Source: Escherichia coli | GTDB lineage: Bacteria; Pseudomonadota; Gammaproteobacteria; Enterobacterales; Enterobacteriaceae | Strand: one strand, 5' to 3' | Assembly: GCF_030384885.1 (NCBI RefSeq) | Contig: NZ_CP128616.1 | Length of the DNA stretch: 4,445 bases | In this document: piece after piece, positions 1-4,445 of the stretch | How positions within the stretch are numbered: position 1 is the stretch's first letter | How the letters are laid out: each line of letters opens with the position of its first letter | Program-made: the position numbers and the translations under genes | Notes under the pieces: model-generated | What the model saw: only the letters and a program-made list of their open reading frames with translations | The model's database searches: none | What the model was told of the DNA's origin: nothing

Positions 1-262
1 AACAGTGAGCCATGTAGATGGTTGGAATGGCCTTCCTCAATACGAAATCAGGGGAAATAAAATCTACAGGACAGTGAGCCATGTAGATGGTTGGAATGGT
101 CTTCCTCAATACGAAATCAGGGGAAATAAAATCTACAGGACAGTGAGCCATGTAGATGGTTGGAATGGTCTTCCTCAATACGAAATCAGGGGAAATAAAA
201 TCTACACAACAGTGAGTCATGTAAACGGTTGGAACGGTCTTCCGCAATATGAGATCAGATAA
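1..262 (+). CDS. 3' portion of a small tandem-repeat protein (5'-partial in window; appears to continue from 4426-4445 across a circular junction); hypothetical
   Basis: Frame is open from position 2 to TAA at 260-262. Encodes VSHVDGWNGLPQYEIRGNKIYRT three times plus a diverged shorter copy. Differences between copies are mostly synonymous (GGC/GGT, AGC/AGT, AAT/AAC, CCT/CCG, TAC/TAT, GAA/GAG, AGG/AGA) against two amino-acid changes (R to T, D to N), which argues for selection on the protein. Confidence 0.6.
   Translation, partial: TVSHVDGWNGLPQYEIRGNKIYRTVSHVDGWNGLPQYEIRGNKIYRTVSHVDGWNGLPQYEIRGNKIYTTVSHVNGWNGLPQYEIR
2..259 (+). repeat. 69-bp tandem direct repeat, about 3.7 copies (units starting at 2, 71, 140, 209); in-frame coding repeat
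   Basis: Units 1-3 are near-identical (one GGC/GGT difference); unit 4 has eight substitutions. 69 bp = 23 codons, so the repeat is in frame. Confidence 0.9.
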
Positions 263-294
263 TTTGCGGGGCAAACCCTGCAAAAAGAAATCAT

Positions 295-324
295 ATTTAC
301 CATAACATCTGTATTGTACGCACC
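295..324 (-). other. cer-like XerC/XerD site-specific recombination core (plasmid multimer resolution site)
   Basis: Reverse complement of 295-324 is GGTGCGTACAA-tacagatg-TTATGGTAAAT. Both 11-bp arms match the ColE1 cer XerC and XerD arms as I recall them (GGTGCGTACAA / TTATGGTAAAT) with an 8-bp central region, as in cer. Confidence 0.8.
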
Positions 325-520
325 GTTAAAACGCGCTCAGCGCGATTCTGGCGCAAAAACCGTAAAAAGGGATGTTTTCCCCGGGGTAAACCGGAAAAAT
401 GCGTCAGGATTGTTTTCAGCGCGTTGCATGACTATGCATGAAACTGAATGGCAATCGATCCGGGCGCGTCCGCTGTCCCTGAGGCTTATTTTTGGCAGTT
501 TTCTTTCTGTCTGCGTCACA
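325..520. promoter_or_regulatory. Putative cer accessory region (ArgR/PepA side), with a candidate ARG-box-like dyad at 425-440
   Basis: Lies on the XerC-arm side of the core, where cer accessory sequences sit. tgcatgactatgcatg at 425-440 loosely resembles an ARG box (TNTGAATWWWWATTCANW). Extent and ARG box are inferred, not matched to a reference. Confidence 0.35.
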
Positions 521-558
521 TTCCATGCCAGAACACATCCGTCAGCAACGACATTCAA

Positions 559-780
559 CAGCCCACCATTAGCCCACACACAAAATACCGATGGGCACAC
601 CGATGTATCATAAAAATTTATCCGTTATATTTCATACAAATAAGAGGCCACCATCAGCCCACTCTATTAGCCCACAAAACGCCCACACTTTTGCTATCAC
701 TATGATTATCAATATAAAACCCACAAAAGTGGGCTGATGATGGGCTAACTGTGGGCGTAGAAGCCCATCATCAGCCCACC
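559..780. repeat. Array of GCCCAC/GTGGGC hexamer motifs (at least 9 copies) with AT-rich spacers and a perfect 17-bp inverted repeat (729-745 / 763-779)
   Basis: GCCCAC at 561, 572, 657, 670, 681, 773; GTGGGC at 729, 751; GCCCAT/ATGGGC variants at 740 and 763. Spacings of 11, 13, 11, 22, 22 bp. gtgggctgatgatgggc (729-745) is the exact reverse complement of gcccatcatcagcccac (763-779). Confidence 0.7.
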
Positions 781-1021
781 ACATCCGACAAAATAGAATT
801 TTTTGCCAGATAAACACCACTATAACGCACTGAATTTAAAGTAAAATCACGCAAAACGCAGTTTTGCGACAGGTGTGGTAAATGCAGGTCAGAGGAGAGG
901 GGAATTTCAGGCGCGGAGCCGGTCCTGGTTCGGGCTACAGGACTCTCAGAAAAAGCGAATAAATTTGCGCTGGCCGTCAGAGCATTACGCCGGGGTATCG
1001 GGGTGAAACCCTGAGCAGGAG

Positions 1022-1061
1022 GTAATTGTAATAGCGTCACGGGTGACGGTATTACAATTAC
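1022..1061. repeat. 19-bp near-perfect inverted repeat (palindrome) with 2-bp centre
   Basis: gtaattgtaatagcgtcac gg gtgacggtattacaattac; arms are reverse complements with one mismatch (G/G at 1034/1049). Confidence 0.8.
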
Positions 1062-1411
1062 ACATCCTGTCCTGTGTCAGGCAGCCGGATACGGTCGTCC
1101 TGGTGGCAACAGTCGGGCAGGGGGTACAACTGTACCCCGTCACATCCGCAAAAGATTTACGGCACGAAACAGGAGCGACGCAACAACTGCCGGTAACACG
1201 ACCCCATGAACGGGACAGGATGTGTAATCGTATAACCGCGCACGCACGTTCATCCGATTACAACCTGGTCAGGGCTTTACCCCGACACCCACGATGTGAT
1301 GAACGGATGAACATAAAACAACCGGAAAAACGCTCACTGTCCAGGCAAAGAACGGAACACGGCATAATCACATGATGCTGAATACAGAGACAGAACGGAG
1401 AACGACAGAAG

Positions 1412-1615
1412 GTGAACAAACAGCAGCAAACTGCACTTAACATGGCGCGATTCATCAAAAGCCAGAGTCTGACACTGCTTGAAAAGCTGGATGCCCTCGA
1501 TGCCGACGAACAGGCAACCATGTGTGAACGGCTGCACGAACTGGCGGAAGAACTGCAGAACAGCATACAGACGCATTTTGAAGCGCAGTACGGCATTGGA
1601 GTGGAACAACCATAA
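1412..1615 (+). CDS. rop: Rop/Rom, RNA one modulator (ColE1 copy-number control protein), 67 aa, GTG start
   Basis: Translation MNKQQQTALNMARFIKSQSLTLLEKLDALDADEQATMCERLHELAEEL... aligns along its length with pBR322 Rop (MTKQEKTALNMARFIRSQTLTLLEKLNELDADEQADICESLHDHADEL...). GTG start as in pBR322; GGAG 12 nt upstream; sits immediately upstream of the ColE1-type origin as in pMB1. Confidence 0.9.
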   Translation: MNKQQQTALNMARFIKSQSLTLLEKLDALDADEQATMCERLHELAEELQNSIQTHFEAQYGIGVEQP

Positions 1616-1831
1616 AGACGCTGGCGAAAGCGGTCGCGGCTTGTCCGTGAGCGTTTTCGCCAGCAGACAAGCCCGCAGGGCGCGTCAGGACAGTGACCTG
1701 AGAAAGACACTGGCGCGTAAGTGCTCAAAGCAAACGGGCGGAGAAATTCCGCTTCCTCGCCCACTCGCTCACTACGTTCGGTCGCTGGGGCTGCGGCGAG
1801 CGGTGGCGGCTCTCTCATAACTGCAGACGGG

Positions 1832-1840
1832 TTATCCACA
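1832..1840 (+). promoter_or_regulatory. DnaA box (TTATCCACA) in the ColE1 origin region
   Basis: Exact TTATCCACA consensus at the position corresponding to the DnaA box of pBR322 ori (ACGGTTATCCACAGAATC). Confidence 0.7.
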
Positions 1841-1884
1841 AAATTGGGGGACAACCAGGACAGAACAAAGGCCGCGGCAGAGCC

Positions 1885-2440
1885 GTTTTTCCATAGGCTC
1901 CGCCCCCCTGACGAGCATCACAAAAACAGACGCTCAAGTCAGGGGGAGGCGAAACCCGACAGGACTATAAAGATACCAGGTGTTTCCCCCTGGAAGCTCC
2001 CTCGTGCGCTCTCCTGTTCCGACCCTGCCGCTTACCGGATACCTGTCCGCCTTTCTCCCTTCGGGAAGCGTGGCGCTTTCTCATAGCTCACGCTGTAGGT
2101 ATCTCAGTTCGGTGTAGGTCGTTCGCTCCAAGCTGGGCTGTGTGCACGAACCCCCCGTTCAGCCCGACCGCTGCGCCTTATCCGGTAACTATCGTCTTGA
2201 GTCCAACCCGGTAAGACACGACTTATCGCCACTGGCAGCAGCCACTGGTAACAGGATTAGCAGAGCGAGGTATGTAGGCGGTGCTACAGAGTTCTTGAAG
2301 TGGTGGCCTAACTACGGCTACACTGGAAGGACAGTATTTGGTATCTGCGCTCTGCTGAAGCCAGTTACCAGGTTAAGCAGTTCCCCAACTGACTTAACCT
2401 TCGAAAAACCGCCTCCCCAGGCGGTTTTTTCGTTTACAGA
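1885..2440 (-). ncRNA. RNAII replication primer precursor (ends approximate)
   Basis: RNAII promoter on the - strand: -35 TTGAGA (rc of 2469-2474), 17-bp spacer, -10 TAATCT (rc of 2446-2451), same hexamers as pBR322. 5' end placed about 2440 and 3' end about 555 nt downstream by analogy with ColE1. Confidence 0.75.
2331..2432 (+). ncRNA. RNAI antisense copy-number control RNA
   Basis: Begins ACAGTATTTGGTATCTGCGCTCTGCTGAAGCCAGTTACC as pBR322 RNAI. Upstream promoter -35 TTGAAG (2295-2300), 17-bp spacer, -10 CTACAC (2318-2323) as in pBR322. Terminator stem CCGCCT cccc AGGCGG followed by TTTTTT (2409-2430). Internal loop sequences differ from pMB1. Confidence 0.85.
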
Positions 2441-2512
2441 GCAAGAGATTACGCGTACAGAGCACGGATCTCAAGAAGATCGTAAGAAGAAAGTTAACAT
2501 GAGTGTTTTTAT

Positions 2513-2558
2513 CCCTCAAAAAGAAGGCTTCTATAAATAGAAGCCTTCTTTTTGAGGG
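2513..2558. terminator. 46-bp perfect palindrome / strong hairpin; likely bidirectional terminator between the higA 3' end and the RNAII promoter
   Basis: ccctcaaaaagaaggcttcta taaa tagaagccttctttttgaggg; 21-bp arms are exact reverse complements. T-rich sequence follows on the + strand; higA stop lies 26 bp away on the - strand. Confidence 0.65.
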
Positions 2559-2583
2559 ATAACTTATATTTTTTTAAAAAAAA

Positions 2584-2940
2584 TCATGCAATAGCATGTT
2601 TCTTCTCAGAATTATCAACAATGTGTTTCCTTTCTATGATTTCATGAGCGGGAATCACTCTGTCTATTTCTTCTTGCAATCGAGGGCTACTAGTAACCTC
2701 CCATAAATCAACAGACTGCTGTATATTTAGCCAGAACTTTGCAGTGGTATTGAAGGCTTTAGCCAACCTAAAAGCCATATCGGTAGACAGCTTTCTATTA
2801 TTGTTAACTAAAGCACTGGCAGAGTTTCTATGCACATTCAACATTTCAGCCAAGTCATTGATTTTTAAACCACTTGGTTCGAGATATTCATAAAGAATAA
2901 TATCCCCTACAGTTGATGGCTTTCTAGTTGCTTGGGACAT
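2584..2940 (-). CDS. higA: HigA-family antitoxin (XRE-type helix-turn-helix), 118 aa
   Basis: Translation ...TVGDIILYEYLEPSGLKINDLAEMLNVHRNSASALVNNNRKLSTDMAFRLAKAFNTTAKFWLNIQQSVDLW... has the pattern I recall for HigA/VapI antitoxins (PG.IL.EEFLEP.GL...LA..LGV.R......NG.R.I....A.RLA..FG.....WLNLQ). AGGAG sits 6 nt upstream of the ATG. Downstream of a HigB-family gene on the same strand. Confidence 0.85.
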   Translation of the reverse strand: MSQATRKPSTVGDIILYEYLEPSGLKINDLAEMLNVHRNSASALVNNNRKLSTDMAFRLAKAFNTTAKFWLNIQQSVDLWEVTSSPRLQEEIDRVIPAHEIIERKHIVDNSEKKHAIA

Positions 2941-3142
2941 GCTTTACTCCTAAATTTTTTACTTCTCTCTGTTAGATGAGGAAGATAAGTATTTCGTCTA
3001 TTACCAGCTGTAGCGATGAGTAATTATCTTAAATATAGTCACGTCATTTAGTTTATTAATCATTATTTGTAATGACATTTTAATGTAGGTGAGGGAACGC
3101 CTCACCTACTTGTTTTATAAGATAACAGCCACGACCTGTTAT
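2941..3142 (-). promoter_or_regulatory. higB-higA intergenic spacer (200 bp) with dyad elements; candidate independent higA promoter/operator
   Basis: Palindromes TCATTAtttgTAATGA (3060-3075) and GATAACAGccacgacCTGTTATC (3121-3143); - strand candidate -10 GATAAT; strong RBS for higA. No promoter has been demonstrated. Confidence 0.4.
3085..3109. terminator. Hairpin (10-bp perfect stem, 5-nt loop) inside the higB-higA spacer; terminator-like
   Basis: gtaggtgagg gaacg cctcacctac; followed on the + strand by TTGTTTTAT and on the - strand by A/U-rich sequence. Lies 33 nt downstream of the higB stop on the - strand. Confidence 0.5.
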
Positions 3143-3460
3143 CTATCGGTAATCATGTGGATCGAGATACAAATCCTCGATTCCGTTTTCACCCCACTTA
3201 AATATTAAGCGGTACTTCTCATTCACCCGTATGGATGAATACCCTGTCAATGGAGGGTTGAGATTCTCAAATCGGTTTCCCGGGGGAGACCGCAAATCTC
3301 CAACTTTATCAGCAGCATTCAGCATATCCAGCTTGCGACCTAATGAAGCACTAATCGCAGTTGGAATCTTTCGATTGGCTTTACCATATTTGTAAAACTG
3401 GTATAGCCAATCGTCTCGAAACTGAATGCGGCAATCATCATGTTCATGATCTTGCTGCAT
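3143..3460 (-). CDS. higB: HigB-family toxin (RelE/ParE superfamily, plasmid maintenance system killer type), 105 aa
   Basis: C-terminal region ...DLRSPPGNRFENLNPPLTGYSSIRVNEKYRLIFKWGENGIEDLYLDPHDYR matches the family signature I recall (DLRSPPGNRLE.L.G.R.GQ.SIR.N..WRL.F.W.......I.DYH). GAGGT RBS 9 nt upstream of the ATG. Toxin precedes antitoxin, as in hig loci. Confidence 0.85.
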   Translation of the reverse strand: MQQDHEHDDCRIQFRDDWLYQFYKYGKANRKIPTAISASLGRKLDMLNAADKVGDLRSPPGNRFENLNPPLTGYSSIRVNEKYRLIFKWGENGIEDLYLDPHDYR

Positions 3461-3646
3461 TTTTCTTTTACCTCAATTTTTGCCGCAACTTGGCAATTTT
3501 TTAGATCACCTTCTTACCTCCGATATAGTACAGCAAACACAAGAAATGCACAACAGCACAGTGCACTTGTGCAACCAATAACCATACTGTAGAATGCACC
3601 CACACACAGTGCAGATGTGCAAAATAGAGGGTAATTTGGAGGTTAC
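3461..3646. promoter_or_regulatory. Divergent promoter/operator region between higB (-) and the 80-aa ORF (+), with repeated TGCAC/GTGCA dyads
   Basis: Perfect palindrome TGCACttGTGCA (3562-3573), near-palindrome TGCAGatGTGCA (3610-3621) and further TGCAC copies at 3547 and 3595. Two copies of a roughly 19-bp repeat cacagtgca(c/g)(t/a)tgtgcaa (3557-3574, 3605-3622). Candidate higB promoter on the - strand: -35 TTGTGC (rc of 3548-3553), 17-bp spacer, -10 TACTAT (rc of 3525-3530). Candidate + strand promoter: -35 TTGTGC (3567-3572), 17 bp, -10 TAGAAT (3590-3595). Confidence 0.55.
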
Positions 3647-3889
3647 ATGGCTCTTGTTCGTTCAGGAAACAAAAGCAAGATTTTTGAAGCAGATAAGAAG
3701 TTTAACTCGGTTTTTGACACTGAATATCAGCCGGGAGAAACATGTAAATATGAAGGGATTTATAAATGTACCGGTTGCGGTAAAGAAGTAACTATCGCAG
3801 GTGGGAAAAAAATCCCACCACAAAACCACCACCAACATACCCCCGCGCAAGGGAACATTCGTTGGCAATTGTTTGTTTATGCTCAGTGA
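3647..3889 (+). CDS. Hypothetical small protein (80 aa) with Cys-x6-Cys-x2-Cys and a His-rich C-terminal segment; possible metal-binding or zinc-ribbon-like
   Basis: GGAGG RBS 4-5 nt upstream of the ATG; ORF starts right after the palindromic operator region, divergent from higB. Sequence ...CKYEGIYKCTGCGKEVTIAGGKKIPPQNHHQH.... No family recognised from memory. Confidence 0.55.
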   Translation: MALVRSGNKSKIFEADKKFNSVFDTEYQPGETCKYEGIYKCTGCGKEVTIAGGKKIPPQNHHQHTPAQGNIRWQLFVYAQ

Positions 3890-3899
3890 GGAATAGAAA

Positions 3900-4031
3900 A
3901 TGGCAGATCGTCGACCGCTCAACCCACACGTTGTCGTTCCTAAACCAGGCGGCGGAACTCAACCTCGTGACCGTAACAATGACGGAAGGGTCAGAGGAAA
4001 ACGCTCAGATGCAGGAAAGCCAAGAAAATAA
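3900..4031 (+). CDS. Possible small basic ORF (43 aa, MADRRPLNPHVVVPKPGGGTQPRDRNNDGRVRGKRSDAGKPRK); hypothetical
   Basis: GAGGA RBS 7 nt upstream of the ATG, beginning 11 nt after the stop of the 80-aa ORF; stop TAA at 4029-4031 lies just before an intrinsic terminator. Very short and low complexity, so coding status is uncertain. Confidence 0.3.
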   Translation: MADRRPLNPHVVVPKPGGGTQPRDRNNDGRVRGKRSDAGKPRK

Positions 4032-4035
4032 CAGC

Positions 4036-4064
4036 AAGCCGCCAGCCTGGCGGCTTTTTTATTT
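4036..4064 (+). terminator. Rho-independent terminator ending the 80-aa / 43-aa transcription unit
   Basis: aaGCCGCCAG cc CTGGCGGCtt stem followed by TTTTTTATTT. Confidence 0.75.
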
Positions 4065-4083
4065 ATATCTACAGCTGACACTG

Positions 4084-4099
4084 ATTTACCATAGCATCC
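4084..4099 (+). repeat. Copy 1 of a 16-bp motif ATTTACCATA(G/A)CATC(C/T) (XerD-arm-like)
   Basis: atttaccatagcatcc; 15/16 identical to 4365-4380 and 14/16 to 295-310 (the XerD arm plus adjacent central bases of the cer-like site). Lies 33 nt upstream of the 4132 start codon. Confidence 0.7.
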
Positions 4100-4131
4100 A
4101 CTGTATCTACTCAGTCTTGATAGGTGTTTTT

Positions 4132-4335
4132 ATGAGTAATGAATTAGACAGCCTTTCAGAAGTAGTTAAAGGACTCACAAAGATAGAGCTGCCTGGCGGC
4201 GGTGGCGGTGAAACCGATAGCCCTGTAGTTGAGGCAGCTATAGCTGTTGGCATTGTAGGGGCTGCTGCATATGGGATTTATAAGCTTTTTGGTCGCGCAG
4301 AACCCCAGAAAGATGAGGACAAACTCGGTTTCTAG
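4132..4335 (+). CDS. Hypothetical small membrane peptide (67 aa): acidic N-terminal segment, Gly5 run, one predicted transmembrane helix
   Basis: ATG at 4132 preceded by AGGTG; translation MSNELDSLSEVVKGLTKIELPGGGGGETDSPVVEAAIAVGIVGAAAYGIYKLFGRAEPQKDEDKLGF. The longer track ORF 3862-4335 is rejected because it spans the terminator at 4036-4064. Confidence 0.6.
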   Translation: MSNELDSLSEVVKGLTKIELPGGGGGETDSPVVEAAIAVGIVGAAAYGIYKLFGRAEPQKDEDKLGF

Positions 4336-4364
4336 AACCATAAGGCAGCATCAAAACGGCATTC

Positions 4365-4380
4365 ATTTACCATAACATCC
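4365..4380 (+). repeat. Copy 2 of the 16-bp motif ATTTACCATAACATCC (exact XerD-arm match, no convincing XerC arm)
   Basis: Reverse complement reads ...ggatg TTATGGTAAAT. The 11-bp arm is identical to the cer XerD arm; the flanking candidate XerC arm matches cer at only about 5 of 11 positions. Lies 46 nt upstream of the ATG at 4426. Confidence 0.7.
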
Positions 4381-4425
4381 GTTAACTGCGGCCTTGTCAT
4401 AAAAGAAATGGATATTGGAGACAAT

Positions 4426-4445
4426 ATGAGCAATAAGATCTATAG
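4426..4445 (+). CDS. 5' end of the tandem-repeat protein gene (3'-partial in window; continues in frame at position 1 if the molecule is circular)
   Basis: ATG at 4426 with GGAG 6 nt upstream; encodes MSNKIY then R from the junction codon (4444-4445 plus position 1), followed by TVSHVDGW... at 2 onward. The repeat unit sequence itself continues across the junction (aataagatctatag|a versus aataaaatctacagga). Confidence 0.6.

What the first reader, a model, noticed from the sequence alone, without database searches (positions are those of the whole stretch)
295..520. cer-type multimer resolution site with arms identical to ColE1 cer but a different 8-bp central region
Both 11-bp arms match cer exactly as I recall it, while the central region is tacagatg rather than ttaaggga. 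The central region sets strand-exchange specificity, so this site may recombine only with itself. Accessory sequences and a possible ARG box lie on the XerC side.
Basis: partly seen in the sequence, partly recalled or inferred. Interest (0 to 1): 0.35.

Follow-up and report, generated by a model that had tools for sequence, protein, structure and literature searches.

The report
Ordinary cer-family plasmid dimer-resolution site
This is a normal member of the well-known family of sites that small E. coli plasmids use, with the host's XerC/XerD enzymes, to split plasmid dimers; its unusual middle 8 bases look like a scar of past recombination with another site, not a private specificity code.

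Summary
On the minus strand at 295-324 lies GGTGCGTACAA-TACAGATG-TTATGGTAAAT. Both 11-bp arms are identical to the real ColE1 cer (NC_001371, 3909-3938), and the 8-bp centre differs. About 180 bp of accessory sequence follows on the XerC side (325-~507). It carries an ArgR box (425-438) 107 bp from the XerC arm, against 106 bp in ColE1.

The window is a complete circular ColE1-type plasmid with RNAI, Rop and HigBA. It belongs to a lineage found in E. coli O111.

The accessory sequence is of the NTP16-nmr type (80% identical), not the ColE1 type (54%). Different centres between cer-identical arms are routine. A published catalogue lists at least eight, though not this one. CAGATG is a common 6-bp centre, as in mwr and pSE11-5. 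Relatives with the same right-hand flank carry AACAGATG or a 6-bp CAGATG site. The site therefore looks like a natural hybrid at a backbone/cargo junction.

Two accessory-less Xer scars (4084-4113, 4365-4394) bound small gene modules. These data give no support to the "recombines only with itself" idea and point the other way. An Rcd promoter is not evident.

This is an ordinary new allele of a known kind. Function is inferred, not tested.

The parts
295..305 (-). XerD-binding arm, TTATGGTAAAT
   Evidence: Identical to the ColE1 cer XerD arm. It is also identical in ColA, ColE3, CloDF13, NTP16 and pJHCMW1 as tabulated in PMC11724359.
306..313 (-). 8-bp central region, TACAGATG (strand-exchange region)
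   Evidence: It differs from cer TTAAGGGA. Its right-hand 6-7 nt equal the common 6-bp centre CAGATG of mwr- and pSE11-5-type sites.
314..324 (-). XerC-binding arm, GGTGCGTACAA
   Evidence: Identical to the ColE1 cer XerC arm.
325..507 (-). Accessory sequences (the ArgR/PepA wrapping region), of the NTP16-nmr type
   Evidence: Over the last 190 nt of the site, core included, the window is 80% identical to NTP16 nmr, 82% to p1303_5, 92% to CP098960 and 54% to ColE1. BLAST homology to 2,542 plasmid records ends at about 503-507. A/T tracts lie at the same offsets from the XerC arm as in ColE1: -92, -66, -54, -44 and -7.
425..438 (-). ARG box (ArgR binding site), TGCATAGTCATGCA
   Evidence: Its centre lies 107 bp from the XerC arm. 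The distance is 106 bp in ColE1 and 107 bp in NTP16, p1303_5, CP098960 and AP027585. The sequence is identical to the ArgR site marked for p1303_5 in the PMC11724359 supplement.
328..346 (-). Family-conserved GC hairpin plus T-run (ATCGCGCTGAGCGCGTTTT) just before the XerC arm. In ColE1 this is where the Rcd transcript would end.
   Evidence: It is the most conserved accessory block in the alignments. Calling it a terminator is an inference.
4365..4394 (-). Secondary Xer-type site B, AGGCCGCAGTT-AACGGATG-TTATGGTAAAT. The XerD arm is perfect, the XerC side is degenerate and there are no accessory sequences. It has the same orientation as the main site.
   Evidence: Its right half, CGGATG+TTATGGTAAAT, equals the ColA and pIGRW12 sites.
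4084..4113 (-). Secondary Xer-type site C, TGAGTAGATAC-AGTGGATG-CTATGGTAAAT. This is a Xer scar at the edge of the higBA cargo.
   Evidence: About 50 plasmids share the cargo only up to window 4099, which lies inside this site. In pK475-2_4k a complete ArgR-type site abuts the same flank. In the cointegrates CP173534 and pGCUET01-3 the same right half is joined to a proper XerC arm, GGTGCCGATAA.
2333..2433 (+). RNAI of the ColE1-type replicon. It fixes the orientation: RNAII runs on the minus strand.
   Evidence: Rfam RF00106, 91.2 bits, E = 8e-17. RNAII and the accessory-to-core direction are both on the minus strand, which matches the orientation rule described in PMC2831885.

Best explanation
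Window 295-507 (minus strand) is the multimer-resolution site of a small multicopy ColE1-type plasmid.

Inferred mechanism, by homology with cer, nmr and mwr:
- In a plasmid dimer the two directly repeated copies are wrapped together by ArgR (bound at the ARG box, 425-438) and PepA over the ~180-bp accessory sequence.
- XerC and XerD bind the two 11-bp arms.
- XerC exchanges one pair of strands at the XerC-arm/central-region boundary, which makes a Holliday junction.
- Xer-independent processing or replication of that junction yields monomers.

The unusual central region is best read as a recombination scar. The site combines nmr-type accessory DNA, a cer-type XerC arm (plus T) and the (A)CAGATG+XerD-arm half of the common 6-bp sites. 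It sits exactly at the joint between the plasmid backbone and its cargo. The two further accessory-less Xer scars in the same orientation fit serial Xer-mediated insertion of small modules at this site.

Shown here: sequence identity, architecture, homology and the mosaic breakpoints. Inferred: protein binding, catalysis and the direction of the historical events.
For: - Both arms are identical to the real cer.
- The 8-bp spacing matches cer.
- The ARG box is identical to a published ArgR site, and its distance from the arm is conserved: 107 bp here against 106-108 bp in seven relatives.
- A/T tracts lie at the same offsets as in ColE1.
- The accessory sequence is 80% identical to NTP16 nmr, one of the previously characterised sites used as search seeds in PMC11724359.
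- The orientation relative to the origin follows the family rule.
- The host plasmid has RNAI, Rop and HigBA and no recombinase gene.
- The exact 30-mer is conserved in 11 plasmid records among 5,426 complete E. coli genomes and in one metagenomic plasmid.
- Mosaic evidence: window 295-2481 is 94% identical to CP098960, while window 1747-4445 plus 1-325 is 87-99% identical to CP075744 (99.5% over 2221-4445). The two blocks overlap only in the ori region and in the 30-bp core.
- The same right flank is joined to TACAGATG, to AACAGATG or to a 6-bp CAGATG site.
- Of 123 metagenomic ACAGATG+XerD-arm sites, most (over 80) sit behind a GGTGC-type XerC arm ending in A, which makes them 6-bp CAGATG sites. 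Only one has TACAGATG, and it is this same plasmid.
- For the mechanism of cer/mwr (XerC-only exchange, accessory proteins) see PMC2699498, PMC7399989 and PMC5357621.
Against: - There is no experimental test of this site.
- Related natural sites can be inefficient in E. coli. mwr shares the CAGATG centre, and its resolution depends on osmolarity, which has been attributed partly to its core.
- The ColE1 Pcer promoter (TTGCAT-15 nt-TAAAAT) has no counterpart here. The Rcd-equivalent RNA also folds weakly, with z = -1.6 against -4.9 for ColE1. The checkpoint half of cer function may therefore be missing.
- The T at the first position of the centre could be a point mutation of AACAGATG rather than a crossover product.
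Confidence: 0.8

Rival explanations
1. The site is a crippled relic. It looks like cer, but the hybrid centre or the diverged accessory sequence makes resolution too inefficient to stabilise the plasmid, as reported for mwr in standard medium. On this view HigBA post-segregational killing carries the maintenance load.
For: mwr shares CAGATG and resolves poorly at normal osmolarity, an effect attributed partly to its core and its ArgR site (PMC2699498). The plasmid carries a HigB/HigA toxin-antitoxin pair. No Pcer-like promoter was found.
Against: Both arms are perfect, whereas mwr has a diverged XerC arm. The spacing is 8 bp, as in cer. The ARG box is a perfect TGCAT...ATGCA palindrome at the conserved distance. 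The whole site is conserved in a plasmid lineage that is about 98% identical overall.
Confidence: 0.12
2. The novel central region gives the site a private specificity, so it recombines only with identical copies and is insulated from other cer-type sites in the same cell.
For: Tyrosine recombinases in general need central-region homology to complete both strand exchanges. That is established knowledge and was not tested here. The exact core is also rare: it occurs in 1 of 72,556 PLSDB plasmids and is absent from a catalogue of 185 unique sites.
Against: At cer-type sites only XerC exchanges strands, at the edge of the centre, and the junction is then processed without XerD. The literature read here cites in vivo cer x nmr recombination and cer hybrids. 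Sites that share this right flank differ precisely in the first 0-2 nt of the centre and in the XerC arm. The identical core has two different right flanks. Cointegrates are joined at a neighbouring Xer scar.
Confidence: 0.06
3. The main present-day role of the site is gene capture. It would serve as an attachment point where small circular modules carrying a XerD-arm half-site integrate, with dimer resolution secondary.
For: Three Xer cores in the same orientation bound two small modules. About 50 plasmids carry the same cargo flank directly next to a complete site, without the two modules. Cointegrates are joined at site C.
Against: The accessory architecture that enforces intramolecular resolution is fully conserved. 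Insertions are rare: 2-3 of 52 PLSDB relatives. Capture is a by-product compatible with the main explanation, not an alternative function.
Confidence: 0.1

Closest known systems
ColE1 cer
   Same: Both 11-bp arms are identical, and the central region is 8 bp long. An ARG box lies about 106-107 bp from the XerC arm. A/T tracts sit at matching offsets. The orientation relative to the ColE1-type origin is the same.
   Different: The central region is TACAGATG, not TTAAGGGA. Over the last 190 nt of the site, core included, identity is only about 54%. The Pcer promoter (TTGCAT-15-TAAAAT) and the strongly folding Rcd RNA are not recognisable.
NTP16 nmr (and the p1303_5 site)
   Same: The accessory sequence is of the same type: 80% identical to nmr and 82% to p1303_5. 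The ARG-box distance is the same at 107 bp. The ARG box is identical to that of p1303_5.
   Different: The nmr core is GGTGCGCGTAA-TGAGACG-TTATGGTAAAT, with a different XerC arm and a 7-bp centre. p1303_5 has the cer core with TTAAGGGA.
pJHCMW1 mwr and pSE11-5-type sites (6-bp CAGATG centre)
   Same: They share CAGATG+TTATGGTAAAT. CP075744, which has a pSE11-5-type site, also carries the same right-hand flank as the window.
   Different: Those sites have 6-bp centres and XerC arms GGTGCACGCAA or GGTGCGGGCAA. Here the arm is the cer arm and two extra bases (TA) make the centre 8 bp.
Xer-bounded modules (Acinetobacter pdif modules; Xer-mediated evolution of small ColE1-like plasmids, Tran et al. 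2012, as cited in PMC6764390 and PMC7399989)
   Same: Small gene modules are delimited by XerC/D-type cores. Mosaic junctions and cointegrates fall at these cores.
   Different: All three cores here are direct repeats. Two of them lack a credible XerC arm. Mobility was not demonstrated.

Membership tests
ArgR/PepA-dependent plasmid Xer sites (cer family) | An 11-bp XerC arm and an 11-bp XerD arm separated by 6-8 bp | tested here: met
   GGTGCGTACAA-8 bp-TTATGGTAAAT at 295-324 on the minus strand. The arms are identical to ColE1 cer.
ArgR/PepA-dependent plasmid Xer sites (cer family) | About 180-200 bp of accessory sequence next to the XerC arm, homologous to known ArgR-type accessory sequences | tested here: met
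   Window 325-~507 is homologous to 2,542 plasmid records. Over the last 190 nt of the site it is 80% identical to NTP16 nmr and 82% to p1303_5.
ArgR/PepA-dependent plasmid Xer sites (cer family) | An ArgR box at a defined position in the accessory sequence | tested here: met
   TGCATAGTCATGCA lies with its centre 107 bp from the XerC arm. The distance is 106-108 bp in seven relatives. The box is identical to the published p1303_5 box.
ArgR/PepA-dependent plasmid Xer sites (cer family) | Phased A/T tracts between the ARG box and the core | tested here: met
   Runs lie at -92, -75, -66, -54, -44, -35 and -7. Five of these offsets are shared with ColE1. Spacing in the central cluster (-75 to -35) is about 8-12.5 bp. 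The feature itself is described in PMC2831885.
ArgR/PepA-dependent plasmid Xer sites (cer family) | Fixed orientation relative to the ColE1-type origin: RNAII meets the accessory sequence first, then the core | tested here: met
   RNAI lies on the plus strand at 2333-2433, so RNAII is on the minus strand. The site also reads accessory-to-core on the minus strand.
ArgR/PepA-dependent plasmid Xer sites (cer family) | Carried by a small multicopy plasmid that has no recombinase of its own | tested here: met
   The window is a circular plasmid of about 4.4 kb with RNAI, Rop and HigBA. RefSeq annotates five CDS and no recombinase in the 98%-identical p2009C_3675-6.
ArgR/PepA-dependent plasmid Xer sites (cer family) | Dimer resolution in vivo that depends on XerC, XerD, ArgR and PepA | not testable with these tools
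   This needs a dimer-resolution assay in xerC, xerD, argR and pepA mutants.
ColE1 cer in the narrow sense (with the Rcd checkpoint) | A Pcer promoter within the accessory sequence and a structured Rcd RNA of about 70 nt | tested here: inconclusive
   ColE1 has TTGCAT-15-TAAAAT at the ARG box. The window has ATGCAT-15-TGAAAA, which lacks the key -10 positions. The equivalent RNA folds with z = -1.6 in the window, -4.9 in ColE1 and -3.2 in NTP16. The built-in promoter scan cannot detect 15-nt spacers, and Rfam has no Rcd model.
mwr/pSE11-5-type sites | A 6-bp central region CAGATG behind a GGTGC(A/G)(C/G)GCAA arm | tested here: not met
   The arm is GGTGCGTACAA, and two extra bases (TA) precede CAGATG. 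The distance from the ARG box to the arm supports the 8-bp reading.
dif-type (FtsK-dependent) and psi-type (ArcA) Xer sites | A 6-bp centre without an ArgR-type accessory sequence, and a TTATGTTAAA(T/C) XerD arm | tested here: not met
   The centre is 8 bp, an ArgR-type accessory sequence is present, and the XerD arm is TTATGGTAAAT.

The most novel reading that the evidence does not exclude
The 8-bp hybrid centre (a cer arm joined to the CAGATG half) might change the outcome of the reaction. It could, for example, relax the topological filter or allow exchange with accessory-less half-sites. The dimer-resolution site of this E. coli plasmid lineage would then double as an integration point for small circular gene modules. 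The array of three same-orientation Xer cores would be an enterobacterial counterpart of Acinetobacter pdif modules.
Probability: 0.1. Interest if true: 0.45.

Novelty: new member of a known kind. Interest (0 to 1): 0.15.

Why it matters
The finding matters mainly for annotation and plasmid biology. The site is unannotated in every RefSeq and PLSDB record examined. It explains how this small O111-associated plasmid stays monomeric.

It is also a clean natural example of a cer-family core acting as the seam of plasmid mosaics. The backbone and cargo blocks meet within the 30-bp core. Relatives differ in exactly the bases next to the XerC cleavage point. Two accessory-less Xer scars bound extra modules.

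This supports the existing view that Xer sites drive module exchange among small ColE1-like plasmids. It does not open a new question.

Tried and rejected
- **Rfam scan of the whole window.** It found only RNAI. Rfam has no Rcd family, so the scan says nothing about Rcd.
- **Built-in promoter/terminator scan.** It found nothing in the window, but it also misses the known Pcer in ColE1, because it allows only 16-18-nt spacers. I replaced it with a custom 15-18-nt scan.
- **Genome-contig scan for cer-arm sites.** It returned 17 contigs. Most are small ColE1-like contigs filed under unrelated species and look like contamination. I used them only as a sample of central regions.
- **Primary papers.** Summers & Sherratt 1988, Summers 1989, Tran 2010 and Tran 2012 are not held. 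My recollection of the "type I/II cer x parB hybrids" therefore remains a lead from memory and is not used as evidence.
- **A 6-bp reading of the site** (TGCGTACAATA-CAGATG). I rejected it because the arm would be poor, and because the GGTGC start sits at the same distance from the ARG box as in relatives.
- **A chance origin for sites B and C.** I rejected it. Three XerD-arm matches were found against 0.12 expected, and none of 200 shuffles reached three. Their right halves also equal those of real sites.

Full report
**1. What is in the sequence**

The window is a complete small circular plasmid. A metagenomic contig (L106) has a 299-bp terminal overlap, so it is a 4,468-bp circle. It is 98.5-98.8% identical to the window over its full length and reads straight across the window's ends. 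Plasmids of 4,399-5,060 bp at about 98% identity occur in E. coli O111:H8/NM genomes.

The plasmid carries these features:
- a ColE1-type replicon, with RNAI at 2333-2433 on the plus strand (91 bits);
- Rop (1412-1615);
- HigB (3143-3460, minus strand) and a HigA-like HTH protein (2584-2940, minus strand);
- no recombinase gene (RefSeq annotation of the near-identical p2009C_3675-6).

**2. Checking the observation**

The pattern GGTGCGTACAA-N8-TTATGGTAAAT matches once in the window, at 295-324 on the minus strand, with no mismatch. About 0.01 matches are expected by chance even with 3 mismatches allowed.

I checked the arms against a real reference rather than from memory. ColE1 (NC_001371.1) has GGTGCGTACAA-TTAAGGGA-TTATGGTAAAT at 3909-3938. 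Both arms are therefore identical, and the 8-bp centre is TACAGATG instead of TTAAGGGA.

**3. The rest of the site**

Window 295 to about 503-507 is homologous to 2,542 plasmid records. In 54 of 60 evenly sampled hits the alignment begins at window 294/295, the outer edge of the XerD arm.

I aligned the site with characterised or published family members. Over the last 190 nt of the site, core included, it is of the NTP16-nmr type:

| Relative | Identity to the window |
|---|---|
| CP098960 | 92% |
| AP027585 | 84% |
| p1303_5 | 82% |
| NTP16 nmr | 80% |
| ColE1 | 54% |

The ARG box is TGCATAGTCATGCA (plus-strand coordinates 425-438). It is identical to the box that Fournes et al. (NAR 2025, PMC11724359) mark as the ArgR site of p1303_5. 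Its centre lies 107 bp from the XerC arm. The distance is 106 bp in ColE1, 107 bp in NTP16, p1303_5, CP098960, AP027585 and LT985230, and 108 bp in CP075744.

A/T tracts sit at the same offsets from the XerC arm as in ColE1: -92, -66, -54, -44 and -7. This matches the phased tracts described for the family (PMC2831885).

That paper also reports that these sites always face the same way relative to the origin: RNAII meets the ArgR side first. Here RNAII and the accessory-to-core direction are both on the minus strand, so the rule holds.

**4. Is a different centre between cer arms unusual?**

No. Fournes et al. state that the central region is 6-8 bp long and not conserved. Their list of 185 unique enterobacterial sites contains cer-identical arms around TTAAGGGA, TTGAAATG, TACTGGTA, TTAGGGTG, TGCGACG, GAAGACG, TAAGAGA and CAGGAG. 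My own small sample adds TAAGGGA, TAAGGGG and TTAGAGCG.

The exact TACAGATG core is absent from their list and is rare elsewhere:
- 1 of 72,556 PLSDB plasmids;
- 10 plasmid records, plus one that wraps its record origin, among 5,426 complete E. coli genomes;
- 1 of 123 metagenomic sites that contain ACAGATG+TTATGGTAAAT, and that one is this same plasmid.

**5. Where the centre comes from**

CAGATG is a common 6-bp centre. It occurs in pJHCMW1 mwr and in pSE11-5. Most of the 123 metagenomic sites (over 80) have it behind arms such as GGTGCACGCAA, GGTGCGGGCAA or GGTGCTGATAA.

The window is a mosaic:
- 295-2481 is 94% identical to CP098960;
- 1747-4445 plus 1-325 is 87-99% identical to CP075744 (99.5% over 2221-4445);
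- the corresponding block of LT985230 is 96-99% identical and extends to window 346.

The two blocks overlap only in the ori region and in the 30-bp core.

The same right-hand flank (atgatttctttttgcagg...) is joined to three different left halves:

| Plasmid | Core to the left of that flank |
|---|---|
| window | GGTGCGTACAA-TACAGATG |
| LT985230 | GGTGCGTACAA-AACAGATG |
| CP075744 | GGTGCGGGCAA-CAGATG (6-bp site) |

AACAGATG is exactly the 8 nt that precede the XerD arm in the 6-bp site. The LT985230 core is therefore what a crossover between an 8-bp cer-type site and a 6-bp site would give. The window differs from it by one base, a T, and T is the first base of every 8-bp centre in the published list. 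Conversely, the identical 30-mer has a different right flank in AP027585.

The simplest reading is that the core is a natural hybrid and a repeatedly used crossover point.

**6. Two more Xer scars**

The XerD arm, with at most 1 mismatch, occurs three times in the window, all on the minus strand. Only 0.12 matches are expected, and none of 200 shuffles reached three.

- Site B (4365-4394) is AGGCCGCAGTT-AACGGATG-TTATGGTAAAT.
- Site C (4084-4113) is TGAGTAGATAC-AGTGGATG-CTATGGTAAAT.

Neither has a convincing XerC arm or accessory sequences.

About 50 PLSDB plasmids share the higBA cargo with the window only up to position 4099, which lies inside site C. One of them, pK475-2_4k, has a complete ArgR-type site (GGTGCGCCCAA-CGGATG-TTATGGTAAAT) directly against the same flank. 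Two larger E. coli plasmids, CP173534 and pGCUET01-3, are cointegrates. In them the right half of site C is fused to a proper arm, GGTGCCGATAA, with accessory-like DNA.

The two small modules between the three cores are therefore best explained as serial insertions into an ancestral resolution site:
- 4114-4364 encodes a 67-aa protein with a hydrophobic stretch;
- 4395-4445 plus 1-294 encodes a 23-aa-repeat protein.

That Xer recombination shapes small plasmids in this way is already proposed in the literature (PMC6764390, PMC7399989, PMC7315355).

**7. Mechanism**

By homology, ArgR and PepA wrap the accessory sequences of two directly repeated copies in a dimer. XerC and XerD bind the arms. 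XerC exchanges one strand pair to form a Holliday junction. The junction is then processed without XerD catalysis, probably by replication (PMC2699498, PMC5357621, PMC7399989).

All of this is inferred for the present site. Nothing here tests binding or catalysis.

The checkpoint half of ColE1 cer is doubtful. ColE1 has TTGCAT-15 nt-TAAAAT at its ARG box, which fits the published 15-bp spacer. The window has ATGCAT-15 nt-TGAAAA at the same place. The Rcd-equivalent RNA folds with z = -1.6, against -4.9 for ColE1 and -3.2 for NTP16.

**8.

The identification is right. The suggestion that the site "may recombine only with itself" is not supported, for four reasons:
- Resolution joins identical copies in any case.
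- At cer-type sites the single XerC exchange takes place at the edge of the centre.
- The literature read here cites cer x nmr recombination and cer hybrids.
- The comparative data in sections 5 and 6 show heterologous exchange at this very core.

**9. Verdict**

This is an ordinary and very probably functional member of the cer family. It has a new but unremarkable central-region allele of likely hybrid origin. It is unannotated in public records. Interest is low. Its modest value is as a clear example of Xer cores acting as seams of plasmid mosaics.

Noticed in passing
window 4426-4445 joined to 1-262 (plus strand); tandem repeat at 2-258: A gene crosses the window ends and encodes about four 23-aa repeats (GNKIYRTVSHVDGWNGLPQYEIR). 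It lies on a 69-bp tandem DNA repeat of 3.7 copies. It has a GGAG ribosome-binding site and is followed by a hairpin with a T-run at about 265-290. Pfam gives no confident match. Homologues at 40-88% identity exist in other organisms, for example Shewanella and a Paceibacterota MAG. The minus strand is also open through the repeats, and RefSeq annotates that strand in CP075744 and LT985230. The coding strand is therefore disputed.
   Followed up: partly
window 4084-4113 and 4365-4394 (minus strand): Two accessory-less Xer-type cores lie in the same orientation as the main site and bound two small modules. Cointegrate plasmids are joined at the first of them.
   Followed up: yes
window 560-779: An 18-nt motif, AGCCCAyCATyAGCCCAC, occurs three times as a direct repeat (560, 645, 762), with an inverted copy at 729-746. 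It looks like iterons, but the plasmid has no Rep gene. The motif is also present in CP098960. Its function is unknown.
   Followed up: no
window 1022-1061, and 1047-1075 paired with 1210-1238: A near-perfect 19-bp palindrome (GTAATTGTAATAGCGTCAC/GTGACGGTATTACAATTAC) lies here. A 29-nt inverted-repeat pair flanks a 134-bp segment. Both arms match the same region of other small plasmids in opposite orientations. This may be an oriT remnant or a small invertible or mobile element.
   Followed up: no
window 2509-2562: A long perfect palindrome (atccctcaaaaagaaggcttctat...atagaagccttctttttgagggat) lies between the origin and higA. It is probably a bidirectional terminator. It produced the spurious microRNA hits in Rfam.
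   Followed up: no
L146 (NZ_CP173534.1) and L147 (NZ_JCAMPG010000004.1): These 11-12-kb E. coli plasmids look like cointegrates of the window-type plasmid with a second ColE1-like plasmid that carries a NACHT NTPase gene. pGCUET01-3 contains two copies of most of the window plasmid.
   Followed up: partly
window 3647-3889 and 3900-4031 (plus strand): Two small ORFs lie downstream of higB: an 80-aa protein with a CxxC motif and a 43-aa basic protein. Neither matches Pfam. They are followed by a hairpin terminator at about 4035-4060. The first is annotated as hypothetical in related plasmids.
   Followed up: no

What the first reader, a model, noticed from the sequence alone, without database searches (positions are those of the whole stretch)
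300..1400. About 1.1 kb (a quarter of the molecule) with no convincing protein-coding capacity
Every track ORF in this interval lacks an RBS, has arbitrary-looking composition (Arg/His/Pro/Ser-rich) or overlaps repeat arrays. For a 4.4-kb plasmid this is a large non-coding block. Besides cer, it may hold regulatory RNAs (an Rcd-like RNA is expected from cer-type sites) or relics of a deleted mobilisation region.
Basis: inference. Interest (0 to 1): 0.45.

Follow-up and report, generated by a model that had tools for sequence, protein, structure and literature searches.

The report
Gene-free block holding three transfer origins
The 1.1-kb gene-free quarter of this small ColE1-type plasmid is a dimer-resolution site followed by three borrowed origins of transfer, which probably let a plasmid with no transfer genes ride on three different kinds of conjugative plasmid.

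Summary
Window 263-1411 has no credible gene: no ORF matches Pfam or NCBIfam, and every ORF is frameshifted, truncated or start-less in a 79-84% identical relative that keeps the DNA motifs.

The block is made of cis-acting sites:
1. A cer-type Xer site (core 295-324, accessory sequence to about 495, minus strand).
2. An orphan F-family oriT (about 556-960). It has a nic hairpin (850-880) and a 240-bp array of GCCCAC motifs.
3. An IncI1/I-gamma-type oriT (991-1075, plus strand).
4. An inverted IncK2/Z-type oriT (1209-1297, minus strand).

The GCCCAC array sits where TraM and TraY sites lie in F-like plasmids. In 15 large plasmids the array motif co-varies perfectly with the TraM allele: GCCCAC with MPRQHIY, GCAC(C/T)G with MPRQNVY. 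Sibling small plasmids carry the other allele at the same place.

There is no relic of the ColE1 mbe/bom region. An Rcd-like RNA is neither shown nor excluded.

The closest described relatives are pEC156 (ColE1 type, F plus R64 oriTs, both shown functional) and pBuzz (two inverse I-complex oriTs). This is a new variant of a known kind and moderately interesting. Mobilisation itself is inferred, not tested.

The parts
295..324 (-). Xer crossover core. Read on the minus strand: XerC arm GGTGCGTACAA (324-314), 8-bp central region TACAGATG (313-306), XerD arm TTATGGTAAAT (305-295).
   Evidence: Both arms are identical to ColE1 cer in the alignment; only the central region differs (ColE1 has TTAAGGGA).
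325..495 (-). cer-type accessory sequence. It holds the ArgR-box position (about 424-441) and the segment homologous to ColE1 rcd (about 407-327, ending in the hairpin CGCGCTGAGCGCG followed by TTTT).
   Evidence: It aligns with ColE1 cer and pECO29. Hundreds of small ColE1-type plasmids match window 300-503 at 81-89%. Its orientation relative to RNA II is the one reported as invariant: ArgR side met first, then XerCD (PMC2831885; RNAI at 2333-2433 plus strand).
556..800 (.). Array of 12 (A)GCCCAC-type motifs in both orientations, mostly 11 bp apart. Inferred to be the TraM (sbmA/B/C-like) and possibly TraY binding region of an F-family oriT, 'GCCCAC allele'. Sub-blocks: 560-577 (2 direct), 645-686 (4 direct), 718-779 (palindromic block, 18-bp arms 729-746 and 762-779).
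   Evidence: The motif is enriched. The block order parallels the traM-nic intergenic region of large F-like plasmids L262-L266 and L268. The motif co-varies with the TraM allele in 15 of 15 plasmids. Motif cores are 93% conserved against 80% for spacers in CP117579 (Fisher p = 0.027). Sibling small plasmids carry the GCAC(C/T)G allele at the same position.
607..635 (-). Promoter-like site (ATGAAA-17 bp-TATGAT) pointing left, at the position where helper plasmids have the traM promoter region. Possibly a relic traM promoter; there is no traM gene downstream.
   Evidence: Consensus scan. The core 609-636 is invariant in four plasmids. The positional parallel with L262 ('ttttcatgacgttaagaGACCAC') is seen. 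The function is inference only.
801..849 (+). AT-rich segment between the array and the nic hairpin. In F this interval holds the IHFa and TraY sites.
   Evidence: It is 78-84% identical to the same interval of large MOBF/MPF_F plasmids and aligns with F. The F site map comes from bioRxiv 10.1101/2024.12.19.629322. No IHF or TraY site was tested here.
850..880 (+). F-type nic region: hairpin CGCAAAACgcaGTTTTGCG (850-868), then ACAGGTGT|GGTA. The nick is predicted between 876 and 877 on the plus strand.
   Evidence: It aligns column for column with F (GCAAAAACTTGTTTTTGCGTGGGGTGT GGTGCTTT) and with four F-like plasmids; TTTTGCG and GTGTG are invariant. It lies in the traM-geneX (SLT) intergenic region of the helpers. 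It is 94% conserved in CP117579 against 78-83% for its flanks. The nick position in F is from established knowledge.
881..960 (+). Leading-side flank of the F-type oriT.
   Evidence: It travels with the nic region in sibling small plasmids at 90-94% identity. Similarity to the large helper plasmids stops at about 899.
991..1075 (+). Orphan IncI1/I-gamma-type oriT: short inverted repeat (about 998-1016), 19-bp inverted repeat (1022-1040 and 1043-1061), nick region ACATCCTG|TCCTGT. The nick is predicted between 1069 and 1070 on the plus strand, 8 nt after the repeat.
   Evidence: It is 89% identical to the 85 bp immediately upstream of nikA in hundreds of conjugative plasmids, for example pV404, typed IncI-gamma/K1, MOBP, MPF_I. 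The arms and nick region are identical to pV404 in alignment A2. The structure of the R64 oriT is described in PMC3817090.
1076..1208 (.). Spacer between the two I-complex oriTs, with an 8-bp perfect inverted repeat at 1121-1138.
   Evidence: It is shared as one piece with a 2117-bp Salmonella plasmid at 92% over window 991-1294. Window 1040-1189 is 76% identical to an 88-kb E. albertii plasmid.
1209..1297 (-). Orphan IncK2/Z-type (I-complex) oriT in inverse orientation. The nick region ATTACACATCCTG|TCCCGT reads on the minus strand, with the nick predicted between 1216 and 1215.
   Evidence: It is 90-91.5% identical to the region immediately upstream of the nikA-like gene (annotated mobA) of IncK2/Z plasmids such as pOT-ESBL-0589. 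The nick-proximal arm and nick region are identical in A2. It forms inverted repeat I2 with 1047-1075. It is 93% conserved in CP117579.
1298..1411 (+). Untranslated region upstream of rop (promoter and ribosome-binding region presumed).
   Evidence: It is 91% conserved in CP117579. rop at 1412-1615 is confirmed.

Best explanation
Window 263-1411 is a gene-free cluster of cis-acting sites on a ColE1-type plasmid that has no relaxase or other transfer gene.

(1) A cer-type site lets host XerCD, with ArgR and PepA, resolve plasmid multimers.

(2) Three orphan origins of transfer follow. Each imitates the oriT of a different conjugative plasmid type, so that helper's relaxosome can nick the small plasmid and export one strand.
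- The F-family oriT (about 556-960) has an inverted repeat plus a GGTGT|GG nic for a TraI-type relaxase. Upstream lies an array of GCCCAC motifs for the TraM allele beginning MPRQHIY (WP_001137956.1). Bound TraM would dock the relaxosome on the helper's coupling protein TraD.
- The IncI1/I-gamma-type oriT (991-1075, plus strand) and the IncK2/Z-type oriT (1209-1297, minus strand) each have a NikA-binding repeat followed by ACATCCTG|T for a NikB relaxase.
- Because these two are inverted, different strands would be transferred depending on the helper.

What is shown: the homologies, the site anatomy, the absence of genes and the covariation of motif with TraM allele.

What is inferred: protein binding, nick positions and actual mobilisation.
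For: Non-coding status.

cer: the core arms are identical to ColE1 and the accessory region aligns with it. The orientation relative to RNA II is as described in PMC2831885.

F-type oriT:
- Window 802-899 matches the traM-SLT intergenic region of MOBF/MPF_F plasmids.
- The nic hairpin aligns with F itself.
- The array runs parallel, block by block, to the traM-proximal arrays of L262-L266.
- The covariation is perfect. Nine plasmids with TraM MPRQNVY carry 3-14 GCAC(C/T)G motifs and no GCCCAC. Six plasmids with TraM MPRQHIY carry 4-8 GCCCAC motifs and no GCAC(C/T)G.
- TraM beta-ribbon residues 3, 5 and 7 set motif specificity, and the motifs are plasmid-specific (PMC3159463).
- Small sibling plasmids carry either allele at the same locus.

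I-complex oriTs.

Precedents:
- pEC156 is ColE1-type with cer, rom, an F-type oriT and an R64-type oriT. It was mobilised by F and by R64, and mobilisation was abolished when both oriT loci were removed (PMC4743918).
- pBuzz has two inverse oriTs and was mobilised by a B/O plasmid (cited in PMC9282650 and PMC11389934).

Selection signal: the nic cores are conserved at 93-94% against 71-83% for neighbouring segments in the divergent relative.
Against: - No experiment here shows nicking, protein binding or transfer.
- The window's array is only 55-59% identical to the helper arrays, so the link rests on motif, order and position rather than overall identity.
- The covariation cannot separate TraM from TraY or another lineage-specific protein, because the two helper lineages differ throughout (their TraM proteins are about 50% identical).
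- In complete RefSeq E. coli genomes, GCCCAC-type small plasmids occur in 15 genomes and the cognate helper array in 2, with no co-residence.
- The one co-resident F-like plasmid seen (CP098957 with CP098960, strain RHB47-C04) carries the other allele.
- The IncI1-type oriT is poorly conserved in CP117579 (71%), so not every oriT is maintained in every relative.
Confidence: 0.8

Rival explanations
1. The GCCCAC array (540-800), with its AT-rich segment, is an iteron-type replication origin or a partition centromere. It would be served in trans by a Rep or Par protein of another replicon, and would have nothing to do with transfer.
For: Short motifs about 11 bp apart in both orientations, next to an invariant AT-rich block (609-636), look like iterons or a parC-type centromere. 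Plasmids sharing the array share no protein except Rop, so any binding protein must act in trans.
Against: - The array sits exactly where the traM-proximal sites lie relative to a conserved F-type nic hairpin.
- Large F-like plasmids have the same motif in the same block order between traM and nic.
- The motif tracks the TraM allele in 15 of 15 plasmids.
- A sibling allele occupies the same slot in other small plasmids.
- Replication is already accounted for by the ColE1 RNAI/RNAII origin.
Confidence: 0.05
2. The oriT-like sequences are decaying, non-functional relics of past recombination with conjugative plasmids, and the block is effectively junk apart from cer.
For: Cognate helpers are rarely or never co-resident in complete genomes. 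The IncI1-type copy has diverged in CP117579 and a 130-bp insertion lies between the oriTs there. nikA and traM are absent.
Against: - The nic cores and nick-proximal repeats are identical or nearly identical to those of the helpers.
- They are better conserved than their flanks.
- The block persists on plasmids with unrelated cargo from several hosts and countries.
- Equivalent orphan oriTs were shown experimentally to work in pEC156 and pBuzz.
Confidence: 0.1
3. One reading: the block mainly encodes regulatory RNAs (Rcd-like and others) or relics of the ColE1 mbe mobilisation genes.
For: The cer homologue includes the segment corresponding to ColE1 rcd and its terminator hairpin. There is a promoter-like site at 635-607 on the minus strand.
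Against: - The only Rfam matches in 300-1400 are two chance-level hits at 700-795, far below their gathering scores.
- The inferred Pcer hexamers are not conserved.
- The fold of the Rcd-equivalent segment is no better than shuffles (z -1.5).
- There is no similarity to ColE1 mbe/exc, and no bom.
Confidence: 0.15
4. One of the ORFs is a real small protein, for example the PGAP 'hypothetical protein' over cer or the 110-aa ORF at 1043-1375.
For: PGAP annotates a hypothetical protein over the cer region in four relatives. The ORFs are intact in plasmids more than 96% identical.
Against: No family match was found. All these ORFs are broken in the 79-84% identical relative, while the DNA motifs persist. 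They overlap sites with a well-supported cis function.
Confidence: 0.03

Closest known systems
pEC156 (also pKPN2, pSe-Kan, pColG): ColE1-type plasmids with orphan F-type and R64-type oriTs
   Same: ColE1 replicon with cer and rom and no mob genes. An F-type oriT lies next to an R64-type oriT between cer and rom. In pEC156 both loci were shown to support mobilisation, by F and by R64 (PMC4743918).
   Different: The pEC156 F-type oriT is 86.5% identical to F itself. The window's copy derives from a different F-like lineage (TraM beginning MPRQ..., about 80% identity and only around nic) and has a GCCCAC site array. The window also has a third, inverted IncK2/Z-type oriT.
pBuzz (Moran and Hall 2019): cryptic plasmid with two inversely oriented I-complex oriTs
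   Same: Two inverse oriTs related to the I-complex (B/O/K/Z and I1), no relaxase or accessory gene, and mobilisation by a co-resident B/O plasmid. Plasmids of pBuzz size (1982-1983 bp) match both window oriTs, and a 2117-bp Salmonella plasmid shares the whole 991-1294 module at 92%.
   Different: pBuzz is a 1982-bp rolling-circle replicon. The window is a ColE1 theta replicon with cer, rom and an additional F-type oriT. I could not read the pBuzz paper itself, only papers that cite it.
F-plasmid oriT and relaxosome (nic, traI sites, IHFa/b, sbyA/C, sbmA/B/C)
   Same: An inverted repeat followed by GGTGT|GG. An AT-rich interval. Arrays of short plasmid-specific motifs extending to where traM starts.
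   Different: No traM, traY or traI on the plasmid. The motif is GCCCAC rather than the A(G/C)CG(C/G)T of F or the GANTC of pED208 and R1. Binding was not tested.
ColE1 cer / Rcd
   Same: XerC and XerD arms are identical. The accessory region is homologous. The orientation relative to RNA II is the same.
   Different: The central region differs (TACAGATG against TTAAGGGA). A 5-bp insertion and substitutions fall where ColE1 has its -35 and -10 hexamers, so Rcd expression is uncertain.
pCERC7/NTP16 group (small ColE1-like plasmids with nikA and an R64-like oriT)
   Same: Small ColE1-like plasmids that rely on an I-complex relaxase supplied in trans, with variable segments next to the multimer resolution site (PMC9282650).
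   Different: Those plasmids encode their own NikA. The window has no nikA: the oriT homology ends where nikA would begin.

Membership tests
cer-type Xer multimer-resolution site | A 30-bp core made of an XerC arm, a 6-8 bp central region and an XerD arm | tested here: met
   GGTGCGTACAA-TACAGATG-TTATGGTAAAT at 324-295 on the minus strand. Both arms are identical to ColE1.
cer-type Xer multimer-resolution site | About 180 bp of accessory sequence on the XerC side, with an ArgR box, homologous to known cer sites | tested here: met
   The region aligns with ColE1 cer and pECO29. Hundreds of ColE1-type plasmids match window 300-503 at 81-89%.
cer-type Xer multimer-resolution site | Fixed orientation relative to RNA II (ArgR side met first) | tested here: met
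   RNAI lies at 2333-2433 on the plus strand, so RNA II runs leftwards and meets the accessory sequence (495-325) before the core.
cer-type Xer multimer-resolution site | XerCD/ArgR/PepA-dependent dimer resolution | not testable with these tools
   Requires in vivo recombination assays.
Rcd regulatory RNA | A Pcer promoter (15-bp spacer) inside cer driving a transcript of about 70 nt that ends at the hairpin before the XerC arm | tested here: inconclusive
   The terminator hairpin is conserved. The inferred ColE1 hexamers TTGCAT and TAAAAT are not conserved. The scan found no promoter there, and the fold z-score is -1.5. The location of the Pcer hexamers is my inference from the 15-bp spacer stated in PMC5935869.
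F-family (MOBF) oriT | Homology to the traM-geneX intergenic region of F-like conjugative plasmids | tested here: met
   Window 802-899 is 78-84% identical to that region in more than 40 MOBF/MPF_F plasmids.
F-family (MOBF) oriT | An inverted repeat followed by the conserved nic sequence GGTGT|GG | tested here: met
   Positions 850-880 align with the F sequence GCAAAAACTTGTTTTTGCGTGGGGTGTGGTG. The nick position itself is taken from established knowledge of F.
F-family (MOBF) oriT | Arrays of plasmid-specific TraM-binding motifs between nic and traM | tested here: met
   The GCCCAC array runs parallel to the arrays of L262-L266, and the motif co-varies with the TraM allele in 15 of 15 plasmids. 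That TraM rather than TraY is the binder is inferred.
F-family (MOBF) oriT | IHF and TraY sites between nic and sbmC | not tested
   AT-rich segments lie at the expected places (700-722, 801-849), but I did no formal site search.
F-family (MOBF) oriT | Nicking by TraI and helper-dependent transfer | not testable with these tools
   Needs mating assays and nick mapping.
IncI1-type (NikA/NikB, MOBP) oriT | Homology to the roughly 85 bp immediately upstream of nikA | tested here: met
   Window 991-1075 matches pV404 immediately next to the nikA start. Window 1209-1290 matches pOT-ESBL-0589 immediately next to its nikA-like gene, annotated mobA.
IncI1-type (NikA/NikB, MOBP) oriT | Two sets of inverted repeats (about 17 bp and 8 bp) plus the nick region ...CATCCTG|T | tested here: met
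   The 19-bp repeat lies at 1022-1061, the short repeat at about 998-1016, and ACATCCTGT at 1062-1070. The inverse copy has an imperfect repeat and an identical nick region. The feature list is from PMC3817090. The 8-nt distance to the nick is from memory of Furuya and Komano.
pBuzz-type double oriT module | Two inversely oriented I-complex oriTs with no relaxase or accessory gene | tested here: met
   Inverted repeat I2, alignment A2 and matches to 1982-2117-bp plasmids.
pBuzz-type double oriT module | Rolling-circle replicon | tested here: not met
   The window replicates by a ColE1 RNAI/RNAII origin with Rop. It shares the module, not the plasmid family.
ColE1 mbe/bom mobilisation region (relic) | Similarity to the mbeA-D/exc genes or to the bom nick region | tested here: not met
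   No BLAST similarity within 300-1400 apart from the Xer core. The bom nick sequence is found in ColE1 but not in the window, even with up to 3 mismatches allowed.
Iteron origin or partition centromere | A cognate Rep or Par protein gene, or similarity to known iterons or centromeres | tested here: not met
   No such gene is on the plasmid. Plasmids that share the array share only Rop. The array finds only sibling small plasmids in PLSDB, the phage set and the E. coli genomes.

The most novel reading that the evidence does not exclude
The F-type orphan oriT of this plasmid family may be modular. The nic core is kept while the whole 250-bp TraM-site array is exchanged between two specificity alleles, GCCCAC and GCAC(C/T)G, that track two TraM alleles of a little-studied F-like lineage.

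The GCCCAC allele is carried on a multicopy plasmid and is several-fold commoner than its helper. It might therefore act not only as a docking site but also as a TraM sponge that perturbs traM autoregulation and the helper's own transfer. The leftward promoter inside the array (635-607) could then make transcription into cer respond to TraM.
Probability: 0.15. Interest if true: 0.6.

Novelty: new variant of a known kind. Interest (0 to 1): 0.38.

Why it matters
Plasmids that carry only an oriT are now thought to be a large share of 'non-mobilisable' plasmids, and how wide their range of helpers can be is an open practical question for gene spread.

This 4.4-kb plasmid packs three oriT mimics (F-like, IncI1/I-gamma and IncK2/Z) next to cer. 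Three conjugative systems could therefore move it and its toxin-antitoxin cargo.

The motif/TraM-allele covariation gives a ready-made natural pair of specificity alleles. These could be used to test how TraM recognition limits which helper a hitch-hiking plasmid can use. It also gives two motif signatures for annotating such oriTs, which BLAST-based oriT finders would miss: the window's array is only 55-59% identical to helper arrays.

Tried and rejected
- **Rfam, E-value mode.** Only RNAI (outside the interval) is real. The hits at 700-795 are chance-level, and the miRNA hits at 2499-2570 come from a perfect palindrome.
- **BLAST of the array alone against plasmids, phages and E. coli genomes.** Only sibling small plasmids were found, which first suggested an orphan element.
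- **Short-query BLAST of the palindrome at E up to 10.** Nothing useful.
None of the fetched loci had an F-type nic motif.
- **Searching for the cognate helper through TraM homologues of the co-resident plasmid.** All variants of 72-81% identity still had GCAC-type arrays. The cognate type surfaced only as two partial hits, which matched the nic side but not the array.
- **ssDNA folding of the array.** The significant z-scores are due solely to the 18-bp palindrome, so I dropped a single-strand initiation or Frpo-like structure as an explanation.
- **ColE2-type origin resemblance at 803-826.** Rejected because the segment is poorly conserved in CP117579.
- **MraZ (GTGGG repeats) titration.** I considered this from memory and dropped it once the TraM-allele covariation was found.
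- **The Furuya and Komano paper (PMC179678).** It is not held in the library.
Full report
**What the window is.** The 4445-bp window is a complete small ColE1-type plasmid.
- RNAI lies at 2333-2433 on the plus strand (Rfam 91 bits), so RNA II and replication run leftwards.
- rop is at 1412-1615 (Pfam Rop, E 9e-34).
- The cargo includes a higB-like toxin gene and an HTH_3 gene.

**The observation.** The span between the stop of the repeat ORF (262) and the rop start (1412) has no supported gene.
- Ten ORFs in or overlapping 300-1400 have no Pfam or NCBIfam match.
- In the most divergent full-length relative, E. albertii pEA5_4 (CP117579, 79-84% identical), all 11 ORFs tested have lost the start, shifted frame or gained an early stop.
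- Depositors annotate nothing here in most relatives. PGAP's occasional 'hypothetical protein' lies over cer and is also broken in CP117579.
The block is not empty, though.

**Segment 1: cer.** On the minus strand, 324-295 reads GGTGCGTACAA-TACAGATG-TTATGGTAAAT. These are the XerC and XerD arms of ColE1 cer with a different 8-bp central region.
- The next roughly 170 bp align with the ColE1 and pECO29 accessory sequences.
- Going in the direction of RNA II, the accessory (ArgR) side is met before the core. This is the orientation reported as invariant in ColE1-like plasmids (PMC2831885).
- That paper and PMC5935869 place Pcer inside cer, co-directional with RNA II, with a 15-bp spacer. In ColE1 the only fit is TTGCAT-15 bp-TAAAAT at 3795-3821 (my inference).
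- The window has substitutions and a 5-bp insertion there, no scanned promoter and a fold no better than shuffles. The terminator hairpin before the XerC arm is kept.
- An Rcd-like RNA is therefore neither shown nor excluded.

**Segments 3 and 4: two I-complex oriTs.** Megablast of 300-1400 hit 1302 plasmids, 671 of them conjugative. The conjugative hits fall on two short intervals.
- Window 991-1075 matches the 85 bp directly upstream of nikA in IncI-gamma/K1 (MOBP, MPF_I) plasmids such as pV404.
- Window 1209-1290 matches, on the other strand, the region directly upstream of the nikA-like gene of IncK2/Z plasmids such as pOT-ESBL-0589.
- Alignment A2 shows the known anatomy in both copies: a short inverted repeat, the long NikA-type inverted repeat, then ATTACACATCCTG|TCC(C/T)GT. 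The nick-proximal arm and nick region are identical to the helpers.
- The feature list for R64-type oriTs, and the fact that the 17-bp repeat varies with the NikA allele, come from PMC3817090.
- The two copies converge (inverted repeat I2). The whole 991-1294 module is shared at 92% with a 2117-bp Salmonella plasmid and, in two pieces, with plasmids of pBuzz size.
- pBuzz is a 1982-bp rolling-circle plasmid with two inverse oriTs. It was mobilised at high efficiency by a co-resident B/O plasmid (citing Moran and Hall 2019).

**Segment 2: an F-family oriT.** At first the GCCCAC array (561-779) found only eight sibling small plasmids, nothing in phages and only small plasmids in 5426 E. coli genomes.

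The adjacent 800-992 was informative. Window 802-899 is 78-84% identical to large MOBF/MPF_F plasmids, always in the intergenic region between traM and the SLT transglycosylase gene. That is where F has its oriT.

Aligned with F itself, the window's CGCAAAACGCAGTTTTGCGACAGGTGTGGTA matches F's GCAAAAACTTGTTTTTGCGTGGGGTGTGGTG. This predicts a nick at 876/877 on the plus strand.

In those helper plasmids the 300 bp between nic and traM is an array of GCAC(C/T)G/GGCAC motifs. Sibling small plasmids (pSCU-478-2, pRHB33-C12_6, pKOr024_5, pRHBSTW-00814_5) carry that same array between cer and the nic hairpin. One of them co-resides with such a helper. The window's GCCCAC array therefore occupies the slot of the TraM/TraY site region.

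**Finding the cognate helper.**
- TraM variants at 72-81% identity still had GCAC arrays.
- In one search, two large plasmids matched only the nic side of the query.
- Their traM-nic region is a GCCCAC array with the same block order as the window: two direct motifs next to traM, an AT-rich stretch with '...tttcat...taagaG(A/G)CCAC', four direct motifs, a palindromic block, an AT-rich stretch, then the nic hairpin.
- Their TraM (WP_001137956.1) begins MPRQHIYMTQ, where the other lineage has MPRQNVYMKQ.
- Fifteen PLSDB plasmids (42-174 kb, E. coli and E. marmotae) encode this allele at 92% identity or more.
- Across 15 large plasmids the covariation is perfect. The 9 MPRQNVY plasmids have 3-14 GCAC(C/T)G motifs and no GCCCAC. 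The 6 MPRQHIY plasmids have 4-8 GCCCAC motifs and no GCAC(C/T)G.
- Wong et al. (PMC3159463) showed three things: TraM reads short plasmid-specific motifs through ribbon residues 3, 5 and 7; a conservative change at residue 5 probably switches the motif (GANTC against A(G/C)CG(C/G)T); and motifs about one helical turn apart are bound cooperatively.
- The F relaxosome map places the TraI, IHFa, TraY and sbmC sites within about 143 bp of nic, with sbmB and sbmA further towards traM. This fits the palindromic block at 718-779 as sbmC-like and 560-686 as sbmA/B-like.
- In CP117579 the motif cores are better conserved than the spacers (93% against 80%, p = 0.027).

**Mechanism.** The plasmid has no relaxase, no coupling protein and no accessory gene. 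It offers three cis sites to relaxosomes supplied in trans.
- *Shown:* the homologies, the anatomy, the covariation and the lack of genes.
- *Inferred:* protein binding, nick positions and transfer.
- *Precedent:* pEC156 has the same layout (ColE1 origin, cer, rom, an F-type oriT beside an R64-type oriT). It was mobilised by F and by R64, and lost mobilisation when both loci were removed (PMC4743918). Plasmids with several oriTs are documented in E. coli, up to five per plasmid (PMC10123127).

**Caveats.**
- The window's array is only 55-59% identical to the helper arrays.
- The covariation cannot separate TraM from TraY.
- GCCCAC-type small plasmids (15 genomes) outnumber the cognate helper arrays (2 genomes) in complete E. 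coli genomes, and none co-reside.
- In strain RHB47-C04 the co-resident F-like plasmid has the other allele. A plasmid from a different RHB47 isolate, described as from a poultry-farm soil sample, has the matching allele.

**What it is not.** It is not a relic of ColE1 mbe/exc/bom, not an iteron origin or centromere on present evidence, and not a protein-coding region.

**Verdict.** This is a new variant of a known kind: a ColE1-type oriT-only plasmid with three oriT mimics, one of which carries a previously uncharacterised TraM-site allele. Interest is moderate.

Noticed in passing
window 4436-4445 joined to 1-262: The 69-bp tandem repeats (2-258) are coding. With the ATG at 4436, read across the circular junction, they give a 93-aa protein of four 23-aa repeats (NKIYRTVSHVDGWNGLPQYEIRG). 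No Pfam family passes its cut-off (best is DUF1514, 23.8 bits against a cut-off of 25).
   Followed up: partly
window 4083-4099 and 4364-4380 (compare 295-311): Two further copies of the XerD-arm-like sequence ATTTACCATA(A/G)CATC lie in the same orientation as the cer core and bracket the 67-aa ORF at 4132-4335. I saw no convincing XerC arm beside them. They may be traces of Xer-associated cassette exchange next to the resolution site.
   Followed up: no
window 747-761: The 15-bp spacer between the perfect 18-bp inverted arms (729-746 and 762-779) is present as its exact reverse complement in CP130162, and inverted with a few substitutions in CP117579. This is a small inversion polymorphism, consistent with hairpin or cruciform-mediated flipping.
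   Followed up: partly
window 2584-3460, minus strand: The HigB-like toxin gene (3143-3460) and the HTH_3 antitoxin-like gene (2584-2940) are about 200 bp apart, which is unusual for a higBA pair. The gap holds a terminator-like hairpin (3085-3109, plus strand).
   Followed up: no
window 2509-2562: A perfect 26-bp palindrome sits just beyond the RNAI/RNAII promoter region. It produces spurious microRNA-family matches in Rfam and is probably a bidirectional terminator that insulates the replicon from the cargo.
   Followed up: no
window 3545-3622: Two 30-nt direct repeats (AATGCAC...CACAGTGCA..TGTGCAA, 77% identical) lie upstream of the 80-aa ORF at 3647-3889. They look like an operator. The ORF has no Pfam match.
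   Followed up: no
window 1620-1860: The window has no ColE1-type bom. ColE1 positions 1365-1532, which contain the bom nick sequence, have no counterpart between rop and the origin. Only the flanks align.
   Followed up: yes
L005 (CP117579) 2190-2625: In this relative the IncI1-type oriT is replaced by a divergent sequence (71% identity, different long repeat), and about 130 bp are inserted between the two I-complex oriTs. This suggests oriT turnover within the family.
   Followed up: no
RefSeq complete E. coli genomes: Small plasmids carrying the GCCCAC array occur in 15 of 5426 genomes, several of them O111 STEC. The matching F-like helper array occurs in 2 genomes and the other allele's helper in about 15. 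No strain holds both a small plasmid and its matching helper.
   Followed up: partly

What the first reader, a model, noticed from the sequence alone, without database searches (positions are those of the whole stretch)
559..780. Phased GCCCAC motif array with AT-rich spacers and a perfect 17-bp inverted repeat: iteron-like or oriT-like cis element with no cognate gene in cis
At least 9 copies of GCCCAC/GTGGGC in about 220 bp with spacings near 11 and 22 bp (helical phasing), interleaved with AT-rich segments, plus a 17-bp perfect inverted repeat around a 17-bp spacer. This architecture resembles iteron origins, centromere-like sites or transfer origins, yet the plasmid replicates by the ColE1 mechanism and encodes no Rep, Par or relaxase. 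It could be a trans-acting target for a protein from a co-resident plasmid or the host, for example for mobilisation, or a binding array for one of the small plasmid proteins.
Basis: partly seen in the sequence, partly recalled or inferred. Interest (0 to 1): 0.7.

Follow-up and report, generated by a model that had tools for sequence, protein, structure and literature searches.

The report
Borrowed F-plasmid transfer origin, TraM-site array
The GCCCAC repeat array is the accessory-protein (TraM) docking part of an F-plasmid-type origin of transfer that this small ColE1 plasmid carries without any transfer genes, so that a large F-like conjugative plasmid can move it between cells. This kind of hitch-hiking is already known, but this version uses a recognition motif that I did not find described.

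Summary
There are 8 exact GCCCAC/GTGGGC hexamers in 559-780, against 0.21 expected from local dinucleotide shuffles. Four one-mismatch copies add to these, most are 11 bp apart, and there is a perfect 18-bp inverted repeat.

It is not an iteron origin or a centromere. It is the traM-proximal half of an F-like (MOBF/MPF_F) oriT.

Fourteen conjugative F-like plasmids carry a collinear GCCCAC array between the traM start codon and the nick site. Overall identity to the window is only about 60%, but 85% of half-site columns are invariant against 35% of the other columns.

The TraM alleles co-vary with the motif:
- MPRQHIY goes with GCCCAC.
- MPRQNVY goes with GCACYGTAA.
- MPKIQTY goes with GANTC.
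- F's MAKVNLY goes with A(G/C)CG(G/C)T.

A distant metagenomic traM that starts MPRQHIY also sits behind GCCCAC pairs. Sister small plasmids carry the GCACYGTAA-type oriT at the same position.

The plasmid is of the pEC156 type: a ColE1 replicon with cer, rop, an orphan F-type oriT and IncI-type oriTs (991-1075 and 1209-1290). Binding and mobilisation are inferred, not shown. Interest is modest: a new specificity allele of a known kind.

The parts
560..577 (+). Half-site pair 1 (AGCCCACCATTAGCCCAC). In conjugative homologues it lies about 20 bp upstream of the traM start codon, the position of F sbmA/sbmB.
   Evidence: The pair aligns with GGCCCACATTTAGCCCAC, which directly precedes traM in CP099183, CP098932, CP061262 and CP057208.
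598..645 (.). AT-rich spacer 1. The core CATAAAAATTTATCCGTTATATTTCAT is invariant among the small-plasmid relatives. A weak promoter-like site on the minus strand (635 to 607) sits where P_traM would be.
   Evidence: The promoter-like match is not above chance (1 found against 0.9 expected).
646..686 (+). Cluster of four direct half-sites: GGCCAC 646, GCCCAC 657, GCCCAC 670 and GCCCAC 681.
   Evidence: All four are conserved in register in the conjugative plasmids.
687..718 (.). AT-rich spacer 2 (ttttgctatcactATGATTAtcaatataaaa). The ATGATTA core is also present in the type-2 (GCACYGTAA) oriTs.
719..779 (.). Palindromic half-site cluster: ACCCAC 719 followed by a perfect 18-bp inverted repeat (729-746 and 762-779). 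Its right arm ends about 97 bp from the predicted nick, as the F sbmC inverted repeat does (about 96 bp). The central half-site (751-756, inside spacer 747-761) is flipped here relative to pEA04.6, pEA5_4 and all the conjugative homologues.
780..850 (.). AT-rich segment between the array and the nick region. In F this position holds sbyA (TraY) and IHF site A. This assignment is inferred from position only.
   Evidence: Alignments with F and pSE11-2. The site names come from PMC4743918 and PMC2504302.
851..869 (+). Inverted repeat GCAAAAC-GCA-GTTTTGC(G) just 5' of the nick, homologous to F GCAAAAACTTGTTTTTGC.
870..885 (+). Nick region ACAGGTGT|GGTAAAT. The predicted nic lies between 876 and 877 on the + strand. 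The 26 nt on its 5' side (851-876) are identical in CP099183.
   Evidence: Alignment with F and with the conjugative homologues. The F nic sequence TTTGCGTGGGGTGT|GGTGCTTT is from PMC2504302.

Best explanation
Window ~557-885 is an orphan F-like (MOBF12, MPF_F family) origin of transfer. This is a set of 12 GCCCAC-type half-sites, arranged as pairs 11 bp apart and as one palindromic cluster, and it most likely forms the binding sites (sbmA/B/C equivalents) for the ribbon-helix-helix protein TraM of one allelic class of F-like plasmids. That class has the N-terminal beta-strand MPRQHIY (Arg3, His5, Tyr7).

Proposed mechanism:
- When such a conjugative plasmid shares the cell, its TraM tetramers would bind the array and bridge it to the coupling protein TraD.
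- TraY and IHF would bend the AT-rich DNA at ~780-850.
- TraI would nick the + strand at GGTGT|GG (876/877) and pilot that strand into the recipient.

The small plasmid encodes none of these proteins and would be mobilised purely in trans.

What is shown: the homology, the position of the homologues, the collinearity, selective conservation of the motif, and co-variation with TraM alleles.

What is inferred: TraM binding, nicking and actual mobilisation.
For: 1. Sister small plasmids carry, at exactly this position between cer and the conserved nick segment, a different array built on GCACYGTAA. That array is 80-100% identical to the traM-to-gene X intergenic region of 49 conjugative MOBF/MPF_F plasmids, for example pSE11-2.

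2. The window's nick segment aligns with the F nic region.

3. Fourteen conjugative F-like plasmids of 42-174 kb, plus one other record, carry a collinear GCCCAC array between the traM start and the nick.

4. Identity to these plasmids is about 60% overall. However, 56 of 66 half-site columns are invariant against 49 of 141 other columns (Fisher p = 6e-12).

5. In 50 kb of CP099183 that includes the whole tra region, 7 of 25 exact motifs fall in the 226 bp between nic and traM. None lies in the traJ-traY gap.

6. The TraM N-termini co-vary with the repeat motif: MPRQHIY with GCCCAC (4 plasmids), MPRQNVY with GCACYGTAA (3 plasmids), MPKIQTY with GANTC, and F's MAKVNLY. Published work assigns specificity to residues 3, 5 and 7 of this beta-ribbon and describes motifs 12 bp apart with inverted-repeat symmetry (PMC3159463). 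The GCCCAC-type TraM aligns in register with the solved R1, F and pED208 TraM RHH domains.

7. A distant AT-rich metagenomic contig (L111) again pairs a traM starting MPRQHIY with GCCCAC/GTGGGC pairs 11 bp apart and an F-type nic.

8. There is a precedent. pEC156 is a ColE1-type plasmid with cer, rom, an F-type oriT and an R64-type oriT, both shown to work in mobilisation (PMC4743918).

9. The natural deletion variants pE200164_3 and L116 lose 560-668 but keep the palindromic cluster and the nick.
Against: - No binding, nicking or transfer was tested.
- The window's array is only about 60% identical to the known conjugative GCCCAC-type oriTs, whereas the type-2 copies in small plasmids reach 100%. 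The direct donor lineage is therefore not in the databases searched.
- None of the 15 complete E. coli genomes that carry this small-plasmid array also carries a detectable GCCCAC-type conjugative oriT.
- Assigning the motif to TraM rather than TraY rests on position, co-variation and its absence from the traY promoter region. It does not rest on a footprint.
- The column-conservation test is partly circular, because the alignment is anchored by the motifs.
- The central half-site is inverted in this plasmid, with unknown effect.
Confidence: 0.8

Rival explanations
1. It is a decaying relic. An F-like oriT was captured in the past, no helper present today uses it, and it persists only by hitch-hiking on the ColE1 backbone.
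For: Identity to known conjugative versions is about 60%. None of the 15 host genomes has a matching conjugative oriT. GCCCAC-type conjugative plasmids are rare, found in 2 of 5426 RefSeq E. coli genomes and 15 PLSDB records. A 109-bp deletion variant exists. The plasmid has two other oriTs to rely on.
Against: Half-sites are far better conserved than spacers (85% against 35%). The 26 nt on the 5' side of the nick are identical to the conjugative versions. The array is 96-100% conserved across plasmids with unrelated cargo from E. coli and E. albertii. The deletion removes only the part that in F serves traM autoregulation.
Confidence: 0.13
2. It is a TraM sponge or interference element. The multicopy array titrates TraM of a co-resident F-like plasmid and so modulates, probably lowers, the helper's own transfer or traM expression, whether or not the small plasmid is transferred.
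For: There are twelve half-sites on a multicopy ColE1 replicon. In F, the sbmA/B sites autoregulate traM (general knowledge of the F system, PMC3159463). The left half-site pair has been kept although it is not needed for transfer in F.
Against: There is no direct evidence. The intact nick region next to the array argues that transfer is the selected function. This effect would most likely be a side effect rather than an alternative to the main explanation.
Confidence: 0.05
3. It is an iteron-type replication origin or a partition centromere served in trans by a Rep or Par protein of another replicon. These were the reader's other options.
For: Short repeats in helical phase flank AT-rich DNA, and no cognate gene lies in cis.
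Against: Every homologue found outside small plasmids lies between traM and an F-type nick site, never beside rep or par genes. The repeats are 6-bp half-sites, not 17-22-bp iterons. The array is contiguous with an F-type nick region.
Confidence: 0.02

Closest known systems
oriT of plasmid F and F-like plasmids (R1, R100, pED208): nic, IHF A, sbyA, IHF B, sbmC, sbmB, sbmA, traM
   Same: The order of parts matches: a hairpin plus GGTGT|GG nick, an AT-rich segment, a palindromic site about 97 bp from the nick (the place of sbmC), more AT-rich DNA, then repeat clusters up to the traM start. The repeats are short motifs on one helical face with inverted-repeat symmetry, as described for TraM sites (PMC3159463). 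Homologues lie between traM and the SLT transglycosylase gene.
   Different: The repeat motif is GCCCAC, not A(G/C)CG(G/C)T (F) or GANTC (R1, pED208). Spacing is 11 bp rather than 12 bp. The matching TraM has Arg3/His5 and scores below the NCBIfam TraM cut-off (81.8 against 104 bits). The bases at -6 to -8 from the nick differ from F (ACA against TGG).
pEC156 and relatives (pColG, pKPN2, pSe-Kan): ColE1-type plasmids with orphan F-type and R64-type oriTs (PMC4743918)
   Same: Both have a ColE1 replicon with RNAI and rom, a cer site, an F-type oriT that includes the TraM, TraY and IHF site region, and an R64-type oriT, with no relaxase. In pEC156 both oriTs were shown to be functional.
   Different: The F-type oriT of pEC156 is 86.5% identical to F itself. 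The one here belongs to a different TraM-site class and has no close conjugative parent in the databases searched. This plasmid also has a second, inverted IncK2/Z-type oriT.
Type-2 orphan oriT of sister plasmids (pSCU-478-2, pRHB33-C12_5/_6, pRHB15-C23_5) and the oriT of pSE11-2-like IncFIC/FII plasmids
   Same: It occupies the same position in the same small-plasmid backbone, has the same nick segment (TTTTGCGACAGGTGT|G) and the same layout, with an ATGATTA-centred AT-rich core.
   Different: The motif is GCACYGTAA, its TraM starts MPRQNVY (47% identical to the GCCCAC-type TraM), and it is 80-100% identical to many conjugative plasmids.

Membership tests
F-like (MOBF12) origin of transfer | A nick region homologous to F (..TTTGCG....GGTGT|GG..), preceded by a short hairpin | tested here: met
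   Window 851-885 aligns with F and with 6 F-like plasmids. G342-G347 and the hairpin columns are invariant. The F nic sequence is from PMC2504302.
F-like (MOBF12) origin of transfer | In conjugative plasmids, homologous sequence lies between traM and the SLT transglycosylase gene (gene X), next to a full F-type tra operon with TraI | tested here: met
   This holds for CP099183, CP098932, CP061262 and CP057208. The full tra operon traM to traI to traX is annotated in CP099183.
F-like (MOBF12) origin of transfer | Clusters of short repeated motifs for TraM (sbmA-C), on one helical face and with inverted-repeat symmetry, specific to the plasmid's TraM allele | tested here: inconclusive
   The sequence pattern, position and co-variation with TraM residue 5 are met. 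Protein binding itself cannot be tested here.
F-like (MOBF12) origin of transfer | TraY (sbyA) and IHF sites between the nick and sbmC | not tested
   An AT-rich segment, 780-850, occupies the right position, but no motif model was applied.
F-like (MOBF12) origin of transfer | Nicked by the cognate TraI and transferred by the F-type T4SS | not testable with these tools
   This needs mobilisation and nicking assays.
pEC156-type ColE1 plasmids with orphan oriTs | A ColE1 replicon (RNAI/RNAII, Rom) and no relaxase | tested here: met
   RNAI scores 91 bits. Rop is annotated in the relatives. No relaxase, Rep or Par family was found in the ORFs.
pEC156-type ColE1 plasmids with orphan oriTs | An R64/IncI-type oriT in addition to the F-type oriT | tested here: met
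   Window 991-1075 matches the region just upstream of nikA in IncI-gamma/K1 plasmids at 89%. Window 1209-1290 matches the same place in IncK2/Z plasmids at 91.5%.
Iteron-type replication origin | Direct repeats of 17-22 bp bound by a Rep protein whose gene is adjacent in at least some relatives | tested here: not met
   The repeats are 6-bp half-sites. All non-orphan homologues lie beside traM, none beside rep.
Partition centromere (parC/parS type) | A repeat array adjacent to a parAB or parMR operon in relatives | tested here: not met
   In CP099183 the parM/parR genes are 12 kb away from the array, and the array lies in oriT.

The most novel reading that the evidence does not exclude
GCCCAC would be the recognition code of a so far uncharacterised TraM specificity class (Arg3/His5/Tyr7). 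That would make it a further TraM recognition motif beside A(G/C)CG(G/C)T and GANTC. The small plasmid's version, about 60% diverged from every sampled conjugative oriT, would then point to an unsampled lineage of F-like helper plasmids. In addition, the 15-17-bp spacer inside the perfect inverted repeat flips between near-identical plasmids. This reverses the central half-site (--+++ against ---++) and could act as a switch that changes TraM occupancy of the sbmC-like site.
Probability: 0.25. Interest if true: 0.5.

Novelty: new member of a known kind. Interest (0 to 1): 0.3.

Why it matters
It explains how a gene-poor 4.4-kb plasmid that encodes no relaxase can spread. The plasmid carries three orphan transfer origins, one F-like and two of the IncI complex, and can therefore use several kinds of helper.

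The F-like origin uses a TraM-site motif, GCCCAC, that goes with a TraM allele having His at the specificity position. This gives a natural four-way series: Gln5 with GANTC, Asn5 with ACCGGT-like sites, Arg3/Asn5 with GCACYG, and Arg3/His5 with GCCCAC. The series could be used to test how ribbon-helix-helix proteins read DNA and how relaxosome specificity partitions plasmid transfer networks.

For annotation, it shows that 'iteron-like' arrays in small ColE1 plasmids should be checked against traM-proximal oriT regions before they are called novel.

Tried and rejected
- **BLAST of the array itself.** Against plasmids (near and distant modes), phages and complete E. coli genomes it found only small ColE1 relatives, nothing in phages and nothing on chromosomes. 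The conjugative homologues are too diverged (about 60%) to be found this way. They were reached indirectly, through the allelic type-2 array and then the nick segment.
- **Rfam.** Nothing was found in the region except sub-threshold miRNA-like hairpin noise.
- **Origins of phage satellites.** I considered a P4, PICI or SaPI-type origin, where short repeats flank AT-rich DNA, and a terminase pac/cos site. I dropped these once the traM context was found.
- **A MITE with target-site duplication.** This idea came from the 11-bp direct repeats CACATCCGTCA (534-544) and CACATCCGACA (780-790) that flank the array. No empty site or inverted termini were found, and the repeats are absent from the conjugative and type-2 versions.
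- **Variant R64-type nick sites.** I asked whether those same flanks are variants of the R64 nick region (ACATCCTG, recalled from memory). This stays untested, and the F-type nick made it unnecessary.
- **Literature search.** Searches for GCCCAC with iteron, TraM or oriT returned nothing relevant.
- **Metagenome pattern scan.** 120 stretches were returned, mostly single chance matches. Seven were useful: L070, L108, L111, L115, L116, L120 and L121.
- **Promoter scan.** It gave one minus-strand site, not above chance.

Full report
**1. The observation**

The hexamer GCCCAC or its complement occurs 9 times in the window, against 2.0 expected, and no whole-window shuffle reached 9. Eight copies lie between 561 and 779. 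In 20,000 dinucleotide-preserving shuffles of 559-780 alone, the mean was 0.21 and the maximum 4.

Four further one-mismatch copies (646, 719, 740, 763) are conserved in relatives. That gives 12 half-sites, most of them 11 bp apart within clusters. The inverted repeat has 18-nt arms (729-746 and 762-779) that are 100% complementary, with 15 nt between them. The natural unit is AGCCCAYCATYAGCCCAC.

**2. The replicon**

RNAI lies at 2333-2433 (91 bits) and Rop at 1412-1615. The only family match among the remaining ORFs is HigA. A metagenomic contig (L120) is a circular permutation of the window at 98.5% identity, so the window is one complete 4445-bp circle.

A cer-like Xer site lies at about 293-520. 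I recognise it by eye from the XerC/XerD core GGTGCGTACAA-TACAGATG-TTATGGTAAAT on the minus strand. This rests on my own knowledge, not on a tool result.

**3. Where else the array occurs**

Direct BLAST found the array only in small ColE1-type plasmids of E. coli and E. albertii. These were 8 PLSDB records and 16 RefSeq records in 15 genomes, with none on chromosomes and none in phages.

These plasmids share cer, the array, about 630 bp, rop and ori, but carry unrelated cargo such as an ATPase pair, NYN plus HTH genes, a NACHT gene or HigBA. No cis-encoded protein is therefore a consistent partner. All are typed 'mobilizable' without having a relaxase.

**4. The real oriTs downstream**

Window 991-1075 matches the DNA immediately upstream of nikA in IncI-gamma/K1 plasmids (89%). 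Window 1209-1290, in inverted orientation, matches the same place in IncK2/Z plasmids (91.5%). These are two orphan oriTs of the IncI complex.

**5. The key step: an allelic array**

Sister small plasmids (pSCU-478-2, pRHB33-C12_5/_6, pRHB15-C23_5) carry a different array of similar length at exactly the same place, between cer and a conserved segment (window ~800-1000). It is built on GCACYGTAA.

That 'type-2' array is 80-100% identical to a segment of 49 large conjugative MOBF/MPF_F plasmids. In pSE11-2 the segment lies between the start of traM and the SLT transglycosylase gene, which is the F-type oriT.

The homology runs on into the window's 795-900 segment. This segment aligns with the F nick region:
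- F: GCAAAAACTTGTTTTTGCGTGGGGTGT|GGTGCTTT (nic sequence from PMC2504302)
- Window: GCAAAACGCAGTTTTGCGACAGGTGT|GGTAAAT (851-885)

**6. Finding GCCCAC-type conjugative plasmids**

A search with the nick segment found F-like plasmids whose arrays did not match type 2. In CP099183 the 313 bp between traM and the nick contains GGCCCACATTTAGCCCAC, then GACCACAATCAGCCCACACAAAAGCCCACAATTAGCCCAC, then GTGGTCTAAAGGTGGGCCAATCAGCCCATTTTTAGACCAC. This is collinear with the window's array.

Fifteen PLSDB records carry this oriT type. Fourteen are conjugative plasmids of 42-174 kb from E. coli and E. marmotae.

Identity to the window is only about 60%. Even so, 56 of 66 half-site columns are invariant against 49 of 141 other columns (p = 6e-12). 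The caveat is that the motifs help anchor the alignment.

In 50 kb of CP099183, which includes the whole tra operon, 7 of the 25 exact motifs lie in the 226 bp between nic and traM. None lies before traY.

**7. Which protein binds the motif**

The TraM N-termini co-vary with the motif:

| TraM N-terminus | Motif | Plasmids |
|---|---|---|
| MPRQHIY | GCCCAC | 4 plasmids |
| MPRQNVY | GCACYGTAA | 3 plasmids |
| MPKIQTY | GANTC | pESA135_2; its array is full of GATTC/GAATC |
| MAKVNLY | A(G/C)CG(G/C)T | F |

Wong et al. (PMC3159463) showed three relevant things:
- Residues 3, 5 and 7 of the TraM RHH beta-ribbon make the base contacts.
- F and pED208 differ mainly at residue 5.
- The sites are motifs 12 bp apart with inverted-repeat symmetry, and 11 bp also works for a single tetramer.

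The GCCCAC-type TraM aligns in register with the solved R1, F and pED208 TraM N-domains. It falls below the NCBIfam TraM cut-off (81.8 against 104 bits).

A distant AT-rich metagenomic contig (L111) gives independent support. It combines a traM starting MPRQHIY with GCCCAC/GTGGGC pairs 11 bp apart and an F-type nick.

**8. Mechanism, inferred**

TraM of an MPRQHIY-type F-like helper would bind the array and couple it to TraD. TraY and IHF would act in 780-850. TraI would nick at 876/877 on the + strand. The plasmid would be mobilised in trans.

pEC156 is the published precedent. It is a ColE1-type plasmid with cer, rom, an F-type oriT that contains sbmA-C, sbyA and IHF sites, and an R64-type oriT, and both oriTs were functional in mobilisation assays (PMC4743918).

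The natural deletion in pE200164_3 and L116 removes 560-668 by recombination between two AGCCCAC copies. It keeps the palindromic cluster and the nick.

**9. What argues for caution**

- Nothing here was tested at the bench.
- The closest conjugative oriT is about 60% identical, whereas type-2 orphan copies reach 100%.
- None of the 15 complete genomes with this small plasmid has a detectable GCCCAC-type conjugative oriT, and that oriT type is rare (2 of 5426 genomes).
- One farm (RHB47) yielded both the small plasmid and a GCCCAC-type conjugative plasmid, but in different isolates.
- The element could therefore be a relic, although the selective conservation of half-sites and the identical 26 nt 5' of the nick argue against that.

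**10. Verdict**

The finding is real. It is correctly suspected to be a trans-acting transfer element, but its boundaries are wrong and its kind is not novel. It is a new specificity allele of the F-like oriT, carried as an orphan on a pEC156-type plasmid.

Noticed in passing
window 747-761 (between inverted-repeat arms 729-746 and 762-779): The spacer of the perfect inverted repeat appears as its exact reverse complement in pEA04.6 and the 96.2%-identity group of plasmids, for example the O111 plasmids. It is also in that orientation in pEA5_4 and in all the conjugative homologues. The window therefore carries a derived, flipped state that reverses the central GCCCAC half-site. The cause is presumably inverted-repeat-mediated inversion, and the effect on function is unknown.
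   Followed up: partly
window 991-1075 (+) and 1209-1290 (inverted): There are two orphan oriTs of the IncI complex. The first matches the region upstream of nikA in IncI1, I-gamma and K1 plasmids (inverted repeat GGTAATTGTAATA..TATTACAATTAC followed by CACATCCTGTCC). The second matches the same place in IncK2/Z plasmids. With the F-like oriT, the plasmid has three transfer origins in about 750 bp.
   Followed up: partly
window ~293-520 (minus strand core at ~299-331) and ~4363-4390: A cer-like XerC/XerD site with its accessory region directly abuts the array. Homology among relatives with different cargo starts at about 295, inside the Xer core. A second partial XerD-arm-like sequence (ATTTACCATAACATCCGTT) lies at the other end of the cargo region, which suggests cargo exchange at Xer sites.
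   Followed up: no
window 2-258, ORF 4426..4445 joined to 1..262 across the circle: A 69-bp tandem repeat of 3.7 copies at 94% identity encodes a 93-aa protein made of 23-aa repeats (KIYRTVSHVDGWNGLPQYEIRGN). It has no NCBIfam match.
   Followed up: partly
window 2509-2562: A perfect 54-bp palindrome (ctcaaaaagaaggcttctataaatagaagccttctttttgaggg) lies between the RNAII promoter side of ori and higA. It is probably a bidirectional terminator. It produced only spurious miRNA-family hits in Rfam.
   Followed up: no
window 2584-2940 (-) and 3143-3460 (-): This is a HigA antitoxin (TIGR02607, 93 bits) with a RelE/HigB-like toxin ORF. About 200 bp of non-coding DNA separates them, which is unusually long for a toxin-antitoxin pair. 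The pair is annotated as HigA and RelE/ParE in relatives.
   Followed up: no
L006 (pE200164_3) 1563-1714 and L116: A 109-bp deletion lies exactly between two AGCCCAC copies (window 560 and 669). It is found in a RefSeq plasmid and independently in a metagenome contig, which suggests repeat-mediated deletion within the array.
   Followed up: partly
L015 (NZ_CP083264.1) 5760-6240: A 102-kb IncFIC plasmid contains a cer site plus a type-2 array with no traM beside it, and the segment is cut off at 6238. It looks like a small ColE1-type plasmid fragment integrated next to a retron-type defence locus.
   Followed up: no
window 534-544 and 780-790: The direct repeats CACATCCGTCA and CACATCCGACA flank the array in the small plasmids only. 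They are absent from the conjugative and type-2 versions. They may be a recombination scar from the capture of the oriT, or they may be chance.
   Followed up: partly

What the first reader, a model, noticed from the sequence alone, without database searches (positions are those of the whole stretch)
1022..1061. Isolated 19-bp near-perfect palindrome about 350 bp upstream of rop
GTAATTGTAATAGCGTCAC-GG-GTGACGGTATTACAATTAC is long for a chance dyad and sits in a region without credible ORFs. It could be a binding site for a dimeric regulator, a cruciform or single-strand initiation element, or part of a structured RNA.
Basis: seen in the sequence. Interest (0 to 1): 0.4.

Follow-up and report, generated by a model that had tools for sequence, protein, structure and literature searches.

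The report
Borrowed conjugation transfer origin (oriT)
The palindrome is the inverted repeat of an IncI1 (R64)-type origin of transfer that this small ColE1-type plasmid carries without its own relaxase, so a co-resident conjugative plasmid can probably move it; this kind of element is already well described.

Summary
Arms 1022-1040 and 1043-1061 are 19 nt long with one G.G mismatch and a 2-nt spacer, and no shuffle of the window produced an inverted repeat longer than 14 nt.

It is not isolated and it is not an operator or an RNA. Window 991-1075 is 87-89% identical to the DNA just upstream of nikA-nikB in IncI1-family conjugative plasmids, including R64. The match covers the small box repeat, the 17-bp repeat B/repeat A pair with the same mismatch, and the nick region ACATCCTG|T 8 nt after the repeat. 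The predicted nick lies between 1069 and 1070 on the + strand.

A second, B/O-type oriT lies inverted at 1210-1296. An F-like oriT lies at about 826-881. The window has no nikA or nikB, so all three would need helper proteins supplied in trans.

Across 57 distinct relatives the repeat is kept by compensatory changes. The arm nearest the nick, which is the NikA site in R64, is the better conserved.

Equivalent elements are published: pEC156, mobilised by R64 and F, and pBuzz, with two inverse oriTs. This is a new instance of a known kind, of low interest. NikA binding, nicking and transfer are inferred here, not shown.

The parts
991..1075 (+). oriT-A, a complete IncI1 (R64)-type origin of transfer unit made of box repeat, 19-bp inverted repeat and nick region
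   Evidence: It is 87-89% identical to the stretch that begins 13 bp from the nikA start codon in IncI-family conjugative plasmids. It aligns with those plasmids and with R64 itself.
998..1014 (+). Small box inverted repeat, TCGGGGT-gaa-ACCCTGA, equivalent to the 8-bp repeat of R64 oriT
   Evidence: It aligns to GTCGGGGCGAAGCCCTGAC of R64. Relative to R64 it carries a paired change, C..G to T..A. It folds as a small hairpin in single-stranded DNA. PMC3817090 describes the 8-bp repeat set of R64 oriT.
1022..1040 (+). Nick-distal arm of the palindrome, called repeat B in R64 nomenclature
   Evidence: (I5). Across 57 relatives the distal arm varies more than the proximal arm: column entropy 0.83 and 32 variants. 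Several sister plasmids carry an uncompensated T1029A change.
1043..1061 (+). Nick-proximal arm, repeat A, the inferred NikA binding site
   Evidence: CGGTATTACAATTAC is identical to the arm in IncI plasmids L001, L002 and L006, whose NikA is the same protein as R64 NikA (WP_001283947). This arm is the better conserved one: entropy 0.54 and 17 variants. Binding itself is inferred from R64 work and was not tested here.
1062..1075 (+). Nick region ACATCCTG|TCCTGT, with the predicted relaxase nick between G1069 and T1070
   Evidence: ACACATCCTGTCC is an exact match to R64 and to the other I-complex plasmids examined. The nick lies 8 nt after the repeat, as in R64. The nick position is taken from R64 by homology and from my knowledge of Furuya & Komano 1991. 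PMC7440800 names ACATCTTGT as the homologous nick region of pCTX-M3.
1070..1215 (.). 146-nt segment between the two predicted nicks, which would enter a recipient first whichever of the two I-type oriTs is used
   Evidence: It is conserved at 80-98% in the 11 loci that carry this I1 + B/O module and absent from other oriT pairs. Its folding is no better than that of shuffled sequence. Its function is unknown.
1210..1296 (-). oriT-B, a second and diverged oriT unit of B/O type in inverse orientation
   Evidence: It is 91.5% identical to the DNA upstream of the nikA-like and relaxase genes of plasmids MOB-suite-typed IncI1/B/O (L004) and IncFIB + IncI-gamma/K1 (L003). It is almost invariant in the sister ColE1 plasmids.
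1210..1223 (-). Nick region of oriT-B, ACATCCTG|TCCCGT on the minus strand, with the predicted nick between 1216 and 1215
   Evidence: Exact match of ACACATCCTGTCC on the minus strand at 1225-1213; alignment.
1224..1240 (-). Nick-proximal arm (repeat A) of oriT-B
   Evidence: CGCGGTTATACGATTAC together with the nick region is 100% identical to the B/O-type plasmids L003 and L004.
1247..1261 (-). Nick-distal arm of oriT-B, which is degenerate
   Evidence: GTAATCGGATGAACG against GTAATCGTATAGCCG in B/O plasmids. Three of the 15 outer pairs are not Watson-Crick.
1265..1286 (-). Box repeat of oriT-B
   Evidence: GTCGGGGTAAAGCCCTGACCAG, 2 mismatches to the I1 box.
826..881 (+). F-like oriT nick region, in the same orientation as oriT-A: repeat gcaaaac-gca-gttttgc at 851-867 and predicted nic between 876 and 877
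   Evidence: Window 802-870 matches IncF conjugative plasmids between traM and the SLT gene. GCAAAACGCAGTTTTGCGACAGGTGTG aligns with only one difference to L260. The nic position is inferred from my recall of the F nic site GGTGT|GG.

Best explanation
The palindrome is the inverted repeat (repeat B plus repeat A) of an IncI1/R64-type origin of transfer carried as an orphan on a small ColE1-type plasmid. The likely sequence of events is as follows.

1. When an IncI1-type conjugative plasmid shares the cell, its accessory protein NikA binds the nick-proximal arm (1043-1061).
2. NikA then positions the relaxase NikB on the adjacent nick region.
3. NikB cuts the + strand between G1069 and T1070 and stays attached to the 5' end.
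4. The strand is exported 5' to 3' through the helper's type IV secretion system, so the repeat enters last.
5. In the single strand the two arms pair into a hairpin that helps the relaxase recognise the end and re-join the strand (termination).

A second unit of B/O type on the opposite strand (1210-1296) and an F-like unit (about 826-881) would do the same with other helper families.

What is shown here: homology, position next to nikA-nikB in helper plasmids, conservation with compensatory change, absence of nikA and nikB from the window, and co-residence with a matching helper in one strain. What is inferred: NikA binding, the exact nick, the hairpin role and actual mobilisation.
For: (1) Homology. 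Window 991-1075 matches more than 3000 plasmid records.

(2) Position. In IncI-family conjugative plasmids and in R64 the match begins 13 bp from the nikA start codon, with nikB behind it.

(3) Anatomy shared with R64:
- the same box repeat;
- the same 17-bp repeat with the same G.G mismatch;
- an identical ACACATCCTGTCC with the nick 8 nt after the repeat.
The proximal arm is identical to that of plasmids encoding a NikA identical to R64 NikA.

(4) No relaxase. The window has no nikA or nikB: tblastn gave no hit with E below 0.5, and Pfam found nothing on the local ORFs.

(5) Covariation across 57 distinct cores collected with anchors outside the repeat:
- 91.8% of pair cells are paired, against 27-52% when the partner columns are slid;
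- 115 cells changed on both sides, against 7-23 in the slid controls;
- 0 of 500 shuffles reached the observed values.

(6) Asymmetry. The proximal arm is more conserved than the distal arm, and no sequence has a perfect repeat. This fits one-arm binding by NikA.

(7) Hairpin. The transferred strand folds into a strong hairpin of -23.5 kcal/mol, z = -6.4.

(8) Experimental precedent. pEC156, a ColE1-type plasmid without mob genes, has a 93-bp R64-type oriT and an F-type oriT. It is mobilised by R64drd11 and by F, and deleting both sites abolishes transfer (PMC4743918).

(9) Co-residence. Strain RHB47-C04 carries a plasmid with this module at 99.3% identity. It also carries a conjugative MPF_I/MOBP plasmid whose NikA is 100% identical to R64 NikA, and a conjugative IncF plasmid.

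(10) Typing. PLSDB/MOB-suite types the sister plasmids as mobilizable without listing a relaxase.
Against: - No binding, nicking or mating experiment exists for this plasmid.
- The window has T at +4 after the nick (TCCTGT), where I-complex helpers have C (TCCCGT). Whether that is tolerated is unknown.
- pKPN2, which has an R64-like oriT, was reported not to be mobilised by R64drd11 (PMC4743918), so sequence similarity does not guarantee function.
- Several sister plasmids carry uncompensated changes in the distal arm, so the perfect dyad itself is not strictly required.
- G.T pairs count as pairs but are mismatches in DNA.
- The co-residence evidence comes from a single strain.
Confidence: 0.85

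Rival explanations
1. The unit is a relic. It was acquired from an IncI1-type plasmid but no longer works, and it persists only through recent common descent.
For: One published R64-like oriT (pKPN2) was not mobilised by R64. The window has a C-to-T change at +4 after the nick. The distal arms of oriT-A in sister plasmids, and of oriT-B, carry uncompensated mismatches.
Against: The proximal arm and nick region are identical to those of functional helper plasmids. The unit is kept in different replicon backbones: ColE1-type plasmids and a 2117-bp Salmonella plasmid. In L015 the left unit has been swapped for another complete oriT type rather than left to decay. pEC156 shows that such orphans can work.
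Confidence: 0.1
2. The dyad is an operator for a dimeric transcriptional regulator that controls a nearby gene such as rop.
For: It has dyad symmetry, and the window encodes an HTH protein, HigA.
Against: No promoter-like site lies in 850-1460. The repeat is 351 nt from rop. The same sequence sits at oriT of conjugative plasmids that have no rop or higA nearby. The conserved asymmetry and the fixed 8-nt distance to the nick motif are not features of an operator.
Confidence: 0.02
3. It encodes a structured RNA hairpin, such as an sRNA, terminator or attenuator.
For: The hairpin is strong on both strands, and the stem shows covariation.
Against: No Rfam match was found even at E up to 1. There is no promoter or terminator-like site and no T-run. 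The homologous sequence in helper plasmids is the mapped oriT. A stem-internal mismatch that is conserved in most sequences, together with arms that differ in conservation, argues against a plain RNA stem.
Confidence: 0.02
4. It is a single-strand initiation or cruciform element used for vegetative replication of the ColE1 replicon.
For: ColE1-type plasmids are known to carry hairpin priming sites (my own knowledge), and the hairpin here is stable.
Against: The element lies about 800 bp from the replication origin region, on the far side of rop. It occurs on plasmids with unrelated replicons (IncI, rolling-circle, Rep-type), always with the nick motif.
Confidence: 0.01

Closest known systems
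oriT of IncI1 plasmid R64 / ColIb-P9 (NikA-NikB relaxosome; Furuya & Komano 1991-2000)
   Same: It has the same box repeat, the same inverted repeat with the same G.G mismatch, an identical nick motif ACATCCTG|T 8 nt from the repeat, and the same order of parts. There are 4 differences in the 52 nt from the repeat to the nick.
   Different: No nikA-nikB follows it. Two loop substitutions lengthen the repeat from 17 to 19 bp. The outer pair is T-A instead of C-G, a compensatory change. The base at +4 after the nick is T, not C. Homology to the helper plasmids stops about 6 nt past the nick.
pEC156, a ColE1-type plasmid carrying the EcoVIII R-M system (PMC4743918); pKPN2, pColG and pSe-Kan are listed there as similar
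   Same: It is a ColE1-type replicon with cer and rop, no mob genes, an R64-type oriT and an F-type oriT close together. Mobilisation in trans by R64 and F was shown experimentally.
   Different: The cargo differs (HigBA here). The window also has a second, B/O-type unit in inverse orientation. The pEC156 sequence could not be fetched for a direct alignment.
pBuzz (Moran & Hall 2019, Plasmid 101:10), a cryptic plasmid with two inversely oriented oriTs that is mobilised by a B/O plasmid
   Same: Two I-complex-related oriT units in inverse orientation and no relaxase gene (title and citation seen in PMC11389934). pBuzz-sized plasmids such as L008 carry a B/O-type unit.
   Different: pBuzz is a roughly 1.5-kb rolling-circle plasmid, whereas this one is a ColE1 theta replicon (RNAI). 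The spacer between the units is not homologous. The paper itself could not be read.
pCERC7 / NTP16 / pU302S family (Moran & Hall 2017), which has nikA plus oriT but no nikB
   Same: Small plasmids that borrow an I-complex relaxase through an R64-related oriT (PMC9282650).
   Different: Those plasmids encode their own NikA and have 20-bp repeats about 78% identical to R64. The window encodes no NikA.
RP4 (IncP) oriT
   Same: The layout is the same: an inverted repeat followed 8 nt later by a nick in ATCCTG|Y (my own knowledge; also the title of Furuya & Komano 1991, cited in PMC3817090).
   Different: The repeat sequence and the accessory protein (TraJ) differ. This was not compared here.

Membership tests
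IncI1 (R64)-type oriT | Sequence homology to the DNA immediately upstream of nikA-nikB in I-complex conjugative plasmids | tested here: met
   87-89% identity over 85 bp. The match begins 13 bp from the nikA start and aligns with R64 itself.
IncI1 (R64)-type oriT | 17-bp imperfect inverted repeat whose nick-proximal arm is the NikA recognition sequence | tested here: met
   The repeat is present with the same G.G mismatch. The proximal arm is identical to that of plasmids encoding R64-identical NikA.
IncI1 (R64)-type oriT | Conserved nick region ACATCCTG|T placed 8 nt from the repeat | tested here: met
   Exact ACACATCCTGTCC at 1060-1072, with the repeat ending at 1061.
IncI1 (R64)-type oriT | Second, 8-bp inverted repeat (box) on the nikA side | tested here: met
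   998-1004/1008-1014, with a paired substitution relative to R64. PMC3817090 describes both repeat sets.
IncI1 (R64)-type oriT | NikA binds the proximal arm and NikB nicks at the site | not testable with these tools
   This needs EMSA or footprinting and nick mapping.
IncI1 (R64)-type oriT | Supports transfer when an IncI1 helper is present | not testable with these tools
   The precedent comes from pEC156 only (PMC4743918). A matching helper co-resides in one strain.
Relaxase-in-trans (orphan oriT) plasmids | oriT present but no relaxase or accessory gene on the plasmid | tested here: met
   tblastn with NikA and NikB of I1 and B/O types gave nothing with E below 0.5. Pfam found only Rop, HigA and HigB.
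pBuzz-like double oriT | Two I-complex-type oriT units in inverse orientation | tested here: met
   Units on the + strand (nick 1069/1070) and the - strand (nick 1216/1215).
pBuzz-like double oriT | Small rolling-circle replicon | tested here: not met
   ColE1-type replicon: RNAI at 2333-2433 scores 91 bits, and Rop is present. It therefore works like pBuzz but is not a member of that plasmid family.
pCERC7/NTP16 family | Plasmid-encoded NikA | tested here: not met
Transcriptional operator | Overlaps or adjoins a promoter | tested here: not met
   No sigma-70-like site in 850-1460.
Known structured RNA | Match to an Rfam covariance model | tested here: not met
   No match at the locus at E up to 1.

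The most novel reading that the evidence does not exclude
The head-to-head pairing of two oriTs of different specificity, with a conserved 146-nt segment between the nicks, may be a selected composite rather than an accident. Whichever helper acts, the same short segment would enter the recipient first.

That segment could aid establishment. Its conserved GGGGTACA-AC-TGTACCCC hairpin at 1121-1138 might act as a single-strand priming or promoter site. Alternatively, the complement of one oriT might pair with the other at the ends of the transferred strand and help recircularisation.

In support, every close pair found in the plasmid and metagenome loci has this orientation, across at least five spacer classes. 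The spacer is also as well conserved as the oriTs themselves.
Probability: 0.1. Interest if true: 0.45.

Novelty: new member of a known kind. Interest (0 to 1): 0.15.

Why it matters
It explains how a 4.4-kb plasmid with no mobilisation genes can still spread. It carries docking sites for the relaxases of at least two, and probably three, families of conjugative plasmids: IncI1, B/O and F-like.

These sites are left unannotated in the public records examined here; every matching stretch was listed with no feature under it. Annotating them matters for predicting which small plasmids are transmissible, and with which helpers. For biology in general it is a routine example of a documented strategy.

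Tried and rejected
- Rfam scan of the whole window at E up to 1. Only RNAI is real; the microRNA hits fall on the 2509-2562 palindrome and are spurious.
- Promoter and terminator scan of 850-1460: nothing found.
- Coding hypothesis for ORFs 1043-1375(+), 771-1040(-) and 985-1143(-). They have no Pfam match, and indels in relatives break their frames.
- Search for nikA and nikB in the window: absent.
A stricter pattern on metagenome contigs worked.
- The original R64 papers (PMC179678, PMC208999) and the pEC156 record AF158026 are not held. R64 anatomy therefore rests on the R64 sequence itself, on secondary descriptions (PMC3817090, PMC4743918, PMC7440800) and on my own knowledge.
- I first read the left unit of L015 as a decayed copy. 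I rejected that because it is a different oriT type found in 116 plasmid records.
- The inter-nick spacer was tested for unusual folding: none (z = 0.2 and -0.7). It was also tested for presence in other oriT pairs: absent.

Full report
**Observation**

The window is a complete small circular plasmid of ColE1 type.
- RNAI lies at 2333-2433 (91 bits).
- Rop lies at 1442-1615 and a HigB/HigA pair at 3143-3460 and 2584-2940.
- An ORF runs across the ends of the window.

The reported palindrome is exactly as described. Arms 1022-1040 and 1043-1061 are 19 nt long, with one mismatch (G1034.G1049) and a 2-nt spacer. In 300 dinucleotide-preserving shuffles the best inverted repeat of this kind never exceeded 14 nt. 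The 15-nt half-site occurs twice against 0.09 expected. The rop start annotated in sister plasmids corresponds to 1412, which is 351 nt downstream. The overlapping ORFs have no family match and are broken by indels in relatives.

**What it is**

A 321-nt query around the site found 3249 plasmid records. Apart from the 19 records in which one place covers at least 80% of the query, the listed matches, including every conjugative plasmid, shared only window 991-1075. About half of the matching records were typed conjugative.

In IncI-family conjugative plasmids the match lies 13 bp from the start codon of nikA, which encodes the IncI1 relaxosome accessory protein. The relaxase gene nikB follows behind it. 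The same holds in R64 itself.

Aligned with R64, the window shows every part of the R64 oriT in the same order:
- the small box repeat (GTCGGGGCGAAGCCCTGAC in R64; TCGGGGT-gaa-ACCCTGA at 998-1014 here, with a paired C..G to T..A change);
- the 17-bp inverted repeat, with the same G.G mismatch;
- ACATCCTG|T, starting directly after the repeat.

Secondary sources describe the R64 minimal oriT in these terms. [quoted passage not shown] They also name repeat A plus the nick region as the core (PMC4743918). From my own knowledge of Furuya & Komano (1991, 1995, 1997, 2000):
- the nick is 8 bp from the repeat;
- NikA binds only the nick-proximal arm;
- the 44-bp core suffices for initiation;
- the full repeats are needed for efficient termination.

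By homology, the nick in the window falls between G1069 and T1070 on the + strand. In the helper plasmids, the strand 3' of the nick runs towards ardA and psiB. This fits the leading region entering first. In the window, transfer would therefore proceed rightwards from 1070 and the palindrome would enter last.

Two loop substitutions relative to IncI1 plasmids (A1039 and G1042) lengthen the repeat from 17 to 19 bp. The outer pair T1023-A1060 is a compensatory change relative to R64 (C-G), and it is shared with other IncI plasmids whose NikA is identical to R64 NikA.

**It is not isolated**

A second unit lies inverted at 1210-1296 (I2, 11, 34). It is closest (91.5%) to the oriT of I-complex plasmids MOB-suite-typed IncI1/B/O (L004) and IncFIB + IncI-gamma/K1 (L003), which I call B/O-type here. 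Their NikA-like protein is 67% identical to R64 NikA, and their relaxase is 72% identical to NikB. Its proximal arm and nick region are 100% identical to those plasmids, whereas its distal arm has three mismatches. The two predicted nicks face each other across 146 nt.

About 200 nt upstream of oriT-A, window 802-870 matches IncF conjugative plasmids in the gap between traM and the SLT gene. This is the F-type oriT position. The match includes a repeat, gcaaaac-gca-gttttgc, followed by GGTGT|GG.

The window contains no nikA or nikB. So 826-1296 is a stack of three orphan transfer origins.

**Evidence that the repeat is selected**

A strict pattern, anchored only on the box and the nick motif, retrieved 120 metagenomic loci. 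Together with the plasmid loci, these gave 57 distinct cores.
- On the 19 pairs of the stem, 91.8% of cells are paired, against 27-52% when the partner columns are slid.
- 115 cells carry changes on both sides, against 7-23 in the slid controls.
- No shuffle of 500 reached the observed values.
- Outer stems such as GTAATTG/CAATTAC, GTAATCG/CGATTAC, GGGAATGTC/GACATTCCC, GCGTTTG/CAAACGC and GTGTTTG/CAAACAC replace one another.

The two arms are not equivalent. The proximal arm has lower column entropy (0.54 against 0.83) and half as many variants (17 against 32). One internal position is mismatched in 35 of the 57 sequences, and no sequence has a perfect repeat. That pattern fits an element that must both form a hairpin or dyad and present one specific arm to a protein. 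The window's oriT-A is among the most symmetrical copies, with a single mismatch.

As single-stranded DNA, the transferred strand folds at -23.5 kcal/mol (z = -6.4). The stem extends beyond the repeat, so that CAGGAG pairs with part of the nick motif.

**Evidence for function in trans**

pEC156 is a ColE1-type plasmid with cer and rom and without mob genes. It carries an R64-type and an F-type oriT. It is mobilised by R64drd11 and by F at 0.2-0.6 of the helper's own transfer frequency, and it loses this when both sites are deleted (PMC4743918).

pBuzz is reported to have two inversely oriented oriTs and to be mobilised by a B/O plasmid (citation seen in PMC11389934).

Sister plasmids of the window are typed 'mobilizable' by MOB-suite with no relaxase listed.

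Strain RHB47-C04 carries a 3758-bp plasmid with this module at 99.3% identity. The same strain also carries a 145-kb conjugative MPF_I/MOBP plasmid, whose NikA is 100% identical to R64 NikA and whose oriT equals that of R64. It carries a conjugative IncF plasmid as well. This is a single example.

**Caveats**

- Nothing here shows binding, nicking or transfer for this plasmid.
- The base at +4 after the nick differs from the helpers (T for C).
- pKPN2, which has an R64-like site, was not mobilised by R64.
- The distal arm carries uncompensated changes in several sisters.
- G.T is counted as a pair.

**Rivals**

- A non-functional relic remains possible (about 0.1).
- An operator is unlikely, because there is no promoter and the same sequence serves as oriT in plasmids that lack the window's genes.
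- A structured RNA is unlikely, because there is no Rfam match, no promoter or terminator, and the two arms differ in conservation.
- A vegetative priming site is unlikely, because the unit travels with unrelated replicons, always joined to the nick motif.

**Wider pattern**

In the loci collected, every pair of units less than 1 kb apart is arranged like the window's, with nicks facing inward. Nick-to-nick distances are 147, 158, 265-268, 381, 461 or 874 nt, and the two repeat-A types can be the same or different.

The window's spacer is conserved only within its own module lineage (11 of 139 loci), and it does not fold unusually.

Homology to helper plasmids stops about 6 nt past each nick. 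In sister plasmid L015 the left unit has been replaced by a different oriT type, with the exchange boundary at the nick. Both observations fit acquisition by relaxase-mediated recombination at nic. That is an inference.

**Verdict**

The finding is real and is explained. It is the inverted repeat of a borrowed IncI1-type origin of transfer, one of three orphan oriTs on this plasmid. It is a new instance of a documented kind, and its interest is low.

Noticed in passing
window 826-881 (+): An F-like origin of transfer. The repeat gcaaaac-gca-gttttgc (851-867) is followed by GGTGT|GG. It matches IncF conjugative plasmids between traM and the SLT gene. The predicted nic is between 876 and 877.
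   Followed up: partly
window 540-790: A cluster of AGCCCAC-containing repeats (D3), including a perfect 18-nt inverted repeat at 729-746/762-779 and related arms at 645-663. The full stretch is found only in about 8 close relatives. Its function is unknown.
   Followed up: partly
window 4426-4445 joined to 1-262 (+): An ORF that crosses the circular junction and consists of four 23-residue repeats (NKIYRTVSHVDGWNGLPQYEIRG), encoded by 69-bp tandem repeats. It has no Pfam family above threshold.
   Followed up: partly
window 295-325 (-), and 4079-4099 and 4360-4380: ATTTACCATAACATCTGTATTGTACGCACCG reads like a cer-type XerC/XerD core on the minus strand; this rests on my recall of ColE1 cer and was not tested with tools. 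Two further copies of the ATTTACCATA(A/G)CATCC half lie near the other end of the window (D2), which suggests Xer-bounded modules.
   Followed up: no
window 2509-2562: A perfect 26-27-nt palindrome with A and T runs on both sides, lying between the RNAII promoter side of the origin and the 3' end of higA. It is probably a bidirectional terminator. It attracts spurious microRNA hits in Rfam.
   Followed up: no
window 3545-3574 and 3593-3622: Two 30-nt direct repeats with GTGCAC cores (D4), between higB and the 80-aa ORF 3647-3889. They may be operators for the toxin-antitoxin pair.
   Followed up: no
L015 (CP117579) 215-312: In this sister plasmid the left oriT unit is of another type, with nick region TATCTTGT, similar to the pCTX-M3 nick region given in PMC7440800. 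Identity to the window resumes exactly at the nick, as expected for exchange by recombination at nic.
   Followed up: partly
L146, L178, L180, L184, L196, L206, L210, L235, L248, L249, L253 and others: All oriT units paired within 1 kb in the plasmid and metagenome loci are arranged with nicks facing inward, in at least five spacer-length classes. No pair with the nikA sides facing each other was seen.
   Followed up: partly
L008 (pHUSEC2011-3) 600-700: The second 'box' in this 1549-bp plasmid is followed by sequence that I recall as the ColE1/pBR322 bom type (…GTATACTGGCTTA) rather than an I-type nick region. The same box repeat therefore seems to be shared by ColE1-type and I-type oriTs.
   Followed up: no

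Follow-up and report, generated by a model that had tools for sequence, protein, structure and literature searches.

Two questions are raised by a small plasmid of the ColE1 family: does its diverged RNAI give it an incompatibility specificity of its own, and by which route could it be mobilized if the pMB1-type bom/nic segment is missing? Both come from the original prediction, which concerned positions 1616–2440 of the window, the whole stretch of DNA analyzed here. The window is a complete circular ColE1-type plasmid of 4445 bp. We compared it with ColE1 (NC_001371) and a pMB1/pUC-type vector origin (pKD071), used in place of pBR322.

Replication core

The rop gene (1412–1615, plus strand) encodes 67 residues from a GTG start at 1412, with an internal ATG at 1442. 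Its product matches Pfam PF01815 with 115.5 bits (E = 9e-34), and the homologues in relatives are annotated as Rop family. Positions 2333–2433 on the plus strand score 91.2 bits with Rfam model RF00106 (RNAI), whose gathering score is 47. On the minus strand, the RNAII primer transcript of about 550 nt (1886–2437) is assigned by colinear homology to ColE1 that extends from the RNAII promoter as far as ori. The alignment to ColE1 running from 2481 to 1747 shows 83.5% identity; between 1880 and 2360, identity is 85–100% per 40-nt bin, reaching 90–100% in all bins but one. Domain searches revealed no Rep-family initiator in any ORF.

By homology to ColE1, ori locates at a T-run (1886–1890, minus strand; an A-run in RNAII), and its motif GTTTTTCCATAGGCTCCGCCCCCC is invariant in the ColE1 alignment. 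The switch from RNA primer to DNA presumably occurs at this T-run, as in ColE1. The RNAII promoter (2446–2474, minus strand) combines a -35 hexamer TTGAGA (2474–2469) and a -10 hexamer TAATCT (2451–2446) across a 17-nt spacer, and in the alignment both are positionally identical to ColE1, CloDF13 and p15A-type hexamers. A sigma-70 consensus scan of 1380–2600 returned no promoters; the RNAI and RNAII promoters are weak consensus matches, assigned by homology only.

Starting at about 2437, RNAII transcription would run leftward to the origin (1886–1890), where, by analogy with ColE1, the transcript is probably processed into a DNA polymerase I primer. RNAI (2331–2437) is expected to act as the antisense inhibitor, and Rop would assist the RNAI-RNAII kissing complex. 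Judged from sequence, the replicon type is ColE1 (RNAII-primed and RNAI-controlled, with Rop present and no plasmid Rep), as the original prediction had it. Common to this plasmid and ColE1/pMB1 (pBR322) are the RNAII/RNAI/Rop control, the ori sequence, the RNAII body and a cer-type Xer site. Unlike ColE1, it carries no mbe operon.

A shortened rop-ori spacer without nic

We counted 270 nt from the rop stop codon to the ori T-run. The corresponding distance is 414 nt in ColE1 and 404 nt in a further bom-positive plasmid; in the closest relatives it is 294–295 nt. The interval, predicted to be shorter than in pBR322, is indeed 144 nt shorter than that of ColE1. A post-rop hairpin (1620–1664), identified as inverted repeat I7 and by ColE1 alignment, is retained and corresponds to the left end of the rop-bom interval in ColE1. 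The repeat is 20 nt long and 85% complementary, and the DNA fold of 1616–1700 has -27.7 kcal/mol (z = -4.5). The outer stem is unlike ColE1 in sequence, but the pairing is kept.

Alignments, pattern searches and spacer lengths place the expected ColE1 bom/nic site at 1665–1746. Here about 120 nt of ColE1 sequence, including nic, are gone, and the remainder is without the nic core. The following block (1747–1865), downstream of ori, is homologous to ColE1 with 65–88% identity per 40-nt bin and nearly invariant among seven short-spacer plasmids; by its position, we take it to be the counterpart of the ColE1/pBR322 primosome-assembly region. At 1865/1866, about 20 nt downstream of ori, lies the junction of a 25-nt deletion. 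Alignments with the relatives show that these 25 nt occur in all those compared and are missing from the window only.

The nic core TATACTGG/CTTAAC (slashes mark the nick) is absent from the window: the 24-mer had no match with up to three mismatches, and its 12-mer core had matches at chance level only. Likewise, the conserved bom core TCGGGGCG.AGCCCTGA.CCAGT.ACGTAGCG.TAGCGGAGTGTATACTGGCTTAA, kept in three mbe-positive plasmids, has no counterpart in the window. The block upstream of nic (TCGGGGCG.AGCCCTGA.CCAGT.ACGTAGCG.TAGCGGAGTG) is absent or, depending on the alignment, a degenerate remnant of at most 19/35. ACTGGCTTAAC, present in ColE1 and pCPF6-unnamed3, is missing from the window. The nic pattern searches and the alignment with ColE1 and mbe-positive plasmids agree with the predicted loss of the pMB1-type bom/nic block. 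No Mob, Mbe or relaxase domain was found in any ORF, and mbeA–mbeC are absent in cis. A ColE1-type MbeA relaxosome would probably be unable to nick this plasmid.

One might suppose that the shortened spacer keeps a divergent but usable ColE1-type nic (ACACTGG/CGCG, 1707–1717), mobilizable by an MbeA-type relaxase in trans. ACTGGC at 1709–1714 reproduces the central six bases of the nic core in ColE1, and our first alignment put it near the deletion edge. A wider alignment, however, makes it homologous to ColE1 CACAGATGCGTAAG, about 70 nt downstream of nic, and we rejected ACTGGC as a leftover nic. Some short-spacer relatives have C or A in place of the T of ACTGG, GTAGCG.TAGCGGAGTGTATA, which precedes nic in three mbe-positive plasmids, is absent, and nic pattern matches do not rise above chance. 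In addition, relatives that have this short spacer but no I-complex oriT are classed as non-mobilizable. A residual nic is thereby made very improbable. That the short interval is an artefact of assembly or reading is harder still to credit: the 25-nt deletion at 1865/1866 is peculiar to the window, as an error would be, whereas the main shortening (294–295 versus 414 nt) recurs in six or more complete plasmids from independent assemblies and in several more divergent ones. Only the 25-nt difference could be an error, and the GAA microhomology on its flanks is what a real deletion typically shows.

Transfer origin look-alikes between cer and rop

With bom/nic taken as lost, we notice three oriT look-alikes between cer and rop, one F-like and two inverted I-complex copies, in a plasmid from which a relaxase gene is absent. 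They locate at 802–1290, outside the segment first singled out, and favor the suggestion that the plasmid uses another site.

The F-type look-alike (802–899, plus strand, by homology) has an inverted repeat at 850–868 and a predicted nic at T876/G877. It shows the F-type arrangement, an inverted repeat and then TTTGCG....GGTGT/GG, in a segment homologous to the traM / gene X intergenic region. TTTGCGACAGGTGT is exact in the window and in IncFIA/FIC MOBF plasmids, and it aligns with TTTGCGTGGGGTGT/GG of plasmid F. An AGCCCAC repeat array occupies 560–779, where TraY, IHF and TraM sites are expected, and has no sequence match to conjugative plasmids. The identity of 802–899 to the traM / SLT-transglycosylase intergenic region of the IncFIA/FIC MOBF plasmids is 78–81%, the highest to any conjugative plasmid found, which may count against its use as an oriT.

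R64-type oriTs contain a nick region, YATCCTG/Y, 8 nt after a 17–19-nt inverted repeat, the NikA site. Typed IncI1/B/O, I-gamma/K1 and K2/Z plasmids served as I-complex references. The first copy, found by homology (991–1075, plus strand; I-gamma/K1, I1-like), is 89% identical to IncI-gamma/K1 and 87% identical to IncI1/B/O plasmids directly upstream of nikA. Its 19-nt inverted repeat (1022–1061) is 95% complementary, with a hairpin z of -7.4, and the nic is predicted at G1069/T1070. The second copy, also found by homology (1209–1290, minus strand; K2/Z-like), is inverted and matches the sequence upstream of the nikA homologue in an IncK2/Z plasmid at 91% identity, with a predicted nic at G1216/T1215. 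This copy keeps an intact nick-proximal repeat arm, but its distal arm is degraded (hairpin z = -1.8). YATCCTGY has only two matches in the window, 1063–1070 on the plus strand and 1222–1215 on the minus strand. The 8-nt spacing from repeat to nick and the exact nick position in both copies are assumed by analogy with R64.

We infer the use of each oriT from its sequence: co-resident F-type or I-complex conjugative plasmids presumably mobilize the plasmid in trans via the three copies. MOB-suite classes relaxase-less relatives with I-complex oriTs as 'mobilizable', in contrast to those that have the same short spacer without these oriTs, which it classes as 'non-mobilizable'. The transfer origins lie about 0.3–0.8 kb upstream of 1616–2440 and appear borrowed from large conjugative plasmids. 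The lack of both bom and mob genes need not equal non-transmissibility.

Published plasmids show a similar arrangement. pEC156, a mob-less ColE1-type plasmid, is mobilized by F and R64 through F-type and R64-type oriTs (PMC4743918). Like our plasmid, it combines a ColE1-type replicon, cer, rom/rop and F-type and R64-type oriTs with the lack of mob genes (PMC4743918). Compared by its published description, it differs in cargo, with the EcoVIII R-M system instead of higBA and small ORFs, and the second, inverted I-complex oriT is a feature of our plasmid, unlike pEC156 as described. Two inversely oriented I-complex-type oriTs are found in pBuzz, which is mobilized by a B/O plasmid (Moran and Hall 2019, cited in PMC9282650). 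As described there, pBuzz carries no relaxase or accessory genes, as is the case here, and is a 1982-bp rolling-circle plasmid, whereas ours is a ColE1-type theta replicon with an additional F-like oriT. On the other hand, pKPN2 has an R64-like oriT yet is not mobilized by R64 (PMC4743918); an R64-like sequence is therefore no guarantee of function. Plasmids that carry only an oriT are common in E. coli (PMC10123127).

A hybrid RNAI

RNAI (2331–2437, plus strand), delimited by the RF00106 match, folding and comparisons, is about 108 nt long. Its minimum free energy fold shows a 5' tail and then three stem-loops (z = -7.6). The RNAI promoter (2295–2324, plus strand), placed by alignment, has -35 TTGAAG (2295–2300) and -10 TACACT (2319–2324), both identical to ColE1 and the pMB1/pUC-type vector. 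The sole nearby change is A>G at 2325, just downstream. Apart from this change, the promoter and 5' end are pBR322-like, as predicted.

Aligning the stem-loops on the plus strand one by one revealed different affinities. Stem-loop I (2340–2369) is of the ColE1/pMB1 type, identical at 30/30 positions to ColE1 and to the pMB1/pUC-type vector; the 9-nt 5' tail likewise shows no difference. Against CloDF13, stem-loop I matches at 25/30 positions and the tail carries an indel. Stem-loop II (2371–2399) is of the CloDF13 type (29/29). Stem-loop III with the terminator (2402–2432) has a CloDF13-type loop on a p15A-type stem, matching CloDF13 at 28/32 positions with the identical loop CUCCCCAG. The two latter match ColE1/pMB1 at only 17/32 and 23/39 positions, which upholds the claim that internal stem-loops, including the string quoted at the time (2368–2399, containing stem-loop II), differ from the pBR322 type. 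Identity per bin flips from ColE1-like to CloDF13-like at about 2360, with 100% identity to CloDF13 in bin 2360–2399 and 92% in bin 2400–2439. The RNAII body of CloDF13 (CDF origin), in contrast, has 62–98% identity per bin to the ColE1-like body of the window; CloDF13 lacks an annotated rop and carries mobilization genes of its own. A p15A-type RNAI was considered and rejected: the RNAII promoter side resembles p15A, as does the stem of stem-loop III, yet all three loops differ.

This RNAI is most likely a recombinant with the switch at the conserved AGCCAGTTACC. The promoter, 5' tail and stem-loop I before it are of ColE1/pMB1 type; after it come a stem-loop II, a stem-loop III loop and an RNAII promoter side of CloDF13/p15A type. 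The allele would score as ColE1-like by its 5' half and CloDF13-like by its 3' half, and RNAI should be typed one loop at a time.

The 146-nt RNAI region is 100% identical in 30/30 PLSDB records among the matches listed, and 230 records have at least 99% identity. Enterobacter plasmids with both bom and mbe are among the many sequenced plasmids that share it at 100%; one E. hormaechei plasmid of 4783 bp has this RNAI allele together with mbe genes and a canonical nic. As far as these records indicate, the diverged RNAI loops are not new.

Incompatibility specificity

A pMB1/ColE1 specificity would have all three loops identical or near-identical, and we found this for stem-loop I only. Because just one of three loops is shared, the predicted RNAI specificity probably differs from that of pMB1/ColE1. 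Most likely it is closest to CloDF13; the plasmid could plausibly be compatible with pMB1 and would likely cross-react with CloDF13. The idea of a distinct specificity holds to this extent, but the specificity is not a new one. Hundreds of sequenced plasmids have this allele in common, and its loops match CloDF13, which together argue against novelty. Identity to a known group, named in advance as a finding that would speak against distinctness, applies in part: stem-loop II and the loop of stem-loop III equal CloDF13, while stem-loop I equals ColE1/pMB1.

The hybrid RNAI could nevertheless still inhibit a pMB1-type RNAII well, in which case pBR322-type replicons, or pMB1 and CloDF13 alike, would be incompatible with the plasmid. 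Its stem-loop I and 5' tail are those of ColE1/pMB1, and in ColE1 stable RNAI-RNAII pairing begins at the 5' end of RNAI. Divergent loops are by themselves no predictor of compatibility (PMC9458437). However, two of the three loops are non-complementary to the ColE1/pMB1 RNAII. ColE1 and p15A, whose loop II is identical in our alignment, still form different incompatibility groups, and CloDF13, the source type of stem-loops II and III, is listed as a separate group (PMC9458437). We consider effective inhibition of pMB1-type replicons unlikely. A specificity nearest to CloDF13 would predict that, in co-maintenance with vectors, interference arises with CDF-origin plasmids rather than pMB1-origin ones.

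We put forward, as a tentative proposal only, that the combination of ColE1 stem-loop I with CloDF13 stem-loops II and III gives an intermediate or dual incompatibility and that, jointly, all three relaxase-less oriTs are functional. If so, the behavior of the hybrid would reveal which loops dominate specificity. Mobilization would be open to three helper families (the F-like IncFIA/FIC subgroup, I1/I-gamma and K/Z/B/O), and either DNA strand could be transferred because the two I-complex copies are inverted.

Relatives and mosaic make-up

A cer-type XerC/XerD core, GGTGCGTACAA-TACAGA-TGTTATGGTAAAT (295–326, minus strand), was recognized by comparison with ColE1 cer and contains one of the two mosaic junctions at which lineages meet. 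The backbone from cer to ori probably derives from a lineage without the mbe operon and without the bom nic. Together with the hybrid RNAI and the borrowed oriTs, with which it forms a single explanation, we think it quite likely that this is a natural mosaic theta plasmid of the ColE1 family, with 1616–2440 as its replication core. It is an ordinary mosaic plasmid, and all its features match published precedents (pEC156, pBuzz). The current understanding of ColE1 biology is unchanged, and the value of the analysis is mainly practical.

The cargo consists of higBA and small ORFs. ORFs 3647–3889, 3900–4031 and 4009–4335 and the tandem-repeat ORF have no Pfam or NCBIfam match. Matches to microRNA and leader RNA at 2496–2605 are spurious and merely reflect a perfect 26-bp hairpin at 2509–2562.

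Across the whole window, identity to small plasmids of E. coli O111 is about 98.5%. The plasmids p08_4377-3 (4468 bp) and p2009C_3675-6 (4399 bp) are colinear with it over the entire circle at about 98.4–98.5% identity and share the RNAI, the short spacer, the oriT cluster and higBA. Their annotation comes from an automatic pipeline only. For STEC O111 epidemiology, the comparison records a cryptic higBA plasmid lineage that arose by recombination at Xer sites and in the ori region. Both relatives have 25 extra nt at window position 1865/1866, and p2009C_3675-6 has one copy fewer of a 69-nt tandem repeat than the window.

Replicon core and RNAI

RNAI (2331–2437, + strand) gives an Rfam match at 2333–2433 (91.2 bits; gathering score 47), and its 108 nt fold into a 9-nt tail and three stem-loops (−42.6 kcal/mol, z = −7.6). 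RNAII runs on the − strand from 2437 back to ori, at 1886–1890, and rop (1412–1615) is a 67-aa ORF with a Rop domain (PF01815, 115.5 bits). In the alignment with ColE1, 1880–2360 is 85–100% identical per 40-nt bin, and 90–100% in all bins but one, with no change in the ori motif GTTTTTCCATAGGCTCCGCCCCCC. As a strict promoter consensus scan did not pick up the RNAI and RNAII promoters, we assigned both by homology: the alignment columns of TTGAAG-spacer-TACACT (RNAI) and of TTGAGA, 17 nt, TAATCT (RNAII) are the same as in ColE1. Given these shared features, the label ‘ColE1-like’ in the original prediction is correct.

The RNAI promoter and 5′ end had been described as pBR322-like, and apart from one A>G at 2325 the promoter and 5′ tail are indeed the same as in ColE1 and the pMB1/pUC-type vector origin. 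Stem-loop I (2340–2369) matches both at 30/30 positions. The internal stem-loops have diverged from ColE1/pMB1, as was claimed, with 17/32 matches in stem-loop II (2371–2399) and 23/39 in stem-loop III (2402–2432). With CloDF13, stem-loop II matches fully (29/29) and stem-loop III at 28/32 positions, with the same loop CUCCCCAG and a compensatory G:C for A:T change in the stem. A sliding comparison revealed that ColE1-like sequence (98% in bin 2320–2359) becomes CloDF13-like (100% in 2360–2399, 92% in 2400–2439) at the AGCCAGTTACC block, common to most family members compared. A colicin-Y-type plasmid has a similar hybrid RNAI. The p15A-type RNAI used for comparison, which occurs in natural plasmids of p15A size and in vectors (100% identity), differs from the window in all three loops; the stem of stem-loop III is common to both, as is the side of the RNAII promoter.

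The 146-nt RNAI/promoter segment 2325–2470 is 100% identical in 30/30 of the PLSDB records listed. In total, 230 PLSDB records are at least 99% identical to it, and the matches are mostly 4.78-kb Enterobacter plasmids. Judged by its sequence, the RNAI described as ‘distinct’ is a hybrid of ColE1 and CloDF13, and sequence databases show this allele to be widespread already.

An inverted repeat with 26 perfectly paired bp and a loop of 2 nt (2509–2562) separates the RNAII promoter from the higA 3′ end. It explains spurious microRNA matches in Rfam and probably acts as an insulator or as a terminator in both directions.

Incompatibility specificity

The original prediction took the loop divergence to imply a distinct incompatibility specificity. 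This is probably right in so far as loops II and III are unlike those of ColE1/pMB1; the sequences themselves are not novel, these two loops being those of CloDF13. ColE1, p15A, CloDF13 and RSF1030 have ColE1-type origins and belong to separate incompatibility groups (PMC9458437). By sequence comparison, loop II GAGUUGGUAGCUC is the same in ColE1 and p15A, whose groups differ, so one shared loop is evidently insufficient for incompatibility. With stem-loop I alone in common with pMB1, the window plasmid should coexist with pBR322-type replicons. It seems rather improbable that the unchanged 5′ tail and stem-loop I still cause interference with pMB1, a reading we retain because compatibility is not predictable from loop divergence alone and interactions can be asymmetric (PMC9458437). 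Compatibility with pBR322-type replicons is our preferred expectation, and cross-inhibition with CDF-type origins is likely, since stem-loop II of CloDF13 is shared entirely, as is the loop of stem-loop III.

The rop–ori spacer

A short rop–ori interval had been proposed, and in the window 270 nt (1616–1885) separate the stop codon of rop and the T-run of ori, versus 294–295 in the closest relatives, 404 in pCPF6-unnamed3 and 414 in ColE1. The nic block was also rightly reported missing. ACTGGCTTAAC is present in the pCPF6-unnamed3 and ColE1 spacers and absent from the short ones. The core TCGGGGCG.AGCCCTGA.CCAGT.ACGTAGCG.TAGCGGAGTGTATACTGGCTTAA of bom, the ColE1 transfer-nick site, is strongly conserved in three plasmids with mbe mobilisation genes, namely ColE1, pCPF6-unnamed3 and a 4783-bp E. 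hormaechei plasmid whose RNAI is the same as the window's. By alignment, it is absent from the window and from its closest relatives, the O111 plasmids p08_4377-3 and p2009C_3675-6; pattern searches of the window for the nic block likewise gave no match above chance. We rejected ACTGGC at 1709–1714 as a leftover nic core: the likeness is superficial, its T varies between relatives, and it is homologous to ColE1 CACAGATGCGTAAG, approximately 70 nt beyond nic.

The post-rop hairpin (1620–1664) is still present. Its outer stem is GCTGGCGAAA...TTTTCGCCAGC in the window and GCTCCCGG...CCGGGAGC in ColE1, both complementary, and this retention of pairing despite changed sequence suggests that the structure is under selection. 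The block 1747–1865 is almost invariant across seven plasmids with a reduced spacer; its position is that of the ColE1/pBR322 region downstream of ori for lagging-strand primosome assembly, a role that is putative for the window. A 25-nt deletion at 1865/1866, approximately 20 nt downstream of ori and flanked by GAA microhomology, is private to the window, the 25 nt being kept in all relatives, the 98.5%-identical O111 plasmids included.

Orphan transfer origins

No ORF of the window contains a relaxase or Mob domain. Between cer and rop, at the place of the mbe operon in ColE1, locate three oriT look-alikes without a relaxase gene (802–1290). Two resemble I-complex (IncI/K/B/O/Z-type conjugative plasmid) sites. 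The I-gamma/K1-type copy (991–1075, +) matches the sequence that directly precedes nikA in conjugative plasmids, at 89% identity for an IncI-gamma/K1 plasmid and 87% for an IncI1/B/O plasmid. It contains a 19-nt inverted repeat (1022–1061; hairpin z = −7.4) followed by ACATCCTG|TCC. The K2/Z-type copy (1209–1290, −) matches the corresponding part of an IncK2/Z plasmid at 91% identity, with an identical nick-proximal arm and nick region and a degraded distal arm. The two lie head-to-head, 146 nt separating the predicted nicks, and YATCCTGY occurs nowhere else in the window plasmid. The F-type look-alike (802–899, +) has its match in IncFIA/FIC MOBF plasmids, in the interval that separates traM from the SLT-transglycosylase gene (78–81% identity). 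It shares TTTGCGACAGGTGT with these plasmids, and its counterpart in plasmid F is TTTGCGTGGGGTGT|GG by alignment.

The original prediction that the plasmid is not mobilisable through a pMB1-type bom, or uses another site, agrees with the loss of bom and the presence of these look-alikes, which we infer to function in transfer. The mob-less ColE1-type plasmid pEC156 is mobilised via F-type and R64-type oriTs (PMC4743918), and pBuzz, with two inverted oriTs, is mobilised by a B/O plasmid, as cited in PMC9282650. In E. coli, plasmids with only an oriT are common, and approximately 88% of oriT-bearing plasmids have a single oriT (PMC10123127). As pKPN2 shows, an R64-like oriT can fail to function with R64 (PMC4743918). 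MOB-suite types relaxase-less relatives with the oriT cluster as ‘mobilizable’ and short-spacer relatives without I-complex copies as ‘non-mobilizable’.

AGCCCAC occurs six times at 560–779 (0.58 expected). This array contains a perfect 18-nt inverted repeat (729–746/762–779), lies 100–300 nt to the ‘traM side’ of the predicted F-like nic and occupies the position of TraM and TraY sites in F-type oriTs; its matches are in a handful of small plasmids only, and in no conjugative plasmid. The related short-spacer plasmid NZ_CP067429.1 carries a K2/Z-type oriT and a third, different I-complex-like variant (~1845–1928 and ~3042), the latter with the repeat GGCGTTTGTCCGG...CCGACAAATGC and then ACATCCTG. 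Orphan oriT sets therefore vary among relatives.

Mosaic structure and cargo

The window is a complete circular plasmid of 4445 bases, with an ORF that starts at 4408/4426, runs on across base 1 and ends at 262. Near-identical plasmids are already present in RefSeq: once circularly permuted, p08_4377-3 (4468 bp, E. coli O111:NM) matches the window from end to end at 98.5% identity, and p2009C_3675-6 (4399 bp) does so at 98.4%. No PLSDB record spans at least 80% of the window in one piece. pCPF6-unnamed3, which has mbe genes and bom, is 96.9–99.5% identical to 2221–4445 plus 1–325, and pEcFELIX705.3, CP098960.1 and similar mob-less plasmids are 94–98% identical to 295–2260. One lineage junction is within the conserved ori body. 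The other lies inside the cer-type XerC/XerD core (295–326, −), whose XerC and XerD sides come from different lineages, and this suggests that modules were exchanged through Xer recombination. Modular evolution of this kind is usual for small Enterobacterial plasmids, and each element has a known counterpart.

Two further Xer-like sites (4062–4093 and 4343–4374, −) have the XerD arm TATGGTAAAT of the cer core; all three share one orientation and bracket small cargo ORFs. Beyond higB, small ORFs extend up to 4335. In the ORF across base 1 (+ strand; tail 1–262), a 69-nt unit coding for 23 aa (NKIYRTVSHVDGWNGLPQYEIRG) is repeated in tandem approximately 3.8 times, and the ORF has no match in Pfam or NCBIfam. 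The opposite strand is also open, and the number of repeats varies between the O111 relatives. A higBA toxin-antitoxin pair occupies 2584–3460 on the − strand (higA 2584–2940, HTH_3; higB 3143–3460, PF05015, 116.5 bits). The divergent promoter region of higB and ORF 3647–3889 contains a pair of 30-nt direct repeats (within 3545–3622) with many GTGCAC palindromes, which may be operator sites.

Follow-up and report, generated by a model that had tools for sequence, protein, structure and literature searches.

Between its RNAII primer promoter and the 3' end of its higA antitoxin gene, a small ColE1-type plasmid of Escherichia coli carries a long, almost perfect inverted repeat, which is probably a bidirectional terminator of higA whose outer stem arose by template switching during replication. 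The centre of this element has the anatomy of an intrinsic terminator and is conserved among diverged plasmid lineages, while its outer arms change in sequence by mirrored substitutions and its loop is found in opposite orientations in close relatives. From these patterns we infer that transcripts are actually terminated here, that the RNAII promoter is thereby insulated and that template switching is the mechanism which keeps the arms symmetric. The window, i.e., the whole stretch of DNA that was analysed (4,445 nucleotides, NZ_CP128616.1), is ~98% identical to 4.4-kb plasmids of E. coli O111, and the features discussed below are collected in Table 1.

A repeat search returned two arms of 26 nt (2509-2534 and 2537-2562) that are 100% complementary and are separated by a 2-nt centre, AA (2535-2536), which is not self-complementary. 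An earlier note on this DNA had described a 46-bp perfect palindrome at 2513-2558. There is indeed an exceptional inverted repeat at that place, but it reaches 4 nt further on either side, giving a total length of 54 bp, and its AA centre means that it is not strictly perfect. Folded as RNA, the two strands of the palindrome reach -42.1 and -41.4 kcal/mol (z = -10.5 and -9.6), and none of 200 shuffled sequences folded as well; as single-stranded DNA it reaches ~-27 kcal/mol (z = -11 to -12). A 19-nt arm matched nothing in the window besides its own two copies (0.01 expected). In a scan against Rfam 15 at a permissive threshold, no family reached its gathering score on the palindrome; the best match was mir-5984, a eukaryotic miRNA-like family, at 41.7 bits against a threshold of 95, and such sub-threshold matches are generic long-hairpin matches.

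The orientation of the origin is given by RNAI, which is found at 2333-2433 on the + strand (Rfam, 91 bits); since this match fixes the orientation, RNAII is transcribed from the - strand. The palindrome lies upstream of the RNAII -35 element, 34 nt from it, and downstream of the higA stop codon (2584-2586, - strand), 21 nt from it, so the earlier placement of the palindrome between the RNAII promoter and the 3' end of higA is confirmed by the RNAI match, the ColE1/pBR322 homology and the higA stop codon. The higA product scores 93 bits against the TIGR02607 equivalog (cutoff 47.7 bits), and transcription of the gene runs in the direction of the palindrome and, beyond it, of the RNAII promoter. 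A weak hairpin that overlaps the stop codon may act as a first, weak terminator before the palindrome is reached.

Table 1. Features of the inverted repeat and its surroundings (positions in the window).
Feature	Position	Strand	Description
RNAII promoter	2446..2474	-	Presumed from comparison with ColE1/pBR322; -35 TTGAGA (2474-2469), 17-nt spacer, -10 TAATCT (2451-2446); conserved across the plasmid family
Spacer	2482..2508		27 nt from the end of generic ColE1 homology (2481) to the palindrome; common to this plasmid family alone
Whole inverted repeat	2509..2562		26-nt arms around central AA; in hairpin form a 25-bp stem and a 4-nt loop
Left outer arm	2509..2517		TTATCCCTC; differs by lineage, being ACTGCTCCCC in L027 and unpaired in the Kp lineage
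A5 tract	2518..2522		Pairs with the U5 tract; U-tract for - strand (higA-direction) transcripts
Core terminator hairpin	2523..2548		GAAGGCTTCTA, loop TAAA, TAGAAGCCTTC; 11-bp stem, -15.4 kcal/mol
Loop	2534..2537		TAAA; in relatives TAAA, TTTA, TAAC or GTTA
T5 tract	2549..2553		U-tract for + strand transcripts; A-tract complement for - strand transcripts
Right outer arm	2554..2562		GAGGGATAA; mirror of the left outer arm
Weak hairpin	2585..2598	-	CATGC-TATT-GCATG; 5 bp, followed by T8; overlaps the higA stop codon
higA antitoxin gene	2584..2940	-	118 aa; TIGR02607, 93 bits; HTH_3
higB toxin gene	3143..3460	-	PF05015, E = 8e-34; unusual 202-nt spacer from higA

The higBA module has features of its own. 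The spacer between the two genes (2941-3142) is 202 nt long, rather than the genes being adjacent or overlapping, and it contains a promoter-like site for higA on the - strand (3059-3032); higA may be transcribed on its own. The same spacer holds a 10-bp, G+C-rich hairpin (3085-3109) whose stem is invariant in three plasmid lineages, with the loop GAACG (AAATG in the Kp type) and a T-rich tail on the + strand, antisense to the toxin-antitoxin genes. Upstream of higB, two 30-nt direct repeats (3545-3622), each an imperfect dyad TGCACA...TGTGCA, are located between higB and a divergent, Cys-rich ORF of 80 aa (3647-3889; 'protein L' in some records) and are likely operators of the higBA module.

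The origin, the palindrome, higA and higB form a block (~1868-4099) that is common to 52 PLSDB plasmids, all 52 of which have the palindrome, from Enterobacter, Klebsiella, E. coli, Salmonella, Citrobacter and other hosts. This block travels as one unit among differing backbones. Two further lineages carry related versions. The Kp lineage consists of 24 K. pneumoniae plasmids, mostly of 4510 bp, with the same higBA block at 84% identity, and its hairpin is short: AAGAAGGC, a 14-nt loop and GCCTTCTT, with a core stem of 8 bp. The third lineage, L027, is a circular plasmid of ~5040 bp that turned up when metagenomes were scanned with the 3' end of higA as the anchor; it shares 85% identity with the window and 83% with the Kp type, and its palindrome is perfect, with 24-nt arms (ACTGCTCCCCAAAAAGAAGGCTTC, centre CTGTTAGA, GAAGCCTTCTTTTTGGGGAGCAGT). 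The three lineages are thus roughly equidistant (~15% apart) and were compared without an outgroup. Among the other relatives, CP133866 (9552 bp) is a head-to-tail dimer of a 4783-bp plasmid type in which both palindromes have the GTTA loop, and a 1770-bp contig in a 'Methylococcaceae' metagenome-assembled genome (RFQK01000327.1) is a fragment of an enterobacterial ColE1-higBA plasmid, its placement being probably a binning artefact. The number of 68-69-bp tandem repeats, which in the window occupy 1-240, differs from relative to relative (plasmids of 4399-4468 bp). These repeats are coding: an ORF runs from an ATG at 4436 across the circle junction (4436-4445 and 1-262) and encodes ~93 aa with ~4 copies of a 23-residue repeat (NKIYRTVSHVDGWNGLPQYEIRG), for which no significant Pfam or NCBIfam match was found.

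Of the inverted repeat, only the core has been kept by each of the three diverged lineages; within its stem, AAAAAGAAGGCTTC / GAAGCCTTCTTTTT is the same in the window type and in L027 and is mostly retained in the Kp type. Intrinsic terminators have a stem of ~5-14 bp, a loop of 3-8 nt and an immediate U-rich tract, and the core has all of these, with UUUUU directly 3' of the stem on both strands. Its predicted stability (-15.4 kcal/mol) is similar to that of the RNAI terminator (-14.4 kcal/mol) and to that of a second clear bidirectional terminator at 4036-4056 (AAGCCGCCAG-C-CTGGCGGCTT, -14.5 kcal/mol), which follows a small ORF (3900-4031). The palindrome is also placed at the 3' end of a transcription unit, starting 21 nt beyond the stop codon of higA. 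An A-tract mirroring the U-tract, as expected of a terminator that works in both directions, is present in the window and in L027; plasmids of the Kp lineage have an interrupted tract in the + direction (UUCUUCUAGUUU), and their best U-tract, U7, lies in the higA direction. Two observations speak against a terminator: only 4 of the 11 pairs of the core stem are G+C, and a consensus terminator scan of the window did not list the palindrome, probably through the scan's rules on stem length and tail. By anatomy and conservation, the sequence supports the core as a canonical bidirectional intrinsic terminator.

The earlier note had proposed that the palindrome as a whole is a bidirectional terminator, a view that relatives with the same module and no palindrome would count against. 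The anatomy of the core, its conservation in three lineages and its RNAI-terminator-like strength support the terminator reading, but the long palindrome is dispensable for the module: it is missing from the 24 K. pneumoniae plasmids, whereas the core is kept there. In the reading that we favour, the 3'-end terminator of higA would therefore be the A5 tract, the 11-bp stem, the 4-nt loop and the U5 tract. In the higA direction, transcripts would be halted 55-60 nt short of the RNAII primer promoter; in the opposite direction, read-through from RNAI or the ori side would be kept from running antisense into higA. The outer 9 bp of the stem would be unnecessary for termination and would be the product of template switching between the arms.

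Read-through transcription reportedly disturbs ColE1 replication (Stueber and Bujard, 1982); a literature search for read-through into this origin gave no directly usable result. When six unrelated ColE1 plasmids were examined, the 170 nt upstream of their RNAII -35 contained no comparable hairpin, as judged by a naive perfect-stem scan from which one further locus was left out, its anchor motif being unmatched. The idea that ColE1 plasmids in general insulate the RNAII promoter with an upstream terminator is thus unsupported (0 of 6 unrelated plasmids). Promoter insulation is instead plausible as a local need, because here higA points at the RNAII promoter.

The outer stem behaves quite differently from the core. 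Between the window and L027, the core has 0 differences in 28 positions and the flanks have 5 in 43 and 2 in 37 (7 in 80 together), while the outer arms differ at 6 of 10 positions on each side (12 of 20 together) and the centre at 6 of 8. Five pairs of the outer stem differ between these two lineages, and each change is mirrored in the opposite arm. In alignment A3, eight pair changes are two-sided and none is one-sided only, a result reached by 0 of 500 shuffles, and 92% of pairs are held, compared with 46-60% in slid registers. Furthermore, no arm mismatch was found in the ~25 sequences read. The outer arms have changed faster than the flanks (P ~0.01 per pair), which is not fully explained by neutral conversion alone. 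Judged from these alignments, the core behaves like a selected functional element, and the outer arms appear to be free in sequence yet kept symmetric. Mirrored substitutions could also be attained by selection on a long RNA or DNA stem.

One form that such selection could take is nested retroregulation. In lambda tI/sib, the terminator is part of a longer stem, the full duplex of which forms in read-through RNA and is the target of RNase III. By analogy, RNA ending at the U-tract would be stable and read-through RNA would be cut, removing it before it could interfere with the RNAII promoter and tuning the stability of the higA mRNA, with selection acting on the outer stem. The predicted folds agree with this: terminated RNA has a 16-bp stem and read-through RNA one of 25 bp (window) or 24 bp (L027), so that in silico a duplex of at least ~22 bp is found in the read-through RNA only, and the minimum RNase III duplex is ~22 nt (PMC5371410). 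The outer stem has also stayed perfectly paired through five mirrored substitutions, and lambda int retroregulation is an established precedent (cited in PMC5371410, its reference 18). Nevertheless, we regard retroregulation as rather unlikely. The Kp lineage has the same module without the long stem, which would make the function dispensable, and absolutely perfect pairing together with loop flips fits a copying mechanism better than selection, because selection tolerates G-U pairs and bulges. A combination of the two, in which the terminator would be nested in an RNase III-sized duplex that forms in read-through RNA only and is kept perfect by template switching, would make the element a two-layer 3'-end device but is unlikely; if true, the RNAII primer promoter would be protected in a fail-safe manner, and the stability of the antitoxin mRNA would be controlled much as by lambda sib.

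The loop provides the second line of evidence for template switching. Its states in the relatives form two exact reverse-complement pairs (TAAA/TTTA and TAAC/GTTA), which occur in plasmids with identical 25-nt arms. A tree of the flanking sequence (600 nt on the left, 1450 nt on the right) requires no fewer than four independent flips among 14 plasmids, although recombination may distort this tree. The Salmonella plasmid CP047425 (TAAC) and the Enterobacter plasmid CP133866 (GTTA) have opposite loops and are the same at 146 of 146 informative flank columns; the flank SNP at 2504 (T/C) is found both with TAAC and with GTTA. Loop state is uniform within clonal groups, with GTTA in 40 records and TTTA in all O111 plasmids read, so the flips are heritable states and not random assembly noise. 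An assembly artefact is unlikely as the cause of the flips, given that the uniform groups come from many laboratories and that 25-nt arms are resolved by k-mers of at least 33, although individual records may be affected. Two control loops, those of the 10-bp hairpin at 3085-3109 and of the RNAI terminator, showed no flip and have one orientation in all plasmids.

Template switching has been shown to homogenise the arms of inverted repeats and to invert their spacers, reversibly, with long arms preferred and short spacers favoured (PMC8604942), and it has been proposed to make and maintain perfect RNA stems and to invert loops, bacteria included (PMC8794818). What such a process should leave behind is present here, i.e., exact reverse-complement spacers in close relatives and mirrored arm changes without half-changed intermediates. 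The mirrored arms and loop flips are accordingly read as signatures of template switching, a mechanism that we infer from their pattern. A functional core terminator would have become embedded in a palindrome that copies itself from arm to arm, and hairpin-templated copying would repeatedly even out the arms and invert the loop, so that the palindrome stays perfect while its outer sequence drifts. Perfect symmetry, drifting outer sequence and loop flips, all three of which leave the stem untouched, would be expected of such a self-copying palindrome.

Loop flips imply at least occasional formation of the hairpin in DNA in vivo, and this raises the question of whether the dyad acts as DNA, e.g., as a cruciform, a supercoil sink or a protein-binding site that modulates transcription of the primer or the passage of the fork at the end of unidirectional replication. 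The dyad is located upstream of the strong RNAII promoter, and plasmids of the ColE1 type are classical examples in which cruciforms have been observed. Perfect 25-bp arms with an A+T-rich centre and flanks would favour cruciform extrusion, and the DNA hairpin has an energy of -27 kcal/mol. We nonetheless consider a DNA-level role quite improbable. Half-sites of 26 nt are far longer than any operator, no third copy of the arm was found in the plasmid, the higB promoter has its own unrelated operator-like repeats and the gene content suggests no protein that would bind the palindrome. Moreover, the Kp lineage lacks the long dyad, its DNA hairpin not being significant (-7.2 kcal/mol, z = -2). 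A HigA operator, which would be a short dyad near the higBA promoter to which the antitoxin binds, is likewise improbable, as the palindrome is at the 3' end of higA and the promoter region has different repeats (TGCACA...TGTGCA, 3545-3622).

It is most improbable that the palindrome is a remnant of a mobile element or recombination site, such as an integron attC, a Xer site, abutted IS ends or a REP/MITE-type repeat, even though an attC is typically a palindromic site at the 3' end of a gene and Xer-like sites occur elsewhere on the plasmid (~295-324). Outside this plasmid family the arm is essentially absent: a 20-mer of it was found in 100,044 species genomes on one contig alone, from the same plasmid family, there were no chromosomal matches in complete E. 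coli genomes, and the only two matches in the viral collection were single-arm matches inside coding DNA that are attributable to chance. The lack of an Rfam family at gathering score on the palindrome points the same way. Each candidate also fails on its own terms. An attC would have R''/L''...L'/R' cores (RYYYAAC...GTTRRRY) at the arm ends, which are missing, and the stem is perfect, without extrahelical bases. Xer sites have two 11-bp recombinase arms around a centre of 6-8 bp; with 26-nt arms and a 2-nt centre, the palindrome has no 11-6-11 architecture, nor is it similar to the core of cer (dif/cer sites). A REP, MITE or IS-end repeat, of which many copies would be spread over unrelated contexts, was rejected, the palindrome being found only beside higA in this plasmid family.

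Several other repeats were observed on the plasmid. A cer-like XerCD core lies at ~295-324 (ATTTACCATAA-CATCTGTA-TTGTACGCACC), half-site-like ATTTACCATA(A/G)C sequences occur at ~4084-4111 and ~4366-4395, and the shared ori-higBA block ends near 4099, beside one of these; this arrangement may point to an exchange of modules through Xer. Between 545 and 790 there is a cluster of CCACCATCAGCCCAC / GTGGGCTGATGATGGGCT copies, some direct and some inverted (e.g., 645-663, 729-746 and 762-779), which look like iterons or protein-binding repeats. Nested inverted repeats, with 19-nt arms at 1022-1040/1043-1061 and 29-nt arms at 1047-1075/1210-1238, may be a remnant of an oriT or relaxosome on a plasmid that is without mob genes.

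Lastly, the palindrome could be a scar or a junction between the higBA cargo and the ColE1 backbone that received it; the earlier note had suggested that it may mark such a junction. In favour of this, ColE1 plasmids are known to be mosaics in which some regions are conserved and others variable, with a described boundary between the two (PMC5864857), and G+C content drops from 0.52-0.60 in the origin to 0.34-0.37 from ~2450 to 3200. The idea is unsupported, however, because generic ColE1 homology does not stop at the palindrome: similarity to thousands of module-less ColE1 plasmids ends at 2481 (position 182 of the query, window:2300-2620), which is immediately upstream of the -35 and leaves 28 bp to the palindrome. 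Across three lineages ~15% apart, higA has been inherited together with both the spacer (2482-2508) and the hairpin core, and the ori-palindrome-higBA block (~1868-4099) moves between backbones as a unit.

A single plasmid might be taken to speak for the junction. When the 27-nt spacer was sought in plasmids lacking the module, only K. oxytoca CP011627 was matched, and weakly (E = 0.1). This plasmid belongs to the same replicon cluster as the Kp type and is without higA; it matches through the spacer and the left arm into the start of a loop like that of L027, after which the sequences diverge. In CP011627 (locus L004, ~1560-1700), a transposase ORF (ATGAACGTTAAGACTGTCGGC...) begins ~90 nt beyond the left half-hairpin. 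Because an IS element adjoins the left-arm remnant, this suggests a later rearrangement that broke within the hairpin, and not a footprint of cargo capture; the hairpin may be a hotspot for rearrangement or IS targeting. Overall, a junction or scar is quite improbable as an explanation: as far as the compared sequences indicate, the palindrome is near the ColE1 conserved/variable boundary, yet it does not mark it.

The element would thus join two known kinds, a bidirectional intrinsic terminator and a palindrome maintained by template switching. As a terminator it would be an ordinary one and would account for the tolerance of a cargo gene that is transcribed toward the ColE1 primer promoter. 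The palindrome makes this plasmid family a clean natural bacterial example of a long hairpin whose loop has flipped repeatedly and whose arms have changed by mirrored substitutions, and in which the compensatory evolution of a stem can come from a copying mechanism instead of from selection. Hairpin loops of this type are homoplasious markers and call for caution in plasmid typing. On multicopy plasmids, the flip/flop polymorphism could also report in a simple way, in vivo, on the formation of hairpins and on template switching.

With respect to known systems, the element resembles the bidirectional Rho-independent terminators found between convergent or adjacent transcription units in Enterobacteria, with which it shares the A-tract, the G+C-containing stem, the 4-nt loop and the U-tract, as well as the symmetry that gives a stem and U-run on either strand and the site just past a stop codon. 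Those terminators typically have stems of 5-14 bp, whereas here 9 extra perfect pairs outside the A/U tracts extend the stem to 25 bp. Lambda tI/sib is alike in having a terminator nested in a longer potential stem, with the full RNase III-sized duplex in read-through RNA alone; it differs in that the stem here is perfect and not bulged, that the long stem is missing in one lineage and that RNase III cleavage is here hypothetical. Minute loop inversions in chloroplast non-coding hairpins, reportedly described by Kelchner and Wendel in 1996, are similar in that a short loop enclosed by perfect inverted repeats shows homoplasious flip/flop that does not follow the phylogeny of the flanks; they occur in a different genetic system. 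The likeness to template-switch-homogenised inverted repeats (quasipalindrome correction, the Ripley model; PMC8604942, PMC8794818) extends to perfect arms, exact spacer inversion, recurrent and reversible events, multi-base compensatory changes and the preference for long arms and short spacers. Unlike the published quasipalindrome cases, the repeat described here is a natural terminator on a multicopy ColE1 plasmid, carried by clinical and environmental isolates.

What the first reader, a model, noticed from the sequence alone, without database searches (positions are those of the whole stretch)
2584..3460. higB and higA are separated by a 200-bp spacer with a hairpin and palindromes (non-canonical architecture)
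In canonical hig loci, as I recall, the toxin and antitoxin genes are closely linked and co-transcribed. Here a terminator-like hairpin (3085-3109), two dyads and a strong independent RBS lie between them, suggesting higA can be transcribed separately or that the pair was assembled or interrupted. HigB also carries an unusual acidic, His-rich N-terminal extension (MQQDHEHDDCR) and HigA a roughly 30-aa C-terminal extension.
Basis: partly seen in the sequence, partly recalled or inferred. Interest (0 to 1): 0.55.

Follow-up and report, generated by a model that had tools for sequence, protein, structure and literature searches.

The report
Structured spacer splitting a plasmid higBA module
A toxin–antitoxin pair on a small ColE1-type plasmid is split by a conserved 202-bp non-coding spacer. 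Its two RNA hairpins start at the toxin's stop codon and have kept their pairing through compensatory mutations, so the spacer most likely uncouples toxin from antitoxin expression.

Summary
higB (3143-3460, minus strand; Pfam PF05015) and higA (2584-2940, minus strand; TIGR02607, a YbaQ homologue) are separated by 202 bp containing hairpins, dyads and a strong higA ribosome-binding site.

The gap is 193-225 bp in every member of this small-plasmid clade. In about 40 other homologous loci it is 91 bp or less.

"Assembled or interrupted" is not supported:
- Both genes are under strong purifying selection (dN/dS 0.04-0.20).
- The spacer occurs nowhere else.
- The spacer evolves more slowly than synonymous sites.

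The new result concerns two stem-loops, 3120-3144 (which includes the A and G of the TAG stop) and 3085-3109. They are kept across nine lineages, with compensatory changes and freely varying loops. G·U pairs appear nine times on the sense strand and once on the antisense strand, so the structure is selected in the higB transcript. No U-tract follows on that strand, so it is not a canonical terminator.

Best reading: an internal attenuator or 3' stabiliser that yields a higB-only mRNA, plus a likely separate higA promoter (3059-3032). The closest precedents are the weak second promoter PhigA of plasmid Rts1 and the HicA(T)B internal terminator. The mechanism is inferred, not shown. I rate this a new variant of a known kind, of moderate interest.

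The parts
3143..3460 (-). higB toxin gene (105 aa, GraT/HigB-like), with a clade-specific acidic N-terminus MQQDHEHDDCR
   Evidence: PF05015 positions 2-91 of 91, E 9e-34. Nearest solved structure is GraT 6F8S_B, E 4e-13. dN/dS is 0.08-0.20 against clade members. The N-terminus is conserved with in-frame indels.
2584..2940 (-). higA antitoxin gene (118 aa, YbaQ-type HTH)
   Evidence: TIGR02607, 93 bits against a cut-off of 47.7. E. coli YbaQ 2EBY, E 5.5e-43 over residues 1-105. dN/dS is 0.04-0.13.
2941..3142 (-). 202-bp non-coding spacer between higB and higA
   Evidence: It occurs only in this locus. Spacer lengths of 193, 200, 202, 203, 204, 216 and 225 bp across lineages do not differ by multiples of 3. 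No Rfam match.
3120..3144 (-). Stem-loop 1: AGAUAACAG-N7-CUGUUAUCU. Its 5' arm includes the A and G of the higB TAG stop codon (3145-3143).
   Evidence: I15. It is kept in 9 lineages. The loop-closing pair is G-C, A-U or U-A, three pairs show G·U, and the loop varies freely.
3085..3109 (-). Stem-loop 2: GUAGGUGAGG-N5-CCUCACCUAC, GC-rich. No U-tract follows on the sense strand. A T-run follows on the + strand only.
   Evidence: I14. Compensatory changes include GAGG/CCUC to GGGG/CCCC, GUAGG/CCUAC to GUAAG/CUUAC, and changed outer pairs.
3110..3119 (-). A-rich linker between the two stem-loops. On the + strand it reads as the T-run.
   Evidence: It stays A-rich but varies in sequence across the six close lineages, and is not kept in L051.
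3032..3059 (-). Promoter-like element TTAATA-16 nt-TATATT, a candidate higA-specific promoter. The invariant block ACTATATTTAA lies at 3039-3029.
   Evidence: The hexamers are kept in window, L101, L002 and L104 (TTAACA there), while the inter-hexamer bases change and the spacing is 16 or 17 nt. It is not recognisable in L081, L006, L047, L051 or L052.
2982..3030 (-). Imperfect inverted repeat AAGATAATTA-N29-TACTTATCTT in the distal spacer. The invariant block AAATACTTA lies at 2994-2986.
   Evidence: I17. The arms are invariant in the six close lineages. Function unknown.
2947..2951 (-). higA Shine-Dalgarno sequence AGGAG, 6 nt before the ATG
   Evidence: Read directly from the sequence. [TC]AGGAGT is invariant in all nine lineages.
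3545..3622 (.). Two 30-nt palindromic repeats (TGCAC..GTGCA type) upstream of higB, which are candidate HigA/YbaQ operators
   Evidence: D1, I3, I6. A similar GCAC..GTGC motif overlaps the -10 region upstream of higB in L003 and L004. A YbaQ motif in the higB-1 promoter is reported in bioRxiv 10.1101/2020.05.25.114553.
2509..2562 (.). Perfect 26-bp inverted repeat flanked by A/T runs, which is the terminator at the end of higA and insulates the replication origin
   Evidence: I1. Flanking T/A runs are visible. RNAI lies at 2333-2433.

Best explanation
This is a working type II HigB/HigA (GraT/YbaQ-type) addiction module of a small ColE1-type plasmid. Its two cistrons are deliberately uncoupled by a conserved regulatory spacer.

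In the higB transcript, two stem-loops form directly at the stop codon. Stem-loop 1 pairs with the A and G of the UAG, and stem-loop 2 lies 11 nt further on. Together they act as a non-canonical internal attenuator, a barrier to 3' exonucleases, or both. The result would be a discrete, relatively abundant higB-only mRNA and limited read-through into higA.

higA is then supplied largely from its own promoter in the AT-rich distal spacer (candidate at 3059-3032) and from an optimal Shine-Dalgarno sequence. Toxin and antitoxin levels would therefore be set independently. HigA presumably represses the higB promoter through the TGCAC..GTGCA palindromes at 3545-3622.

**Shown here**
- Gene identities and purifying selection on both genes.
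- The long spacer is a trait of this clade.
- Both helices covary, with a bias toward the sense strand.
- There is no U-tract on the sense strand.
- The distal spacer is under constraint.

**Inferred**
- Termination or stabilisation by the stem-loops.
- Activity of the higA promoter.
- Operator binding by HigA.
For: **Gene identity and selection:**

**Long spacer is a clade trait:** the gap is 193-225 bp in window, L002, L006, L047, L051, L052, L053, L081, L101 and L104, against 91 bp or less in about 40 other homologous loci.

**Helices are selected**
- 96.5% of cells pair, rising to 98.8% (169/171) with L104 in its correct register.
- 0 of 500 shuffles reach the observed pairing, and slid controls give 37-60%.
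- 3 pairs change on both sides, and the loops vary freely.
- Neighbouring synonymous sites are near saturation (pS 0.64-0.83) against L047, L051 and L052, yet the stems persist.

**Sense-strand bias**
- There are 9 G·U cells on the sense strand and 1 on the antisense strand.
- Summed fold energy is -265.9 kcal/mol for the sense strand and -231.0 for the antisense strand.

**Distal spacer is constrained:** it diverges by 0.05-0.28 where pS is 0.17-0.71. ACTATATTTAA and the Shine-Dalgarno sequence are invariant in the six close lineages.

**Relatives show a similar feature:** those with 58-91-bp gaps mostly carry a GC hairpin 0-16 nt after the higB stop, and several of these hairpins are followed by a short U stretch.

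**Precedents**
- A GC hairpin with only UUU between hicA and hicB gives about 10-fold more toxin mRNA and drives plasmid competition (PMC11878559).
- Rts1 hig has a second weak promoter, PhigA (bioRxiv 10.1101/2021.03.04.434028).
- ybaQ is essential where higB-1 is present (bioRxiv 10.1101/2020.05.25.114553).
Against: - No transcript data were available. Termination, processing and the internal promoter are all untested.
- After stem-loop 2 the sense strand has at most two U residues (AUUAAAAU), fewer than even the HicA(T)B terminator.
- The promoter-like element scores only 9 of 12, sits in 28%-GC DNA where such matches arise by chance (4 found against 4.3 expected over the scanned region), and is not recognisable in L081, L006, L047, L051 or L052.
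- The predicted internal higA promoter of A. baumannii higBA2 had no activity when tested (PMC5906591).
- The G·U strand bias rests on about 7-8 independent events (roughly p = 0.035), and G·T is also tolerated in single-stranded DNA.
Confidence: 0.5

Rival explanations
1. There is one bicistronic higBA transcript with no internal promoter. The hairpins act only after transcription. They could stall or slow the ribosome terminating at the sequestered UAG and so lower HigB yield, as described for REP elements lying within about 15 nt of a stop codon. Alternatively they could direct processing and differential decay of the two halves of the transcript.
For: The stop codon lies inside stem-loop 1 in all nine variants, and TAG is invariant. 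There is no U-tract on the sense strand. The promoter is not conserved beyond the close subclade. The effect of REP elements on translation is from my memory (Liang, Rudd and Deutscher 2015); the paper was not retrievable here. Selective RNA processing and stabilisation by 3' stem-loops is established (PMC4423207, PMC8219983).
Against: An untranslated gap of about 140 nt that is conserved beyond the hairpins, with an invariant -10-like block, is hard to explain without a second function. A toxin-first operon with no extra source of antitoxin would need very strong translational bias toward HigA.
Confidence: 0.22
2. The hairpin at 3085-3109 is an intrinsic terminator for + strand transcription, antisense to higBA. 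It would end an antisense RNA that starts in or beyond higA and regulates the module.
For: On the + strand the stem is followed by TTGTTTTATA. An A-rich tract, which reads as the T-run on the + strand, is kept in composition in the six close lineages. There is a weak + strand promoter-like site at 2612-2640.
Against: One-sided substitutions give G·U on the sense strand in 9 cells and on the antisense strand in 1, and the antisense folds carry internal mismatches. The T-run is absent in L051 and weak in L047 and L052. No + strand promoter scoring 9 of 12 or better lies in the spacer of any variant. Stem-loop 1 has no + strand T-run.
Confidence: 0.1
3. The palindromes work at the DNA level. They could be binding sites for HigA or another dimeric protein, or a single-strand initiation or primosome assembly site on the lagging-strand template of the ColE1-type replicon.
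For: Both elements are perfect dyads, and AGATAA/TTATCT recurs in stem-loop 1 and in the 2982-3030 repeat. The sense strand is the lagging-strand template, given RNAI on the + strand at 2333-2433 (inference). G·T is tolerated in single-stranded DNA hairpins.
Against: The arms change by compensatory substitution rather than staying fixed, and the loops vary in sequence and in length (3-9 nt). Neither fits a protein-recognition site. The dyads do not resemble the TGCAC..GTGCA operators. Their position is locked to the higB stop codon in every lineage, and unrelated hairpins occupy the same position in non-ColE1 relatives.
Confidence: 0.06
4. The spacer is non-functional leftover DNA from an old insertion or a recombination joint between two unrelated genes.
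For: The distal part has only 28% GC, and its length varies between lineages (193-225 bp).
Against: There is no match anywhere outside the locus, and no terminal repeats or target duplications. The helices covary. Distal spacer divergence is below the synonymous rate. HigB and HigA co-diverge.
Confidence: 0.03

Closest known systems
HicA(T)B of IncI2 mcr-1 plasmids: an internal non-canonical terminator between toxin and antitoxin (Lin et al., NAR 2025, PMC11878559)
   Same: Both are toxin-first type II modules on plasmids. Both have a GC-rich hairpin in the toxin-antitoxin intergenic region without a proper U-tract. In both, a subfamily with the hairpin contrasts with relatives whose genes are tightly linked or overlapping. 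In HicA(T)B the hairpin raises toxin mRNA about 10-fold and drives plasmid competition.
   Different: The protein families are unrelated (HicA/HicB against HigB/HigA). There the spacer is 24 bp with one hairpin plus UUU. Here it is 202 bp with two tandem hairpins, the first including the stop codon, at most UU after the second, and about 140 bp of extra conserved AT-rich sequence. Nothing has been measured for this locus.
hig locus of plasmid Rts1 (Proteus vulgaris HigB/HigA): promoters Phig and PhigA
   Same: Toxin-first order, an HTH-type HigA that represses the main promoter through palindromic operators, and a second weak promoter giving independent higA expression (bioRxiv 10.1101/2021.03.04.434028).
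   Different: From memory (Tian et al. 1996), PhigA lies within higB and the two genes are essentially contiguous. There is no long structured spacer. HigA similarity is only distant (4MCX, E 6e-4), and Rts1 HigB did not appear among the solved-structure matches for this toxin.
E. coli higB-1/ybaQ and related YbaQ-type pairs (L003-L044)
   Same: The HigA is 64-69% identical (2EBY, E 5e-43) and the HigB 53-65% identical. A similar GCAC..GTGC palindrome lies upstream of higB. Many carry a GC hairpin just after the higB stop. ybaQ is essential when higB-1 is present (bioRxiv 10.1101/2020.05.25.114553).
   Different: Their gaps are 13-91 bp, with single hairpins unrelated in sequence. Model R1 finds none of them. 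Their HigB N-terminus is basic (MTKKINIK) rather than acidic.
GraT/GraA of Pseudomonas putida (6F8S)
   Same: It is the closest toxin with a solved structure (E 4e-13). GraT's first 22 residues are disordered, are needed for mRNase activity and hinder operator binding (PMC6393540). That is the region where this HigB carries its variable acidic run.
   Different: The core similarity is only moderate, and the N-terminus differs in composition. No structured spacer has been reported for graTA.
Stem-loops that give selective RNA processing and stabilisation, and REP elements inside operons
   Same: In both cases intercistronic stem-loops set the stoichiometry of operon products through the stability of the upstream mRNA (PMC4423207, PMC8219983).
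   Different: REP elements are dispersed repeats, whereas this element is unique to the locus. No processing sites have been mapped here.

Membership tests
Type II HigB/HigA toxin-antitoxin module | Toxin with a RelE-fold HigB-like domain | tested here: met
   PF05015 positions 2-91 of 91, E 9.1e-34. GraT 6F8S_B, E 4e-13. The C-terminal DPH.Y motif is invariant. No NCBIfam model matched.
Type II HigB/HigA toxin-antitoxin module | Antitoxin of the HigA HTH (Xre) family | tested here: met
   TIGR02607 equivalog, 93 bits against a cut-off of 47.7. YbaQ 2EBY, E 5.5e-43.
Type II HigB/HigA toxin-antitoxin module | Reverse order: toxin gene upstream of antitoxin gene on the same strand | tested here: met
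   higB is 3460-3143 and higA is 2940-2584, both on the minus strand. The order is the same in all 50 or so homologous loci.
Type II HigB/HigA toxin-antitoxin module | Tight linkage: overlap or a short gap that allows co-transcription or coupling | tested here: not met
   The gap is 202 bp, against -29 to 91 bp in relatives outside the clade. Co-transcription itself cannot be tested with these tools.
Type II HigB/HigA toxin-antitoxin module | Palindromic operator at the higB promoter for autorepression by HigA | tested here: inconclusive
   Two 30-nt palindromes lie at 3545-3574 and 3593-3622. A related motif lies upstream of higB in L003 and L004. Binding was not tested.
Type II HigB/HigA toxin-antitoxin module | Toxicity of HigB and its neutralisation by HigA | not testable with these tools
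   The evidence is indirect: dN/dS is 0.08-0.20 for higB and 0.04-0.13 for higA, and the homologous higB-1/ybaQ pair behaves as a toxin-antitoxin system (bioRxiv 10.1101/2020.05.25.114553).
Canonical intrinsic (Rho-independent) terminator of the higB transcript | GC-rich stem-loop followed directly by a U-tract of about 7-8 nt on the transcribed strand | tested here: not met
   The stem is present. The sense-strand tail is AUUAAAAU in the window, and no variant has a U-tract. The scan scores the site on the + strand only.
HicA(T)B-type internal toxin-specific terminator | GC-rich hairpin in the toxin-antitoxin intergenic region of a toxin-first operon | tested here: met
   Stem-loops at 3120-3144 and 3085-3109, conserved and covarying.
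HicA(T)B-type internal toxin-specific terminator | Short U tract (UUU) after the hairpin, and excess toxin mRNA | tested here: inconclusive
   Only UU follows stem-loop 2 (a single U in L104), and UAU follows stem-loop 1. mRNA ratios cannot be tested here.
REP/MITE-like dispersed palindromic element | Many copies dispersed in the genome or across replicons | tested here: not met
   The spacer matches only this locus in 72,556 plasmids. In 5,426 E. coli genomes it gives 14 places, all on plasmids and none on chromosomes. Model R1 hits only this clade's loci.
Any described RNA family (Rfam 15) | Match to a covariance model | tested here: not met
   No match at E of 1 or below within 2941-3142. 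The only genuine hit in the window is RNAI at 2333-2433.

The most novel reading that the evidence does not exclude
The two covarying stem-loops that sequester the higB stop codon are an undescribed cis-acting RNA element. On this reading they give the toxin message a protected 3' end, so that higB mRNA outlives the separately made higA mRNA. After plasmid loss, or displacement by a competitor, toxin would keep being synthesised while antitoxin synthesis stops. That is an RNA-level post-segregational logic like hok/sok, embedded in a protein-protein (type II) module, and it would explain why a high-copy ColE1-type plasmid keeps an addiction module at all. The unrelated hairpins at the same position in many YbaQ-type relatives would make this a general design principle of that clade.
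Probability: 0.2. Interest if true: 0.65.

Novelty: new variant of a known kind. Interest (0 to 1): 0.45.

Why it matters
**Open question.** How toxin-first type II modules keep antitoxin in excess, or deliberately do not, is still unsettled (PMC5906591, PMC5535158).

**Only tested precedent.** An internal hairpin changed the toxin:antitoxin ratio and plasmid competitiveness in HicA(T)B (PMC11878559).

**What this locus adds.** It offers a second, independent and evolutionarily validated case, with three differences from that precedent:
- It lies in a different toxin family.
- It sits on very common small ColE1-type plasmids of Enterobacter, Klebsiella, E. coli, Citrobacter and Salmonella: 76 PLSDB records.
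- Its architecture is more elaborate, with two helices, stop-codon sequestration and a long conserved distal region.

**Why it is testable.** The nine natural variants already supply compensatory mutants, so the structure-function hypothesis can be tested directly.

**Limits.** It is not a new kind of system, and routine annotation already calls both genes correctly.

Tried and rejected
1. **A third small gene in the spacer.** The only minus-strand ORF (3001-3105, 34 aa, GTG start inside the hairpin) is broken by 1-nt indels in L002 and other variants. Spacer lengths do not differ by multiples of 3. Rejected.
2. **Stop-codon read-through of TAG.** The frame stays open for 20 codons in the window and L002. 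It is shifted in L006, and L047 has two TAG codons in tandem. Rejected.
3. **Mobile element or MITE.** There are no copies elsewhere. Rejected.
4. **Known RNA family.** Rfam gives no match in the spacer. The miRNA-type hits at 2496-2570 merely reflect the 26-bp perfect palindrome.
5. **A third hairpin at 3062-3081 (TCATTA/TAATGA).** It is not maintained in L002 or L006. Dropped.
6. **A conserved 5'-UTR helix, CUUCCUC/GAGAGAAG.** It is not consistently maintained. Left open.
7. **Using E. coli K-12 ybaQ, which lacks higB-1, to locate a spacer promoter.** The L019-type sequence matched only plasmids of about 75-216 kb (mostly about 90 kb) and no chromosome, so the comparison could not be made.
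8. **Retrieving the paper on REP elements near stop codons.** It is not in the library, so that mechanism is cited from memory only.
9. **The metagenome pattern scan.** It returned 70 loci, of which 8 were true relatives and the rest chance matches.
10. **Alignment A6 from the model search.** It mixes strands, so I did not use it for pair counts.
Full report
**1. What the window is.**
- The 4445-bp window is a small ColE1-type plasmid. It carries RNAI at 2333-2433 (Rfam, 91 bits) and a Rop-like ORF at 1412-1615 (assigned by reading its sequence).
- It is 99.8% identical over the higBA region to E. coli plasmid NZ_CP075744.
- The same higBA region is present in 76 PLSDB plasmids of Enterobacter, Klebsiella, Escherichia, Citrobacter, Raoultella, Leclercia, Salmonella and Serratia.

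**2. Checking the observation.**
- higB is 3143-3460 on the minus strand (105 aa) and matches PF05015 end to end, E 9e-34.
- higA is 2584-2940 on the minus strand (118 aa). It passes the TIGR02607 equivalog cut-off (93 bits against 47.7) and is a close homologue of E. coli YbaQ (2EBY, E 5.5e-43).
- The gap between the genes is exactly 202 bp (2941-3142). It contains:
  - a perfect 10-bp/5-nt hairpin at 3085-3109;
  - a perfect 9-bp/7-nt hairpin at 3120-3144;
  - an imperfect repeat at 2982-2991/3021-3030;
  - AGGAG 6 nt before the higA ATG.
- The sense strand of the spacer folds better than all 200 shuffles, z = -3.75.
The T-run that makes 3085-3109 look like a terminator lies on the + strand, opposite to higBA.

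**3. Is the architecture unusual?**
- I measured the distance from the higB stop to the higA ATG in 41 homologous loci from one-genome-per-species contigs, plus plasmid hits.
- Distant relatives have overlaps or gaps of 7-22 bp. Enterobacterales YbaQ-type relatives have 13-91 bp.
- One locus at 122 bp (L045) has a frameshifted higB.
- Only the window's own lineage exceeds this range.
- Intermediate relatives came from the protein database and a metagenome scan (HigB 73-95% identical; L047, L051, L052, L053, L081, L101, L104). Their gaps are 225, 193, 216, 202, 200, 204 and 202 bp, and where context is visible they sit on small Rop/ColE1-type contigs.
- The long spacer is therefore a stable trait of one plasmid-borne clade, not an accident of this plasmid.

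**4. Not an insertion, not coding, not a pseudo-toxin.**
- The spacer matches nothing but this locus in 72,556 plasmids. In 5,426 E. coli genomes it gives 14 places, all on plasmids.
- Spacer lengths across lineages do not differ by multiples of three, and the only ORF in the spacer is broken by indels.
- No Rfam family matches it.
- HigB and HigA diverge in parallel, with dN/dS of 0.08-0.20 and 0.04-0.13 respectively.
It reads MQQ, then an acidic/His/Asn run of variable length, then DDCRIQF. All indels are in frame and an upstream GAGG/AAGG is conserved.
- That N-terminus adds only about 4-5 residues over relatives and about 3 over GraT. In GraT the N-terminal 22 residues are disordered, are needed for mRNase activity and impair operator binding (PMC6393540), so this variation could matter, but it is not an anomaly.
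- The HigA C-terminal tail is shared with YbaQ and all relatives.

**5. The main new result: two covarying stem-loops at the higB stop codon.**
- I aligned nine distinct lineages (A5). Both helices are maintained while the loops change freely in sequence and length.
- In stem-loop 1 the loop-closing pair is G-C in most lineages, A-U in L051 and U-A in L052. Three other pairs alternate between A-U and G·U.
- In stem-loop 2:
  - GAGG/CCUC becomes GGGG/CCCC in L047 and L104;
  - GUAGG/CCUAC becomes GUAAG/CUUAC in L104;
  - the outer pairs change to U-A (L047) and C-G (L052), with the helix extended further out.
- Counted on the alignment, 96.5% of cells pair. None of 500 shuffles reaches that, and slid controls give 37-60%. 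Three pairs change on both sides.
- With L104 placed in its correct register, 169 of 171 cells pair.
- This persists although synonymous sites of the flanking genes are close to saturation against L047, L051 and L052 (pS 0.64-0.83).

**6. Which strand?**
- One-sided substitutions produce G·U on the sense (higBA) strand in 9 cells and on the antisense strand in 1. That corresponds to roughly 7 independent events against 1.
- The summed fold energy of the nine variants is -265.9 kcal/mol for the sense strand and -231.0 for the antisense strand. The antisense versions of stem-loop 1 carry internal mismatches.
- The structure is therefore selected in the higB transcript, not as a + strand terminator or a symmetric DNA site.
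- In all variants the stop codon is TAG, and at least its A and G are paired in stem-loop 1. In L047, L051 and L052 the whole UAG is paired.
- No variant has a U-tract after either helix on the sense strand, so this is not a canonical intrinsic terminator.

**7. The distal spacer.**
- The 138-164 nt between stem-loop 2 and higA are 25-34% GC. Within the close subclade they diverge less than synonymous sites (0.05-0.28 against pS 0.17-0.71).
- The invariant blocks are ACTATATTTAA (3039-3029), AAATACTTA (2994-2986) and the Shine-Dalgarno sequence.
- The first block contains the -10 of a promoter-like TTAATA-16-TATATT (3059-3032).
- In L101, L002 and L104 both hexamers persist (TTAACA in L104), while the intervening bases change and the spacing becomes 17 nt. 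That is the pattern expected of a real promoter.
- The element is not recognisable in L081, L006, L047, L051 or L052, and matches at 9 of 12 are common in AT-rich DNA. I rate a higA-specific promoter as likely but unproven.

**8. Relatives and precedents.**
- Among 17 distinct 58-122-bp spacers, most carry a GC-rich hairpin starting 0-16 nt after the higB stop. Several of these are followed by short U stretches. Seven have z below -2.
- Those hairpins are unrelated in sequence to the window's, and model R1 finds none of them. A toxin-proximal hairpin therefore looks like a recurrent design in this clade.
- The closest experimentally characterised analogue is HicA(T)B of IncI2 plasmids. There, a GC hairpin with only UUU between toxin and antitoxin gives about 10-fold more toxin mRNA and is required for plasmid-plasmid competition (PMC11878559).
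- Independent antitoxin promoters are known in the archetypal Rts1 hig locus (PhigA; bioRxiv 10.1101/2021.03.04.434028). A predicted one in A. baumannii higBA2 was inactive (PMC5906591).
- The chromosomal higB-1/ybaQ pair behaves as a real toxin-antitoxin system with a YbaQ motif in the higB-1 promoter (bioRxiv 10.1101/2020.05.25.114553). This fits the TGCAC..GTGCA palindromes at 3545-3622 here and the related motifs in L003 and L004.

**9. Most likely mechanism.**
- The two sense-strand stem-loops mark or protect the 3' end of a higB-only mRNA, acting as a non-canonical attenuator, an exonuclease barrier, or both.
- higA is additionally transcribed from the distal spacer and translated from an optimal Shine-Dalgarno sequence. 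higB has a weaker GAGG with 10-nt spacing.
- HigA represses the higB promoter.
- Shown here: the selected RNA structure and the clade-wide architecture. Inferred: what the structure does. My confidence in the mechanism is 0.5.
- Rivals:

| Rival explanation | Confidence |
|---|---|
| Purely post-transcriptional element on a single bicistronic mRNA, including stop-codon-proximal ribosome stalling | 0.22 |
| Antisense-strand terminator | 0.10 |
| DNA-level site | 0.06 |
| Non-functional leftover DNA | 0.03 |

**10. Verdict.**
- This is a real, conserved and previously undescribed regulatory spacer inside an otherwise ordinary and correctly annotated HigBA module.
- It is a new variant of a known kind: toxin-first toxin-antitoxin modules with uncoupled cistrons.
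- It is moderately interesting because it generalises the 2025 HicA(T)B finding to another family and comes with natural compensatory mutants.

Noticed in passing
window 4426-4445 joined to 1-262 (+): The window appears to be a complete circular plasmid cut inside a gene. An ORF starting at ATG 4426 continues at position 1. It encodes about 4.5 tandem copies of the 20-aa unit NKIYRTVSHVDGWNGLPQYEIRG, from 60-nt DNA repeats. It has no significant Pfam or NCBIfam match.
   Followed up: partly
window 3647-3889 (+): An 80-aa ORF (motif CKYEGIYKCTGCGK, zinc-ribbon-like; annotated 'protein L' on K. pneumoniae plasmids) is transcribed divergently from higB. It is conserved next to higB in all close lineages and in L051 (74% identity). 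It has no significant family match. It shares the palindrome-bearing intergenic region with higB, so it may be co-regulated by HigA.
   Followed up: partly
window 3545-3574 and 3593-3622: Two 30-nt, internally palindromic direct repeats (AATGCACAACAGCACAGTGCACTTGTGCAA, 77% alike, 48 nt apart) lie between higB and the 80-aa ORF. A related GCAC..GTGC motif overlaps the -10 region upstream of higB in L003 and L004. They are likely HigA/YbaQ operators.
   Followed up: partly
window 2509-2562: A perfect 26-bp inverted repeat with a 2-nt loop, flanked by A and T runs, lies between the replication origin and the end of higA. It is probably a bidirectional terminator. It produces spurious miRNA-family hits in Rfam.
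   Followed up: no
window ~296-325, 4076-4095, 4364-4385: There is a cer-like XerC/XerD core (ATTTACCATAA-N8-TTGTACGCACC) at about 296-325, and two further ATTTACCATA[AG]CATC half-site-like copies. This was read from the sequence only.
   Followed up: no
window 540-800: The region is dense with CAGCCCAC/GCCCACA motifs in both orientations, including a long imperfect palindrome around 724-787. This was read from the sequence, with weak chance-level Rfam hits there. It could be iteron-like or a protein-binding array.
   Followed up: no
L009 2289-2326 and L014 2292-2362 (Pectobacterium, Brenneria): In these relatives the higB-higA spacer consists of tandem copies of the octamer CCCGTAGA (about 3 and 7-8 copies) instead of a hairpin.
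   Followed up: no
L003, L005, L007, L008, L010, L012, L018, L019, L025, L029, L033 (spacers after higB): Most 58-91-bp spacers of YbaQ-type higBA relatives carry a GC-rich hairpin starting 0-16 nt after the higB stop. The hairpins are unrelated to each other in sequence. Several are followed by short U stretches, for example L012 GGTTAGGGCTTCGGCCCTAATCTTTCT.
   Followed up: partly

What the first reader, a model, noticed from the sequence alone, without database searches (positions are those of the whole stretch)
4084..4445. A 16-bp XerD-arm-like motif occurs three times in direct orientation, bracketing the two small genes like cassette boundaries
ATTTACCATA(A/G)CATC(C/T) occurs at 4084-4099, 4365-4380 and 295-310. 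The third copy is the XerD arm plus adjacent central bases of the bona fide cer-like site; the other two keep the XerD arm (10/11 and 11/11) and the adjacent GGATG but have poor XerC arms. The membrane-peptide gene lies between copies 1 and 2, and the repeat-protein gene between copies 2 and 3. Either these are relics of Xer-mediated module acquisition (comparable to Xer-site-bounded modules described on some plasmids) or a shared promoter/operator element.
Basis: partly seen in the sequence, partly recalled or inferred. Interest (0 to 1): 0.65.

Follow-up and report, generated by a model that had tools for sequence, protein, structure and literature searches.

The report
Xer-site junctions bounding two acquired genes
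The thrice-repeated 16-base motif is the XerD half of a plasmid Xer recombination site, and comparison with other plasmids shows each copy marks a point where DNA was swapped, so the two small genes between them were acquired as separate units, a variant of a known way that plasmids pick up genes.

Summary
ATTTACCATARCATCY occurs three times, all on the + strand (0.15 expected by chance). The window is a whole circular 4.4-kb ColE1-type plasmid of E. coli O111.

Copy 3 (295) is the core of a complete cer site. Copies 1 and 2 keep the XerD arm and centre, but their right arms are only residually XerC-like.

Every copy is a homology breakpoint:
- About 40 plasmids match up to base 4099 and then carry a full Xer site with no insert.
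- pGCUET01-3 carries the repeat-protein unit alone, starting in copy 2's core behind a different XerD arm.
- Homologues of the membrane-peptide unit sit between directly oriented XerD arms in four other unrelated contexts, always with the same left boundary.

So the "relics of Xer-mediated acquisition" reading is supported. The promoter/operator reading is not.

The most likely mechanism is XerCD crossover in the 6-bp centre between co-resident plasmids. This differs from Acinetobacter dif modules, which have complete sites in inverted orientation, and from chromosomal IMEX elements.

The arrays are not general: none appeared in six distinct randomly sampled ColE1 plasmids. XerCD catalysis is inferred, not shown.

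Verdict: a new variant of a known kind, of moderate interest.

The parts
4084..4111 (.). Internal Xer-type site 1 (motif copy 1), written XerD to XerC on the + strand: XerD arm ATTTACCATAG (4084-4094), centre CATCCA (4095-4100), degenerate XerC-like arm CTGTATCTACT (4101-4111).
   Evidence: About 40 relatives end their homology at 4099 and carry a full site there. The right arm scores -0.31 bits, which is in the top 8% of random sequence. The right arm and the downstream DNA travel with the gene in L012, L018, L025 and L030.
4132..4335 (+). Unit 1 cargo: a 67-aa membrane peptide (conserved core ELPGGGGGETDSPVVEAAIAVGIVGAAAYGIYKLF).
   Evidence: Homologues are 66-96% identical, with dN/dS of 0.22-0.50. 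There is no match in Pfam, NCBIfam, PADLOC or PHROGs.
4365..4392 (.). Internal Xer-type site 2 (motif copy 2): XerD arm ATTTACCATAA (4365-4375), centre CATCCG (4376-4381), degenerate XerC-like arm TTAACTGCGGC (4382-4392).
   Evidence: Against L032 the left flank is 13/70 identical and the right flank 53/54. Against L012 the left flank is 55/70 and the right flank 18/54.
4426..4445 (+). Unit 2 cargo, 5' part: start of the 93-aa repeat-protein gene, which continues at base 1 of the circular plasmid.
   Evidence: A GGAG ribosome-binding site lies 6 nt upstream of the ATG.
1..262 (+). Unit 2 cargo, 3' part: four 23-aa repeats (KIYRTVSHVDGWNGLPQYEIRGN; 69-bp DNA repeats) and the stop codon.
   Evidence: The + frame stays open in the 82%-identical L008 homologue while the antisense frame does not, and codon differences are 34 synonymous against 10 non-synonymous.
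295..324 (.). Core of the working cer-type site (motif copy 3): XerD arm ATTTACCATAA (295-305), 8-bp centre CATCTGTA (306-313), XerC arm TTGTACGCACC (314-324).
   Evidence: More than 150 E. coli plasmids begin matching the window at base 295.
325..520 (.). cer accessory sequences on the XerC side, including an ArgR-box-like TGCATGACTATGCATGAA at about 425-442. The right-hand limit is approximate.
   Evidence: Near-identity to the accessory DNA of ColE1-type cer sites in L007, L009 and L155-L162. The box was identified by reading the sequence and from knowledge of cer.
4036..4056 (+). Intrinsic terminator that closes the upstream gene block, 28 bp before copy 1. A 'gene, terminator, about 20 bp, XerD arm' layout recurs in other arrays.
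   Evidence: and the contexts listed.

Best explanation
The three motif copies are the XerD-binding arm plus the first bases of the central region of Xer recombination sites, all in one orientation. Copy 3 belongs to the plasmid's working cer site, which has a good XerC arm and ArgR/PepA accessory DNA. Copies 1 and 2 are hybrid junction sites left by earlier crossovers.

In each junction site, the XerD arm and centre come from the site that was resident in the plasmid. The DNA to the right, beginning with a weak XerC-like arm, came in with the gene. Each unit therefore has the structure [weak XerC arm, gene, XerD arm + centre]. Two successive acquisitions at the XerD side of cer give the observed order: D, x, gene 1, D, y, gene 2, D, C.

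The most likely route is XerCD-mediated crossover within the 6-bp centre (CATCCG/CATCTG) between co-resident plasmids, that is, cointegrate formation at one pair of sites and resolution at another. Simple insertion of a free circle is less likely.

The asymmetry follows from selection. A unit's XerD arm becomes part of the working cer whenever the unit is last in the array, so it is kept intact. The unit's XerC-side arm is never needed for dimer resolution, so it decays. That decay, together with the ATAA-to-ATAG change in copy 1, lowers the chance that the units are deleted.

Shown here: the copies exist, they are Xer cores, every copy is a homology breakpoint, the two units occur independently elsewhere, and the boundaries are reused. 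Inferred: catalysis by XerC/XerD, the cointegrate route, XerD occupancy of copies 1 and 2, and the selection argument.
For: - **Copies are non-random:** three matches (0 mismatches each) against 0.15 expected.
- **Copy 3 is a full cer:**
- **Empty site at copy 1:** seen in about 40 relatives; homology ends at 4099 and a complete XerD/6-bp/XerC site is present.
- **Unit 2 alone:** in L032 and L033 it starts in the core of copy 2, with a different XerD arm and different upstream DNA.
- **Unit 1 homologues bracketed:** they lie between direct XerD arms in five independent contexts, the window included. The alignment shows no homology left of the left arm, homology from the XerC-like arm (YTRTATCYACT) through the gene to the right arm and centre, and none beyond.
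- **The weak arm is old and still usable:** it is conserved among units whose synonymous divergence is 0.3 to saturation, so it was already degenerate during at least five changes of context.
- **Residual XerC-likeness:** combined p = 0.0024 over 11 internal sites.
- **Copy 3 is also a breakpoint:** identical arrays are followed by three different XerC arms and backbones.
- **The architecture recurs:** it also appears in L008, L016 and L099.
- **Shared centres:** most sites involved have CATCCG or CATCTG, whereas unrelated cer sites have other centres. This fits Xer's need for matching centres.
- **No precise empty version of this backbone exists**, which favours exchange between different plasmids.
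- **Literature:** Xer and oriT crossovers are an accepted source of ColE1 plasmid mosaicism, and the cointegrate route has been demonstrated for Acinetobacter.
Against: - No experiment here shows XerC or XerD binding to, or cutting, copies 1 and 2.
- Their right arms are individually no better than the top 8% of random sequence. Several internal sites elsewhere (L008, L016, L018 position 2240) show no XerC-likeness at all, which is hard to reconcile with a canonical XerC-first reaction.
- cer-type recombination is normally restricted to sites within one molecule that carry accessory sequences, so exchange between plasmids must be rare or use another control.
- Six of eleven distinct contexts of the membrane-peptide gene are not bracketed by XerD arms.
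- Six distinct randomly sampled ColE1 plasmids have no internal arms, so this is not a general property of the replicon.
- Most supporting contexts were found through homologues of gene 1, which is a biased sample.
Confidence: 0.72

Rival explanations
1. Active, integron-like cassettes. Each unit excises as a small circle by XerCD recombination between its two directly repeated sites, then re-inserts into the Xer site of another plasmid, as IMEX elements do at dif. The arrays would then be current capture platforms rather than leftovers of plasmid-plasmid exchange.
For: The sites are directly oriented and share centres (CATCCG), the geometry that permits excision. The boundaries of unit 1 are the same in five contexts and those of unit 2 in two. 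The left site in L030 keeps the inner ATAA-centre-TTAT motif that one search reports as critical.
Against: No plasmid was found that differs from the window only by lacking a unit. Whenever a boundary is seen, the partner on the other side is a different backbone. The XerC arms are very weak. A non-replicating circle of 281-375 bp would need efficient recapture. In Acinetobacter, excision of xrs-bounded cassettes was tested and not seen, whereas cointegrates were.
Confidence: 0.2
2. Short-homology, RecA-dependent or replication-slippage recombination. The conserved 16-22 bp (XerD arm plus centre) simply provides a patch of identity where general recombination between plasmids happens to cross over. 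No Xer catalysis would be involved at copies 1 and 2.
For: The only sequence shared at the junctions is this 16-22-bp patch. The right arms are poor XerC sites. Multicopy plasmids offer many opportunities for such events.
Against: Patches this short are at or below the length usually needed for efficient homologous recombination (established knowledge). The junctions all lie at Xer cores, in cer orientation, on the XerD side of cer. The right arms retain XerC-likeness in aggregate (p = 0.0024). In L032 the crossover lies between position 6 of the XerD arm and the first base of the right arm, which includes the centre where Xer exchanges strands.
Confidence: 0.06
3. The motif is a shared promoter or operator for the two small genes. 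For example, XerD or another protein might bind it to control transcription.
For: The motif lies at a fixed 46-49 nt upstream of the start codon in all bracketed membrane-peptide units. A promoter embedded in a cer core is known for the EcoRI restriction-modification operon and for Pcer. A terminator upstream of copy 1 means gene 1 needs its own promoter.
Against: The scan finds no sigma-70-like site on either strand of 3600-4445. With TTTACC taken as a -35 element, the only -10-like hexamers are 12-13 nt away. The known cer-core promoter depends on the TTAAGG centre and reads outward across the XerD arm, which is the opposite direction to these genes. The fixed distance is equally predicted by the unit structure. 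The motif also lies downstream of genes and is a homology breakpoint, which a promoter element would not explain.
Confidence: 0.03
4. The copies arose by chance or by simple local duplication of a short segment.
For: None beyond the repeat itself.
Against: 0 of 200 shuffles give three matches. The flanks are unrelated. The same 11-mer recurs 2-4 times on one strand in unrelated plasmids.
Confidence: 0.01

Closest known systems
ColE1 cer and related plasmid multimer-resolution sites (mwr, psi): XerCD sites with ArgR/PepA accessory sequences
   Same: Copy 3 is such a site: XerC arm TTGTACGCACC, XerD arm ATTTACCATAA and ColE1-like accessory DNA. Copies 1 and 2 carry the same XerD arm, and their centre (CATCCG/CATCTG) resembles, from my memory, the mwr centre CAGATG.
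   Different: Copies 1 and 2 have no recognisable XerC arm (about -0.3 bits against at least 12.5) and no accessory sequences. They are followed directly by genes. A published survey of enterobacterial plasmids reported that all Xer sites on small plasmids had accessory sequences, so internal sites of this kind were not part of that picture.
Model of small-plasmid evolution by site-specific recombination at Xer and oriT sites (Tran et al. 2012; Zakharova et al. 2002), cited
   Same: Homology between ColE1-type plasmids breaks at the Xer core, implying cointegrate formation and resolution by host XerCD.
   Different: Those models exchange large plasmid segments between one Xer site and oriT. 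Here there are several Xer-type cores in tandem on the XerD side of cer, bounding units of 281-375 bp that each hold one small gene. I could not read the 2012 paper itself.
Acinetobacter dif (pdif) modules
   Same: These are gene units bounded by XerC/XerD-type sites, found in different plasmid backbones, lacking any recombinase of their own, and probably moved through cointegrates.
   Different: dif modules have complete 28-bp sites, alternate in orientation (each single module is flanked by inverted sites, often with different centres), sit on Rep_3 plasmids, and are described as found uniquely in Acinetobacter. Here the sites are all direct, share centres, have decayed XerC arms, and lie next to a cer on enterobacterial ColE1 plasmids.
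IMEX: integrative mobile elements exploiting Xer (CTX-phi, TLC-phi, VGJ-phi, gonococcal genetic island)
   Same: These elements lack an integrase and end up flanked by directly repeated Xer-type sites, one of them degenerate, which limits excision. They can stack in arrays.
   Different: IMEX elements are phages or islands several kilobases long that integrate at chromosomal dif. The degenerate part is typically the XerD side or the centre. Here the units are sub-kilobase single genes at a plasmid cer, and the degenerate part is the XerC arm.
Integron gene cassettes
   Same: Both form arrays of promoter-poor single-gene units, each carrying one recombination site, stacked in one orientation beside a primary site.
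   Different: The window has no IntI integrase and no attC or attI sites. Its sites are Xer-type and the recombinase would be the host's XerCD.

Membership tests
cer-type XerCD plasmid resolution site | 11-bp XerD-binding arm (TTATGGTAAAT or TTATGTTAAAT type) | tested here: met
   Copy 1 matches 10/11; copies 2 and 3 match 11/11.
cer-type XerCD plasmid resolution site | 11-bp XerC-binding arm (GGTGC-rich outer part) placed 6-8 bp from the XerD arm | tested here: not met
   Met only by copy 3 (TTGTACGCACC, 15.3 bits). Copies 1 and 2 score -0.31 and -0.34 bits, against 12.5-16 for nine full sites. Copies 1 and 2 are therefore not filed as cer sites.
cer-type XerCD plasmid resolution site | About 180 bp of accessory sequence with an ArgR box on the XerC side | tested here: not met
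   Copy 3 has it: 49/54 identity to a ColE1-type cer flank, plus the TGCATGACTATGCATGAA box. Copies 1 and 2 are followed by a ribosome-binding site and a gene.
cer-type XerCD plasmid resolution site | XerCD-, ArgR- and PepA-dependent resolution of plasmid dimers | not testable with these tools
   This needs in vivo resolution assays.
Acinetobacter dif (pdif) module | The module is bounded on both sides by complete 28-bp XerC/6-bp/XerD sites | tested here: not met
   The internal sites lack a competent XerC arm.
Acinetobacter dif (pdif) module | The sites flanking a single module are inversely oriented (C/D alternating with D/C) | tested here: not met
   All three copies are on the + strand, as are the arrays in L012, L018, L016, L025 and L030.
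Acinetobacter dif (pdif) module | The same module is found in different plasmid backbones, with boundaries at the sites | tested here: met
   Unit 2 occurs in the window family and in L032/L033. Unit 1 homologues occur in five contexts.
IMEX (integrative mobile element exploiting Xer) | No recombinase of its own; flanked by directly repeated Xer-type sites after integration | tested here: met
   No recombinase ORF or family match was found in the window. The sites are directly repeated.
IMEX (integrative mobile element exploiting Xer) | Integrates at the chromosomal dif site | tested here: not met
   All 264 matching places in complete E. coli genomes are on plasmids and none on chromosomes. 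The array abuts a plasmid cer.
IMEX (integrative mobile element exploiting Xer) | Integration shown to depend on XerC and/or XerD | not testable with these tools
   This needs genetics in xerC and xerD mutants.
Integron cassette array | IntI integrase gene with attI, and attC sites on the cassettes | tested here: not met
   The 4445-bp plasmid has no integrase-like ORF, and the boundaries are Xer cores.

The most novel reading that the evidence does not exclude
Enterobacterial ColE1-type plasmids with CATCYG-centred Xer sites may host a recombinase-less, integron-like capture system. In it, tiny single-gene units each carry a strong XerD arm and a deliberately weak XerC arm. Host XerCD recombines these units, still today, into direct arrays on the XerD side of cer. 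The last unit donates its XerD arm to the working cer, and the weak arms throttle excision.
Probability: 0.25. Interest if true: 0.75.

Novelty: new variant of a known kind. Interest (0 to 1): 0.58.

Why it matters
Xer sites are known crossover points in small plasmids, and Xer-bounded 'dif modules' are treated as a speciality of Acinetobacter.

Here the same host recombination system appears to have assembled direct arrays of sub-kilobase, single-gene units next to the cer site of E. coli, Klebsiella and Enterobacter ColE1 plasmids. It did so using sites whose XerC arm is almost unrecognisable, yet these sites were reused as boundaries several times.

If confirmed, three things follow:
- Gene capture by very small, non-mobilisable plasmids can proceed through sites that current Xer-site searches discard.
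- Very weak XerC arms would be shown to suffice for recombination on evolutionary time scales.
- The question could be tested in E. coli, the organism where Xer genetics and biochemistry are best developed.

It also flags two uncharacterised but conserved small proteins as the cargo, and shows that current RefSeq annotation of this region is probably wrong.

Tried and rejected
1. **Metagenome scan for pairs of XerD arms 340-370 bp apart.** It says nothing about how general the arrays are. Only L099 was relevant.
3. **Synthetic 'empty' junction** (left flank of copy 1 joined to the window's own cer), searched in PLSDB and in complete E. coli genomes. No record covers it, so no precise excision or insertion partner of this backbone is known.
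4. **Promoter hypothesis.** No consensus promoter was found, and hexamer spacings checked by eye do not fit.
5. **Function of the cargo.** NCBIfam, PADLOC, PHROGs and Pfam gave nothing significant for either small protein.
6. **Contexts of distant repeat-protein homologues.** These are chromosomal, defence-island-like neighbourhoods. They were not scanned for XerD arms and say nothing about the plasmid architecture.
7. **Unbiased sample of 8 E. coli ColE1 records (6 distinct plasmids) chosen only by cer similarity.** None had a same-strand internal XerD arm, so I rejected the idea that arrays are a general feature of ColE1 plasmids.
8. **Tran et al. 2012** could not be read. Its content is taken from papers that cite it.
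9. **Local duplication** was rejected because the flanks of the copies are unrelated.
Full report
**1. The observation**

The pattern ATTTACCATARCATCY, searched with up to three mismatches allowed, finds exactly three sites, each with 0 mismatches and all on the + strand. They lie at 295-310, 4084-4099 and 4365-4380. Dinucleotide-preserving shuffles give a mean of 0.15 matches, and none of 200 shuffles reaches three.

The window is a complete circular plasmid. An ORF starting at ATG 4426 runs off the end and continues in frame at base 1 to a stop at 260-262. The window is also about 99% identical to the circular 4468-bp plasmid p08_4377-3 of E. coli O111. RNAI at 2333-2433 identifies a ColE1-type replicon.

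The 67-aa membrane-peptide gene (4132-4335) lies between copies 1 and 2. The 93-aa repeat-protein gene (4426-4445 plus 1-262) lies between copies 2 and 3. Similarity between the copies does not extend beyond about 16-21 nt, so they are not a local duplication.

**2. What the copies are**

Copy 3 is the XerD arm and the start of the centre of a complete site, ATTTACCATAA|CATCTGTA|TTGTACGCACC (295-324). The DNA that follows is nearly identical to the accessory sequences of ColE1-type cer sites in other plasmids, with 49/54 identity in the first 54 nt and an ArgR-box-like TGCATGACTATGCATGAA at about 425-442. From memory, the core seen in L007, L008 and L009 is the reverse complement of the ColE1 cer core GGTGCGTACAATTAAGGGATTATGGTAAAT.

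Copies 1 and 2 keep the XerD arm (10/11 and 11/11) and a CATCC(A/G) centre. A weight matrix built from nine distinct full XerC arms in the collected plasmids scores their right arms at -0.31 and -0.34 bits. Working arms score 12.5-16 bits. Each of the two lies in about the top 8% of random sequence.

Over 11 independent internal sites of this kind, the residual XerC-likeness is significant only in aggregate (Fisher combined p = 0.0024). Some sites have none at all.

**3. Every copy is a homology breakpoint**

*Copy 1.* About 40 plasmids of roughly 4.78 kb from Enterobacter, Klebsiella and Citrobacter, and one 3.2-kb plasmid, match window 1868-4099 at about 95% identity and stop at the last base of copy 1. 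At that position they carry a complete site, ATTTACCATAA|CATCCG|TTGGGCGCACC or TTGCCCGCACC, followed by cer-like DNA. That is an empty site.

*Copy 2.* In pGCUET01-3 and p98208, which are plasmids carrying a NACHT NTPase gene, the repeat-protein unit is present without the membrane-peptide unit. Left of the core the sequence is unrelated (13/70 identity) and the XerD arm is a different, dif-type one (TTTTAACATAA). From CATCCG TTAACTGCGGC onward the sequence is 53/54 identical. Conversely, the food-metagenome plasmid L012 shares the left flank of copy 2 (55/70) but not the right flank (18/54).

*Copy 3.* Plasmids carrying the identical array continue after the centre with three different XerC arms and backbones (window, L002, L004). 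More than 150 E. coli plasmids begin to match the window at base 295.

The crossovers map between position 6 of the XerD arm and the first base of the right arm. That interval includes the centre, where Xer exchanges strands.

**4. The units recur independently**

Homologues of the membrane peptide (66-96% identical) were traced to eleven distinct contexts. In five of them (the window family, L012, L018, L025 and L030/L031) the gene lies between two directly oriented XerD arms. The left arm is always 46-49 nt upstream of the ATG.

An alignment of these five units with their flanks shows the following:
- There is no similarity left of the left arm.
- Similarity begins at the XerC-arm position (CTGTATCTACT, CTATATCCACT, TTGTATCCACT, CTGCATCTGAT, TTATATCAATT).
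- It runs through the gene to the right XerD arm and centre.
- It then stops.

The neighbours differ in every case. On the left they include a zinc-ribbon operon terminator, other small genes and a PvuII restriction-modification system. On the right they include the repeat-protein unit, another small-gene unit or a full cer.

The gene is under purifying selection (dN/dS 0.22-0.50), with synonymous divergence from 0.33 to saturation. The weak left arm is therefore old, and it was already weak while the unit changed context at least five times. This is the best argument that such weak sites still recombine.

The same layout is seen with other cargo in L008, L016, L018, L012 and L099. That layout is a gene or genes, a terminator, about 20 bp, a XerD arm, then a non-XerC right arm, all upstream of a full site.

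**5. Limits on generality**

Six of the eleven membrane-peptide contexts are not bracketed (L007/L009, L010/L011, L014/L015, L016/L017, L026-L028 and L029). Most of the supporting loci were found through that gene, which biases the sample.

In an unbiased sample of eight E. coli ColE1 records (six distinct plasmids), chosen only because their cer matches the window's, each had one full site and no same-strand internal XerD arm.

A metagenome scan for arm pairs was swamped by AT-rich noise.

No plasmid joins the left flank of copy 1 to the window's own cer. No precise gain or loss partner of this backbone is therefore known.

**6. Mechanism**

The structure D, x, gene 1, D, y, gene 2, D, C is what results if units of the form [weak XerC arm, gene, XerD arm + centre] are added one after another at the XerD side of the resident site. 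Each added unit supplies the XerD arm of the new working cer.

Most of the sites involved share CATCCG or CATCTG centres, whereas unrelated cer sites have other centres. This matches the requirement for matching centres in Xer recombination.

Boundaries are always seen against a different XerC-side partner, and no precise empty version of this backbone exists. I therefore favour cointegrate formation and resolution between co-resident plasmids over free-circle insertion. The cointegrate route has been shown experimentally for Acinetobacter plasmids.

The asymmetry between intact XerD arms and decayed XerC arms follows if only the XerD arm of a unit is ever recruited into a site that is selected for dimer resolution. 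The ATAA-to-ATAG change in copy 1 touches the inner ATAA-centre-TTAT motif that one search reports as critical. It is present in all array-bearing plasmids but absent from the empty sites, which is consistent with locking the unit in place.

All catalytic steps are inferred. Nothing here shows XerC or XerD acting on copies 1 and 2.

**7. Alternatives**

*Promoter or operator.* No sigma-70-like site is found on either strand of 3600-4445. The known cer-core promoter depends on a TTAAGG centre and reads outward across the XerD arm, which is opposite to these genes. A promoter element would also not explain the breakpoints.

*Short-homology general recombination at the 16-22-bp patch.* This cannot be excluded. 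It fits poorly with the consistent placement and orientation of the junctions and with the residual XerC-likeness of the right arms.

*Chance or local duplication.* Both are excluded.

**8. Comparison with known systems**

Xer sites as crossover points in ColE1-type plasmids are established.

Acinetobacter dif modules are the closest named system. They have complete sites in alternating orientation and are described as unique to that genus.

IMEX elements share the direct, partly degenerate flanking sites. They are kilobase-scale elements that integrate at chromosomal dif.

A survey of enterobacterial replicons reported that all Xer sites on small plasmids have accessory sequences, so internal sites like copies 1 and 2 were not captured there.

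I found no description of direct arrays of single-gene units bounded by sites with an intact XerD arm and a degenerate XerC arm on ColE1 plasmids in the searchable library. That library omits most subscription journals.

**Verdict**

This is a new variant of a known kind, of moderate interest.

Noticed in passing
window 4426-4445 + 1-262; L008, L032, L033; L019-L024: The repeat protein consists of four 23-aa repeats (KIYRTVSHVDGWNGLPQYEIRGN) and matches no family in Pfam, NCBIfam, PADLOC or PHROGs. Repeat number varies between plasmids: four in the window and L032, one in L033. Database relatives are 52-163 aa long. Distant homologues sit next to OLD-type TOPRIM/HNH genes or RelA-SpoT/HipA genes in environmental contigs, which hints at a role linked to defence or toxins.
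   Followed up: partly
window 4132-4335; L009 4792-5004; L030 3501-3674: The membrane peptide belongs to a conserved, unnamed family with a variable N-terminus, the motif (E/D)(L/I)PGGGG, and a Gly/Ala-rich helix. The N-terminal part loosely resembles a double-glycine bacteriocin leader, and some homologues sit on colicin- or pyocin-type plasmids. In L009 and L030 the ORF reads into the XerD arm of cer and uses the arm's final TAA as its stop codon.
   Followed up: partly
L034 3546-3872; L002 1788-2114 and 2142-2648 (corresponding to window ~4009-4335 and the unit 2 region): RefSeq annotation here looks wrong. The membrane-peptide gene is called as a 108-aa ORF that starts upstream of the terminator and reads through Xer copy 1, whereas homology and the ribosome-binding site support the 67-aa version. 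In L002 an antisense 168-aa ORF is annotated across the repeat gene and two Xer cores, but that frame is broken in the 82%-identical L008 homologue while the sense frame stays open (34 synonymous against 10 non-synonymous codon changes).
   Followed up: yes
window 560-779: An 18-nt motif, AGCCCAYCATYAGCCCAC, occurs three times directly (560, 645, 762) and also inverted (729-746). This gives iteron-like or operator-like repeats between cer and rop. No function was assigned.
   Followed up: no
window 1022-1061 and 1047-1075/1210-1238: There is a near-perfect 19-bp palindrome (GTAATTGTAATAGCGTCAC/GTGACGGTATTACAATTAC), and a 29-nt inverted repeat whose arms flank 134 bp. This may be an oriT or bom remnant or a single-strand initiation structure in a plasmid that lacks mob genes.
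   Followed up: no
window 2509-2562: A perfect 26-bp palindrome with T and A runs sits at the border between the replicon and the accessory region, just beyond the end of higA. It looks like a bidirectional terminator or insulator.
   Followed up: no
window 2584-3622: The higB-like toxin gene (3143-3460, minus strand) and higA (2584-2940, minus strand) are separated by about 200 bp containing a hairpin at roughly 3089-3113, which is unusual for a toxin-antitoxin operon. A 22-nt sequence is repeated just upstream of each gene (2953-2974 and 3495-3516). Two 30-nt direct repeats with internal dyad symmetry (3545-3574 and 3593-3622) lie between higB and the divergent 80-aa zinc-ribbon ORF and are probably operators.
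   Followed up: no
L099 5681-6080: A mobilisable ColE1-type metagenome contig carries two dif-type sites 370 bp apart in direct orientation with identical centres (gagttc). The first has right arm GGTCACGCACC. The second has TTGGGCGCACC plus accessory DNA. This is another internal-site-plus-working-site pair, here with a fairly good XerC arm.
   Followed up: partly
all collected Xer sites: Sites associated with arrays mostly share CATCCG or CATCTG centres. Single-site ColE1 plasmids sampled at random have other centres (tcccttaa, cgtcgca, catcagt, gagttcaa, tcccgta). Centre sequence may define compatibility groups for exchange between plasmids.
   Followed up: partly
window ~1866: Relative to p08_4377-3, the window lacks a 25-bp segment (ATGTGAGCAAAAGAGCACATACAAA) close to the replication origin. 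It also carries a small cluster of changes at 747-761 within the repeat region.
   Followed up: no

What the first reader, a model, noticed from the sequence alone, without database searches (positions are those of the whole stretch)
4132..4335. Small membrane peptide with an N-terminus resembling a double-glycine leader: possible bacteriocin- or microcin-like peptide, or small toxin
MSNELDSLSEVVKGLTKIELPGG-GGG-ETDSPVVEAAIAVGIVGAAAYGIYKLF...: the NELDS segment and the Gly-Gly run recall double-glycine leaders of class II microcins (the ColV leader, as I recall it, is MRTLTLNELDSVSGG), and the Gly/Ala-rich hydrophobic core is typical of such peptides. No export or immunity genes are present, so this is speculative; a small membrane toxin, immunity protein or exclusion protein is equally possible.
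Basis: partly seen in the sequence, partly recalled or inferred. Interest (0 to 1): 0.55.

Follow-up and report, generated by a model that had tools for sequence, protein, structure and literature searches.

The report
Small plasmid membrane protein, not bacteriocin
The 67-residue ORF is a real, conserved gene for a small single-pass membrane protein of unknown function, sitting in a tiny cassette inserted at the plasmid's Xer (cer) recombination site; its likeness to a bacteriocin leader is superficial.

Summary
The ORF at 4132-4335 exists exactly as described and is a genuine gene: intact in 13 diverged loci, dN/dS 0.1-0.5 with saturated synonymous sites. The product has an N-terminal amphipathic helix, a Gly-rich linker, a conserved T-D-x-P-V-V-E cap, one Gly/Ala-zipper transmembrane helix and a short charged tail.

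The double-glycine-leader reading fails. Similarity to ColV is 6/7 residues (NELDS[LV]S). That motif and the Gly run are not conserved in homologues: the run is 3-7 Gly and 6 of 24 members have no G-[GAS] site. No bacteriocin or leader profile matches, and none of the small plasmids read in full (3-10 kb, or short contigs) encodes a C39/ABC exporter.

The family is tiny: 18 representatives among 1.84 billion proteins. Every context I read was a mobile element (ColE1-type and larger plasmids, an ICE-like region, phage-like contigs), with no constant partner gene.

The window is a whole 4.4-kb ColE1-type plasmid of the E. coli O111 type. Here the gene is a ~281-bp cassette bounded by direct copies of the cer XerD arm plus central region. 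Cassette-less relatives break homology exactly at that core.

Most likely it is a resident inner-membrane accessory protein. An exclusion or immunity role is my guess and is unproven.

The parts
4036..4056 (+). Intrinsic-terminator hairpin (9 bp stem, then a T run) that ends the upstream block. Transcription of the peptide gene must therefore start in 4057-4131 or read through.
   Evidence: The RefSeq 108-aa start for this gene would translate through this hairpin.
4084..4111 (+). Xer-like site A: XerD arm ATTTACCATAG (10/11 to the ColE1 cer XerD arm, reverse complement), 6-bp central CATCCA, degenerate XerC arm CTGTATCTACT (6/11). Left boundary of the cassette.
   Evidence: cer core sequence from the table in PMC2410131. 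Homology with cassette-less plasmids ends at 4099. Homology with L011 begins at 4084.
4122..4126 (+). Shine-Dalgarno AGGTG (AGGAG in most homologues), 5 nt before the ATG.
4132..4335 (+). CDS, 67 aa: small bitopic membrane protein of an uncharacterised family.
4138..4182 (+). Residues 3-17: predicted amphipathic N-terminal helix. The NELDS motif lies here and is poorly conserved.
4177..4233 (+). Residues 16-34: family signature T-K-I-E-L-P, Gly-rich loop, E-T-D-S-P-V-V-E. Invariant: T16, T28, D29, E34. Near-invariant: P21, V33. The Gly run at 22-26 is not conserved.
   Evidence: (alignment A2)
4225..4290 (+). Residues 32-53: transmembrane helix with small-xxx-small spacing (A36, G40, A44, G48), ending in the conserved Y-K-L-F.
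4365..4392 (+). Xer-like site B: exact XerD arm ATTTACCATAA, central CATCCG, degenerate XerC arm (5/11). Right boundary of the peptide cassette and left boundary of the next one.
   Evidence: Homology block with L013 ends at 4381.
4409..4445 (+). Start of the neighbouring cassette's gene (MDIGDNMSNKIY...). It continues at window 1 because the window is a complete circle.
1..262 (+). Remainder of the neighbouring gene: four 23-aa repeats (RTVSHVDGWNGLPQYEIRGNKIY). Not part of the peptide's family context elsewhere.
295..324 (+). The plasmid's full cer-type core: exact XerD arm, 8-bp central CATCTGTA, exact XerC arm TTGTACGCACC. It is followed from 325 to about 500 by sequence alignable to the accessory region of related plasmids.

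Best explanation
The ORF encodes a 67-residue protein that stays in the inner membrane of the plasmid-bearing cell. It has an N-terminal amphipathic helix (residues 3-17), a flexible Gly-rich loop, a conserved helix-capping motif (T-D-S-P-V-V-E), one Gly/Ala-zipper transmembrane helix (32-53) and a short charged tail. It is not a cleaved, exported peptide.

It founds a very small, uncharacterised family. Every context I read for that family was a mobile element, and there is no constant partner gene, so it probably works alone against a host or invader component.

On this plasmid the gene is a ~281-bp cassette. It is bounded by direct repeats of the cer XerD arm plus central region and inserted at the core of the plasmid's cer site, followed by a second cassette (the repeat protein).

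Inferred, not shown:
- XerCD-mediated recombination at these sites moved the cassette.
- The acidic N-terminal segment faces the periplasm (N-out/C-in, positive-inside rule).
- The protein acts as an exclusion- or immunity-type accessory ('moron'-like) factor that blocks an envelope entry route, rather than as a toxin.

Sub-confidences:
- Real gene for a membrane protein, not a double-glycine bacteriocin: about 0.85.
- Xer-site-bounded insertion at cer: about 0.8.
- Protective exclusion/immunity role: about 0.3.
For: Coding and selection:
- The ORF is intact in 13 loci, dN/dS is 0.12-0.50 and dS is saturated.
- The antisense in-phase frame is broken in L016, L020 and L027.

Architecture:
- AlphaFold2 gives helices at 3-17 and 31-54 with a low-confidence loop.
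- The best Kyte-Doolittle 19-mer scores 1.78 at residues 32-50.
- The invariant residues cluster just before the TM helix.

Topology: the N-tail holds 0-5 K/R against 2-9 D/E, and most members have K/R after the helix.

Family size and range:
- 14 close homologues.
- 18 representatives with E <= 1e-3 among 1.84 billion proteins.
- None in IMG/VR or in 100,044 representative genomes.
- In E. coli complete genomes every match is on a plasmid, 17 of 5,426 genomes.

Contexts are all mobile elements and the neighbours vary:
- Rop/ColE1-type plasmids carrying HigBA, PvuII R-M plus CcdAB, an S-type pyocin operon, a BrxR-like gene or a two-gene pair whose 183-aa product carries an R-x4-H (HEPN-like) motif by eye but matched no profile.
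- IncF plasmids.
- An ICE-like region.
- Phage-like contigs.
- A plasmid-like contig with MobA/MobL relaxase and TraD-family genes.

Cassette:
- The 16-mer ATTTACCATAACATCC occurs 3 times against 0.06 expected.
- It is the exact reverse complement of the cer XerD arm.
- More than 25 cassette-less plasmids share window 1868-4099. One of them, pIsolateL_C, was read and runs straight on into its own XerC arm and accessory region.
- Block ends with L011 and L013 fall at 4084 and 4381.
- In 6 loci the upstream sites have degenerate XerC arms, while the site next to accessory-like sequence has a good arm. This is what insertion at the core would leave behind.

Not toxic by design:
- A good Shine-Dalgarno sits on a ColE1-type (typically high-copy) replicon.
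- No antisense promoter was found.
- A Tn3 insertion in the gene is tolerated in pBone1B_3.
Against: - No experiment and no annotated homologue says what the protein does; every database calls it hypothetical.
- No sigma-70-like promoter was found between the upstream terminator and the ATG, so expression is unproven.
- Topology is ambiguous in the short 'SSDD'-tailed members, which have only one K on each side. A tail-anchored N-in orientation is possible.
- XerC arms of sites A and B match only 5-6 of 11 positions, and both sites lack accessory sequences. Their activity with XerCD is unknown, and homologous recombination across the 17-bp repeats could give the same junctions.
- Some loci (L008, L009, L016) have no Xer-like site immediately upstream.
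- The structure model is low confidence (mean pLDDT 62).
Confidence: 0.6

Rival explanations
1. One reading: a class II microcin- or bacteriocin-like precursor. An N-terminal double-glycine leader would be cut after the Gly run by a C39-peptidase ABC exporter, releasing a ~41-aa Gly/Ala-rich membrane-active peptide.
For: NELDS[LV]S matches the ColV leader at 6/7 positions. With exactly five Gly, E19-L20 fall at -8/-7 and L15 at -12 relative to G25-G26, which is 3 of 4 consensus positions. The core is Gly/Ala-rich and hydrophobic.
Against: - Position -4 is Gly, and Pro sits next to the run.
- The register depends on run length, which varies from 3 to 7.
- 6 of 24 family members have no G-[GAS] site at all, whereas the ColV control scores 4/4.
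- NELDS is not conserved.
- The best-conserved residues straddle the supposed cleavage site.
- There are zero hits to NCBIfam, which I expect (not checked) to include double-glycine leader models, or to Pfam, at E <= 1.
- No exporter, MFP or immunity gene is present on any of the small carrier plasmids (3-10 kb, or short contigs) read in full.
- The tail after the helix is polar and charged, as in a membrane anchor.
Confidence: 0.04
2. A membrane-damaging small toxin: a type I TA-like toxin, a holin-like protein or an abortive-infection effector. It would oligomerise through its glycine-zipper helix and depolarise the carrier cell when induced.
For: The A36/G40/A44/G48 small-xxx-small spacing is typical of oligomerising, pore-forming helices (general knowledge). 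The gene sits on plasmids rich in TA and defence cargo. In L009 it lies 30 nt after a two-gene pair whose 183-aa product carries an R-x4-H (HEPN-like) motif by eye, on the same strand.
Against: - A strong Shine-Dalgarno sits on a ColE1-type (typically high-copy) replicon, with no antisense promoter or terminator detected.
- A conserved ~30-aa polar N-terminal domain is unusual for type I toxins.
- No cognate antitoxin-like gene is conserved next to it.
- There are no PADLOC or PHROG hits; the best is a holin family at E = 0.076.
- It is not next to lysis genes in the phage-like contexts.
Confidence: 0.2
3. A functional pair with the downstream repeat protein (4409-4445 + 1-262). The peptide would be its membrane anchor, immunity or export partner in one operon.
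For: The two genes are on the same strand, 73 nt apart, with no terminator between them in this plasmid lineage.
Against: A Xer-like site lies between the two genes. The repeat protein is missing next to the peptide in all other lineages. The repeat-protein family occurs without the peptide in Shewanella and other bacteria.
Confidence: 0.06
4. A cer-linked maintenance function. Expression from a promoter overlapping the Xer-like site would be controlled by XerCD occupancy or plasmid multimer state, making the peptide a protein analogue of the Rcd checkpoint.
For: The gene lies within about 50 nt of a Xer-like site or a cer core in most small plasmids. The only room for a promoter overlaps site A. 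Pcer in ColE1 is proposed to be repressed by nearby XerCD (PMC4393325).
Against: No promoter was detected. Distant family members on phage-like contigs, an ICE-like region and large plasmids have no cer context. The plasmids carry a separate full cer site with accessory-like sequence, which is where Rcd would normally be encoded.
Confidence: 0.05
5. Not a gene: a chance ORF, or the real gene is the antisense ORF 4107-4253.
For: The ORF is short and no promoter was found. A 48-aa antisense ORF shares the third codon position.
Against: The ORF is intact across 13 loci at down to about 40% identity, with indels in multiples of three and dN/dS well below 1. The antisense frame has internal stops and no conserved start.
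Confidence: 0.02

Closest known systems
Class IIa microcin precursors with double-glycine leaders (ColV/MccV CvaC)
   Same: Small, plasmid-borne in Enterobacteriaceae, Gly/Ala-rich hydrophobic stretch, and a 7-residue NELDS[LV]S match to the ColV leader.
   Different: No conserved GG/GA/GS cleavage context and no leader-profile match. No linked CvaAB-type exporter or immunity gene. The conserved core spans the supposed cut site, and a polar tail follows a single TM helix.
Xer-site-bounded gene modules: Acinetobacter pdif modules, and the Xer/oriT recombination model for small qnrB19 ColE1-type plasmids (Tran et al. 2012, as cited in PMC7399989 and PMC10454011)
   Same: A short cargo segment is bracketed by XerC/XerD-type sites on a small plasmid, and homology breakpoints fall at the core site. 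XerD arms are better conserved than XerC arms, as reported for enterobacterial xrs (bioRxiv 10.1101/2024.04.05.588136).
   Different: Sites here are in direct orientation (from my own knowledge, not checked here, pdif modules usually have inverted pairs). The internal sites have very degenerate XerC arms and no accessory sequences. The cargo is a single 204-bp gene, not a resistance gene. Recombination activity is untested.
Small single-pass exclusion or immunity proteins encoded as 'morons' by phages and plasmids, such as HK97 gp15 (from my own knowledge, not tested here)
   Same: Size of 55-75 aa, a single TM helix, stand-alone gene, mobile-element contexts in every locus read, variable neighbours, and one copy between the two terminase genes of a phage-like contig.
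   Different: No sequence or profile similarity to any such family. A protective phenotype has not been shown.
Pf3/M13-type small N-out membrane proteins inserted without a signal peptide (from my own knowledge)
   Same: Acidic N-terminal tail, one TM helix, and basic residue(s) just after it (the Y-K-L-F end resembles M13 ...IKLFKKF).
   Different: The tail is not net basic, so it is not a DNA-binding coat protein. No inovirus genes are nearby and there is no PHROG match.
Type I toxins and colicin lysis (BRP) lipoproteins of small plasmids
   Same: Small, hydrophobic and plasmid-borne.
   Different: No Cys and therefore no lipobox. No antisense RNA signals. A long conserved polar N-terminal segment.

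Membership tests
Double-glycine-leader bacteriocins / class II microcins | Leader ending in G-[GAS], with hydrophobic residues at -4, -7 and -12 and an acidic residue at -8 | tested here: not met
   Best site in the window peptide scores 3/4 (the -4 position is Gly) and only in the 5-Gly register. Other members score 0-3. The ColV control scores 4/4.
Double-glycine-leader bacteriocins / class II microcins | Cleavage motif conserved among homologues | tested here: not met
   6 of 24 members have no G-[GAS] site, and the run length is 3-7 Gly.
Double-glycine-leader bacteriocins / class II microcins | Match to leader or bacteriocin profiles (NCBIfam, Pfam) | tested here: not met
   0 NCBIfam families at E <= 1. 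The only Pfam hit is B12D at E = 0.23.
Double-glycine-leader bacteriocins / class II microcins | Linked C39-peptidase ABC exporter, accessory protein and immunity gene | tested here: not met
   None in the window or on any small carrier plasmid read in full. Chromosomal exporters of the hosts could not be examined.
Double-glycine-leader bacteriocins / class II microcins | Secreted antibacterial activity | not testable with these tools
   Needs supernatant assays.
Bitopic (single-pass) membrane protein | One hydrophobic helix long enough to span the bilayer | tested here: met
   Kyte-Doolittle 19-mer mean of 1.78 at residues 32-50. AlphaFold2 helix at 31-54. The helix is conserved in all 24 members.
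Bitopic (single-pass) membrane protein | Defined orientation (positive-inside) | tested here: inconclusive
   N-tail K/R 0-5 against D/E 2-9. The C-flank has K/R in most members but only one K in the 'SSDD'-tailed ones. No dedicated topology predictor was available.
Xer-site-bounded module / insertion at cer | XerD arm, 6-8 bp central region and XerC arm on both sides | tested here: inconclusive
   XerD arms match 10/11 and 11/11 and the central regions are CATCC[AG], but the XerC arms match only 6/11 and 5/11. The third site (295-324) is a perfect cer core.
Xer-site-bounded module / insertion at cer | Homology with cassette-free relatives breaks at the core site | tested here: met
   More than 25 plasmids share 1868-4099. 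One read in detail, pIsolateL_C, continues into its own XerC arm and accessory region. Block ends also fall at 4084 and 4381.
Xer-site-bounded module / insertion at cer | XerC/XerD-dependent recombination | not testable with these tools
   Needs in vivo or in vitro recombination assays.
Type I toxin-antitoxin toxin | Overlapping or adjacent antisense RNA gene, and toxicity on expression | tested here: inconclusive
   The simple scan finds no promoter on either strand in 3850-4445, and no Rfam match lies in the region. Toxicity cannot be tested here.
Colicin lysis (BRP) lipoprotein | Signal peptide with a lipobox Cys | tested here: not met
   There is no Cys in the protein.

The most novel reading that the evidence does not exclude
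The peptide is the founding member of a new family of mobile-element-borne, single-pass exclusion or defence proteins. In enterobacterial ColE1-type plasmids it travels as a minimal (~280 bp), promoter-poor gene cassette that XerCD inserts at the cer core. Repeated insertion would build integron-like tandem arrays of direct Xer sites, with degenerate XerC arms on the internal sites and the good arm plus accessory sequences kept by the last site.
Probability: 0.2. Interest if true: 0.6.

Novelty: new member of a known kind. Interest (0 to 1): 0.33.

Why it matters
As a bacteriocin candidate it does not hold up, which removes a false lead. What remains is modest but real. It is a conserved, wholly unannotated small membrane protein, and every copy whose context I read lies on a mobile element, including the small plasmid of E. 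coli O111 (STEC) strains. RefSeq appears to annotate its start codon wrongly. It is also a clean sequence-level example of one-gene cassettes inserted at the core of a ColE1-type cer site. Such Xer-bounded modules have been described mainly in Acinetobacter. If the protein proves to block phage or bacteriocin entry, or if the Xer sites prove active, it would give a simple system for studying how small plasmids collect accessory genes.

Tried and rejected
**Searches that found nothing useful**
- Pfam, NCBIfam, PHROGs and PADLOC on the peptide and on 10 divergent relatives: no significant family.
- PDB profile search: only generic TM-helix matches (p75NTR TM domain, E = 0.019).
- IMG/VR and GTDB representative-genome scans with the family pattern: no relatives.
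- INPHARED phage search with the member from the phage-like contig: no match.
- Full-text search for family sequence strings: no paper.
- Profile searches of neighbouring genes in L009, L026 and L027: nothing. The L005 neighbour is only a generic HTH.

**Not attempted**
- Fold search, because the model is helix-loop-helix at mean pLDDT 62 and would give meaningless matches.

**Readings considered and rejected**
- A sigma-70 promoter in 4057-4131: the scan finds none. By eye, TTTACC and TATCTA are only 13 nt apart.
- Flp/type IV pilin-like processing: there is an invariant E early in the helix, but the residue before it is an invariant D rather than G, and Pfam shows no Flp match.
- Filamentous-phage coat protein: the tail is not basic.
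- GlyGly-CTERM sorting signal: there is no signal peptide and no cargo domain.
- The antisense ORF 4107-4253 as the real gene.

Full report
**1. What the window is.** The 4445-base window is a complete circular ColE1-type plasmid.
- It carries Rop (1412-1615) and RNAI (2333-2433; Rfam, 91 bits).
- It also carries a HigA/HigB pair on the minus strand and two small ORFs.
- It aligns end to end, at 98.5%, with a doubled copy of the 4468-bp plasmid p08_4377-3 of E. coli O111. The last bases of the window therefore join the first.

**2. The observation.**
- A Shine-Dalgarno sequence (AGGTG here, AGGAG in most homologues) sits 5 nt upstream of the ATG.
- RefSeq annotates a longer 108-aa product that starts upstream. 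That extension runs through a strong terminator hairpin at 4036-4056, and the upstream in-frame sequence differs in every homologous locus. I therefore take ATG 4132 as the start.

**3. Is it a gene?**
- A word-indexed search of 5.8 billion proteins found 14 homologues of 50-110 aa.
- A profile search that reads every one of 1.84 billion cluster representatives found only 18 with E <= 1e-3. One of these, a 341-aa protein with four PIDLPGGGGGET repeats, is a different kind of protein.
- Codon alignments of nine loci give dN/dS of 0.12-0.50, with synonymous sites often saturated.
- A 48-aa antisense ORF (4107-4253) shares the third codon position, so third-position variation cannot separate the two strands. 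However, that frame has internal stops in L016, L020 and L027 and no conserved start, whereas the plus-strand ORF is intact in all 13 loci.
- The gene is real.

**4. Anatomy of the protein.**
- In a 24-member alignment the invariant residues are M1, T16, T28, D29 and E34. P21, V33 and A38 are nearly invariant.
- The family signature is T-K-[IV]-x-[LIV]-P, a short loop, then [EK]-T-D-[SN]-P-V-V-E, running into a hydrophobic helix that ends in Y-K-L-F, followed by a variable polar tail.
- AlphaFold2 with this alignment gives helices at 3-17 and 31-54 joined by a low-confidence loop (mean pLDDT 62).
- The helix at 32-50 has a Kyte-Doolittle mean of 1.78, and the protein has no cysteine.
- The N-terminal segment is strongly acidic (0-5 K/R against 2-9 D/E). 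Most members have K/R just after the helix.
- By the positive-inside rule this favours N-out/C-in. The short 'SSDD'-tailed members are ambiguous, so orientation is an inference.

**5. The bacteriocin reading.**
- The similarity is only NELDS[LV]S, 6 of 7 residues, with pairwise E = 0.039 for a single comparison.
- In ColV that motif abuts the GG. Here the Gly run lies 13 residues further on and is preceded by Pro.
- With exactly five glycines, E19-L20 fall at -8/-7 and L15 at -12. Position -4 is Gly, however, and the register changes with run length, which varies from 3 to 7.
- Six of 24 members have no G-[GAS] site at all. They carry PDVGKIETD, PEIGKIKTD, PELGEFETD and similar sequences.
- NELDS itself is replaced or deleted in many members.
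- No NCBIfam, Pfam, PHROG or PADLOC family matches.
- No small carrier plasmid read in full encodes an exporter.

**6. Where the family lives.**
- In complete E. coli genomes every match is on a plasmid, in 17 of 5,426 genomes.
- PLSDB holds 3 records of the window type and 5 of a variant type.
- Nothing was found in IMG/VR or in 100,044 representative genomes.
- Neighbours differ from locus to locus:
  - HigBA (this window);
  - a PAAR-like / S-type pyocin / immunity operon (L008, pEA5_3);
  - an HTH gene (L004-L007);
  - a two-gene pair whose 183-aa product carries an R-x4-H (HEPN-like) motif by eye but matched no profile (L009);
  - PvuII R-M with CcdAB (L011);
  - a BrxR-like gene (L018);
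  - ProQ/FinO and AAA ATPases on IncF plasmids (L024).
- More distant members sit in other mobile-element contexts:
  - an ICE-like region (L022);
  - a phage-like contig, between the two terminase genes (L026);
  - beside a baseplate gene (L019);
  - a plasmid-like contig with MobA/MobL relaxase and TraD-family genes (L027).
- No partner gene is conserved.
- In pBone1B_3 a Tn3 insertion truncates the gene after residue 49, so it is dispensable for plasmid maintenance.

**7. The cassette.**
- The 16-mer ATTTACCATAACATCC occurs three times in the window, at 295, 4084 and 4365, all on the plus strand. The expectation from shuffles is 0.06.
- ATTTACCATAA is the exact reverse complement of the XerD arm of ColE1 cer (TTATGGTAAAT). 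TTGTACGCACC is the exact reverse complement of its XerC arm (cer core as tabulated in PMC2410131).
- Window 295-324 is a perfect cer-type core with an 8-bp central region. It is followed by sequence alignable to the accessory region of related plasmids.
- The sites at 4084 and 4365 keep the XerD arm and a CATCC[AG] central region. Their XerC arms match only 6/11 and 5/11.
- More than 25 plasmids of about 4.8 kb from Enterobacter, Citrobacter and Klebsiella share window 1868-4099 at 95% and then diverge.
- One of these, pIsolateL_C, was read in detail. The shared sequence runs through the XerD arm and central region straight into that plasmid's own XerC arm and accessory region.
- Relative to such plasmids, the window carries two extra units inserted at the core: the peptide cassette (about 4100-4381) and the repeat-protein cassette (about 4382-4445 plus 1-313).
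- Block ends with L011 (start at 4084) and L013 (end at 4381) fall at the same points.
- In six loci the sites upstream of the gene have degenerate XerC arms, while the site next to accessory-like sequence has a good one. This is the pattern expected if circles carrying one site integrate at cer.
- Xer involvement in reshuffling small plasmids is an established idea. Relevant sources are Tran et al. 2012 and Zakharova et al. 2002, as cited in PMC6764390, PMC7399989 and PMC10454011, and PMC7399989 on Xer-flanked modules, which it says occur mostly in Acinetobacter.
- A survey of enterobacterial replicons reports that XerD arms are better conserved than XerC arms, and that xrs on small plasmids come with accessory sequences. 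Sites A and B lack accessory sequences.
- Whether XerCD acts on sites A and B is untested. Some loci (L008, L009, L016) lack an upstream site.

**8. How it most likely works.**
- Shown: it is a conserved gene, it has the architecture of a single-pass membrane protein, it lacks a conserved cleavage motif and an exporter, every context read is a mobile element, and it lies inside a unit bounded by Xer-core repeats.
- Inferred: it stays in the inner membrane of the carrier cell, probably with the acidic N-terminal segment outside, and it acts alone on a host or invader component.
- Three points argue against a built-in toxin:
  - a good ribosome-binding site on a ColE1-type (typically high-copy) replicon;
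  - the absence of an antitoxin-like partner or antisense signals;
  - the tolerated Tn3 disruption.
- The distribution among variable accessory cargo, including a slot between the terminase genes of a phage-like contig, resembles that of small exclusion or immunity proteins. That is my best guess, at about 0.3.
- The toxin or pore alternative stands at about 0.2. The remaining probability is spread over the other rivals and 'none of these'.

**9. Expression is unresolved.** A terminator lies 75 nt upstream of the ATG, and no sigma-70-like promoter was detected in between. The only space for one overlaps Xer-like site A.

**10. Verdict.**
- The bacteriocin interpretation is not supported, while the fallback 'small membrane protein' is.
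- The object is an unannotated member of a familiar kind, a small accessory membrane protein of mobile elements, in a neat Xer-bounded cassette.
- Interest is modest. It would rise if a protective phenotype or Xer-dependent mobility were demonstrated.

Noticed in passing
window 4409-4445 joined to 1-262 (+); L001 2187-2486; L023 3945-4244: A 99-aa protein made of four 23-aa repeats (RTVSHVDGWNGLPQYEIRGNKIY) spans the window junction. It has 25 homologues with 2-4 such repeats, including in Shewanella baltica and a Paceibacterota MAG, and no Pfam domain. RefSeq annotates the opposite strand in pCPF6 (168 aa) and nothing at all in the O111 plasmids, so the gene appears to be mis- or un-annotated. 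It forms its own Xer-bounded cassette.
   Followed up: partly
window 295-324 and about 325-500; L001, L009, L011, L013, L018: A perfect cer-type core with exact ColE1 XerD and XerC arms and an 8-bp central region, followed by accessory-like sequence. Related small plasmids carry direct arrays of 2-4 Xer-like sites in which only the site next to the accessory-like sequence keeps a good XerC arm.
   Followed up: partly
window 4009-4335; RefSeq WP_001377235.1 and WP_052895115.1: RefSeq starts the peptide gene 41 codons upstream (108 aa). That reading frame runs through the terminator hairpin at 4036-4056 and is not conserved in homologous loci. The 67-aa start at 4132 is better supported.
   Followed up: yes
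L003 (pBone1B_3, NZ_CP054168.1) about 6749-6930: A Tn3 (blaTEM-1) insertion truncates the peptide gene after residue 49, within the TM helix, so the gene is dispensable for plasmid maintenance.
   Followed up: yes
window 560-779: Three direct copies of AGCCCACCATCAGCCCAC (560, 645, 762) and a perfect 18-nt inverted repeat (729-746 / 762-779). They look like iterons or protein-binding sites in the region that replaces the mob genes of related plasmids.
   Followed up: no
window 3647-3889 and 3900-4031: An 80-aa CxxC protein matches PHROG 15514 of unknown function (E = 2.8e-17). It is followed by a 43-aa very basic, Pro/Gly-rich ORF. Both travel with the HigBA block in many 4.8-kb plasmids.
   Followed up: no
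window 3545-3622: Two 30-nt direct repeats (AATGCACnnCAnCACAGTGCAnnTGTGCAA, 48 nt apart) lie between higB and the 80-aa ORF. They are possibly operator sites.
   Followed up: no
window 2509-2562: A perfect 26-nt palindrome (2 nt between the arms) lies between the origin and higA. It is probably a bidirectional terminator, and it produces spurious miRNA hits in Rfam.
   Followed up: no
window 1022-1061 and 1047-1238: A 19-nt near-perfect palindrome (1022-1040 / 1043-1061) and a 29-nt inverted repeat pair 134 nt apart (1047-1075 / 1210-1238), upstream of rop in a region without annotated genes.
   Followed up: no
P0029 (341 aa, metagenomic): An unrelated Pro/Gly/Ala-rich protein repeats 'ATPIDLPGGGGGETVVDE' four times. 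This closely echoes the peptide's 'TKIELPGGGGGETDSPVVE' loop and may be coincidence or a shared short structural motif.
   Followed up: no
L005 3120-3578: In one plasmid lineage the gene just upstream of the peptide encodes an HTH (Xre-type) protein. Its C-terminus is a long glycine-zipper hydrophobic tail (GSAGATMGATLGTAIGSVGSVGSFGAIVGGVVGAILAG).
   Followed up: no
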